Assembly (NCBI GenBank): GCA_951406725.2
Contig: OX597815.1
Location: 89,156,001 to 89,220,000, forward strand
Direction: 5' to 3'
DNA length: 64,000 nucleotides
Source: Octopus vulgaris
Lineage: Eukaryota
Position numbers and translations under genes: made by a program
The notes under the pieces: model-generated
Seen by the model: the letters and a program-made list of their open reading frames with translations, nothing else
Database searches by the model: none
What the model was told of the DNA's origin: nothing
Shown: piece by piece, positions 1 to 64,000 of the stretch
Layout: every line of letters starts with the position of its first letter
How positions within the stretch are numbered: the first letter of the stretch is position 1

Positions 1-337
1 TATAGGTCAGGGGCATAACACTTGTTCCTGACTAAAAGACAAAAAATACAAACGAATTGGTGCTGGCAGCAAGATAGAAGTAAGGAGACGCAGGGATAGA
101 TAAAAAGGTGTACATACACATAAGGAACTTATATTATTTTGGTTCTTAATATCAACGAGATTTGAGTTTAAGTTCATATAACGTGGTAAGAAGCATAGAC
201 GCTTCTTCTGGGAATATTCATTTCAGGAGATTGATCGCAGGCGGACCAGATCTTCTAACTACACGAAAATTCAAAACTTAATTTAGAATTTTTTTGACTT
301 CTTAATATATCATCTACAACTGCTTTGTATGTTTATA

Positions 338-339
<2 letters not shown>

Positions 340-390
<51 letters not shown>
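340..390. repeat. (CT)n microsatellite
   Basis: Pure ctct tract seen directly. Confidence 0.95.
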
Positions 391-394
<4 letters not shown>

Positions 395-1180
395 ACTCTG
401 ATCATTACCGACATCCAGTCATTTTCTATTTTTAATAGTAAATGTTTCTCTTAAAATATTTCTTTAGTCTCAGAAGAATTCGATCCAAAATTATTCTCTG
501 CAAAACAAGCTTATTCAAAGTCACCAATGTTATTGTATAGTTTTTACCGACGTAGATCATCACCAATTTTCTCGAAGTCGGTTTTAATTTTCTTCTGCTA
601 TATGACTTTGACCTGTCGACATCTACAAAACTTTGACATACAGCCTGTTTACAACATATAATTTATAAGTCACCGAATGATATATACATATTTTACCACA
701 GCGATTCACACCTTCACGTTGTGTCCAACTAAGTCGATATCTGTAGATTGGATATAATATTAGAATATTAGCAGATTCCGATATTTTTGTTGACATCAGC
801 AGATTATGCCTAAAATACTTTACTGATTGAATCAAATAATTCAATATTTATATATGATATCCCAACCAAGTCAAAATTGTGTAGTTATCTTCTTTTCGAT
901 GTCGACAGATCTTATCTACGCAATCAATATCGGCATACGTGTATGTCCATTTTCTGCCTGCAGACTCGGTTTTGGAAATGTGCAGCATATGCATAATGCG
1001 ATAAATCCATTATATACAGGGAAAAAAAACATGCATACATATAATTACATAACATACAGAGATGCATATATATTTGTGAGTGTGTATTTGTACACGGATG
1101 CATATGTAAGGGAGAGAGGTGGGGAAGAATTAGAGAATTGAATAGATTTGTAGAAAAACTGTGGAACAAAATTATACCTT

Positions 1181-1405
1181 TTTCTTTATTGCCCACAAGG
1201 GGCTAAACATAGAGGGGACAAACGAGGACAGACAAACGGAGTAAATCGATTACATCGACCCCAATGCGTAACTGGTGCTTAATTTATCGACCCCGAAAGG
1301 ATGAAAGGCAAAGTCGACCTCGGCGGAATTTGAACTCAGAACGCAGCGACAGACGAAATACCGCTAAGCATTTTGCCCGGCGTGCTAACGTTTCTACTAG
1401 GTCGC
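1181..1405 (-). mobile_element. SINE family A (tRNA-like head, core gtcgactttgcctttcatcctttcggggtcgataaa), near full length, tail type 1
   Basis: Reverse complement matches the copies at 6746-6970 and 8511-8655; B-box-like gagttcaaattcc; ends ...gccccttgtgggcaataaagaaa. Confidence 0.9.
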
Positions 1406-1652
1406 TGTTTTCAATTTTGTTCTCTGCAGAATTAAATTATACCTATTTATATGTCAGCGTGAATGGTATACATGCATATACATATATACACACACGCATG
1501 CAGACACAGATACACAGACACACGCACGCATACACACACAGATACGGACAGACACACACACACACATATAAATATTGGATGAGAAAGTCGAACAAAGAAC
1601 TCAATCCAAGGAAGATTACTAAATAACTACATACATAAATGTCTATACATGC

Positions 1653-1754
<102 letters not shown>

Positions 1755-2594
1755 ACACATATGCATATATGTATAATTATACATCAATCAAGATCATACA
1801 TATGTATATGTGTGAGACCACATTTTTATGTATGTGTGTGCGTATATATGTGTGCGTGTGTGTGAGTATATCTTTGTTCGTGTTCGTATAAATAAATATA
1901 TATATATATATATATATAGATAAATCAGTGTACTCATGTATGTCTGTGTGATCGTGTGCGTGTAAATACGCACACGCTCACACGCGTTCGTGCCTGCGTA
2001 CGCGCACACACACATATGTATACACGAATGTACACATACGCACATATGTAAACGGAAAGACGTGATGAATTTGTAATGACTATCTTGTATGACGTGTTAG
2101 TTTGAGTCTGGGTGTCATTGACTTAATTGGTTAAAATATAATGTTACACTAAAAGTAAACGGAGATATACATCATATGAGCTCTACTATGCAATTTATAA
2201 AGCAAAAAGTTGATATAGTAAGTGAAATGAGTATGGATGTGTTTTGACAAAGATGGATCTATTGTTTAATTTACAATTAGACTTTACTACTAGTATAATT
2301 ACGTGTTAGAGAAATACGTGTATATCTTTCATTAGGACAGTGAGTGAATAGTATACGTAAGGTCAACATTTACTACTTCATGCTCAATTCTAGCCCATCT
2401 AGATAACCTAAATCTTGAACGAATTATATGCGATTAAATTCACTGAATAAATCCAGCTCTCTACTTCATTCTGAGACATTTTAATAGAAAATTACTGGGT
2501 AAAAAATAGGATAAAATATTTTCAAACATGGATGAGCTATGACGAAAAAAGTCAAATTTGAGCAAACGCTGTAGTTTTATCTTTTATCTTTTAT

Positions 2595-2700
2595 TTTTTC
2601 AGTCATTTGACAGCGGCCATGCTGGGACATAGCGTTTTATTTAGTCGAATATATCGACCCAGTACTCATGTTTTTAAAGCCTGTTCCTTACTCAATCGGA
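2595..2700 (-). mobile_element. SINE family B 3' fragment
   Basis: ttcagtcatttgacagcggccatgctgg...tagtcgaatatatcgaccccagtact matches the start of 4755-5172 and 20705-21102. Confidence 0.7.
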
Positions 2701-3544
2701 TGTGAACCTCCCCCGAGATTGAGACACATTTTGAAACCAATATTTCACGTGTATTGAAACTTGATCGCACATTTTCTTATTCATGGATGTTTGTCAAATA
2801 AGGAAACGAAATGAAGAATGCCTCAATATTGTCACTAAGCATAACAACCAAGGCTCTCAAAAAAAAAAAAATAATAATCCTCTTTACACTCTGAATTATA
2901 TAAAGCTTAACTAAAAAGAAAACCTTTCTTCAAAGTATAATGTCTTCTTCAGTTTCAAGATAATTCCTTTAAGTACGATCTCAATTAGAAATGCGCATAA
3001 AAGGGTGCTATGCTGTCCTGAAAATGACCCTCAAAATTTAACCACATAGCTATAAAGGTACTGGAGCAAAATATTGGCTTCACTTTAGTATTTTCTCTAC
3101 TTTTTCCTGTCAGAAAATTGATATTATTTAAATTCAGATGACATCTTCTGATGCAATATGTTTAAGATTCCACATTTTGACCTGTACAGTTCCAGTTCCA
3201 ATATCCCCTTCACTGTGCAGATAGAAATTGTTCACTAATATTTTAGCGTGGCATTTAACAAGAGGATATATCCGTTTCGTTTCAAGAAATTTCGTAAAAA
3301 TTTGACTTCTGGATCAACGTACAATTTTTGAAACTATGTCAGCGAGTCATCGTATGACTTTTAGTAAAATATATACCGATTAGAATTCCCATTGGCTTTT
3401 TTCCTAGCTTACTTGTTTGACGTTTCATTAATCATAAATAAAAGCCTATAATTACAGTACTGGAAACTGGAAATTCGGGTATTATGAATTTTTATGTACT
3501 AAAAAGTTGAAAGAGTTACTACATTTCACATACAGATTTTTAAA

Positions 3545-3546
3545 AT

Positions 3547-3577
<31 letters not shown>

Positions 3578-3578
3578 T

Positions 3579-3673
<95 letters not shown>

Positions 3674-3720
3674 TATCATCATTATTATTGTTGTCGTCAT
3701 CATCATCATCATCATCATCA
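3545..3720. repeat. Compound (TTTA)n/(TTA)n/(CAT)n microsatellite
   Basis: Seen directly; explains the poly-L and poly-N ORFs. Confidence 0.95.
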
Positions 3721-3727
3721 GTATTCT

Positions 3728-3985
3728 TCTTCTGAAAGAAGCCCGTCGTGTATATGTATACATGTATATGCCTGTGTGTGTCCTTGTGTTTGTGTTTGTC
3801 CAATCACTGCTTCACAACCGATGTTAGTGTGTCTACATTCTCGTAACTTTGTAGTTCGGCCCCCACCCCCCAAAAAAGCAATATTATAAGTACTAGGTTT
3901 AATATATAAGCCCTGGGCTAGATTTGTTCGACAAAAACCCTTCATGGCGGTGCTCCAGCACGACCGCTGAAACAAGTTGCAGAAT
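3728..3985 (+). mobile_element. SINE family B, 3' half, diverged
   Basis: ctgaaagaagcccgtcgtg...cacaaccgatgttagtgtg...ggcggtgctccagca...gaaacaag is the reverse complement of family B sequence at 4755-5172. Confidence 0.75.
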
Positions 3986-4189
3986 AAAATTTACTATATA
4001 TATATATAGCTCACAAACAAACAAAAAGGAACGCAGTGTAAATAACGGACAAAGTCAAGACTATTGAAAAGGTTGCAAGACGCCACGAAAATTTTAGGAA
4101 AATAAAAATAAGAAATAAGTGGAAATTTTACCGGTGAGTGTGTTACATTATAAGGCACAAAAAGAAAATGACTCTCCCCAGACACAACA

Positions 4190-4235
<46 letters not shown>

Positions 4236-4671
4236 GGCTTGGACCAATCTTTGGTCTAAACATATCTAAGTTTATGTACAGGTGTAAATTCATCAGGGCC
4301 GTTTCAAGCGACTTCTTCATTGATTAATGAAAACATTATATCATCTGAAAGAAACCGTTCTCGTCAGATGACCACATAGACTTAAAACATAAAGGATAAA
4401 ACCAATGCTTTAACATATTCATATCAATAGTGGTATTCAAAATATTTACGTCGTTTCTGCTGTCATAGCTCTACCAGAACATATATATATATGTGTGTGT
4501 ATGTGTGTGTGTAAGTGCGTATAAATGTTTGTACGCAGGTACATGTGAATGTTTGCGTATGTATCTAAATGAAGTGAAGTGTGATTCACTTGCAGAGCAG
4601 AGAAGAAAGGTTTTGAGGTAAAGATAAAGAATTGATAATTGACAGGGGAAATATTCTCAAATATGCAATAC

Positions 4672-4733
<62 letters not shown>

Positions 4734-4754
4734 TCTTACTCTTACTCTTTTACT

Positions 4755-4969
4755 CTTTTACTTGTTTCAGTCATTTGACTGCGGTCATGCTGGAGCACCG
4801 CTTTAGTCGAGCAAATCGACCCCGAGACTTATTTTTTGTAAGCCCAGGACTTATTATATCGGTCTCTTTTGCCGAACCGCTAAGTGACGGGGACGTAAAC
4901 ACACACCAGCATCGGTTGTCAAGCAATGCTATGGGACAAACACAGACACACAAACACACACACACATAC

Positions 4970-5009
<40 letters not shown>

Positions 5010-5172
5010 GACAGGCTTCTTTCAGTTTCCGTCTACCAAATCCACTCACAAGGCATTGGTCGGCCCGGGGCTATAGCAGAAGACTATTGCCCAAGATGTC
5101 ACGCAGTGGGATTGAACCCAGAACCATGTGGTTGGTTAGCAAGCTACTTACCACACAGCCACTCCTGCGCCT
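4755..5172 (-). mobile_element. SINE family B (tRNA-derived head, CORE-like cttgggca motif, internal TA/CA microsatellite), full length
   Basis: Minus strand begins aggcgcaggagtggctgtgtggtaag (A-box) with gggttcaatccc (B-box); highly similar to 20705-21102; short (agagtaa)n tail. Confidence 0.92.
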
Positions 5173-5688
5173 ATATATATATATATATATATATAAATAC
5201 AAAATGGGACAAGAACGCAAAACATTCAAATAGACGATACAAAAAACACGGACGGGTCATTCGAAGCTTCTAATCTTCAGTCAAGAACCGGATCATCCTC
5301 GCAATATCGGCAGATAAATCTTGAATGTTTTGCGTTCTTGTCCTTTTTGTACTTTTATATATATATATTATTGCGGCGTACGTACACCTTATTCTCTAAT
5401 ATATATATATATATACATATATACTTAGGTACACACACACAAGCACACACATACACATACACACACACGCATATATATTTATATAAATGTTATGCACCAT
5501 TTTATTTACGAGTACGTGTGGTAAAAATCCGAGCGTGTGTCCGGACAGAATACATTCGATTGTACACTGTCTAAATATAAGAGCTACTTATAATTTCTTG
5601 CTATGAAGACAGGTGGCTTGTCATGTATCCTCATAGAAAGAAACTATTAGTAGCTTTTATCTTTATAGATGTACATTAAATGTACATT

Positions 5689-5975
<287 letters not shown>

Positions 5976-6745
5976 CATAATGTGAATGTCAACAGTATAT
6001 TTGCAAGTGAATTACCATTATATGCTACTATATTTTATTATATTCTTGCACTAAAGATGAAATTATTTTATACTTATCGAACTCTTTATTGTTTCGATAT
6101 ATACAACATTTTTGGCAATGTCTTTAAGATATACGACAATATAATTGATAACAGACTTTATGTCTGTTTACTGATTGTAAATTGCATCTTGTAGTGTGTG
6201 TGTGTGTGTGTATTTGTGTGTGCGTGTTTATGCGTGTGTATTTGTATGCGTCTTTGTATCTCTGTTTGTTCCTCTCCACCGCTTGAGAACTGGTGTTGGC
6301 GCGGTTACTTAGTGTAGATACACGTTATGAGTTCAAATACCACCGAGGAAAGTGTGTAGCTGCAAATATCATCTAATGATTCACTGACATATTTTCAGAA
6401 ATGATATCTCAACCCAGAAACCAAATTTTGTTAAATTTCTTAGAACGAAACGGATACGCCCCTTTTACGTTCTGAGAACAAATTCCCCCGAGCTCGATTT
6501 GCCTTTCATCTTTTCTGGGTCATAAAATACGTACCAGCTGAGCACTGGGGTTGATCTAACTGACTTAATGGTAAATTACTGGCTTTGTTCTAAAAATTGA
6601 AACTAACATCAACTTGTGGTACAAGTCTTTTCATTGTAACTTTTTGTTTGTGAATCAATAAAAAAATTATAGCATAATACTCCATATTTCTTTTCCCACA
6701 TAACATTCTGCACTACCATAACTCAGATAACATGCTCGTGTTCTA

Positions 6746-7170
6746 AGGAGGAGAGCTGGTAGAAACGTTAGCACGCCGGGCGAAATACTTAGCGGTATTT
6801 CGTCTGCCGTTACGTTCTGAGTTCAAATTACGCCGAGGTCGACTTTGCCTTTCATCCTTTCGGGGTCGATTAAATAAGTGCCAGTTACAACTTAATAATC
6901 GACTTAATCCGTTTGTCTGTCCTTGTCTGTCTCCTCTGTGTGTAGCCCTTGTGGGCAGTAAAGAAATAAAAAGTGTTAGCACGCCGGGCGGAATGCTTAG
7001 CAGTAGTTCTTCTGTCTTTTCGTTCAGAGTTCAAATTCCGCCGAGGTCGATTTTGCCTTTCATCCTTTCGGGTTCGATAGATTAAGTGCCAATTGCGTGC
7101 TGGGGTCGATCTAATCGACTAGTCCTCTCCTCCAAAATTTCAAGCCTTGTGCCTAGAGTAGAAAAGAATA
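6746..7170 (+). mobile_element. Tandem pair of SINE family A copies (tail type 1, then tail type 2)
   Basis: Two consecutive copies of gttagcacgccgggcg...gtcgactttgcctttcatcctttcggg; first ends aaagaaataa at ~6969, second ends gtgcctagagtagaaaagaat at ~7169. Confidence 0.9.
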
Positions 7171-7194
7171 TGCAAATATTATTTTATCTTTTAT

Positions 7195-7605
7195 GTTTTA
7201 CTTATTTCACTCATTAGACTGTGGCCATGCTGGGATACCTCGTGAAGAATTTTTAGTCGGATGAATGGACCCCAGTACTTTTTTAAAGCCTTGTACTTAT
7301 TCTGTTGATACTCGTTGCCGAACTGCTAGGTTATGGAAAGTAAACACACCAACATCAGTTCTCAAGTACTGGTGATGAACAAGCAGAAATACAGACACAC
7401 ATATGCACACACATACGCACGCATGTTCACACACACACACAAATGACGGGTTTCACTCAGGTTCCATCTACCAATTCCACTCACAAGGCTTTGGTGGGAC
7501 CAAGGCCATTGTAGAAGATACCTGCCCAAAATGCCACGCAGTGGAACTGAACCCAGAGCCTTGTGCGTAGGGACCAAGCTTCTTACCATACAGCCTCGCC
7601 TGCGC
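7195..7605 (-). mobile_element. SINE family B-related copy, diverged
   Basis: Collinear with 4755-5172 (gactgtggccatgctgg...ccactcacaaggctttggt...gccacgcagtggaactgaaccc). Confidence 0.85.
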
Positions 7606-8159
7606 GCAAACATTCACATATTTTATTACAGGTACACACAATAACGTCCCTACTCAGGGAATGTGTTCAAACGTGTATTTGCTTGTGAGTAGGGCTATGC
7701 CTGTGTTAGTGCAGTCGCCTGATGGCATCGTATGAGCGCGCGCGCGCGTATTTGTGTGTGTGTGTGTGTGTGTGTGTGCATGTGTGTGTCTGTGTTTGTA
7801 GAAATATCGCGAAACTTTTATTGTTCTATGAATATATTATTGCTAATGTGTCATCAGGGAATAAGATAGGAAGGGGCAGAAAGACGGAGAGAGAAAGAGA
7901 GAGAGAGAGAAAGAGAAAGAGAGAGAGAGGTGGGTATGCAGAGGAGAGGCTGGGAGAGTAAGAGATAAGAAGAGTGAAAGTATAATCGTTATATAATACA
8001 ATAATATGTACGAGGGTGCAAAATATATTGTCCTTGATACGACATCTTAAATTCGATTATTTTATCATTTTGGCGTATAAGGTTAGTCATCCGAGTCCCT
8101 GTGTGATACTTCCCACGATCATTTTAGAAAATTAATACAGGATATTAATGTTGATTACA

Positions 8160-8365
8160 AAATTTGGCCCAAGGCCAGCAGTTTTGTGTGAGGTGATATG
8201 TCGAATACATCGACTATAATACTCAACTGGTATTTATCTTATGGAACCTCTAAAGGGATGAAAGACAAAGTGGACATCGGCGGAGTTTCAACTCAGAGCG
8301 TGAAAAGAGACGAAACGCCGCCGAGCATTTCGCCTGTCGTGCTAACGTTTCTGTTAGCTTGTCGT
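8160..8365 (-). mobile_element. SINE family A, diverged, tail type 3
   Basis: gggatgaaagacaaagtggacatcggcggagtttcaactcagag...gtgctaacgtttctg. Confidence 0.8.
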
Positions 8366-8383
8366 CTTTCTTCATATATACAT

Positions 8384-8655
8384 ATTCTTTTCTACTCTAG
8401 GCACAAGACCCGAAATTTTGGGGGTGAGAGCCAGTCGATTAGATCGACCTCAGAACGCAACTGGTACGTAATTTATCGACCCGAAAGGACGATAGGCAAA
8501 GTCGACCTCGCCGAAGTCGACTTTGCCTTTCATCCTTTCGGGGTCGATAAATTAAGTACCAGTTACGCACTGGGGTCGATGTAATCGACTTAATCCGTTT
8601 GTATGTCCTTGCTTGTTCCCTCTGTGTTTAGCCCCTTGTGGGTAGTAAAGAAAAA
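8384..8655. mobile_element. Two 5'-truncated SINE A copies joined head-to-head (minus 8384-8510, plus 8511-8655)
   Basis: ggcaaagtcgacctcg|ccgaagtcgactttgcc junction with inverted flanks. Confidence 0.88.
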
Positions 8656-9899
8656 TATATTCATATTATGAAGAATATACTAAGAACAATGAAAATTTCG
8701 TTCGCTGGTTTTGGAGAGTTATCCACGATGAACATATTCATAATTCATATAATTAGGTTGCTCTGTTACGCATATTATTGAAGAGTGTTTTTTTGTTGTT
8801 GTAGCGTCAGTTTGCAATTATCATCATGGTAATAATGTGTCCTTCTAGAAAGTGAAAGTACAATGCCTGAAAATGTGAAAATTCTGACGATATCGTCGTT
8901 GCTGATAAAACGGTTGATTGTGGAAATCGTTATGATGTTGCTAACAATATTAGTATGTATTGCTGTATTACTATTCGTTAATGATTACTACGGTTACGAA
9001 ATTGCCATTAACTGTGATTTTATGCATAGTTTTTAATAAACCCCATCAACAGCGAAAGAAATATATGCATTTATGCATTTGGAACAGTATTCTGTTAAAA
9101 AAATAACGAGATGTATATCATTTATATTATATTCATAAGCGCTAGCAGTAGGATTATGCTTCAAAGAAAGTTTTCTTTAGAACTTTGTAATTTAACTACA
9201 GAGTATGTTTCAAATAGCACTGGAGGGCCTTCAGACACAGGTGTTTCCGTTTAAGATTTGTTTCCTCAGGGACAGAAACCTCCAGTCGTTCCGTTTGACG
9301 TATTTTTCAAAGTAAACATTTAATGATTTATGGGGACACAGGCCAGGATTAAGTCAAATTCCTGCATTCTGTAGTCGAAGCCGAAAGGCTGCAGATGGCG
9401 AGACTAGTCACTGAGGAGATGTAATTTAGTCAAAGGATCACTGTGCGACAACTCTTCTCTACCCTTATCCAAAGCATGCTCGTTTTCTATACAAAATCTT
9501 CAAAGAGAAATTCCCCTAACACAAAAATTTGCAGCTAACGCCGTTCTACTATCGTAAATACATTATAAATGATAGGCACATCGGTATCTTAATAACGAAA
9601 TTTGATATGGCACTATAAAGTATTACATATAGTTATTGTAATAGTTGAATAAAGTCTATATTGAATTGACGTAATTCCGACATATTTACTCTATATTATT
9701 ATAAAATACAATTTTGCTTTATACATGATTTAAGGCACGAACTTAATATAAAAAAGATCGATTTCAGTTTTTCTCAGGGGCGTCGAGAAAGCGAGTCATA
9801 CATTTGATTTCCGGTTTAAATCATTTCATTTCAGTAACTTGAATAATGACTTAGATAAAACTGATGTAATCTCCTGATACACATATGGAATGAAAGCTA

Positions 9900-10900
9900 C
9901 TGTGCTTTACAAAAAGTAAGACGAATAATTAGTTTCTTTCCCTCCTTATGACATATCATCGCCGCGTTATAAGAAGTCCTTTGCCATGGGGTAGCTCCCA
10001 CAAGGATATTCAACCTTCTTAGAAATAGCCGCCAATATATATAAAAATGGTATCTCATGGCAGGAAAGCTTGTGATCATAGGTTAGCAAAATGAAGACTT
10101 GATTGTGCATAAACAACACCATGATTATCTACCCAGTTAGATACCAACATTTGGGTACTTTTACTTGTCTACTCTATTACAAGCATTCAGGCTGCTGTCC
10201 TGATTCTTTTCCTTTGCAGATTTTATTTGGGAGATATTCGAGTTGGGCAACCGGCTGCATAAATCCCATCAGTCTGAAAGTACAGCAAAGTTCATGCATG
10301 CTACTGGATTTTACTTCTGACCAAATATATAAAATAACATTGCTAAAGCAGAAATGACTTAGTCGATCACATTAATATCAGAAGTTGTTTCATTCGACAG
10401 ACTGGTGATTTCCTCTGATGTCAAACTGTTAAGTACATGATAGTTAAACTTCCTCCTTCGGTCACAAAGATTTACATTTCTTTGCAGACAGAAAGGAACA
10501 GATGAGTGTAAAACGATATCTCTTTCGTCAAAGTGCATTACACAAATGCTGAATTGATTTATATCATCACAATAGCTACCATTACACAACTATGTGACTA
10601 CTGAGTTGTCGAGTGCAAAGTAACCTGGCCTAGGAGATGTTGTAGTGTGGTGCCGACTGCCCATCTGATTATTCCATGTTTAGTTGACTCAGCTAGCGGC
10701 ATTATCACGGACATATTACTAGAACAGTTTCTTCTTTTATTAATTATAGCCATCCGCCGTAAACGTTTTCATGCTCACAAATACTCTGCACCAGAATGTC
10801 TGCAATTCGACAACTGGCTAAACAAATCAAAGAACAGGAAACAATAAAATCACTTTAGTAACATCAGTGAAACAACCTAGGAGTCAGTCTGTACTGACAG
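9900..10900 (-). mobile_element. Highly decayed hAT-type (Tip100/ZMYM-like) transposase relic
   Basis: Manual translation across frameshifts gives CNGSYCDDINQFSICVMHFD (like D-T-D...EQLSICVRYVD), YPNVGI, and LAAISKKVE (like hATC LAxISIE) in the expected order. Confidence 0.45.
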
Positions 10901-11249
10901 TAGACATGGATTTCTTTTACTGTAGTTTACTTGTAGTGAAAAACATTGTATCACTGTTTTGTAATGGTGATATATGCAAGCATGCGCACACACACGCGCG
11001 CACTCACATACACGCAAATACTAATACACATGAACATATATGTATAGACAAGCAATTCAAATACACGGCAGTACTGGCTCGTAAATCACTAGACATCCGA
11101 TATAAGCTGAATGTATGCATATGTATTAATGTGCGCGTGTGTGTGTCTGTATACGTATTTGTGATTGTGATTGTGGAATGTTTTAAAGGTCACACCATCT
11201 ACATGCTTACCCATAATTATATACAGGCATTTACGCACATATAGCACAT

Positions 11250-11290
11250 AAATACATACACATACATACATACATACATACATACATACA

Positions 11291-11324
<34 letters not shown>

Positions 11325-11382
11325 CATACATGCATGCATGCATGCATGCATGCATACATACATACATACATACATACATACA

Positions 11383-11418
<36 letters not shown>

Positions 11419-11425
11419 TATATAT
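11250..11425. repeat. (ATAC)n/(ATGC)n microsatellite
   Basis: Seen directly. Confidence 0.95.
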
Positions 11426-12249
11426 AATAAAATATAAACCAAGAGGAATAACTCAAATTCGCCAATGCCATGAATTTAGATAACTGTATTTGCGTGTGAA
11501 TATGCATATGAGTGTATATATGTGTATGTTCATGGGTGAAGATTTATCAGTTAATGCTGTTCTATTATATGTATTTATGAAGTTACCAGAAAGATGGAGA
11601 ATGTCAGCCATCGGAAATTCAACTTCGTTTTCAGATATTCGTAACATGGGCCTGATATATTGTAAGAAACCTGACCCTGACATTGTTTTCCTGTTAATCT
11701 CAACTAGTTTTCCCGTGCTGTATAGTGTGTATTAGTGTGTGCATGTAGTGTATGTGTGTGGTGGTATGTGTATGGTGTGTATGTGTGTGTGTTTGCGTGT
11801 TCGTGTGTGTCGTCAGTTCTACTAACAATCCTGAACTGAATCCCATCTGACATGTCTTGCTATCTCTTATCAAAATTCGAAATTCAGCTTTAACCACACT
11901 GGTGATATATTAGAGCTTGTCACGATTCTAAAAGGAAAGAATACAAGCTTGTTACGTATTTAGATTTATGGTTGGTGGTGTCGGGGTGCTATCGTAGATA
12001 TTAGAGTTGGAGATGGAAAGTCAAAGTAAAAGTTGAACATTCGAAGTCTGTGGGTGATCGTCAAGCAATAGCTATTTGAAATTTGTACAATGTACGTTGC
12101 TCGCAATGATTGTGGCGAGCGTAGTTCCAAGCAGGAATGTCATTGATTTAAGCTATCAATATAGTAGCGATTGCAAATAGTACATAATATACGAGAAGTA
12201 TTCCAATATAAGCATATTGTTGAAATAAGAATTATGAAATGAACGAAAT

Positions 12250-12367
12250 ATACATGCATACATACATACATACATACATACATACATACATACAAACATA
12301 CATACAAACATGCATGCATACATACATACATACATACATACATACATACATACATACATACATACAT
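12250..12367. repeat. (ATAC)n microsatellite
   Basis: Seen directly. Confidence 0.95.
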
Positions 12368-12499
12368 AATGGTTTTATTTGCTTTATTGGTTTTAACCAA
12401 AGACCGAGGCCTTGCTGGAGCACCACTTTTCAGTGTCATTAGGTTTCTTTTCAGTATTGTTTTAGATGAAGTAGCGAGTTGAACGGAGCTGCTTTTCTT

Positions 12500-14200
12500 C
12501 CTGCAGCGATGGGAGATCTGGTATCCCAAATAAAAATTTATCCTGATGTTTTTGAAGACTTAGACATCTACACCTCGCAAATCTCTGAGGCTGTTTCGCT
12601 GAATTTTGAATAGTTATTAACCATTAAACCCAAGCTGTTACAGTACTAAATCCTTATCCTAGACGGAGAAATTGGATCTTTGGTACTATACAGTGTCGTT
12701 CATTTCGGTGGTTAGTATAGATTTTGATTCCAAAGTTGGGAGCTAAACCTTTCTGGATCTTCTATATGTATATCAGTTCATATCTTTCACGTCTTATATC
12801 TCGGGAGTAGAGCTTCAGTTCCTTTAGTGCTTCTCAGTAGTTCATGTATTTCACCGGATCAATCTCCTTTGAGCAGTGGCAACGGATTGTCGCGTGTTCT
12901 GCCATCAATTTGATGCTCTGCGGCGACCATAATTGGAAGCAGTAATCCAGACTACTGATTATGATGGTTCTCCACAAGAGTAGCATGATACACTTTCTCC
13001 TGGTTCTGAAAGAACCCAGAATCGATCCGACTACTCGCCTGAACAATGTTAACATCTTGGAAATACGCACATGAAATGTTGCATCATTTACTCATGCGGA
13101 TTCCTAGGTCGGGCCCCAGTCCTGACTCTGGGATTACACCATCCCCTGGTCCTAGTATTCCAGTTGTTATCTGTTTGTGAGCCGATAGTGGAATACTTGA
13201 GACTGCCTGTTATATTCATCAGCCCACCTGTATATTGCATTCAGGTCTATCAGGGTCCTTCGCCCGCCTGTGATATTTTTGTATCATCAGCATAGCTGGT
13301 TTAGAGTTGCTGACAGTATTGCTGAGGGCATGTCTGAGAAAGCAACCACAAACAAGTAATGTTCCTTGTACAGTTCCGTGAGGGCTTGATAACTTCCTGG
13401 AGAGAGTACCGTTAGGTGTTTCACTTCTGGATTCTACCTTTCAAAACGTCATGCAGCCATTCTTCTAATTTTCCAGCGATACCAACGTCACGCAGTTTGT
13501 GACATAGCACCCCATGATCAACTTGTCAAAGGCCCTCGCAAAGTCGAGATATAGTACATCCACATTTGAGCGGTTGAGCTTTTGTTTTAGTACTCAGTCA
13601 TAGTGATTTTGTAGTGGCGTGGGGCAGCTCATCGCTGAACGGAAGGCGTATTGCTTATTTGTGATTAAGTTATTTTCTTCCAGGAACATGTTCAGCCACC
13701 TTCTGAGAAACGAGTTCCGTAGCCTTGCTAACATGCGACGTCAGAGAGACAGGCCTATAATTTTTAACATCCGCTCTGCTTTCTCTGTTATAGATAAGGC
13801 ATATGATACCCTTTCTTAACAGTTTTGAAAGTTTGTAGCATACAAGAAAACACTGAAAAAATATTTGCAGTAGTTTTGCGAGAGGGGTCTTGCATGTCTT
13901 TCAATAGCCGAAATTCCTTATCAGCCCATTGCTGAATTTGCGCTCTTCTCATCGATAGCCGATTTTACATCTTTCTCCTTTATGTCGATGTAATCTATGG
14001 TTGACTCTTTCCCGTGTAGATATGCAGTAACGAAGAACTCATCAAGCATGCATATTTGCATATTTTCCAGTGAAGTATTTAAGATACTTTGGGATTGTTT
14101 ATTTAGCACTTCACTTATACTCCTGGTGACTGCAGTTAGTAAATGTGTCTTCTTCAAACAGTAGTCCTATCTTGTCGTGCACCGAGGCAGATTCTTTTGT
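12500..14200 (-). mobile_element. CR1/L2-group LINE ORF2 (reverse transcriptase) relic
   Basis: Minus strand gives NVDVLYLDFARAFDK (~13525-13568), SYADDTKIS (~13270-13297) and LDYCFQLWSP (ORF 12834-13070); multiple frameshifts. Confidence 0.85.
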
Positions 14201-14229
14201 AATCATACACAATAAACAAAATATTAATT

Positions 14230-14435
14230 TCAAATTTTGATACAAGACCAGCAATTTCAGGGGAAGGGTTAAGTAGGTTGCATCAACCCCAGTTCTGAGC
14301 CGGTTCTTATTTTATCGATCCCAAAGGGATGAAAAGCAAAGTCGACCTTGGCGTGATCTGAACACGGAACGTAAACTCAGAAGATATATCGTTAAGCATT
14401 TTGTCCGGCGAAATAACCATTCTGCCAACTCGCCA
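14230..14435 (-). mobile_element. SINE family A, diverged, tail type 3
   Basis: gggatgaaaagcaaagtcgaccttggcg...taagcattttgtccggcg. Confidence 0.8.
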
Positions 14436-15289
14436 GATTATTTACAGAAAGTATTAAAGATGAAATAAAATGTTAACCTGAAAGGAAGGAATTGTGAACA
14501 ACTCTGTGACACAACCAGCTCTGAAACAACTCAAATTGCTAAAATTAATATTAAAAAAACATATTGCTAATTATCAGTATATATAATTGTCACTGAGCTC
14601 TACTGTATATGTAATAGTAGTTCAAGCGAAAATTATTACTCACATCACATTTAATAATTAATGAATACGCTTCTTTATGGTAAATCTTGTTTAGAAATGA
14701 ATCATTGAATCACTTATCAAAAATACATTGCAGACATCGGTTCGCCGCATGCTTACATTTTGTTCTTTGGCGATTTCCACTCTAGTGTTCTACCACGGCT
14801 GCCTGAAATATCGCAGACCTTTAGACAACCAGGCAGGGGTATTCCTATAAATCGATTTGCTAAAGAGGAAAGTCAAAGATTCCTCAAATCAGACACCGAT
14901 GACTTAAAAGAAAGGTTAGAAAATAAAAAAAAGAAAAACGAAGGCTACGTTTAGTAATATCGGCAAGCCTTCAAGATGATATGTCTGAAAAGGTCTGTAG
15001 TAATAATTGTTTTCTTTATTTTTATCAGAAATCTTTTCGAGCAGAACTAACCTCTTTATCATTCTCATCATTAGTAATACGAAAGACATCATCCCCACTA
15101 CCATCAATCACCCCTGCTACTAATACCGCCATTAACAATGTCCCAACTTCCGCGACCGCCACCATCACCGCCACAATCCCCTTCACAACCAATATTATGA
15201 TCTTGATCGTGATGGCATCATGAAGTTCATCCAGTTCTATAATGATGGCATTATGAAATTCATCCAGTTCAATAATGTAAATAGTGAAG

Positions 15290-15390
15290 TTCCTCCTCCT
15301 CCTCCTCCTCCTCATCATCATCATCAACAACAACAACAGCAGCAGCAGCAGTAGCAGCACACAAGTGCAGCAGCTGTAGCAACAATAATA
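15290..15390. repeat. Compound trinucleotide tract (CCT/CAT/CAA/CAG)
   Basis: Seen directly. Confidence 0.9.
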
Positions 15391-18300
15391 AGAGCAACGA
15401 GAAGAACGCCGGAGTAGGTGAGTATCCAATTTAGAAACATAAACTCTCTTGCTATGGAAAAATCTATTTCTCAAACTTTTAATTTCCAGGCGGCCATATA
15501 AACGTCACTAACATATCATATCGATATGATGCACTATAATATGAACAGTTAATTAACTATGAAGAAAAAATATCAAAAGTTTCTATGTTAATAGTTGTAT
15601 TGTAGGAGGGAGGGCTGTGTCCATGATCTGTGTAAGGCTTTCAAAACTGGTAGAAAGATGCGAGTTAGTTATCCTCACAAGGGAAACTTGAACAAAATAC
15701 TTGCTGCTCTGAGAACTCTGCTTACGTTACCCAAGAAATTAAATGGTAGTGTGAAGCAATGATGGTTTGTCATCCCTAGCTTCTCTATGGGATATAATCA
15801 AGAATTGCGCTATGAAACTTATTAAATACTGCCGTATAAAAATGCCTATTAAAATTGGAGACAAATGACAATAAGATTACATAGTCTTTTACAAAACATT
15901 TATTGCCAAATCTCACCGAAATGGTCATCGTCTTTTATCGCTTTGCTAAAACAAGTAACGCTTTCATTCAAGAATTTGAAATTGAACATTGTCAAAAGCA
16001 ATGAATATGTACGCATATACTACAAACAACATATACACCTCTTTTATAGTTATAAGGTTTGTATATAATGTTTGTGGGATATACATCATGTACGACTTTA
16101 TTTAGTATAAATCTAAATTAATATATAACAGTCGCCTGTCTTTATGCTTACTCAGTGCTCCTACCTTTTCTCTTCCCCATCTTTCTCTCTTTCTCATTTT
16201 ACATCTTTATCTCCTTTACATCTCTCTTGGTCTTTATCTTTCTTTCTCCGTATGAATGTGTCTGTGTGTGCATGTGTGTGTGTGTACAAGCTCTGTTTTC
16301 TCTGTTGTTTGGACTTTCTTAACACTATATGTAATGATGTCTGTCCAGTGCTTCCTCTTCAAAATATCTCATACATTGGTAATTTTCATTGGCAGATATC
16401 GATCAACTGATAGAAATGAATCTCTGCTGACTGTTGTCGTATCTCCATCATCAACCTGAAATGCTACGATAATAAAAGAGTTGCTCATAACAGTAGGAAA
16501 TCAAAAGACTGCCGGATCCTTTTCAATGTTAACCTCATGACATCCTATTCATTGTTACCGTAATCTAAGTCTATACGATATATTCTCAGTAGGACGTAGT
16601 AACCCGCGCCCATCATAAAATATGCACGGTGTCTTTCTGCAGACAATTTATATCTACATTCATATAGACCATTTTTTGAAATATTGGAGGTGAAATCTTT
16701 TATGTTGTGAGGGAAAATATAAGTCATAAAATCAATATGAGATGTGGTTTTATCCCTGGTATAAAACTTATTTTGTGTTTTGTTCATTACTGCTCCGTGA
16801 TGCTGAGACAGGATGTCAACATGCATAAATATTTTAGTTTTTAATGAACGGAAGACAAGTAGAGATTATTTTCATCATATTTCATATTTGTTCCATGTTT
16901 ATTTTTGTCTAGTCGTTGTAACCATTGGTATCGTTACTGGTACAGCTATTTCTAAAGGCGATCCGGCCGTGGCCAGTCTATTTGTTAAATATAGTGTATT
17001 CGCAACTGTATTGTGCAATGTATTTGTAATTTTCTAAGCCAATAGTGTGTAGTTTGAGTGAGATTGTTCTGAAATTTCTAGCAAGTTGATCTACCACTTA
17101 TAAGTTGCTTTGTTACTGTGTGCGTTGCATTCTGGTTGTTAAGAATCGAGAACAATAAACGAAAGTAATATATGTCATTAGTCTAGGCAAACAATATATT
17201 TTTAGTTTGAAATATATTTATCCATTTTCCCTTTCCATCAGTAAAACACCTTTTTGCGTTCAAAAGGAATAATTGTTAGACATAACAATTGAAAGTTTTC
17301 GTATGAGTCGTTTCATATACTGTATCTAATATATATTACGAGCTTTCTAGAGTAGTATTTTACTGCTAGTTATGAACCTTCGTTATTAGAATACTGCGTA
17401 CTGTATAACCACTAGTTTCATGAGGCCCTGGGTACTTTGACCTAGTAGCTTTTGTTGATACACAAAATCATGTTATATAGAAATTCATACATCATAGGAA
17501 ATATCTAAAGAAATGTTTCAGTAGTTATACAAGTTGTTTTCTAAGATTTTTAGACAATCTTTCGGTTTTCATATTCATCGCAATATAGTTTAATTTTTCA
17601 TTCTATTCATATACTCATAATAAATAAATCAAAGCAGGAAATGTTGTATGTCAATCCAAATCATTATAGCTATTCAATTTACTTACCTTTTCGTCGCCAA
17701 ATAAATTATTTTCCAGCGTTCTACTTGATTTGACCTTTTTGTTATAAACTCATACTGACTCTACTAGAACTGATTCGTTCTCATTTTAGATTTAGAAGTC
17801 GGAAATTATATTTCACCAGCGTCTTGCAACTGCAAATACAAAACGTGTTACTAATTTGAAATTAAACTCAAACAATCTTATCCTGAAGAACCTAAAAAAA
17901 CAAACAAGTATTTTGATCTATTACAGCTTATTTGATTTCATATAATTAGTATATATTCGCATTGCAGGTTTTGAATATCACTGGCTTTATCAAAGTTACA
18001 TATATAAATACAGATTACTTATAAGTTGTAACCTTTTGGCTATTTCCTTGTTAAACTATATTATTTTTTCTCACATACGAATTCGAATTTGGCATCTAAA
18101 CGTATTCTGATAATGTAGTTGTACAGAATCGGAAGTATCTGTATCTGATCACAATTCAGTGCCAACTTGATATTGCTCTACGGTAAGAACAAGTGCTCTG
18201 AGTTCCTTGCCCATTTTAGCTACGTTCGTACCTCGCCTCTGTAAATTTAGTTGAAGAAATAATTAATATCGATATCAGCTTACTCTCTCACTTTCTCCTT

Positions 18301-20704
18301 ACTCTCTCTTTCTCTCTCACACACACAAACATACGTGCATACAAACATGTCAGTGTGTGTGCGTGTGTGTGCGTGCGTGTGTATTTGCGTATGTGAGTCT
18401 CACTGTATTTGTAGAGAACCTCTTGCAATACATATTCGGTAGAAGTTTGCATCTACGGCTCAGTAGTTTGCTCTGTGGTAACATATTTCCGGTTTCGATC
18501 CCACTGCGTGGGTCATGGTTCATATTGTACTCTAATAGGAATCAGACTGCTCAAACTCAAAAATACTAAAACTGCCCCTAGCAAATCTTAAATTAAGGAC
18601 GACACTGTCTGATGAATGCAATATAAAATTTCAAAATTCAAACAAATAACAAGAGTGGCTTAAATAACAATCGATTCAAAAGTAAAGAAATCCAAAGATT
18701 AATTGAATAGTTAATGTTTCCATTCTCCAAGTTCAAATCTTAACTGTAATGAATACGAAACTTATTTTTAGTTACCATACTAAATAACTACTACTATCTA
18801 TTAGTTATCAGAAATGCACCCATTGCATATCTTTACTTGCGAACCAAATGAACTCTGCATTCCCAATTGTACCATCATAAAACATAAGGCTTTCGTGAGT
18901 AATCGAAACAAAACTAATAGTAATTATGAATTCATTTTAACTTTGTTATAATAGCTTTCTATATAAATAATTCAGTAGTTAATTTTAGTTCCAGATATTC
19001 TTTGGGCATATATCATTACACATTCTTAGATTATGACAGAACATAAGTCGTAACTTGCAGATAGTTTAATGAAAAAATATTGATTTTATTATTGGGAATA
19101 TTTAACAGCTAAAGAGAGCTCTGCCAAGTATAAATCATTTACATATAGAATCAACATAGCAAGAAGGAAAACTTGGCATACTTTTGACAACAGAACAATC
19201 TTCCGCAGAGTGTGTTTAAACATGATGCGTCATATGCAAGATACAACAAAATTAAATAAAATGATAGGATAGGACAAATATTCCAAATGCAGTTTTGGTT
19301 ACCATGTAATAGACACTAACTGGAAACTATTCCACGAGTTTAAATAGATACAGTTATTTAAGTTTATATATACGGTTTTGTACTTTTTGCTATTCTCATA
19401 ATATTTTTTTTTTCAAATCAATGAAATATAGTAATTCTATATCATCCATTTTCATTCTTGGAATACAGTCAATTCTTAAATTTCTGCGTGTGTGAAGATT
19501 ACTTCTAGTTGTAGCATATTGAACTATTGGACTTTGTAGATTCATTACTCAGTTTCGAATTCTATTCAGAAAGTCAGTAGTCCGCGTCAAATCAATAAAT
19601 GTACATTAAGTGTAACGTATTAAAGCGTAATTTTCAACGTGCTGTTTATAATTTCTCAAATAAATACCATGCATCGATAGACATAATTTCTTTACAAACA
19701 GGTCACTGACTAAAGGAAAAGCATTCATATAACCTAAAATGTTATCTTCAAAATCTCGTTCAAGAATCACTATGCGTTATATTTCTAAATACATACTGTA
19801 TTGATATTCTGTAACGTTATTAGGTGTCAAGGCGATGATTGCTTAGGAAATTTCGAGTGAAGTAACACTTATATATCGTTGGAATTAATCCAAAATGGCT
19901 GTCCTTTGGAAGAATCGGTAGAAATTCGACAAATTTCTTTCCAATATCTATTCCAGTTTTTCATGTTCTTATTTCAAATTCAGGCAAAGTCACTTCCGCT
20001 TTTCATCCTCTGGCAATAAATAAAACACAGACAGACAGACAGACACACACACACACACACACACACTTAATTTAGAAATAAATAGAAAGAATTCTTGATA
20101 GAGTCAGCTAATTCGGAGAAAGATTTTCAGAAACCCAAAGTTATTAATTATACTAGTAAAAAAAATTTTTTTAAACACGCAACAACACAAATTTTAGGGA
20201 AACGAGCTTTTGTAATGTATCTGCGCTTTCATTTTTTACTTTTCAAACACACTTATTACGGGGTAATCTCTATAGAGGAAGTTGATTTTAGTAATAGTGT
20301 TGATTTTTACGATTTAGTTTTGGATTTATAGTTCTTATAATGTATTTCACTTTGCATTCTGGTGTTGATAATTCTCTTCCTTTATTTTGAAAAAGAAAAC
20401 TCCGATTATTTTGAACTTTGAATTTGCACAAATGTCTAGGTGTTTACTAAACCGAACATTTTAAAGAGAAGGAGTTTTGATTTGTTGCCTATGTATCCTA
20501 TGTATTCATTTTGATCCCGTTTGGCTGATATAATTGTCATTAAATTGTGGCTCTGTAATGTAGCGGATATTTAATTTTTGCTTTGCAATTCGTAGTTGCA
20601 TTAACTTCAGTTCCTTTTCACGCGTCCGACAACGAACGTTTTCACATTTTGTTGCGTGCATTATTTCTTCAGTTGGGAATTTTACCTTTACTCTTTTTAC
20701 TCTT

Positions 20705-21102
20705 TTTACTTGTTTCAGTCATTTGACTGCGGCCATGCTGGAGCACCACCTTTAGTCGAGCAAATCGACCCCGGGACTTATTCTTTGTAAGCCCAGTACT
20801 TATTCTATCGGTCTCTTTTGCCGAACCGCTAAGTGACGGGGACGTAAACACACCAGCATCGGTCGTCAAGCAATGCTAGGGGAACAAACACAGACACACA
20901 AACATATTCACACACATATATATATATATACATATATACGACAGGCTTCTTTCAGTTTCCGTCTACCAAATCCACTCACAAGGCATTGGTCGGCCCGGGG
21001 CTATAGCAGAAGATACTTGCCTAAGATGCCACGCAATGGGACTGAACCCGGAACCATGTGGTTGGTTAGCAAGCTACTTACCAAACAGCCACTCCTGCGC
21101 CT
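20705..21102 (-). mobile_element. SINE family B, full length
   Basis: Near-identical to 4755-5172; abuts the Penelope-like relic. Confidence 0.92.
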
Positions 21103-21760
21103 TTGTTGAGAAACTTTTAAGATTTGGCGGTTGTTTTGGCTTGTTGATATTTTATGACACTTTATTTTCTGAAATTTAATAATTGGCGTAGGATTAAAAG
21201 TTATTATTTGACCGAATTTGATATGTCATGATTTTCAGGGTTATGGTAACTACAAATTTAATCTGTAGTCTTATGTCTTTGGTTTTGTCTTGGTTCCTAT
21301 TGCAAAAGTGTCTCCGTAAGACAGAGAATGGGATCTTTCTGGTTGGGTTAGGATATGATTTGCTAAGTTTTGCAGGTATTTCTGTTTCTTAAGGAATACT
21401 TTTATTTCAACCAGCCATCTCCCTCCTGTAATTGTATATGTAACTATTGAAAATGTACACCTTGCTATATTAAATGGGTTGTTTCTTTTAATATGGAATG
21501 GGTGTTAAGTTGTAAAATCTACGTTATGGTATGTATCCGTGTCATTGCAGTAGATATCGGTTGTAACAATCTCGCTTTTCTTAATTTCAAGAATGTCCAA
21601 TACAGAAAGTTTCGTTTCGTTCATATCTATTGTGAATTGAGTCGATTTATGAATGCTGTTTATTAATTTCAGGAAACTTGTAAGGTTACTCTTACTTCCG
21701 TTCCAAAATCTGAAACATTTATCCATATGTATGTATGTGCTTCTGTGTTCCACTATTTCA
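21103..21760 (-). mobile_element. Penelope-like element RT/thumb relic
   Basis: ORF 21505-21831 contains MDKCFRFW...FLKLINSIHKSTQFT...LSVLDI...TTDIYCNDTDT (PLE pattern YIDD-F-W...LN-H-I-FT...FLD...TD-Y-K-T); KQPPNLK at ~21115-21137. Confidence 0.8.
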
Positions 21761-24700
21761 CGAATGCTCCGACTAATAAACACTAATGAATTGTGTGTAA
21801 GAAGTGACTTGCTAGAATTAGGAATTATCAACTGCCTCTAGTCCTGAATAAACTAGATCTCACTGCACACGTTTCCTTATCAATCATTATAATTTTGAAA
21901 TTATAACTGAATATTACTTACATAAATTTCGCTAAATCATGCGTACTATATGTGTAAGAATATGCGAAATAGACTTATATAATGCCAAAGTTACACGTGC
22001 CCGTCAGTTCCGGGTAATGACTGAAGGAAATCGCCATTTTTTCTCAACAGGCGCATTTCCTATCTTGTGGAATATCTTGAAATAATTTCAAGTCACAAGG
22101 AACACCCTACAGAAATAGTTCTTCATTAATCTATTCCTTTCTCTTCCTTAAATTAAATTCCATAAGAGATTAAAGGGATCATAGAAATGCCTTTGAAACT
22201 TTGAGAAGTGCTAGGTCCATTAGACGCCATGATTATTGCTTATGAAATTTTGCCTTAACTAAGATTTGGTTTGGATCAAATTACTGCGCAGTTTTCCGTT
22301 AAGATATCAGTTTTCCCTTCGGGTTTCGTACACCTGAAGGCAAGATTTCCCTTCTTTAGAAATATGCCATGTATGTATGTAATAAAGTTATAAATGTAGA
22401 ATTAACCATCAAAATTATTCCAAAATGCATTTGCGTATATGTAGCCTATTATTCATAAATATTTTTCATTGAACATTAGGTTTCCGTGAAAACTTGGTTT
22501 GCAAACCCTGATCAACAGTTATCCATTTTGATACAACGTCGTTATCAATGTTTTCCATAGAGACACATGATATTCCTGCATCTGGTATGAACACAAAGAA
22601 ACGAGAGCAAGCCTTCGAGGGAACCCTGATGCGGTTTTTCAATTTGTGACATATAACCATCAAAATAGCCTCATATCACACTCAACACCTTAAAAACAAA
22701 TGACATACTGGGTAATATAGCCCTTGATACACGATGTCATAACATAAGTTTATTTTCGTATAGCTCTGCAAGATGAAGGTTGATCTTCGCCTGAACAACA
22801 GCGACAATCCGAAAAGTATACTTAAGCAATATATGCATGGCCTGTTACCCTCCTCAAAAACAAATTGTAAAACTACACTCGTTTATTATAAACAACTGCT
22901 GGGCGAAGTTCTCTAGTTATAAAACGTACAAGTCGAATGTAATATTACAGAGAATTGAGAGAGCTTTTGGGGAGAGGGACACGTATTTATATTCCCACTT
23001 CTGTTCTCACTTATTTCTTCAAACGCATCCTCAATTCAAATTAGTTTGTCAACATTTTACCACAAGGAAGACAAATACGTCAATTACATGCTGGTTTCTA
23101 TTCCGTCTGTCTGCTACTTTTAGCTAACATAAATGATATTCAATTCATATTATGACTATGAATGTCGTTCACCCCACGTAACGCTAACATTTAATATATA
23201 ATTTTTTCAACATCCACTTGCATAGGAAATGTTATTTCGACGCAGGTCTCTGAAAGGTGACTGTTAAAAGACAAAGTTCTAAAGATCAGACAATACACTA
23301 ATCACTCAATATACAATGACCTCATCTAAAGAGCCCAAGGTGCCAGCAAGTCAATATGTAAAACCATTAAAAAAAAATAAAAATCTGTATTTGAAGTAAT
23401 ATTGTGACGCCAATGCTGAAATGTTGAATGCAGATAGAAATACAACTACAATAGTAGCACTAGCATTTCTTAAAAGAGTAATTGCATAAAAGTCGATAGT
23501 TCACATAACTTTAGGATGTGGTTCTTCAATTTGAATTATTTGATGTCTGCACTTACTTTTATGGTTATAGCTTGTATGTATATCAGAAGACAGTGTTATA
23601 AAATATTTTTTACGTGACTCCCTCACGTTACCAAAGATAGTTATTTGCTGCAATCCATTATAGACAAAACTTATTCCAATATGCATATCCAAGAGTTGAG
23701 AAATTGGAAACCTGATTTATTTGAGAGTTATTTTTTTGCATAAAATATTGAAGCAGTAAATGTGCGAGTGAACAAGTGTATACATTAGAAAGGTAAACAA
23801 TTTCTGTGACACAGATTAGTTTTCTCTTTGATGCATTACACCATGTTCTGATTTTTCGGGTTTATAGTGGCATAATCGTGAGTACATATAATTCGATATT
23901 AAATATTTCTCTTGCATCTTGCAATCAAAACAGTTTCGACGTTGACAAATGTAAGTACGTTTTTTTCCAACATGCCAAATTGTGCTCTGATAAAGAGTTG
24001 TTTATTATTTTTTGAAAATCGAGCAATGCCCTTGGCTCGCTGGATGGCTATTTTATCGCATTATGTTGTATTGTAGTAGGATTTATTTCAGTTGTAACTA
24101 ATGGTATATTTTGCCACTTTAGTTCCCAGTGCAAGAATTGAAATACTAACGCCTAAACCTTAGTTCTTCCAACTTTTGGCCTCAAGGAAATAAGCACTAA
24201 TCAAGCAACGGTCTTAATTAATTCGCCCACAACAACCCAACAAAATATTTAGCCGTTTATCAAATATAGACATTCATATTAGTAGCCGAAGATGGGTTTA
24301 ATGAAATGAGGAAGGAAGCATTAATATTACATCTTTTTCCTGGATTTATTACTCTGTATAACCGATCTTAAGATAAAATAGATGTTCCAAGTTATTGATA
24401 TTTGGCTTTCCTCTTAGTATCGGAAAGATATAATTTTCGTACTGAATTCATTATAGAAGGTTATATAAATTATAAATATTAAAGTATCCTCAAGAGTTGT
24501 ATGATTTATTTAAAGCGACTGTTAACTGATGTGAACTTCTAATTTAGAACTGAGGCAATGTCCTCACCAGATATTCAGCCTAATAAAACAAATTATTTAA
24601 TGATAAATGCTTTTCTTATGCAAATCATGCACTCAGTATTTCGTTCGGTTGAAGAACTGTAAAGAAATAAATGTATGTGAAGGGTTAAGTGACAAATGAA

Positions 24701-25040
24701 CACCTGATTACTAAATAATTATGTTATCTTTGGTAATAAGCCAAATCTTGTCCTTAGCAAAGAAAAGATATAATATGATAAATTGAAATGTCTATAAGGC
24801 CATTGACTATGAAATATAGTTGAAGATAAGGAAGTTGGATAAATTAGAAACTCATTTGCATCACTACAAAATTCTAACTTTGTTTAGATATTTATGATCA
24901 CAATCATGATTATCATTATCATCATTATTATCACCGTCATATCAATTGTTGCTGGTGTCTTCTCTTGTTGTGTGTCTTCTTCTTCTTCTTCTTCTTCTTC
25001 TTCTTCTCCTCCTCCTCCTCCTCCTCCTCCTCCTCCTCCT

Positions 25041-25345
25041 AACCTCTGCCCTAGCGAAAGCGGAGGTATTTTCAATCGTGTTTGTTTATTTGTTTGTCTT
25101 TGGACAAGATATTCGGATGAATTCGGATGAAATTTTCAGGGATGTTTGGCCTCATAACTAGCACGAACTGATTAGATTTTGGGATCGATCCGGTATCAGG
25201 AAAGGATTTTGAATTATTTTCCCTTTTTCTTACTTAATATTTAAGAGCGGTCAGGGTCATTTTTAGTATTCTTGCTTGTGAGAGTAGTCGAGTGTATTTT
25301 AGATATTCTCATTTTAAAAATCATCTCCGCCTAATCGTTGAAAGA
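25041..25345 (+). mobile_element. Non-autonomous Helentron/DINE-1-like (HINE-type) element, 5' part
   Basis: Terminal stem-loop acctctgc...gcggaggt, then a (gttt)n microsatellite and gattagattttgggatcgatccgg core; homologous to minus-strand 30377-30539 and 31193-31383. Family assignment rests on architecture only. Confidence 0.6.
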
Positions 25346-26100
25346 ACGTCGGCGTTGTCGTTAATGCTTTGTTGAGTTGGTAACTTGTAGGGGTGTGTGC
25401 TCTTTGTTTTTGATTTTACTGCTGTTTCTTAAATTGTTGGATTGTTGTTGCCATTTAAAAATTTTCTTCCCCATTTATAGGTGAGGTGGTGAATAGTGTG
25501 GAGTGCACCAGTGCAGGCGGGTAGTTGTGCCGCGCTGACTGGGTGGAGCTGGTAAGCAGAGGGACTGCAAGTTGCACAGTTTGGATTGCAGGAGAGAAGC
25601 TTTAAAGGGTTCAGCGATTTATTGGGAGGGGAGGGAGGTGGCCTGAAGTTGACGCCCCCGAGCGGGGTGGCAGGTGGAACAGAGAAGGTAGCAGTTGTGG
25701 ACAGAGCATTGGAGATTGCATCGAGAAGGGTGGAAGTGGCAGCTGATGAAGGCGGTCGAGGGGGGCCTCAGAGAGGTTATGAACGTAGCGACGTTCTGCA
25801 CCGGAGGAGGGAAGTGCGGCACAGTGGAGGTGCGCTTCGTGAGTGAGAAGAAAGCGAGGAATTGCTCCACTGTGCCTTTGAGATCAGCAGAGTGGGCGCT
25901 GCTACCGACTTACTGTGGCAAACGTGCGGCCAGAGTAAGAATAGGTAGAGTTTCCCCAGAAATTGATGAGACGTGGCATCCAAAAGGAAAAACATAAGAA
26001 CAATAGGGCAATACCCAAATAGTGTAGAGATAGAGAAGAGAATTGCTATGATGAAGAACCTTATCAGAGTGAAATTAGCGGCCAAAGAGTGTTTCTTGCA
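25346..26100 (+). mobile_element. Gag/ORF1-like retroelement copy 1 (decayed, internally deleted)
   Basis: GKCGTVEVRFVSEKKAR...LRSAEWALLPTYCGKRAARVRIGRVSPEIDETW is homologous to copies 2 and 3; same 5' junction acgtcggcgttgtcgtta. Confidence 0.8.
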
Positions 26101-26469
26101 TTTTAGGAGTGTGAGAATGTGTTTATGTTCGTATGACTGTCTGTATGTGAGTGTTTGAGAGAGTGGGGGCTCTAAAGGTTCTTTCCATTATTTTTCTTGT
26201 TGCTGTTGGTGATGATGTATATACTGGAGTTGATGATGTTGTTGTCTCAGCCGCTTTTGTTGTTCTCGTATCCGGCGATCTTATTAGTTATGCAACCACT
26301 GTTGTACTTGTTGGTGTTGCTGCCATAGCTCTAGGTGACGGCAAATTTGCTGTTCCACCTCTCTTTCTCTCTCTCTCTCTCTCTCTCTATCTCTGTCTCT
26401 GTCTTTCTCTCTGTTGTTGAAACTAACGCTACAAGAGCGGAATTTTGCCTTTATTGTTGCTCTTCTTTA

Positions 26470-27565
26470 AGACGCGATGTTGCAGTGATTCAGTATGGAG
26501 TAGGAATTCTGAAACAGAGGATGAGTTAAAGGAGTTGGACAGGAAAACAAGAAAGCTTCTAAACATTCATGGAGACCAACGTCCACATGGAGACATCGAT
26601 CGTTTATACATAAAGGGAGCATATATTAGTAGGATTCCGATAGGTATGGGAGAATGTGTGCATGTTAAACACAGGAATTTGCTGCGATATCTAAACCAAA
26701 GTAAGGAGACCTTACTAGTAAGAGAAGAGGGCATATTGAAAGCGGAAGAAAAGGAGAAAACAAAAGGAGTACAAAATGTACATGAAGAAGCACTACTCAG
26801 AAGGGTTTACACATGTTTTTTTTTATGTGGACAACTCAGAAATTGCTGGAGAACATAGGTAGGGGTGGTTAAAGAAAGAAACACTTAAAAATGATACTGA
26901 GAGAACTTTACTTACAGCACAAGGGCAAGCGTTTGTCACAAATGGTCAGAAATGAGCAAATGACTATGTTGTGCCGAATATGCAATAAGTTTGATTGAAA
27001 CCATTACCCATATTGTAAATGAACATCTTAAACTTACCCGAAACCATTACAGATTGTGGTGACATAAGAAGATAGCAACATTTTTACTTTGGAACCTGAG
27101 TGAAAAGTGGAAATTAGAAAAAGTGAGACATGGTAAGGCCACAAGCTACAATGAGTGAATGTCGGATTTCTTAACTCAAACAGGCCAACTGCTTGAGCAC
27201 AAGAGACAGAACTTAGTGCTGGCTGATAAAATAGATAACACGTGCTCCGTAATTGATGGTGCATGCCCGTTTGATGCACGTATAGTTAAGAAGGGAGACG
27301 AAAAAGTAGAAATCAGCAGTCCTCTTAAATACGAAATGGCGAAGATAGTGCCGAGTATTGTCGAGGTCGTAGGGGCAGTATCAAAAGATATCAACAGGAC
27401 CATAAAGAAAATGGATATAGAGTGCTCAGTAGAACTGTTACAAAATAGTTAGGTCCTTGGCACAGCAAAAATTATCAGGTAAGTCCTAGATAGTTGAAGA
27501 GAAACAGGGTAAGGTCGCCACTCATGTAAGATTGCTGGAGTTCCAAGAAAACCTGAGTTAAGAGA
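26470..27565 (+). mobile_element. Dong/R4-clade non-LTR retrotransposon, 3' relic with restriction-like endonuclease
   Basis: ELKELDRKTRKLLNIHG..P..DIDRLY, WLKKETLK..TE, a decayed CCHC region, then KRQNLVLADK...IDGACPFD...EKVE..LKYE; followed directly by (TAA)n. Confidence 0.8.
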
Positions 27566-27576
27566 ATAAATAAATA

Positions 27577-27654
<78 letters not shown>

Positions 27655-27655
27655 T
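27566..27655. repeat. (TAA)n tract at the 3' end of the Dong-like element
   Basis: Seen directly. Confidence 0.95.
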
Positions 27656-28701
27656 TAACGTTTTCTTCTCTTTTTTCTTTCCTTTTCCAACTGTATACTT
27701 TTCTCCTACATTTTCTATCTTTTCGCTTACTTGCATTTGTACCTACGCTCTTTGTTCCCCTTCCTGCTTCTCTTGTTCTACTTCCTTTTCCTGTTGCTGG
27801 GGACACCTTGCTTTCATGTGTCCCCTTACTCCACAAAAAAAACATACAGGCGATCTCCCTTCCACCACTATCCATGATTTGTCCGGCAATGACAGTACTC
27901 ACATGGAGGTCTGGAATACGGCACAGTGGAGGTACGCTTGTGGAGGTCTGGAAAGCTTATATAGACCAACACCTCTACTCCATACCCTCAGCAGTTCATC
28001 TCCGTAGTTCTTGTTATTTTCATTATCTTCATGTCTTCCTCTGTGTTGAAGAGAATGGCTGCTACTAGCCACGCCTCATCAATTTCTGGGGGAACGCTAC
28101 CTATTCTTACTCCGGCCGCACGTTTGCCACAGTAAGTCGGTAGCAGCGCTCACTCTGCCGATTTCAAAGGCACGGTGGACTATTTTCTTGCTTCTTGTTC
28201 ATTCACGAAGCGTACCTCCACTGTGCCGTATTTCCTTCCTCTGATGTAGAACGTCGTTACGCTCTTAATTTCTCTGAGGTCCTCATCGACCACCTCTACC
28301 GCTGCAATTTTTAATGTTCTGTACACAATTGTTACCATCTCCATTTTATCTGTTACTTCTTTGGGTGGTGTCAACCTCAGGCTATCTCCCTCCTTTCTTA
28401 ATAAATTATTGTATTGTTTGAAGTTTTTTCCTGTAATTTAATTTCTGTAACCTGCAGTACCTCCGCTGACAGGCTTTTGCCAGTCACCGCACCATAACTG
28501 CCCGCTTGCACTGGTATACTGTCCATATTATTCACTACCTCACCCATAAATGGGGAAGAAAATAAAACAAAACGGTAGCAACAAGTTCAACAGACTCCAA
28601 TAATTCAATAAATAACAGTCAAACGTAAACAGTACTCATAAGGAGCGTATACACTTCCAACTCACTAATCAAATAAAGCACTAACGACAACACCGACGTC
28701 C
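27656..28701 (-). mobile_element. Gag/ORF1-like retroelement copy 2 (3'-truncated)
   Basis: RGRKYGTVEVRFVNEQEARK (ORF 28180-28374); zinc-knuckle-region DNA tttcatgtgtccccttactcc shared with copy 3. Confidence 0.82.
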
Positions 28702-30376
28702 TTATTTCTTTAATTAGGCACACGGCCTCATAGAGAAAGGACAACACAAAAGACAGACAAAACGACACATTGGGGTACATAAAAACATAACGAATGAATT
28801 ATAAATATAAATGAAAATGAAGATGGAATGTCTTACTTGCCTCCATTAGCAAGAAGTTTCATTTTACTGTTTTTAAATAAAGTGTGAACTTATCAGTCTT
28901 GTATCTTGTTAGTTTTCATTTTGTTTAAAAATCAATACAAAGTCACATATATGTTTCATCAAATAGTCAAATATTACCACTGGTGGCAATTCATCGTAAC
29001 GAAATCGAATTCTTGTTATTACTATTCTATCGCCAAATATTTTCTGCCACCTTCTTGATCTTTATTCCTCCAACAGTACCGTTTTCTCATTGTACTCATT
29101 GTCAGCCACTTTAACCCTTATTACATGTTTCATTTTTGAAATTTTCTCTCCTATCTGAGCACTTTTATTGTAATTTATCATAGTTCTTTCATATTTCCCC
29201 TTCGGTGGCTCTCTCTGCTGTTCCTCACCACTCTTTTCCCCTGTTACTGGTATTCCCGTCTCTATTTATCCTTCCTTCTCACTTACATGTCTCTTCTTCT
29301 TTCGTCCTTCCTCCTCCTTGATAGTTGAAGGCAATTCCTTCTTTTCTCGTTCTTGTTCTCCTCTGTCTTCCTTTTCTTCTTCGGGCTTTTAGGTGGAGAT
29401 TCCACATTACTCCTCTTTCTTTCTACCATTGTATATTTTATCCCCATTTCCGCCTCCTTCGCTGTTGCACCTTCTCCCTGACGCTCCTTTTCCGCCTCCT
29501 CCTGTTCATGTTTCTGGGGACACTTTGCTTTCATGTGTCCCCTTACTCCATATAAATAACATATCGGAGGTCTCCCTTCCACCACGATTCTTAATCTTGT
29601 CTCAACTGTTACCACCAGCTCTTCCGCAATTTTGTGGAGGCCCGGCAGGCTGATATGGATCAACACCTCCAGCGCAAACGTGCGGCCAGAGTAAGAATAG
29701 TTACAATGCCCCCAGAAATTGATGAGGCGTGACTGGTTGCAGCCATCCTCTGTAACACTCAGGTATTGAATATATCGAGGACGATATAGCAGTGCCCACT
29801 CGGCTAATCTCAAAGTGTTAGGGTATTTCCTCGCTTCTTCTTCGCTTACGAAGCGTACCTCCACTGTGCCGTATTTCTTTCCTCTGGTGTAATATGTCAT
29901 TATAAGCTTTGTCTCTCGAAGGCATTTCTCTACCGCTTCCTCCGCTGCCACTTCATCTTTTTTCGTTGCTACATTCAACGATCTATAAATAATTGTCCTT
30001 TTTTTCAGTTTTTTTCAAGTATTTCTTTAGGGGGCGTCAACATCAAGCTGTCCTCTCTTCTTCAGCAAACCGCTATATTTTTTTAAAAATTCTCCTTTAA
30101 TTCAATATCACGGACCTGGACTACCTCTACTGACAGGCTTTTGCCAGTCACCGCAGCGTAACTGCCCGATGGTTTACTATCCATGACAGTATTACGAGAA
30201 AAAATAAAAGCCAGTTAACAACAACAGTTTCAATAATTCCAGTTAATAACAGTTCAACAATTCAGTAAATTAACAATACAATACAGCAAAACTCACATGG
30301 AGCGAACACACTTCTAACACAGCTCGGAATCAAATGATTCGAAAAAAAAGAAACTCTAACGACAGCGCCGACGTCC
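28702..30376 (-). mobile_element. Gag/ORF1-like retroelement copy 3, apparently complete (~1.67 kb), ORF1 only
   Basis: 5' UTR homologous to copies 1 and 2; ORF 29283-29978 with a decayed CCHC knuckle (CYLYGVRGHMKAKC); no RT/EN seen; 3' tail ending taattaaagaaataa at 28702. Confidence 0.8.
29283..29978 (-). pseudogene. LINE ORF1/gag-like zinc-knuckle protein (frameshifted), L1/Tx1-type
   Basis: RIVVEGRPPICYLYGVRGHMKAKCPQK (C-X2-[C>Y]-X4-H-X4-C) followed by a charged, Lys-rich tail. The middle is frameshifted relative to copy 1. Confidence 0.75.
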
Positions 30377-30539
30377 TCTCAACGATTAGCTGGATATGAT
30401 TTTTAAAATGAGAATATCTGAAATAAATTCGACTGATCTCACAAACGAGAATACTAAAAATGAACATGACCGCTCTCGAAAATTAAGTAAACAAAGAAAC
30501 CGAAAAAATAACCGAGAATCCTTGTCCGGTACAAGATCG
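30377..30539 (-). mobile_element. HINE-like element segment directly upstream of copy 3
   Basis: Reverse complement aligns with 25185-25345 (ttctcattttaaaaatcat...ctaatcgttga). Confidence 0.75.
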
Positions 30540-30544
30540 TCCCA

Positions 30545-30850
30545 ATGGTAGTCATGGAATGTGAAGGTAGGTGTGCGGACCGTGTTTGTAATGCTGTGTG
30601 AGTGTCGTCTGCAGAGGGAACAGGGTCAGTTTTCTCTATGAATCCCTTTTTTTAGTCTATCGACTGATATAGTGTTTTTACGACCATTGAGATCTGCAGT
30701 GAAAAATGTATCCGTGCGTGAAAGAAAATGGAAATGACCTGCATACGGTACTGTTAACGGAGGCTTAACAACATCATTGCGCACTAAAACGTGTGTCCAA
30801 GAGGTAAAGTTTCCTTCAAGGCAGAACAAGAAATGTAATTGCCAAGTGGG
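30545..30850 (-). mobile_element. Ty3/gypsy integrase C-terminal (GPY/F region) fragment
   Basis: THVLVRNDVVKPPLTVPYAGHFHFLSRTDTFFTADLNGRKNTISVDRLK resembles the gypsy pattern THVFVR.D.V..PL..PY.GP..V..R..K.F....NG....VS.DRLK. Confidence 0.75.
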
Positions 30851-31192
30851 TAAAAGGTTTTAAACAGTAGGATATATCTAAAATTGGTAAAATTAAAAAT
30901 TGTCGAGGATGAAGTATATTTATTATTCTTACTGAATATGTTAGTGTTATTTAATCTCTGAACGGTTTTGCTGCCATTTAGTTATGCAGCTTGATTTCTT
31001 TATCCATCAATTTCTATTAAGATACGAGTAGAGACGCGAGTAAAATTAATAATAGAGAAACGAAAAGAAAACTTTGGAAACAGCAACGCCGCCATAATTT
31101 ACGTGGAAACATGAGCGTGCTTTCAAGGGAGATAATCAGAGAAGATCAACGTAAAATCTTAATACTTCCATTAAAGTAAAGTAAACACAACA

Positions 31193-31376
31193 AATAATCC
31201 AGAATCCTTGCCCGAAACCGGATCGATCTCAAAATCTAATCAGTTCGTACCAGTCACGAGGCCATACAACACTGAAAAGTTCATCCGCATCCATCCAGTG
31301 TTTCTTGAGATATGTTGTCTACGGACAAACAAACAAACATAGCTGAAAACAATACCTCCATCTTGGTTAAGGCTAA

Positions 31377-31383
<7 letters not shown>
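31193..31383 (-). mobile_element. HINE-like element, 5' part
   Basis: Reverse complement tattaccttagcc...ggaggtattgttttc...gtttgtttgtttgtcc...gaactgattagattttgagatcgatccgg aligns with 25041-25220. Confidence 0.7.
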
Positions 31384-31447
<64 letters not shown>

Positions 31448-31464
31448 TGATAATAATAATAATA

Positions 31465-31860
31465 AACACTAACTGGAGTCTCAGCCATATACTACATAGT
31501 TGATGTTGTATGCCCTTTTGACCCACGAATAGTCAAGAAGGAAGGCGAAAACATAGAGAAATACAACCCTCTTAAATACGAATTCGTCCGGCTAATGAAG
31601 AAGGTGAAGATAGTGCTAATTATTGTTGGGTCCTTGAGAACAGTATCATAAGGCATCAAGAGGAATATAAAGGAAATTGGAATAGAGTGCTCAGTAGAAC
31701 TGTTACAAGGGTTTGCCTCCTTGGCATGGCCAGAATACTCAGGAAAGTATTAGATACCTGAAACGAACAAATGGCATGGTACCGTAGGCCGCAGGTAGTA
31801 AACCCACTATGCATGCAAGACTCCAGGAGTTCCAACAAAACCTGTAACAAAGAGAATATC
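31465..31860 (+). mobile_element. Dong/R4-like element, short 5'-truncated copy within (TAA)n
   Basis: IVDVVCPFDPRIVKKEGENIEKYNPLKYE...IECSVELLQ is homologous to 27240-27560; TAA arrays on both sides. Confidence 0.82.
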
Positions 31861-31997
<137 letters not shown>

Positions 31998-31999
31998 AG

Positions 32000-32205
32000 T
32001 AGTTATCTGGCAGAACAATTAGCGAATCAGAGAAAATACTATAATGCTTAGCGGCATTTCGTCCGGTTCTTTACGTTTAAATTTCGTTGCGGTCAACACT
32101 GACTTTTATCCCTCCGAGTTCCATAAAACAAAGTATTAATCAAGTACTGCAACCGGCTACACCCTTCCATAAAATTGCTGGTCTTGTGCCAAAATTTGTA
32201 ACAAT
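32000..32205 (+). mobile_element. SINE family A, diverged, tail type 3
   Basis: ctggcagaa...aatgcttagcggcatttcgtcc...aaattgctggtcttgtgccaaaattt. Confidence 0.7.
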
Positions 32206-33289
32206 TTTTATTATTTAAATTAATATTACCATCATCATCATCAACATCATCATCATCATCGTCGTCGTCGTCGTCGTCGTCGTCGTCATCATCGTCATCA
32301 TCCTCATCGTCGTCGTCGTCGTCGTCGTCATCATCATCATCATCATCACCTGAACGCTCATTAACAATACCAAAATGATCAATATGTGTTGGGGAGATTA
32401 AAATGTATATATTCTGTTGTAAATGTTCAGCACATCAAGTTTGTTTATAAACATATATGAACAGTTGCCAACTTGTCTTCTGTTGACATTTTAAATGATA
32501 TTCTCATTTATCAAACTGTATCTTATATCTTCGGACACTTATTCACTAACACTCTACCCATTCTTTCTAAAGTCTTGACCTATTTTTGACCTTTAAAATT
32601 GACCCGTACCCTATGGTCTCCATCAAATCCGAAGAGGACTTACTGAATATATCTTTATCTTCCTTATACATCAAGCAATAACATACAAATTCCTGTACTT
32701 TTATCGGTATTTAAAATTATGTAGCTGTTTTAGAATTTTGTCAATTACTTCTTTGTCACAATTTCGGGGTTGAGGTTAGAATAAAAACTGTAATCTAAAA
32801 TATTAATAACACTTTTTCAGAACGTTTTGCTCCAGTTATCTATTAAGCAACCGAAGCTACCCAATAAAAGATATTTTAAAAGTTACCTTGTATAGGACAT
32901 ACTTAACGGCATATTTTAACTTACTGCTCAGCAGGAGATCTTAATTCCTTGAGTTTTCGTCACGTGCAGTTTAATAGATGTAGATCAAACTGAAATTATC
33001 AAACAAAGTTCTAAGCCTTAGAATGCTTATTATGATATAAATCTTTGAATTAAGTAACTTGTTCCACTAATTAACTAATGTTCTCAGACTACAAATTATG
33101 ACAGATTACTTGATTCGTCAAGATTTAAACATTTCAATACAGTGACTTTCAGTGAAGAGTAAACAACTCGTATTTAACATATTTAGTCAACCTGCAGTTA
33201 ATTTAATGCTCCAACAATATCACAGTACCATTTTTTGGCAAGAATATGGCAAGCACAAATTTAAAGATTTAGTGGCTTAGCAGTATAAT

Positions 33290-33740
33290 CATGGTTTCAA
33301 ATATTTGAAAAAACGCCAGCAATTTTAGTTAGCGAGGGATGGTCAAGTACATCGATCTTAGTGCTCAACTGTTGCTTATTTTATCCAACCAAAAAGAACG
33401 AAAGGCGAGTTCGACCTGGCCAAATTCGAGCTCAGAAGGTACAGAATCGGTAGAAATGCCGTTGGACATTAATATTCGACGCGCTAACGATTCCACCAGC
33501 CCGCTACCTCACTGTTAGTAATCAATCCTTTCTTCTATAGGCACAAGGTTTGAAATTTTAAGAGATGGGGGCGAATCGATTATATCAATCCAGTTGCTCA
33601 ACTGGTATTTAATTTATGGCCACCGAAGGGATGAAAGGCAAACTCGACCTCGGCGATGTTTGAATACAGAACGTAAAGCCGAGAGAAATGTTGCAAAGTA
33701 TTTTGGCTGGCAAAATAACGATCTTGGCAGCTTGCCGTTT
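33290..33740 (-). mobile_element. Two adjacent diverged SINE A copies
   Basis: gaaaggcgagttcgacctggc...gctaacgattcc, and gggatgaaaggcaaactcgacctcggcg. Confidence 0.75.
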
Positions 33741-34229
33741 TACTGTAAATTGTAATAATATCAATAACAGGCTGATTATACTGAATTCAGTATTCGAAAG
33801 TTACAGTGGGATGAAGACAAAGTTGGCTTCAGTGAGTTTTTAACCCAGAAGATAAAGAATTGGAACAAATACTGCAGCTGTTTATTACAAAGTACAAAGC
33901 CTGATATTTTCTGGGAATAAATTAGATGATTAGATAAACTTCAATACTTGACTGGGTCTTCTTTTATCGAAATAGACAAATTTGACACCTGGAAGATTTT
34001 AACTCACAATGTTAACAGAGATATTTAAATGTAGCATAATACTTGATTCCTCAATTTATGCCTTCTGCCATGAACTACTATATGTTCCCTTGTAAATCGG
34101 TAAGGGGATAGTATATTGCTAGTTGATATTAATTTCCTAGTATATATACGATAAATATTTTTATTGTCAGATAATTTTGTTCGTTTTTACTATCATTTAT
34201 TTTAATATTATTATAATCCTTACTTTTCA

Positions 34230-34860
34230 TCAACGATTCTAACAAATCAGGCAATAATACTTTTTCATTGTTCACGACTTCTTACCAACGCTCCAGTGGC
34301 TTGTCAATGCCTTAACAGTAGAAATCACCAGGTCTCGACGCGAATAATTCATCAGGCCACTTAAGAACGCCACTTTTTTAATCAAACGCCTCAGTTTCCA
34401 AGGGAAGCGACATGAATAAGGTGAAAATCTGAAGGCGCTATCTCAAGACTTTATAATGAGTGTGCGAGAGAACTCCCCAAGTGAGCAGTGAATAGTATTT
34501 TTGATCAAATAGCGATCTGGGAGGGAGCGTTGTTGTGTGAAGAAGCACGATCTGTCAACTGTCAGGTCGTTTGGACATTAACCTTCAACCAAATGTGAAA
34601 GGTGATGGTATCATAAGAGGTTCTATTCGCTGGGCTAATTCCCTAGTGGACTGGCGTGGATCCTAGTAGATGAGCTCCTTCAATTATTATCATTGAATAG
34701 AATATGTTAGGTGGAACGCGGAGAGGTTGTGACTCAGATTCTCCCCTACTTGAATCGTAGAAATAATTTATGTGTCGTTCGTTCAGTAACACCCGCATTT
34801 CCGTATGCACCATAAATGTCTCGAGCGGTTTCAGCAGCTTTGGAAACTTGACTGAAAGGG
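34230..34860 (-). mobile_element. mariner (DD34D-type) transposase relic
   Basis: Minus strand WGVLSH...SLEIAPSDFHL (like HPPYSPDLAPSDFHLF) at ~34415-34480, and an LLHxNNA-like motif at ~34520-34548. Confidence 0.6.
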
Positions 34861-34874
34861 AAGAGAAACAGGTG

Positions 34875-36075
34875 ATTTTAAATTAAGAGCGATTGTGGAA
34901 GGCCCGACAAGTGAAACTCACGAACTTAGCAACTTTCTTGACATACTGTTAAAATCTTTCTTAAAACTTATACCAAGTTTCATAAGAGATGACTTAGATA
35001 TATTAAGCCATCATCCGATAAAAGTTGATACGATAATCGTTTCATTTGAAGTAATAAACTTTACGCTGTCATCCCACAGCCGTACAAACTAGAGGCACGA
35101 GCTTCCGAGCTAAAAAGTTCCATGAAGTAATGCGACACCGAATTTATCACAGAGATTAAAATTTATCCTTCAAGACAACTTCATTTTCGATAAAAAAAAA
35201 CACCAACCAACAAATATCTAGAACTGCGATGGGTACAAAAGTTGTCCGACAATACGCTTAGTCATGGAAGCCCAAATGTATAAACAAGCTAAAAAACAAA
35301 GTACAGTGTCACCTTTCAAAACCTCTGTTGAAAAATTGAAAATGGTACTCAGATGACTGCCTTATTCTAGACGATCTTAATGATTTCAAACCCCTACTAA
35401 ATAGCATCAATAACAGTATTTCGTTCATCATGAAATTTAGCCATAACCAACTATCTATCTTAGACATTTTAATCATTAAGAATGTCATGAAAATAGAAAC
35501 TGGTAACCACTACAATCTAACGGATTCTACACAATATTTACTATTTTTTATGCCACCCAAAATATACCAAATCGAATATGCCATTTAGTCTAACTAGAAG
35601 AATCCAAACAATCGTCTCCAATCCAGATAGTCAGAATAAAAGACTCATTGAGCGAAAATACTCGTCTACTCTAATATAGAATGGAATAGAATGCGACAGA
35701 TCAATAGACTTTGATGTAATAGGAAATGCACACACACCGAAAAAGATGAAAAATTGATGACAGTTTAGATAAACCCCCAAGTGTATTTTTAATTACAACA
35801 CACAACCCCAAAACATAAAAACATTCAGCATTATCGATCAGAACAAACCGTTATTGAGCTAAGACCCAATAATGAAAAAGGCATTTGAATCGTACAAAAT
35901 AATCAAATGCAACAGGCAACCAAAATGCTACTTACCAACGCGAACCAAGCAATTACAGATTCAACTCCAACAGCTAAAAAGTATGGCCGATCCAATTTTG
36001 GAATTCTTGAGAACCCTATTGCGGAAACAACTTACAAATCTAAATCAGGACAAGTTTTTACTGTGAAAAGTTCCA
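34875..36075 (+). mobile_element. Penelope-like element RT relic
   Basis: LKLRAIVEGPTSETHELSNFLDILLK..FIRD, TAMGTK (~35223), WYSDDCLI (~35343), LLNSINNSISF..K, KCNRQPK; many frameshifts. Confidence 0.82.
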
Positions 36076-36089
36076 ACCAGCATGGCTTT

Positions 36090-37270
36090 CGCTGCACTAG
36101 GGGCTGTTTGATACATCACATTGATGATGTTCTTAAAACTTTGGTGTCAGGTTTGAACTCTGATATCATGAATCTTGAATTCAGCTAAGCGTTCGACAAA
36201 GTCGGACATATCCCACGGTTAAAATTGTCCAATATTGGAATCCATGATTAACTGCTGCGCTGGATGAAGTATTCCCTGGTGAATAGAACACAACATGTTG
36301 TGATCGCTGGAATCTACTCAAGGCAAGCAAATTTCACCAGTGGTGTCCTCTCGCCGACAGATAAGGTACGATTCTCTCTATAATCTATATAAACGACAAC
36401 ACAAACGTAACCAAACATAACAAAATAAAGATATTCGCAGATGACACCAAGCTTCAGAAAATTATCAATGAAGAAAACCAACCTGAACTCTAGGTTGACC
36501 TACGTGTTGTAATCCAATTGGAGAACAAAAAAATATGCGGTTAAATGAAGGAATATTTGAAAAAGGAATGCGTTCAAATAAACACATTCTCTTCCTTTAG
36601 GGAAACTATACACAGTATCCTATAATATTCGGAAATATGGAGTAAATGTTGACAACAATCGCAGCTGGAGTACTCACGTCAACTATAAATTCGATGTTGT
36701 AAATTGTCAGGACTTTCCGGTCCAGAGACCGAGCTGTTATCCTTTCCCTTCTTCCTCCTTTGTATGACTACACACATAATGCTGCTGACCCCGGTGGTCT
36801 CCCCACACCAAGCAAAACATAATGAAAATTGACTAAAAACCAAACGTCTTGATTATCCTCGTTTTTTAGGTAAACTATACACAGCATCCTATAATATCCG
36901 AGACTATGGACTACATGGTGACAACATTATCGCGATGTTTAAGGCGATACCAATAATTATTGGTATCGCCTTAAACATCGAAACTTATTTTCTCCACAGC
37001 CACCATAAACGCTACATCATTTGCACAATATCGAGAATATACCAACAGCATTCTCTAAATTCAGAATCATATTCTGAATTCATCTAAGGCTGAGGACCAC
37101 GTGCCGTACGCACCCTACACAATTCAGGCTTACAACACATAAGTTTATTGCAACCCAATTTCTTTTCCTTAATAGACCCTGTTCAATTTAACATTACCCT
37201 AGAACAAATCAACGAATAAAAACATCCCATCATCTTCAAACGAAAACTGAAACATTTCGTAACTTATGAG
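36090..37270 (+). mobile_element. CR1/L2-group LINE RT relic
   Basis: QHGFR..RGCL, LEFS*AFDKVGH (~36173), SGV, FADDTKL (~36434), and a W-S-P region (~36795). Confidence 0.8.
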
Positions 37271-37293
37271 GTGATGCTATTATCTAAGCTGAG

Positions 37294-37330
<37 letters not shown>

Positions 37331-37935
37331 CATACATACGTACGTACGTACGTACGTAAGTACATACATACATATGTGTGTGTAAGTGCTTATGTGTGTG
37401 TTTATGTTATTTAACTCTGTAGTGCGCCATGAATATCTTTCACAGGTACATTGTTGATGCAATGTATAACCGATTCTTTTGAGCAGTTACATGTCTGGTA
37501 CTTAATTTATTAACGCAGAATATTTGATAAAGTTGAATATGATAGTATTGGGACTCACAGCATAAGAAGAAGAAATAAAAGACTTTTAAACATTAGGATC
37601 ATCGCTGGAATACTAATATTACTAATGTTGCTCTATTTAACAATAATACAAAATGAAAATTCAGACATAAAACCTTAACACAAACATATTATCTACTAAA
37701 TTAGTGTGGTAGTAATCATACGTCTTTATCACAAATATACAAGACTGAACAGTGTTCTTCGATTGAATCGGCCTTATCATTTACTGGCACTTTATATAAT
37801 TGAATCCAAATGAACCTTAGGCAAAGCTGATCTTAGTGGGATTTGAACTCAGAATATAAAACTGGACATTTCGTACGCCGTTTCATCGTAACTACTACCA
37901 TGTAGATAATTAAAATTACACTTTACTATATATGT

Positions 37936-37951
37936 ATACATACATACATAC

Positions 37952-37982
<31 letters not shown>

Positions 37983-38000
37983 CATACATACATACATACA

Positions 38001-38030
<30 letters not shown>
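37936..38030. repeat. (ATAC)n microsatellite
   Basis: Seen directly. Confidence 0.95.
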
Positions 38031-38031
<1 letters not shown>

Positions 38032-39019
38032 GTGTGTGTATATATATTTGTATGTTTGTGTGTGTATAAATATGCTTGTAAAAGGAAAAGTACTCCATAT
38101 ATCTTATAGGGATTGCGGCAAATCCCATAAAATCTCAATACTTATACCTATAATTCCCATAGATTTGGATAGACCTCATAAAACATTTTGTCTCTTGAGC
38201 AGAATTGATAAATTTGAATATAATTAACTATAATGAGATTTTACATTGCCTAATGGGACAATTTGAGGGAGAGACACATTAAATATACAATGCGTTACCT
38301 GATAGTATCTATAACCTTTCGTTACGGTGCTTATAGAACTCGATCATTTAGCTCTGTTTATTGCTTCCTTTATTGACATTCCAATCCATAAGTCGACCAA
38401 TAACTAAATTTGTTGCGAAATTCTTTTTCTCCTTTAGAGTCATCCCTTTAAATGAAGCCCAGTTCCAGCGAGAGGGAGGGAGAAAGCGTTAGCAATAGAA
38501 AAAGAGAAAGGAGTGAGAGAGGGAGAGAGAGAGGTGTCTGTGTGTATAGGTGTGTTTCTCTGTTGTACTGACAGTAGTATGTAGTGTGCTACAGATAAAT
38601 AATATTGATCATGGTAGTGCAGTTTGACTGCACCTATCATCTGAGCTGTAAGATGGGGCGAAATTTGGTTTGTATCGAACCATGCAAGTTAACTGCACGT
38701 TACTACTGAACGGCAGTAAATTAAATCGGCAAATGCTTTATTTTATAGACCCCTGAAGAATCAAATGCAAACCTCACGTATTTTGCCAGAGTAAAAGACG
38801 TACTTTCACATAAGCTTCTAATTAACAAATATATTTTGTAGAAAAACCAAGTTCAGTATGTTTTATCGTACACTAATTGAAATATACTTTAAAGTGACTT
38901 TGCTGGGGAATGTATGAATCTGTGCATGTGAATACAATATTGTGACAGAACACTGAGATAAAGTAGGAAACTATGAATTTATCATATATAAATTGTGTTA
39001 TACAGGTACCACATTTCAG

Positions 39020-39087
39020 TTATATCTTCTTACCAATGGTATGGTGTGAGCCAACCAATCATATCTCTGATTGTTACTTTTGCATGT
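39020..39087 (+). mobile_element. Chapaev3-like transposase fragment
   Basis: LPMVWCEPTNHISDCYFC matches the PM-W-EP--H--DCYF motif also present in the element at 43126-45222. Confidence 0.65.
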
Positions 39088-39235
39088 GCCGAGGTCGACT
39101 TTGTCTTTCATCTTTTCGGGGTCGATTAAATACGTACCAGTTACGCACTAGGGTCGATGTAATTCACTTAATCCCTTTGTCTGTCCTTGTTTGTCCCCTC
39201 TATGTTTAGCCTCTTGTGGGTTGTAATGAAATAAG
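39088..39235 (+). mobile_element. SINE family A, 3' part, tail type 1
   Basis: gccgaggtcgactttgtctttcatcttttcggggtcgat...tttgtctgtccttgtttgtcccctctatgtttagcc. Confidence 0.88.
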
Positions 39236-39274
39236 TTATACCTTCTTTTTGATCAAGAGCGTAGTTTATTCTTT

Positions 39275-39537
39275 TATTTATTTCAGTCATTTGACTGCGG
39301 CCTTGCTGGAGCACTGCCTTTAGTCGAACAAATCGGCCCCGGTTTCAAGCGATGGCGGGGTGACAAACACACACACATATACATACATACATACATCACA
39401 TATATATATATATTTATGACGGGTTTCTTTCAGTTTCCGTCTACCAGATCCACTCACAAGTCTTTGGTCGACCTGAGGCTATAGTAGAAGACACTTGTCC
39501 AGGATGCCTCGTAGTGGGACTGAATCCGTAACCATGT
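39275..39537 (-). mobile_element. SINE family B, internally deleted
   Basis: ttcagtcatttgactgcggcc...ttcagtttccgtctacc...gtgggactgaatcc. Confidence 0.85.
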
Positions 39538-41154
39538 AAATGTTCATATTTTGGTCATGAGAATTGCTATACAGGATGTAAAACTCGCATCTTTGATTAT
39601 AATGTTACGTGTTACTGTTATCAATCACCGGGATAGTGCACTACCGCCATATCTTGTCATTCATTCATTGTAAGTACCTGATAGGAGGATAAAAGTCTAA
39701 CTTTCCTCTAATTTTTCATGGAGAATTTTCATTTAAATAATTAACAAATCTTTCTTATAGTAAGTCATTAAATATTAAATAATGTAAGGCGGATATTAGG
39801 TGTAGCTTATGTATGCTGAGAAACAAAACATGATTAGCTGATGTGATATCTTCGAATAAGAACCGATTAAACGTAAGCAACCTTTTGTAAACATCTGCTA
39901 ACAGACTGAAAATTTTCGATTGTTTTCAATATTTATTAGTAAAACTTATTGTGTCTACCGGATTTTATTCGGTTCCGTAAGACAAAGTACTTGGTCACCA
40001 TTTCGTTATACAGTTGCAGTAGAAGCAGGGCAATTGCTCTCGAAAAAGAAAGTTTCTTCAACTATCTCTAAAATCAATTGTTGAGTTCTACGAAGTTGGA
40101 AGGATGCGAACGGTCATGATACTGAGAAATTCTGAAGACGTAGAAATACGGGACATTCCGCCAAATGTCACAACTGCATGAAAATGGTTCACACAGAAAG
40201 ATTCTGATAACATAATAGCATCACTGGAACACCAGGATATAGTGAGAACAATTCCAAATGACCGAAATGTGATCGGTTGCAAACCAGTTAAACTATTTTA
40301 GACGATGGCACGGAAGGTGTGCAGCACCACCATCAGTAGCTTAGGTAAAGTTAAAGAAGCAGAGAAAAGGGAACTCCATTTAATTCAATTCCCTCAACAA
40401 GGTCAGATGACCAAGCGAGTAAGAGGGTTAACTGAAAGGAAGGTGGGTTGGGATGGAATCTGAAGGTATAGCACATTGCGGTTGAATTACTTCCTTCAAG
40501 TCACCTATGATGTAATATCATCTCCACACAGGAGATTGCATTACATCATGGAGCACAATGTTGTCCTAAGAATTCACTATAATGCCGCCAAGAATCAATT
40601 GAAAGCAATCAAAAGTGACAAGACTTCCGCAAAGCTTGCATCATCCTCTCCTGTTATATAGGACCCCGGTTACCCTATGATCCCACATTTCATTTATTTA
40701 TGAAGTTATATAAACGGTAGCGGCGATGCAAGCCTTTCATAGCAGAGCAGGCAGAGATGCTTAAACACTCACTGGACACGAGATATCTCTTAATCTCAAG
40801 ACATAAGATCTATAGCCCCAGCCCACATTTCAAACGCTACTCCCCGTTCATCGATTAGGGATGTAAAAAGTGCTTGCAGTGCGAAACCAGCCTAAGGGCG
40901 GAGATTCTCACTTCTCCATTTAGATGCTTACCATTTGCCAACCGGACGGGGGTCAGGGAGATAACCGGTCTCTTTTGAAGCCTCACACAGTGTATATTAT
41001 TCTTTTGGTTGAAAAGTACCTGACCGTAACGGTTTTCTACCTCTAGTCTGAAGAGAGGTTATATGCCCACCCGTCATCTATAACGCTAAGCGCTTTATGA
41101 ATGTGAAATCAATTGTGACTCCATGACCGAACATGTATTCAACTTCATGTAAAT

Positions 41155-41216
<62 letters not shown>

Positions 41217-41665
41217 AACACACAAATTTACGTATCTTTGCATGTATGTATGTCATTCAGTTCTATTTCAAGACTTCTTACCAATAGAGAAAGAGCCGGT
41301 TTCTAACCTAGATCCAAGGCTCCTTCATTGGAATTTCAACATCAACAACAGGGTATTTTTGTTTGTATGTATGTATGTACGTATGTATGCATGTATGTAT
41401 GCATGCATGTATGTATGTGTGTATGTATGTATGTATGTATGTATGTATGTATGTATGTATGTATGTATGCATGCATGTATGTATGTATGTATATATGTTT
41501 GTGCAGATATGTATGTTTTATATATGTATTATCATGCATATAGTTGCGTATCTAGACATTCTCTTATATATTTAAATGATAAACTTCTGGAAAGTTTTAT
41601 GTATGCATGTATGTATGTATGTATGTATGTATGTATGTATGTATGTATGTGTGTATGTATGCATA
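41155..41665. repeat. (AC)n and (GTAT)n microsatellite cluster with short interspersed segments
   Basis: Seen directly. Confidence 0.9.
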
Positions 41666-43125
41666 TGGGGAGAATTCACAAAAAAAAAAGACGAAGACAG
41701 GTGGTGTAGACAACAAATAGGTATATTAGTTTAACGCTCGGGAAATGAAAAAGTCTTTAACGTTTCGAGCATATGCCCTTCCACAGAAAGGAACACAGAA
41801 AGAAACAAGGAGAGAAAATAAAGAATGTCTAGTGGCTAGCGATCTATCATGGAGAATACAGGACAGAGGTGTCACAAAGGAGAGTTGCATAGAAGGGGAG
41901 ATAATAAAGTAGTGGTGATCCCAAAACGAAAGTGCACGTGCGTGTGTATAAGAGAGCATGTATGTGCATATGGAACAAGGCTGGTGACATTGACGTGTGC
42001 GTCTGTGCATGTGTAGATGTTTGGATGATGGCGTGGGGCTGGGAACTGGACAGTTCTAGTGTGTGGGTGGTGGTGTGATGTGATATGGTGTTGTGCGGTA
42101 TGTTGTGGTGGTGTTGGGATGTGGAGGAGGCGAGATTGGGGAAAGCAATGGTGTGATGTGGGTTAGACTGAGGGTGGGGATAGAGGTGAGGTATGTGGGA
42201 GTGGGTGTAAGAGATGGGGTGAGGGTGGGATGGGATGGATGTATATGGCCGAGAATTGCATACTGCATTTACTTTGAGTACTTAATTCTCATATAACAAA
42301 GAGATCTCCCGTCAACACACAACATTAGCTCTATAATAGATCGTACATATACTCGTTCCAGAAACAGTAATATACACCATAACATAATGTAATTTATCTT
42401 AATAGGGGACATATGTGTGCGTGTGTATGGGCGTAAGACGGTGTGTGTGTCCGTGCCCTCTATCAAATTATCTTTATACACGGTCATGTATTATTAATTA
42501 TTTAATTAACTAGGTTATTGATACAGACACTTTGATACAAATTAGAGAGACCAGTTCAACTGTATTCGTATGCACTATAATTCTTTAAGTAACTAATAAG
42601 CAGACGATGAATATTCTTTCACTAATACAGGTGTAAATAAACGAAAAAATAACGACACTGAGCTTGGAGAATAAGGCAAAGTTGCTGTTTAATCACATTA
42701 TTAACTATTCTCAACGGTGTTAATATGGTTATGAGACGGCACAGCTATTTTGCCGCGGACTAATTGACGTCGCTGTTTCGATGCTGACTTTTTTGACATC
42801 GGTTATTTCAATATTCCACTCGTTCTTTATCTCTTTGTATCTCTTTGTCTCTGTCTGTCTGACTGACTAACTGACTGACTGACTCTCTCTGTCTTTCTCA
42901 CTCTCTGTTTTCATATACGAGCATATTTTTTTATGTATACGAAAGAGAAAGTGTTTATATTAATAGTGTCTCTGCCTCCTCTTTCTTTATGTCATCCTCT
43001 CTCTTTCTCTGCATGAGCATAATTCAGCGCACATGCGAATGGTAGTCTCCAATGTCAGAAAGAATTGTTGTCAAAAGATGTTCAATATCCAAACTGCTGC
43101 GCTCCTGCATAAATTGATAAGATTA

Positions 43126-45222
43126 CACTGGTCAATACACGTTTTGCTGACTTCGGCTTTGTGCCTGTTTTTACTTAATTTTGAGATGTTGATTTCAAAC
43201 ATAGCATCCATTTTTTCTGACACATCCTACCCCTATGCCATGATGTACTGTATAAATAATTTTCTTGGTCAGGGTAGTTTACTAAGTCTTATAGCTTCAA
43301 ACCATAAGTTATAAACGTCAATAGAATATGAAATGTAAGACAGCATCACCTTTTACTAAATCCATACTGTTAAGTTTCTAACATAATGGATAAACCCTCA
43401 TACATACACCTTCATATTCATGGAACAAATTTTCGCTTGCGAGAGCATGTGCAATATTCCCTCTTTACACAGTCTCTTTGAATGCTCCAACAGTATTCCA
43501 TTGGCCTTGATATCTCTCCTCCATAATCTTGATTGTTTGATATAAAACGCTCACCATGCTCATCGCTCACGTCTCCGAGATTTTCAGGAAATTCGTCGAG
43601 ATGACTATTGAGGAAATGAAGCTTTATGCTCATGTTGCTGCCTAAAAGATGAGAGCTATCAAGTAATGTCTCCACCAAATCCTTGTAGTTTGCAGCTTTT
43701 TCACTCTCCGCCCGATCCTTTCACAACAGTCACAAATGAATCCCATGTTCGCTTTTCTATGTCAGCCATCAAACTCGAAAAATTCAGGCATTTCGTTAAC
43801 TTTTTGATTTGTGGCCAATCTCAAACACCAGCCGTTATTTTATCATAACTTAGGCCAGGAAATGTATCTATGATTTTGAAACAGTTACCTTCCACATTAA
43901 GGGCTTTGACAAATTACTTCACTAGTCCTTGTTTAACAAAAAGGGGTGGAAAGATAATTTTCTCTCGCTCAACAAGTGGTTGGTTTATGATATTCTTCTG
44001 CTCAACAGTCAAACTTTTCCTGACTGGCCAGAGTTTCTGCTCCCAATATTTGTTTCTCGCTTGGCTATCCTATAAACACAGGAAACATGGATATTTTATA
44101 TACCCTCCTTGTTGGCCAACTGAAAAGTTGACCAGTTTTAGATCCACATGTGCAACGACCCATTTGTGTTCATTATTCCTAAGTAAATCTAATACAACTT
44201 TTATGTGATCACAATTCTCTTCGAAAAGCACAGAGTGACCAATAAAAAGCGCACTAAACAAGTTTCTATTATTGAGTAATACACATTATAGATACTTCTT
44301 TAAACTGTCTATAAAGAGTCTCCATTCACTAGGATCACACTAATCAGCACTCATCTCGTTTAACAGTCCCGCCAAGTCACAACAGTAAACAAAATCTTTT
44401 CCCGCCGTTGTAAAGAATGCCAAGGGATCTTTTTAATTGTTCTGATAAAAAGTCACGTTTGTTTCTTTCTGCAACAAATTCTCTTTAAGCCTAGAAGCTA
44501 ACAGTTCTGGTAACTCTTTTGACAGTCCTAAGTTTTAGCTAAACCATTAAGTTCTGCCTGGTTGAAGTTTTCACGTTCTTTGGTTGATGTTCCTACAAAG
44601 TCTATATCGCTGTCATGTTTATGATTTACATCTACTTCACCCCATATATCACTTTCATCTTGCAGTGAAGTTAAATCTTTGAAAGCAGGTAGTGGTATTC
44701 CATCTGAGTGCAGCACAGGATGAATTGCTGAATCCAGATTTGGGTGACTTATTTTCAGTTACGTTCTCTTGAAATCTTTTTGAGATAAAAATAGCAATCG
44801 CTTACATGGTTCTTTGGTACCCCTATATCATAGGAATGCCAAATGTTAGTTGTTTTCTTGTGCCCTTTGTCCATTGTCGTACATTTTCGACGTAGGGTTT
44901 ACATACGTTGTGCGGGCCCACGATTTATCCTGATCACCAACTTTAATCCTTGAGTAAGCCAAGTAGGACTTTTTCGTAATGTCACTAACGTTCATACTTT
45001 GACTTGGTACTGTAAAACACCTACGTATATAAAAAAGAATTAGGGGAATTCAAACATTTCAAACATGGAGCTACGGGTGAGGCAAATATGAGTCAGGCCA
45101 TAGAAAAAAACTAGACATGATAGAAAATAAACTATTGACATTTTTAAACTCAGTTACTAAAAATTTCCTCAAAACAGGTGTCATAGGTCAGCAGAAAAAA
45201 ATTGAGAATTTGTTGGCCAGTG
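43126..45222 (-). mobile_element. Chapaev3-like (CMC superfamily) DNA transposon, end-to-end, transposase pseudogenised
   Basis: Imperfect TIRs cactggtcaa (43126) and ttggccagtg (ends 45222), flanked by tta on both sides. Transposase motifs GDQDKSWA, DLKLVNF..GQQGGYIKYPCFLCL, IIFPPL..KQGL..FVKAL, MSIKLHFLNSHLDEFPENLGDVSDEHGERF. Confidence 0.85.
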
Positions 45223-45842
45223 TTATTAGTAAAATATACAACTAAAGTTTCATTACAAATTAACCAAGAAAAATGGTTTGATATATTATTATTATTGTAA
45301 TGCATTATTACTTAGTTAATTAACTAGATTGTCAGTAGGAGTACCACATTCAGTAGCAAATTGTTAGGAGAATGGAACTTAGATTAGAAAAGTGGGTCTG
45401 ATTCAATCCCGTCTTCTGGTACAAAATATAGGAAGACGATTTCTTTTATCGCCACCTGTTTATCATTTAGGAATCATTTTGTATGTTTATGAAAGCATTA
45501 AATCTGATAGTAATTAATTATCCAAAAAAAGCTCTACACTGAGCTATTAACTAATTAATCATATTTTCAGCGCTTGCACTGTTATCAAAATAAAACTAAT
45601 ACTAAACCTATATTTATATAAACAATAGATAGCCAAAAATGACTAACTAACCTCTTTATTGAGCATACTCCATTCCGATGCTAGCGAAATTAGAAACTTC
45701 TCAGTTTGATTACAAATTTCTACACCCAAAATATAAAAATTACGAACTGTGCAGTACAGACTTTATTCTCAGAGAGACAAAACTATATATTTACATAAAA
45801 AGAAGTATATTTTACATGGCGTATATACATACATACACACAT

Positions 45843-45928
<86 letters not shown>

Positions 45929-46789
45929 TCATACATATATATGAGGGTATGTGTGTGTGTATTTATGTATGTATATATACATACATGCATGCTTGTGTGT
46001 ATATATATGAATGCATAGGAGCCAATTCATGTAATGCGCAAAAAGATGAGGCGGGAATATAATGTATTATAGGAACATTACTTTAGATAAAGTCACACAG
46101 ATGAACACATACACACACGTAGATATGTACGTATGCTGTATGTGTGCGTGCGTTTGGGCTTTTGCATCACCAATACATACTTTGTGTGATTATGGCTTAA
46201 TGGTTCTCTGACTGAGTGAGCTTGCCTGCACAAGCGTTTATGTGTGTATGCGTTCGTATGTGTGCGTGAATATCTATATGTGAGAATCAATGAATACATG
46301 AGCATTTAATTATATAAAAAATAAAAAAGGAACATAGAGAAACAGATAAAACGACTGAAATTAGAAAAAAATGAGAAATAATAATTTTCTGAGAAAAGAT
46401 AGTTTAGGATCAACAAGCAAGATATATTGGAAAAAATCAATACACATTCAGGCAGAATCAACTAATAAAATTCCTTTGATTTCAGAGTTAAAATAGTAAA
46501 TTTCAGAATAATTCTGCCATTATTTCATTCATTTGATTCTGGTTCGTCTGGGAACTATTAGCGATTGTCTCGCTTGTGCTGGATAAATAATAGCGAAAAC
46601 GTAGCAAAGATTCTAGATAAAATTTGTAACTCACATTTATAATCATGCGTAAGTATATACATCCATAATTATTTATATATGTCTTAATTTGTAAAATACA
46701 TACATACATACATGTATGTGTGTATGTGTGTGAGTGTGTTTGGGCGTGTGTATGTGTGTGAGGGTATGTTTGTATCTCTTCTTACTGTG

Positions 46790-46941
<152 letters not shown>

Positions 46942-47039
46942 ATTCTCTGGGCTAAAAGTAACTTAGGGGTTGCAATCTTTGAGAATTCTTTTATTTTTTG
47001 ACCTTTGTTTCTTTCCAGAAATTTTATGGACTAGGTTCT

Positions 47040-47745
47040 AGAAATTAATTACGGTAAAATTTAACACCGCACAACATATCCAAGTAGAGAAATTATTCTA
47101 TCGAAATCAGGGCTCAATTATTCAAACTCAGAGAGCACCAAAGAGAATTGCCCTCATAAAGTGTATAGTATGGTGTGTAATCACGGTAGATGAGTTAATT
47201 GGGCCTTATTTCTTTGAGGACAATAATGGGAATGCTGTCACTGTGATCGAGAACTCTTTGCACCCGGCCATTCAAAATAGGCCGGATATGTGGTTTCAGC
47301 AAGATGAGATAACTGCTCATACCACAAGAGAGATAATAAAATTTCTGAGGTAATATTTTATAGACAGAATCATCTCTCGCTACTGCCATCGCGTACCCCA
47401 GACTTGACCAGCCGTGACTTGTTGGGGTAACTCAAGGAGAAGATTTATGTCAACACACCAGAAACCCCGGGACAACTGAAGGGGAGTATCACTACAGAAA
47501 TCATGGAGTTGGACCTTGAAATCAAATCCTTTCAGCTCTCATAGAAAATATTTTGGGTAGGGTATGGATGTATGAAGATGTCATTTTTCATATGCGATGC
47601 AGAGGTATGAGGAAAAAAGACTGATGCACATTAAGCTCTATTATCTCCTCTATATTGAATTAAAGTTCATACCCATTCGTAAAAATAAGGATAAGGGAGT
47701 CATTAAAAATTAAAACCCCTCAGTGACTTTTGGGACACCCTCTGT
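47040..47745 (+). mobile_element. Tc1/mariner (rosa/maT-like) transposon, 3' part with right TIR
   Basis: VWCVI...LIGPYFFEDNNGNAVTV, MWFQQDEITAHT, PSRTPDLT..D..WG.LKEKIY; terminus gtgacttttgggacaccctctg followed by TA. Confidence 0.8.
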
Positions 47746-48019
47746 ATATATATACATATATATATATATATATACAGAGGGTGTACACACACACACACAC
47801 ACATATATATATGTAAATGTTTGCTTTTATATCAATAAATTTATTACATTGAAGGATTACACAATATCTTTGGTAGAGTACAAATGTATTATTCACTGAC
47901 AAGAAGAGTATTGAAAATGACTCGCAGTTTCGGCCAGTCCCATGAAGGCTCAGGTGACCGAAGCTTGTAACTGTACTATTGTTCTTAAAGAATAATTTAC
48001 ATATGTATCCACAATTTTC

Positions 48020-48086
<67 letters not shown>

Positions 48087-48229
48087 CACATACATACATA
48101 CCTTGTCTGAAGATATGCAAATCGGTTTGGTTCTTATAAAATGAATGTACAACTATATAGGAAACTGAAATTTTAGGATGTTGGTTCAAATAGTCTTTCT
48201 AAATAGCGGCTAAAATTTGACATACATCT

Positions 48230-48390
48230 GATCTATATTGATAAATGTCTAAAGTGGGCAAGAAAGTACATAGAAACAGGTTTCAGAAACGTCATATTCA
48301 CTGACGAATCGCGCGTCCCATTAGATGGTCCAGATGGATGGGCTAAAGGATGGGTTCTGACAGGACGAGAAGACGGCAACAAGGAGGTTG
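48230..48390 (+). mobile_element. Tc1-like transposase fragment
   Basis: KWARKY..TGFRNVIFTDESRVPLDGPDGWAKGW (first catalytic D region). Confidence 0.75.
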
Positions 48391-48795
48391 TTTATATTAT
48401 ATATATATATATATATATCAACAATCAAGGAACGGCCATAATAGGCCATTCACCCACTAGAAATAACAGCCAAAGCTTCAACCGCAAATAAAAATTAATT
48501 CCGTAAACCAGGAGAAAATTTAAAAAACATTTACCCTGTAATTTCTTATACGATGCACCGTTTCATCTGCTGATTAATGGTAAACTAACCTGATTAAATT
48601 AAATCAAGCCAATCTTCCATAGGCCCTCAGATTCTTCAGTAAGAAATAGCCCAAGTCGGAACAGATATTTTCACGAGGCATTTCCGACCTTGCCAAGGTT
48701 ATATCTGACCTAAAATTTTCAAATCGTCGCACTCGCGCCAAATTTATCGGCAGCAAATAAATATAAGCCGTCGATTCCATTACGGAATTAACCAG

Positions 48796-48914
<119 letters not shown>

Positions 48915-49047
48915 AATATATATATATATATATATATGTATCTGTATCTGTATATATATATATATATGGGCATGATATTATCGAAATACCATCACGAGTG
49001 GTAAGTGAATTCTCAGCCGTACAGGCAAATTACTGAAATATATATAT

Positions 49048-49394
49048 ACAATATTAGATATGTACATATATACACAAGGATACTACATGCGTACCTATAC
49101 TGCTAAAAAAATAGATGTAAAAAAATACTTCTGTACCTCCGAATAGTCACTAATCTATTACAGACATGATAGGAAAAAAATATCAGTGAACAATAATAAT
49201 GTCTTACCCCTACTGGGTCAGAACAAGTGAATGTTGGTAAGACATTGTTATTGTTCACTGATATTTTTTCCTAGCATGTCTGAAATAGATTTGTAACTAT
49301 TCGGTGGTACAGAAGTGCTTTTTGACTTCTATTTTTTAGCGGTATAGGTACTCATGTAGTACCCTTGTGTATATATGTACAAATGTAATATTGT
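49048..49394. repeat. Long imperfect inverted repeat (foldback/MITE-like) within (TA)n
   Basis: Arms 49048-49208 and 49236-49394, 27-nt spacer, about 15 substitutions and 2 indels by manual alignment. Confidence 0.92.
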
Positions 49395-49448
49395 GTGTTT
49401 ATATATATATATATATATACGAGAAAGAAGCAACAAGAATGGATTGGT

Positions 49449-49539
49449 TTTTAGTACAATTGTTTCATACAAAGACAGGCTTTATTACAAGTTGCAAAAA
49501 TTGCAGCAGATAAAAGTGTCCCGTACTCATCAGCTAAAA
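49449..49539 (-). ncRNA. Type I hammerhead ribozyme
   Basis: Minus strand ttttag-CTGATGA-gtac[long stem II]gtat-GAAAC-aatt-GTA-ctaaaa. Stem I ttttag/ctaaaa is in exact register, stem III is AC/GT with a palindromic loop, and all core nucleotides are present. Confidence 0.8.
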
Positions 49540-50004
49540 TACATTTGAGTTCTCTAGACATCTTAGTGGGTGAGGTTATACTCATGAGATATTGGAGATA
49601 GTTCCATTAGAGGCAGATATAGGTTGTAAACAGTTTTCCAAAGTTCCTTAATGATGATGCACAGTCTTATCACAGATTTTAAAAAAACTTATTAGTTTCG
49701 AAGAGAAGATGAATCAATCCATAGTGTAGATTTAAATTTTCAGAGATATGAAGAGGATGATGCACAGACTTATCACAGGTTTTTAAAGACTTATTAGCTT
49801 CACAGAAAAGGTGAATTAATCCATAGTGAAGATTTACATTTCCAGTGGTAAGATGAGGGATTTCATACTCACAGACGATGTATTTAACCATTTTTAATCC
49901 ACAATCATTTCATGCTATATGATAAGGTAATTTGCCATGTTATTGCTCTCCGTGCAAAACTGCTATGTTGAGAATTCTAAAGGCTGAAGGAATTTATTTG
50001 TGGG

Positions 50005-50175
50005 GCAAAGAAAATAAAATAAGATAAAAGAAAAAGGAAAGAGACAAGGAAAAAAGAAAAAGAAAAAGGAGAAGAAGAAGAAATAAGGAAAAGAAAGAGA
50101 AAGAAAAAGAAAAAAAGAAAAAGAAGAAAAAGGAAAAGAAAGAAAGAAAAAGTGGAATGGGGAGAAAAGAAAAGG
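50005..50175. repeat. Polypurine (GA-rich) low-complexity tract
   Basis: Almost exclusively A/G on the plus strand. Confidence 0.9.
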
Positions 50176-51021
50176 CGCCTATATAGAGTATACTGTGACA
50201 ACTTAGCGGGAGGGGTTTTTTTAAGTGACCAAATACAGAAGAATTTGTAGATAGCTTAGTTAGCTTGAATCTTTAAGAAACTTTAAGAATTCAGGAACTA
50301 TGTGGAAAGAAAATTATTATTTTGACCAGTACACAGCTATTTACTATCAACCTGACACGGATGAAAGCAGATATGAATCTAAAGAGGATTTAAAGAGATA
50401 AACAAGGTCAGGGGTAGAGGGGTCAATAGCTATCGCTAAAAGGAAATACAATAAGAGAAAGGATCTAAGTGCAACCCTTAACCAAAGGTCATTTAAATTA
50501 TTTATTTATTTATTTATTCATGTTTCTGTCTTAAAAATTGTAGCCGTTACTATCAATAACATTAACGGACTACCGGTCAAAACCTAGAATTTAATTAACA
50601 AGGTGTGATGGAATTGTCTATTTTATTGAAGTTTATCATACTACTTTCAAGGGAGTTTCTTCGCTTAATTAATTCTGTAATAGAATTGCTAAGCTTTAGT
50701 AACTTAATTTATTAAAGTAGTGTTACCTAAACTAGATTAAGTTCCAAAATTAAAAATTAAAAATTTAAAATTTAAAATTAAGATTAAAGAATTAAATAAA
50801 AACTAAAAATTAAGATTTAAGAATTAAGAATTAGATAAACTTTCAATTAAGCAATGTACGAATACTATTTTAAATTTCCCACTGTTTAAAATCAGGTGTA
50901 GTTACAAAGAAAAAGATAAGTATAGTGTGAGAAATCGCAGATATCTACTTAAAAAATAATGTTATACTATTAAAGACCTGGTTATATTTATCTACCTATC
51001 TTGTATAGAACAAATGTATAG

Positions 51022-51098
<77 letters not shown>

Positions 51099-51140
51099 TT
51101 TCTTTCATTTATTCTTTTACTTGTTTCAGTCACCGCCTAT

Positions 51141-51220
<80 letters not shown>

Positions 51221-51336
51221 CGGAGATGTACTTGCATAGCAAATGACCTGTTCTGAGATTGTGTGCTGGAACGAAAACAATTGCAGCGTGGAAGGCTTTT
51301 CTTAAATGGCTTATAGACACCTTTCATGCTTTAATT

Positions 51337-51379
<43 letters not shown>

Positions 51380-51653
51380 ATGGTAGGGGTTCCTTCCCCT
51401 TCTCGCAATATCTCGGATGCAACTGTGCATCGTTAACCAGTTACAGATGTCCTCTTGGGGTTAAGAAATCGCAATAAAATCCCTTCGAACGGATTGCCAT
51501 GTTGAAGTGGGTATAAACATTACTTGTTAGTACAACTACTGTGTTGATCTCTTAGAGCTACTGACCTCTCTCGCAGACGAGGTGTTCAGTACGGTAGACA
51601 GGCAGAAATAGCACAAAACCAGGATGGTCTGCTGGTACCATCGCCCGTATTAA

Positions 51654-51890
51654 CAGGCGCAGGAGTGGCTGTGTTTTAAGTAACTTGCTAACCAACCACA
51701 TGGTCTCAGGTTTAGTCCCACTGTGTGGCACCTTGGTCAAGTGTCTTCTACTATAGCTTCGGATTTGGTAAACGGAAACTGAAAGAAGCCCATCGTATTT
51801 ATATGTGTGTGTGTGTGTGTGCTTGTGTTGTGTTTGTCCCCCACCATCGCTTGACAACCGATGTTGGTGAGTTTACGTCCCCGTAAATTA
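51654..51890 (+). mobile_element. SINE family B, 5' two-thirds
   Basis: aggcgcaggagtggctgtg...cactgtgtggcaccttggtcaagtgtcttctactatagc...gtttacgtccccgt. Confidence 0.88.
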
Positions 51891-52257
51891 GTGAGCTAAC
51901 GATTCTGCCTACTCGCCGCCTTAATTTTGTGTAAATCAACTGATTTTACATTAACCATTTCTATCTGTATAAACTAATAAGCTTATTGATGTAACATTTC
52001 CCTTATTTTTCGAAACGAACGTAACTGATTAATAGATGTAACATCGACAAACAGTTATTTAGCACCTATTGAGAAAACTTGCACACATACAGGAGAGAAA
52101 TAAATATACAAATCTAGAAGATTCAAATATCTATCTTAAAAAGTAACCTATAGGGTATTATTTATTGTAAAACTTTAATTTCAATGGGACATCAAGTTTT
52201 GCTGTTCTGCTTGATTAAACAGTTAGGTGAATATTGAAGTCTAGGTGGAATCAAATA

Positions 52258-52266
52258 ACAATAATG

Positions 52267-52319
<53 letters not shown>

Positions 52320-52527
52320 TTTAATAATAATAATAATAATAATGATAATAATAATTATAACTTGGAGTCAACTTGTACAAATACAAAGCAAAAGCCAAAC
52401 ATATAATAATAATAGTAATAATAATTCTCTTGCTCTCTCTCTGTATGTATGTATGCATGTATATATATATATATATATATATATAGATAGATATAGATAT
52501 AGATATAGATATATAGATATATATACA

Positions 52528-52559
<32 letters not shown>

Positions 52560-52560
52560 C
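52258..52560. repeat. (TAA)n, (TA)n, (AGATAT)n, (ATAC)n microsatellite cluster
   Basis: Seen directly. Confidence 0.92.
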
Positions 52561-54642
52561 TCACACACATATATATGTGCATACACTCGCATATATGTAT
52601 ATACTCATACCCACACCTCCACCATTTTGCTTTGATTTTTATCAGAGCAGTTTGGTGCTGACAGCTATCCACATCACCCACTTTGATCTAGTAGAATACT
52701 GGCATTGTCGCGCTATATACGTACTTGCCTCATTAATTTTGTCTGAGAAGTTTTATAAGAATTTTATTTTCACAATTAGTAATAGCCATAATTAAAAGAA
52801 CTCTTTGCTAAGTTTATAATTCAAAACTAAAAACTATCATAATATTGCAAGAAAATATATCATTAAATATAAATAAATTATAATCAATGTTTGCTATATT
52901 TTCATACAACTCGCAGGTATATATATGTCATCCATCTTTCTTTCTTCCACTTCCTTCCTAAAGACAAGACGTGCTTTTATCTGTCTCTTCTTAAAGCTCG
53001 TTTTTCCAGCGCTCACCACTTCACATCCTCTTGGCTTAACTGCCCTCACCGTTTGTTTTTACTGTTTTGTTCTCACTGTCCTGTTTTTGTTACCACTTTC
53101 ACTCTCCGCAAAAATTCCCAAATTTTATTTATTTTGCTTTGCGGGAAGGACTGTTTTAACGAAGTCGCGTCTTGTCCCTACCTTCGTAAACGCGGAGTAG
53201 ATAAAACAGGGGACAACTGATGAAAGCAATGTTCTTTATGTTTCCTGTTTCGTTTCTGTTTGTTTCTTTCGTTGTTCGAAAAAAGTTTGATTTCTATGTT
53301 TTTGTTTTGCATGTTCGCGTTTCTCATTTTGTCTACGTCTTTTTGATGTCTTGTACCCATATATGTATGTATATATACATATATATGCAGGTATGTACAT
53401 ATATTATGTATATATGCATATATTTGTATATTATTTATACATATATGTATGTATATACCATACACACATATATATATATATATAGTAGGGTATTGATTTA
53501 TATATAAATTTCGTTAACCCGATATTCTTTCTACATTTTTCGTTGTAACACACACAGAAGCACACGTGAGCGCGCGCTCATACACATGCACGTGCATGCC
53601 CCTCCAAAAAAAAAACACGCACATACATACACACCCATATTACACATACACATGTATGTATGTACATATGTATAAACAAAGACAGACAGACATACACACA
53701 CAAATACACTCAAACACTCATATTCCATCCGACCTAAGAAATAAGTTTATTGTCGCCAGCTACAAAAATGAAATCGAAATGTAATGCCGGCTGCGTGTAC
53801 GCTAAATTCATTCCCAGCTTAATCCATAGGCTTAAACAAACTTACTTGAGATTCCAAATGGCTTCCGACTATCAATACAAAATGCAGATATGATATACAA
53901 TGCTTTCCACTTAAAAGCAACGTGCTGTGACAAACATTATTCTCTCGACGTAGCCTTTAAAAGACTTCAACAATGACATCGACATTACCTCTCATGAGTT
54001 ATTTGGAAGATGCTTGACGCTTACGGATGTACTGCAATGTAAATAACAATCGTAAGACTTATCCAAAGTAATATTATAGCCACGTTCCTTACAAATGGAT
54101 GTCCAGTAGATACTCTTGAGTTAATCGCAAACCAACTAGGAATATATCATTGTCACAACGCTTTACAATTCATCGCATATATCTCACGCATAATATACAA
54201 CAAATATTGGGTTGATAGAAGTCTCTAGCTCTGTTATTTTTATGACGGCAAACAAAACGCCTCTGACAACTGTAACTGCCTTCGTTGTTTTCGATCAAGA
54301 CTCAATACAAAGTTGCTCAGTCGAATCGCTTGCACGAGCTTTCTGTTCGTAGCATTGTCAAAATTGGAGAAATTTACGGGAACAGTGTTAGCGCCCAAAA
54401 TGTTAAAGCAACTTATATCGAAGAAACAAACACTATAAACAATGTTCAGTGTACAAGATGCACGATTTGAATAGAATACAACTGATTCCATATGCCAACC
54501 GGCTACGGCCAGTTGAGGAACGAGAAACGAAGAAAACGAACAAAAGTAAAGCAATTCAAGAACGTGCTGATATCAAAACTCCATGTCTACGAGATTGGGA
54601 AATAGATAAATGGTTGGTAATAGCAAAGCAGACATTCCTGAG

Positions 54643-54744
<102 letters not shown>

Positions 54745-55933
54745 GCTATTTATCTATTCTTGAATGCGTATATATATCTAGGTAGGTATGTGTGCATGCG
54801 TGGTGTTACGAAGTTATACTTGTCTGTCAAGCGGTGTAATTATGAATCTGCTGAAATTATTGGATTGGTGTATAATTATTGCCGCTTTTTTCACCAAATT
54901 TTATTAAGTTAAAACAATAACAATATTTAGCAAAAACATCTTTAAATGGCGGTCTGACCGTTTTCCAAGCAAATGGGAAGCAGTAATTGAAATAGATGGT
55001 GAATATGCTCCGCAATAATAATTTAAAGATGTTTTTATTGAATATAATTCGTTGAAAAAGAGCCGCAATAATTATGCACCAACCCAATACATTATAGAAA
55101 CTCCAGTGACCAAGCCGCAGTCGAGAGACGAAAATTTTAACAAGTGAGCAAAATATGATTTTAAGCTTTGTTTGTTGTATTGCTTGAATTACACTTCCGC
55201 TATATACACGCTATCAATCTCTCTCTTTCTATAACCTACCTCCCCAAAACCTACCTATCTATCTGCCTACCTACTTATCTGTATCACAGATAATACACAA
55301 ACACACGCACCTTCCATACACACACATATACGCATACTATTACTTGTCCCCTCATTTAAGCTATATTTATATAAAATTTCTTTTATGTAAGAGAACGTCT
55401 TGCATATACTTGCTTGTGTTTTATTTGTTTGCCTGTATGCATATATATCAGCAGTACTTATATATGTGTACCTATATACATGAGTATGCGTTGTATATTT
55501 GTGTATATATTTTGAAGATTTAGAAGAAAATAGTTACAAATTTCATTTCCTAAAATTGAAATAATTTTGGTAAATATATCAAAATGTTGTTATTGATTTC
55601 TCTGCAGGAACTTACCATCGACAGTTTGATTCCTATCGTTGCTTATCTTTCCATTAAGAGATATCATCCAAAATTAGAAAATATTGGTCTACGTTTATAT
55701 ACTGTTATTGAATTCCTTTTTCTTTCGATATATTTCCTTGAGAAGATATCTGAAATCTCACATATTTTATCATGTAAGAACAAATATTAATTTCAAAACA
55801 AAGATAATTTTGATTAATAAATAATCTTAGAAAGGACAGTATCTCATCAAGAAGTTTTGATTTAAACTTATATCAAGTAAAATTATATGCCGGATTCATA
55901 AAGTTATTAAATTTCACCTTACCTCACTATTAA

Positions 55934-56200
55934 TGGTGGAGGCGCGTGGTTTAGTGGTTAGGGTGTCAGCATCATGATCGTAAGATTGTGGTTTCAATTC
56001 CTGGATCGGGCGAGGCGTTGTGTTCTTGAGCAAAACACTTCATTTCACGTTCCTCCAGTCCATTCTGTTGGCAAAAATGAGTAACGCTGTGATTGACTGG
56101 CGTCCCGTCCAGCTGAGGAACATATACGCCATTGAAACCAGGAAACCGGGCCCATGAACCTGGCTAGGCTTCAAAAGGGCGCATTTATTTATTATTATTT
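55934..56200 (+). mobile_element. Third tRNA-derived SINE family, full length
   Basis: A-box gtggtttagtgg, B-box ggtttcaattcc, CORE-like tcttgagcaaaacactt, gactggcgtcccgtccag block, (tta)n tail. Confidence 0.8.
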
Positions 56201-57374
56201 CACTATTAATGATTTTTATTTTGGTGCTCTGGTTTGTCACTTTTCATCTCTGGTGTGGCAAACCCATGATCAAAGCGTTCTAAACATCCTCGTTTTAGTC
56301 AAAGTGTCTAATACTGCATTATCTTTTATTCTGTTCTTAAATGTAAAGTTTTAATATGAGAGTAATCTGGTTGTTACTCATATTGTTAGTTTGAAACATT
56401 ATCTGCAATTTTTCTGGAACAAGTGAATAGCAAAATAGATTCAATGTGAAAAATTTCATTAATATACTAAATTTGAAAACTGTGACAGCAACAGAAAAGA
56501 TACTACTTTTATGTGTTCTCTATCATTCGATGCGATTAACCAGAACCTAGATTTTATCATATACTGACAACGAACCTGTCATTTTCCCTCTCCATTTGGT
56601 GTAGGAAATTAAGGAGAATCAAAGGTATATACTAAATAAGGGCATCAAAGGCACCGAAAATTTAGTCTATAAAGATCTCTCTAGTTTGAGGTATATGTAA
56701 TTCCGCAATATGTAATAAATTAAAATCTGTTGTGATTTCTTGTATATTTAAAACGATATTAGTATATCTGCAATTCTCATCTATTAGTGATAAATTGTAA
56801 ATTGCATAGATTTTAATCTACTCGTAAATACAAAGCTGTTGAGATATACTGTTAAAAAATGATACTATCCGTTCTGAGGAAGGATAGCTGATATTTCTAA
56901 GTTTCCAAGAACAACATATTTTATCACGCAATTGGATATACAGCTAGCAATAATGTTAAAATATACCTAAAACAATTATGTAATAGTCAAATTTTAGTCT
57001 TTCTTTTCACACGAAACATTTATGCAACTTGCTAATATGTGCGCGCGTTTGTGTGTACTTCAATATATATCTATTCATGCTGTTGTTGATTGATTCAGTA
57101 GCTCAGTAAATGTAAGCATATGAATAATTACTAAAGAGACGAAGGATACGCTCTGTATAATATCAAAACTGTATGTTCGGCGTACTTATTCAAGAAATTT
57201 TAAATAAAATTAATCCCAAATAAAGAATGAAATTTTCATTAGCTTAATGTTTATTGCTACCCAGAGAAAAGCAAGGCTGACAACCCCGAAATTCTAATTA
57301 ATTATAATGTATTATTAGAAGAGAATGTGGGCAAAGAATGCGATGGGTCGTTTGGTAGTACGTCATTTTATAAC

Positions 57375-57415
<41 letters not shown>

Positions 57416-58640
57416 AACTGATGATAATCATATTTCATCAGTGGAATATCATGCGCCTTCCATTTAACTTGATACACGAGTTATCGTTGAATGATCAGTA
57501 TCATTTGATAGATTATACATTGTTTAGAAAACAACGATAAATTTAGCGTTTCCAAATCACCGACCAAGAAAAAAAATTAAACTAGGAAGTATTGATACTT
57601 AATTATAAAATTACAACAAATAAAATGTATGATATACATGGAATATCTTATTGCTAAAATATGTAGTCTATTATATCAAGATGTTATCTTTCTCAATAAA
57701 TGGGTTTAGAACACTATAAAATTTGTCTAGACTGTCATATTCGATTTGTAAATATAGATAAATGTTTCTCGGAGTAAATTTACAATCTCTTGGAATTATT
57801 AATATCGTCACAGTTTCAACAGTTATTCGACTTTCTGTTGTATCATGAGGTAAACAGCCGTGCGGTTCAGAGGTGCGTGCAGCATTGTATTTCAAAACGT
57901 ATACTTGTGTTAGCCTATGGCACCAATTTTGCATCAGTTAGTTGTTTCTGGTGGTATTTTTGCTTTATGGATTACACATCTGTTGCTCAGTGCATATGGA
58001 ATGTGAGATCTATTGTTTTGTTGGGCGAGCGTATGTGAATTGCGCATGAATTCTGCTTGCGAGCGACTAGATAGAATGTGTAATATGTGCGTTGTGTCGT
58101 ACTACTAATGAGTAGAAACTACAAACATGTGGATTCTTTCACAATGTAGGGGTATGGATTATACCAGCAAAAAGGTTTTGGTATTATTGTAGTGGCGACC
58201 GTATAGAGTATAGTTGTGTTATAATGTTCAGTAGTAACTACTTAGATGATGTGTTTTGTGAGCTGTGAAATCTTATGTCATAGTTATTTTGTAAAATGTA
58301 TGTTGTATGCCTAATGTATACTGTTTCAGAGACTGAATTAAAAGTCGCATGAAATGGGTAGTGAACAAGGAGTGATATCTTTTATATATGTAACGTCGTA
58401 AAGCCTGTTATGGTTTGTATGAATTGGGTCGTATTTTATTGTTTCATATGTAGTGCTCCCTGTATTATTGGTATTTTTCAGCTCTAAGGTACTACATCCT
58501 GTTTACTTCAATTTCAGGATTATTGTTGTTAGATTCATCTTTTTGCTACATGCTTATCGGAGAAAATGATGATTTTCAAAGGCCAGTACAACATCCTCAA
58601 AGAAAGAAAAAATAACACAAGACCAGGATAAGTAAATATT

Positions 58641-58765
58641 AGGTACAGACGTGGTTGTGTGGTAAGAATCTTGCTTTCCTGCTACATGGTTCCGGGTTCA
58701 GTTCTTCTGTGTGGCAATTTGGGCAATTGTCTTCTATTCTAGCCTCGGGCCGACCAATACTTTGT
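58641..58765 (+). mobile_element. SINE family B-related 5' fragment
   Basis: gtggttgtgtggtaag...catggttccgggttcagt...ttgggcaattgtcttcta. Confidence 0.75.
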
Positions 58766-60899
58766 CAAATGATTGAAGCAAGTAAAAGAATCTCGCCATT
58801 ATTTTTGTTTCTCCTAATATGGCAACACCGAGAATAGGCAGCTTATATGAAGTTGACATGTAGTCAGTGTAGAAGAAAAGACGCGCGTTTCGCAATCTTG
58901 GAAATTCAACAAGACCAGGATTTCCGAGCCATGATTGCACCCCGCTCCTTCTCGACGTCTACTAATTATAATCCGTATTCGGTAGGGACGAATATCGTGG
59001 TGTAACAGTGCCACAGTTTGTTTCTTTCGTTGTTCCAAAAAAAATTCGTTTTCTATGATTTTGTTTTTTTATGTTCTCGTTTCTCATTTTTGGATTTATA
59101 GTTCTGTGGAGATTTCATTGGTTCATGAGATAATGTAGTTGCCGCAAATGAGATCAGCACCGAGGATGACGACTTGTAGCTTTTTTTACATCTCGATAAG
59201 AGTCGGAAAGACGGATTTCCTTACTTAGCTATTTTGTAAAAATGGAGGGTCGGATGGGGAAATATTCTTGATATAAGAAAATAAAATAATTGTCAGGGAC
59301 AGAAGACATTTGTTCATATAGCAGCTTGATTGAGCTGACCTGGGACTAAAAAATAACAACGAGACTATCCTGAAAAGTAAAAATAAAAGACCAGTTAGAC
59401 AAATATATCAACGATTGTAGGCAGTACAGTAAAAATGGATCTCGATAAACTGCAAGAACAACGGGCATCCCGCACAGGAACATGTGTAGAGATTTAGTTA
59501 GTATTAAGTATTCTCTAGTTTTAAGCCTTAATATCTAAGTATTCAAATGTTGGACAGACTATAAGTTTGAAGTGAATTCAATCCGTAGCATGCATTCGAC
59601 ACTCCTTTCGGACGGCATATTGTCCTTTCTAAAACAATGATATAGCTTGAATATTTTCTTACTTCCTAAATTAATGCAAAGTCTTTATTCCCTGCAAAAG
59701 GAAAAATTTCCCATTTTTTGACAGTAGCTTAATAATATTACTCGGTGACACCTGAAAAAGGACTAATTGCCATTTCAGACTGGAAACATGTCAATTGACT
59801 TAACCCAATTAATGATCCTACATGTTGCAATCTTAAAACTCGTATGGGAAAGCTAATTTGTATTGAAATTTGTTTTCTGCTACACTATTTATTTGTGGCT
59901 GTGGTAAAGACATCAATTTTCTGAAAAGTGTGTGGCTGTTCTAACACTAAATATAAAGCTATAGCATAAATTTACAACGAATGTTGTAGTGTATACATGT
60001 AATGCATAGATCTATGAGCATGTTTTCTTCAGCAGACTAACAGAAAGTTTTCTTCAATATTACTAAAATAACGTTGTTTGTATGCAAGTATGTGCTTGTG
60101 TATGCGCATGTTAGCATTAATGCATGTGTATGCACGTGAGTGCGCGTGTAAGCATTAATGTAGGCAGTATACTAGGACTGACCTGAATTTCAGAGGTGCT
60201 TCTTTTCCCTTTGAAGTGTATTTTGGACGGCAAGTCTCTTTTTCGAATACAAATAGCGTCGTATATAAAATGAAAACGGAGATTTGTCGGGTTTTGAATC
60301 CCGAGGAATGCAAAAGCAATTAGTTTATGCCAACGAAGAGACTCTTGTATAAAAAGGAAAACAAGGAGTACTTAAAATATAGCTTAACAATACAAATCAG
60401 GGGAGTTCTTATTATAGGAAGTGAAATATGAGAAATAGAGTTAAATAAAGCAGTATCAAAATGAAACCTTAGAGGTATGATGATGAATTTGTCGTTAGAT
60501 ACCCGAACGATACCTATGAATTTGGAATTTGTGGTGCACTTAAACTTCGAAAGCTACGTATTTCCACATTGCTGAAGTTCATCGACTACAGCACCGTCAT
60601 GATGAGGACGATTTGGATTTTATGACTGATTTACACACTTTATTACTTCGAAATGCAGCTTCCTCTCATCAGCTCATCTCAGCACTGTTTGATTTGATTT
60701 GTTTTTTTCTCAAACGAGAAAACTTCGACCAAGGTCAAAAATTAACAGAAGAAATGATAGATGCTTATGTGCAGACCCTTCTGAAGTTTCAAGTGTTATG
60801 CATACAAACTTTCCTGCAACTTTCATGGTATTAGGGCTTATCATCAACTTTCATGGTATTAGGGCTTATCATCAATGAAAGACATGTGATGCCTTAGAG

Positions 60900-61382
60900 T
60901 TAACTCTACATTGAGGTTCTGGAATGAATTGTTAAGCCGTGGATAATCAGTGAATGTATGAAGGCGATATGTGCATAAGTAAGATTTTGCTCTATCACAC
61001 ATGGCTCTAGTAACACAAGAATGGATGGCTGAAAATGTTTCATGATCACATAACCCATAACATTTGGCCTCCTAATTCCCCAGATCTCAACCCATTGGAC
61101 TATTACATATGGAGCGTTGTTGAGAGAGAGGTCAATGAACACGCCCATAAGACCAAAGATTCTTTGAAATCTGTCCTAGTCAGAGCAATGTCCAAAATTA
61201 TTTAAATCTCATATAGGAGTTGTTGAAGTTAAAAGTGGCTTTATTGAATAACATTATAGAAAAGAAGGTTTATTTTTATCCTCATAGCATTTTTTTATAA
61301 ATAGAGTTATAATCTGTTATATATCTGTTTTTTTCTTTTATAAACCTAAATATGTCCTCAATTAATTTACACACACCCTGTA
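60900..61382 (+). mobile_element. Tc1/mariner (maT/DD37D-like) transposon, 3' part with right TIR
   Basis: HDHITHNIWPPNSPDLNPLDYYIWSVVEREVN; terminus atttacacacaccctg followed by TA. Confidence 0.8.
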
Positions 61383-61429
61383 TATGATAAAGACACTGTG
61401 ACTAAGCACATTGTTCATTCCTGCGATGT

Positions 61430-62200
61430 AGAAATCAATCTGTTCTATTTGCGATTCGGAGCTTATGTAGAACTCTGTCAATAGGGTACTACAAATACAG
61501 TCGCTGCGTCGAAAATGCCACCAATATCGTATTTATTTGAGATTGTAAGAGAACATTTGAAACAGAGCTGGCTATTATCACCAGCGATGTCGAATAACCA
61601 GGTAGAGGCTGGTTATTTTATCGTTGATTCTTTCTTATCAAGTAACATCCGGATACTTGATATTTTAAAAATGTTTCATTTTAATTTTATATTTTGTTGA
61701 GCATTACTATTTATCTTTTATCACTATTAACAACAACTGACAACTTCGAAAGCGAAAGTAGGTACATCTGTTAAATCAAAAATAACATCGTTATAAAAAG
61801 TCTTTTTAAGGGAGAGATTGTGCATTCTTTTCAATATTTTGAAAAAGAAAGTTGTGCTGAACGGAGAATTTGTAATCCAAATGTGTTCGCTTTTAGATAT
61901 ATTTCGTAAGAGGCTTTTAATGCCTTTGTCAAACTAGCGCCTAAATTTACATTCTTCTAAAAAAGTCATTGAATACCTTGATCAAGTAGTCTTACCATTC
62001 TTCATGTACTTTGAATGACATGCACAAGTATGTTGTTGATGCCAGCATTCATTCCTTAACTTTCTTCATATACATGTCATCCAAAATCATGCACTTTTTC
62101 GATGAAGAATATTCTCGAAAACAAAGTTTATTGGGCACATGATAACCAGGCTGCTATTCAACGAAGACATAACAAATATTGTTCTCAAAGATAAAGATTT
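61430..62200 (-). mobile_element. Possible P-element/THAP9-like transposase relic
   Basis: Across frameshifts, in the expected order: KCMILDDMYMKK, LKRMHN, ASSVSNVL, AATVF..IDRVL. Weak, by eye only. Confidence 0.35.
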
Positions 62201-64000
62201 CTACTTTTTATATACACAGAGAAGGACCTCAAGGTCGTCAAAAATGCTACAACTGGCAATATTTGAAGATCCCTCCATGCACACTCTGTCAGGTAATGGA
62301 ATGAATTCCTAAAATTTTCTAACCTGCACTAATTCTCAAGTGTGACAAACATTACAATGCTGCTCAAATCTCTGTTGCTGTAAATAGAAATATACCATTC
62401 ATGTAATCACTATATAGGGTTGCCTTTGTATATAAGCGACGTAGACTATATAATTACTTTTTGTAATATTTGTTGTATGTGAATGGAATATGAAATTTTC
62501 CCTACTTAAAATTGTGACAATTTTTCTACTCTTCTATAATTTTAATTCCGTTCACCAAATGATCGAACTGTCAAATTAACTTCAAGAAAAGACATCACAC
62601 CAGCAACTATCGAGCCCATCATTAGAAACTTTGTAAGAAATATCAATGAGCATACCTAAGGAATCAAGGAGCTAATTTCAAAGCGTAGTTAATTTTCATT
62701 TTGATTCTGAGAAGTAATGTGTAAATGCCTTTGAAATATCACTTCCTGCTAAAGTTTAAATATTAGAAAGAGTTTATGATATTAACACATTGGTCTTTGT
62801 CTTTATTTCTGAAAAGATTCATTTCAACGCGAAAAATTTATTATCGTTTCTCCCGCAAAATATTTGTCGTAACTCTTGACGCGATGCACTTCTTATAGGG
62901 TGTGAAAATGGTGTTTATATCTATCCATTGATTTCTCAGACTATACTTATACAGTTTTGTTTCAATGTATTCACAAGAATTGACATTTGTTTTCAGTTAA
63001 TTGTGTTTTACAATCATTGGTTTGATCTATTATTTATAATAAACCGTGTCTTTAATGATAGAATAACAAAATAGTTGAATTATGTCCGAAAACACTTCAT
63101 GTAGTTTCATTGTTTTAACCTTAAGAAGTGTATTGACATCAGTCAGAATTTTACATTTCATTTCTTTTTAACAAATATATATGGAACATATCTGTAATGA
63201 ATACCTTGTACAAGTAGAGCTCGCTTTTTGTACTGTATATGAAATAAAGTTTTGATATCTTGGACAAATGAAATCTCTTGGCAATGCAGTTTCTTGCTCT
63301 GCAATAACCTCCCTTGTTAGATAGTTTCCTCCAACTTGTTCAGTTCATTTCGCTGTAAAGTACTTCGTTTGATTTAAATTAAACTTTGAAAGAAGTTATA
63401 ATTATTATATTAGCTTGCAGGGCTTACAATAAGCCATTGTTTAGGTTTATACAATGTTAAGAGTTACTCGTTTCATAATTGATTTTAGTAATAGGTCTTT
63501 AAGGACAAAGATCATAAAAAAATCCCAACATAATGATAATTGGATTGTAGCCAAGGTTCCAATTATAGGCTATGCATATTGGATGTATACCAAAACAATC
63601 TATCCGGTCTTGAAATTCATTTCGCACGAGTAAACACCAGGTGGATATATTACTATACTACTAGGTGTTCGATATTAAGGAATACATTCAAACATATTTC
63701 ATTATAAATATCCAATTTATGTATTTTTGTCATCTGAAATGAGAGAAGATAAACTAGAATGTTATTTTTAGTGCACATAAAAATTTTGTTAGTGTAATCA
63801 TTAGATATCTGAGATTTAATATTTTCTAAATTTGTTTTAGAAAATAATTAGATGTAAAGATTTAAATTTGGTTAGACACTTGTAAAACCTGAATTATGGA
63901 TCCAATTGAAAATCTTATGAGATTTTCCACAGGGAAACGCAAATATCAAAGTAGACGCAGAATATTTTCTTATGAAAGATTCCATTAAATTTAGCTTTCT

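Follow-up and report, generated by a model that had tools for sequence, protein, structure and literature searches.

A family of ORF1-only retroelements occupies one fixed site inside a HINE-type transposon of Octopus vulgaris, where its insertions are accompanied by a 15-bp duplication, and it probably arrives there by target-primed reverse transcription, for which a putative autonomous partner of the Tx1 type would supply both the endonuclease and the reverse transcriptase (RT). The fixed site, the duplication and the independence of the insertions support the original prediction of a site-specific retroelement that parasitises a rolling-circle-type element. Three copies of the family lie in the window, by which we mean the whole analysed stretch of 64,000 nucleotides (contig OX597815.1, positions 89,156,001 to 89,220,000).

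The window locus and the element family

The copies and their hosts are arranged as follows (positions and strands of the window):

25040..25342, +: 5' part of a HINE-type transposon (Helentron-like, non-autonomous), short form; it matches empty copies, and its 5' inverted repeat folds as a hairpin
25343..25357, +: 15-bp target stretch, 5' copy for element copy 1, with both element-type C variants
25358..26090, +: element copy 1, 5' UTR and start of ORF1, S2-like, 3' end lost; aligned to full-length copies
27660..28687, -: element copy 2 (subfamily S2), of which the 5' half is left; an (AAT)n run marks the point from which the 3' half is missing
28688..28702, -: 15-bp target stretch separating the tail of copy 3 from the head of copy 2
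28703..30362, -: full-length element copy 3 (subfamily S1) of 1,660 bp, ORF1 only
29283..30014, -: broken ORF1 of copy 3, an open stretch of 243 codons with a decayed CCHC knuckle
29674..29782, +: inversion of ~110 bp private to copy 3, inverted versus the other copies that cover the region
30363..30377, -: 15-bp target stretch, 5' copy for copy 3, with both element-type C variants
30378..31383, -: 5' part of a HINE-type transposon, long (~1 kb) form

The junctions of copy 1 (+) and copy 3 (-) were confirmed where they had been predicted, at the same HINE position on opposite strands, with a short HINE 5' part as host of copy 1 and a long one as host of copy 3; the junction that places copy 2 (-) directly behind the tail of copy 3 was confirmed as well. 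The exact 5' junction pattern has nine matches in the 2.8-Gb assembly, compared to none for its reversed control. Over their longest common stretches the copies are only 69-72% identical, which therefore speaks against a recent duplication, as had been stated before. The motif common to all three copies is indeed present at the junctions, but it belongs to the host transposon and not to the element, which starts right after it. Only copy 3 is full length and flanked by the motif at either end (30377-30363 and 28702-28688), with no poly(A) at its 3' junction. Copies 1 and 2 lack their 3' ends, copy 1 has an internal deletion of ~600 bp near 25965 according to its alignment to full-length copies, and the HINE 3' end of either host is absent from the window region. 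Pfam returned no match for the window's own ORFs, the ORF1 of copy 3 included; relatives of this ORF1 with longer frames match zf-CCHC. For an RT-like fragment at 26427-26855 the protein atlas gave nothing above 0.84.

The family as a whole comprises ORF1-only (zinc-knuckle) retroelements of ~1.75 kb. Its 52 two-ended inserts measure 314-4,822 bp (median 1,757), and an ORF2 was found in none of the 52. When full-length ORF2 queries were compared to all fetched loci, ORF2 in cis appeared only in L106 and L157, in which ORF2 remnants are joined to passenger halves; both were rejected as partners and are taken for deletion chimeras, because in each the opposite end is located elsewhere and lacks a matching duplication. 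Copies with long open frames match Pfam zf-CCHC, and the nearest protein atlas clusters, at 0.90-0.92, contain CCHC and RNA-binding (ZCCHC3-like) proteins, which is a lead only. The element ORF1 has five relatives in Octopus bimaculoides with 50-71% identity. All copies are old, with a distance of about 10% from their nearest relatives.

The target site and the tandem arrays

The motif is a 15-bp stretch of the HINE, which is found once per empty copy directly before the 3' subterminal repeat; at least 2,155 matches in empty copies (with at most one mismatch) compare to none for the reversed control. Since it is single in empty hosts and a second copy stands behind the inserts, it represents a 15-bp target-site duplication, as proposed originally (14 bp if the common first A is counted as tail). 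Behind the last unit of an array and a further motif copy, the host continues with the HINE 3' end. The clearest case is L032, which reads host, unit, motif, unit, motif, unit, motif, host end.

With copy 3 as query, 40 of 478 candidates were scored, resulting in a set of 39 other loci chosen blind to their flanks. The tabulated flanks place a junction at this HINE site in 21 of them and at other fixed sites in 11, and the remaining 7 are uninformative; the flanks are thus not mostly unrelated, and the empty HINE copies do contain the junction motif. Within this flank-blind set 34 rows have a 3' end, namely 21 with a HINE-type tail, 10 with another tail and 3 with no tail, and the duplication stands behind 19 of the 21 HINE-type tails and behind 0 of the 10 others. 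Automatic classification counted 94 3' junctions, spread over 80 loci, and 48 5' junctions. A junction at the HINE site was seen in 90 fetched loci, 37 of them with both ends, totals that should not be taken as a rate because the loci were selected on the motif and most of them were picked via junction patterns. The same site is used by at least nine close subfamilies and by two distant lineages, B and C, and a second site ~16 bases downstream, at which part of the subterminal repeat is duplicated, is used by a further lineage. The site also holds 5'-truncated copies with a fixed 3' end and no terminal repeats (L060, L111, L120, L134 and others); some short copies may be later deletions.

The host shows the structural features described for DINE-1/HINE elements by Thomas et al. 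(2014, PMC4067079), namely subterminal inverted repeats, a 5' inverted repeat, a microsatellite, a 3' stem-loop and T-rich flanks; in the long HINE copy of the window the 5' hairpin is decayed. From this structure we infer that the host is mobile by a rolling-circle mechanism.

The original prediction also named a composite element as an alternative, in which a HINE was filled once and was then amplified as a unit by rolling-circle transposition. Filled HINEs keep both termini and could move, variants are common to the 5' junctions of S1, and the hosts of S1 may often be of the long HINE form. However, S1 hosts are no closer to each other than to empty copies (distances of 0.174 and 0.166, respectively, with five truncated rows dropped), and the strong S1 variants are confined to the last 8 bases of the duplication, with nothing comparable elsewhere in the 150 bases upstream of the junction. 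These host variants occupy the 8th and the 5th base from the duplication end in 9/12 and 10/12 S1 copies versus 4/66 and 8/66 of the others, and one further variant, at -32, is found in 3/12 S1 copies. Moreover, the at least nine subfamilies and two distant lineages are present at the site in varied combinations and in short and long hosts, S1 itself in both forms, and truncated copies have their own duplications. The composite is thus largely refuted, and we regard it as highly improbable.

In the tandem arrays, neighbours belong to different subfamilies and follow one consistent order (15 arrays, p about 0.014), a conflict-free order being obtained in only 1,372 of 100,000 within-array shuffles. 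S1 comes first in all its 7 arrays and B last in all its 4. For this order test, short members were labelled via their head or tail, and L124, L134, L138 and the second-site members were omitted. Of 18 pairs, 12 show the lower divergence in their 5' member (sign test p 0.24, Wilcoxon p 0.043), a trend that is mostly due to lineage B, and some of these distances are disturbed by common SINE insertions. Given the consistent order and the less diverged 5' members, it is therefore probable that new copies enter at the host-proximal site, the direction being only moderately supported. Units arranged head to tail with a single motif between them would also result from local duplication or unequal crossing-over of one insertion. 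We give almost no credence to this origin, as neighbours share only ~70% identity and have their closer relatives among the copies on other chromosomes, units group by subfamily and not by locus, and L124 is the only one among the examined arrays with two units of one lineage.

Element-borne bases, exchanged ends and the search for a partner

A staggered cut gives rise to two identical copies of the duplicated target. The 5' copies found here differ, hence part of their sequence comes from the element itself. Both C variants are present in 9 of 12 S1 5' copies and in 3 of 9 S2-type 5' copies, but in none of the 89 3' or inner copies. CpG decay was considered as their source and rejected, because among the first 100 exact empty sites 95 have T at both places and none has C at both. 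Genome-wide, the exact variant string has a single match, which is located at an S1 5' junction. In L031, an ordinary duplication is succeeded by a host-like stretch of 34 bases that contains the variants, and then by the head. An element-borne part of the 5' motif had not been foreseen in the original prediction. We infer a start of the RNA in host sequence, with the S1 variants pointing to a target-derived leader as in R2. According to the R2 model, the RNA includes target sequence from upstream, which base-pairs with the target, passes on junction variants and is sometimes visible as a tandem duplication (Eickbush et al., 2013, PMC3774820). The octopus family has in common with R2 the uniform 5' junctions and the variants propagated with the element, and the upstream-target tandem duplication measures 13-28 bases in R2 compared to 34 in L031. 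Unlike the octopus family, R2 is autonomous, has a restriction-like endonuclease and relies on an rRNA co-transcript that is cut by a ribozyme (PMC3774820).

Near-identical copies with other ends at other targets were likewise not anticipated. Five copies with their own duplications (L035, L036, L041, L043 and L051) nest within S1, and their bodies score mostly 0.81-0.89 against S1 per alignment window, compared to 0.84-0.90 among S1 copies. The first 60 bases of these off-HINE copies show no alignment to S1, and the last 70 drop to 0.76-0.79 in three of the four scorable ones. Both off-HINE targets that were checked are multicopy repeats, whose empty copies have the site once and continuous flanks; one of them forms same-direction pairs 4.3-6.3 kb apart, in the manner of LTRs, and both sites lie shortly behind a TATA-like box (by eye). 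Rfam gave only sub-threshold microsatellite matches for five off-HINE loci, and the hammerhead-like look of the L152/L159 target found no support there. An S1-like body is thus combined with different ends and different targets, so that, judged by these comparisons, the target travels with the element ends and not with ORF1. A switch of partner through the tail is the conventional reading and pairing of the RNA ends the bolder one. It speaks against our best explanation that similar tails are found with at least three different off-HINE targets, which fits no simple rule of one tail and one partner.

Intact elements with APE endonuclease and RT are present in the same genome. According to Pfam, these autonomous members have two ORFs, a CCHC ORF1 and an ORF2 with APE, RT and zinc domains, and the passenger ORF1 is homologous to the autonomous ORF1 (24-46%). 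The best named match of one native ORF2 is the 'Transposon TX1 uncharacterized 149 kDa protein' (31%, E 2.4e-90), a name and not a tree position, and membership of the element family in the Tx1 clade is likely. From the 150 listed ORF2 matches 20 were fetched and 16 were checked for duplications; most of those checked have duplications of 13-24 bp and family-specific targets. One autonomous family is found at a single SINE position in 4 of 4 cases, another has five copies with one 3' flank, and some autonomous elements are organised in 5.3-kb tandem arrays.

The autonomous APE+RT partner that the original prediction had suggested to look for did not appear at the HINE site among the 94 junctions. 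The same holds true for searches with three junction patterns (58, 43 and 16 matches; two of them biased to known tails) and for 20 of 150 listed ORF1 matches and 20 of 150 listed ORF2 matches. A parent with the same 5' and 3' ends as the passengers was not found in these searches; passenger tails resemble those of autonomous families, by eye only. In the ORF1 tree (n = 148 rows, after omission of rows with fewer than 130 aligned residues and of loci that were near-duplicates (five) or repeated (four)), a clade of 110 rows with a support of 0.91 unites lineages A and B and the second-site lineage, 0 of 25 ORF2-linked ORF1 rows fall inside it, and lineage C is placed on the autonomous side. Thus, the ORF1-only state looks old and has probably arisen more than once. 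Between autonomous families with different targets the endonuclease diverges more than the RT (90% vs 98% and 87% vs 95%), and the autonomous elements L181 and L185, one copy each, have 99% identical endonucleases and unlike flanks.

These data also bear on the bolder reading, in which targets are largely chosen by target-derived RNA ends (a 5' leader and a 3' read-through that would pair with the nicked DNA) together with a loosely specific borrowed endonuclease, each lineage inheriting its parent's site. We consider it unlikely. It would account for one body with different ends at different fixed targets, for the element-borne bases in the 5' duplication and the leader of L031, and for 3' junctions that have an A-rich signal ~10 bases before them and yet no poly(A) (by eye). 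The lack of an autonomous copy at the HINE site in our searches and the unlike flanks of L181 and L185 favour it as well, and in SART1 pairing with the target raises the accuracy of RT initiation, for which R1Bm is also cited (PMC7265360). However, endonuclease divergence tracks the target differences among autonomous families, the L181/L185 contrast consists of one copy each, the leaderless 5'-truncated copies (the four loci named above) are still at the site, and in R2 and SART1 pairing sharpens the precision at a site that is chosen by the endonuclease. It is equally doubtful that an enzyme-less lineage would inherit or switch its target through a leader read from the host repeat and a trailer pairing with the next target, with a borrowed ORF2 and an unchanged endonuclease.

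Proposed mechanism and known systems

According to our preferred explanation, insertion by the enzymes of a Tx1-type partner, the 3' tail would recruit the ORF2 protein of this partner, the endonuclease of which would nick just before the 15-bp stretch. The RNA would start ~10-35 bases upstream in the host, so that the new DNA could pair with the target and overwrite the 5' copy of the duplication. Newcomers would use the HINE-proximal site, where the upstream host sequence is retained, and would push older copies downstream; in the window, copy 2 would already have been in place when copy 3 arrived ahead of it. An exchange of head and tail could provide the same ORF1 body with another partner and hence another site.

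Tx1 elements that target DNA transposons and ORF1-only LINEs are known separately, and the combination was not found in print. The family seems to work like SINEU-3 in Mariner-N4 and to be built like HAL1. In crocodilians, SINEU-3 and Tx1-Mar reside in Mariner-N4_AMi (Kojima, 2015, PMC4494074). SINEU-3 is likewise a non-autonomous retroelement at a fixed site in a non-autonomous DNA transposon, with a duplication of 16 bp; its tandem copies sandwich one duplication, and hitchhiking was excluded via truncated copies (PMC4494074). The differences are that SINEU-3 is a non-coding, snRNA-derived SINE in a Mariner host and has autonomous partners with the same target (PMC4494074), whereas the octopus passenger encodes an ORF1, resides in a host of the rolling-circle type and has no partner found at its site. 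Tx1L in Tx1D of Xenopus is another APE-type, sequence-specific insertion into a DNA transposon, but Tx1L itself is autonomous, and Tx1D is a non-autonomous family of the piggyBac type (PMC4494074). HAL1, HeT-A and Ag-Sponge similarly kept ORF1, lost ORF2 and formed long-lived subfamilies; they derive from L1, Jockey and CR1, respectively, and the sources cited describe for them neither a sequence-specific site inside another transposon nor a retargeting by exchange of ends (PMC5786205, PMC5753468).

The repeat annotation of O. vulgaris lists L1-Tx1 and Helitron families, and its main text is silent on nesting, targets and ORF1 (PMC13282606). An ORF1-only site-specific element in a Helentron-type host was not found in the literature covered; the families described here may already be listed in Repbase reports, in subscription papers or in the library and supplements of PMC13282606. 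Host and passenger are probably not kept apart in automated repeat libraries of the octopus.

The ordered arrays provide a relative clock for the subfamilies. Furthermore, a passenger that has no endonuclease and whose targets change with its ends amounts to a natural test of how an APE-type retrotransposon comes by its target. The same genome contains autonomous relatives that are young and intact and have known targets, which makes swaps of tail and leader testable in trans, and the answer bears on tools for site-specific gene insertion.

Further ORF1-only lineages and their targets

The main site lies in HINE, the Helentron-like host transposon; a second ORF1-only lineage inserts approximately 16 bases farther downstream, and its insertion duplicates a portion of the host's 3' subterminal repeat.

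L101, L104, L105, L127, L132, L133, L137 and L143: second-site lineage (example L137:7540-9380)

More distant ORF1-only lineages, with frames open over 440-455 codons, were found at L148, L149, L150, L161 and L166, where they form tandem arrays at fixed targets other than the main HINE site; these may be the youngest ORF1-only members. The two ORF1-only copies at L152 and L159 have a common target, seen in their 3' flanks, and the motif beside it resembles a hammerhead ribozyme core; an Rfam search gave no match.

Chimeric and duplicated loci

At L106:3900-7520 and L157:981-3780, half of an ORF1-only element is fused to part of an autonomous element and the two ends lie in different targets, the chimeras probably having originated by deletion or template switch. 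The triplicated loci L036-L038 (C9) and L203-L205 (C7) are near-identical; they are segmental duplications and do not count as independent insertions.

Other features of the window and of a filled locus

Another non-LTR element is represented by two broken 3' fragments, 71% related to each other, that end in (AAT)n and resemble Dong/R4-type microsatellite-targeting LINEs. One of them is flanked by copies 1 and 2, whose truncated ends face it.

Window 26400-27575, (+): non-LTR 3' fragment
Window 31480-31850, (+): non-LTR 3' fragment
Window 49038-49404: imperfect palindrome of ~370 bp, 85% self-complementary
L055:6765-8000, (+): open frame for a rhodopsin-family GPCR in a single exon (Pfam 7tm_1); a filled HINE lies no more than 4 kb away

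Autonomous elements and a weak lead toward the partner

A young autonomous APE+RT family (L176-L179, 2938-6340 and 3' flank) is inserted at a single position within the commonest SINE, whose own tail is similar to that of the family inserted in it, and is also self-stacking. Intact autonomous elements form head-to-tail arrays as well.

G000 C27:31865028-31876299; C30:10432851-10449389; L180, L181, L190 and L192: arrays with a 5.3-kb period

In one such element (L181:6560-6600), the tail end and the first 8 target bases are similar to the HINE junction (7/8 bases), unlike the flank of its 99%-identical sister L185. L181 is a weak lead toward the partner, the presumed enzyme donor of the ORF1-only family.
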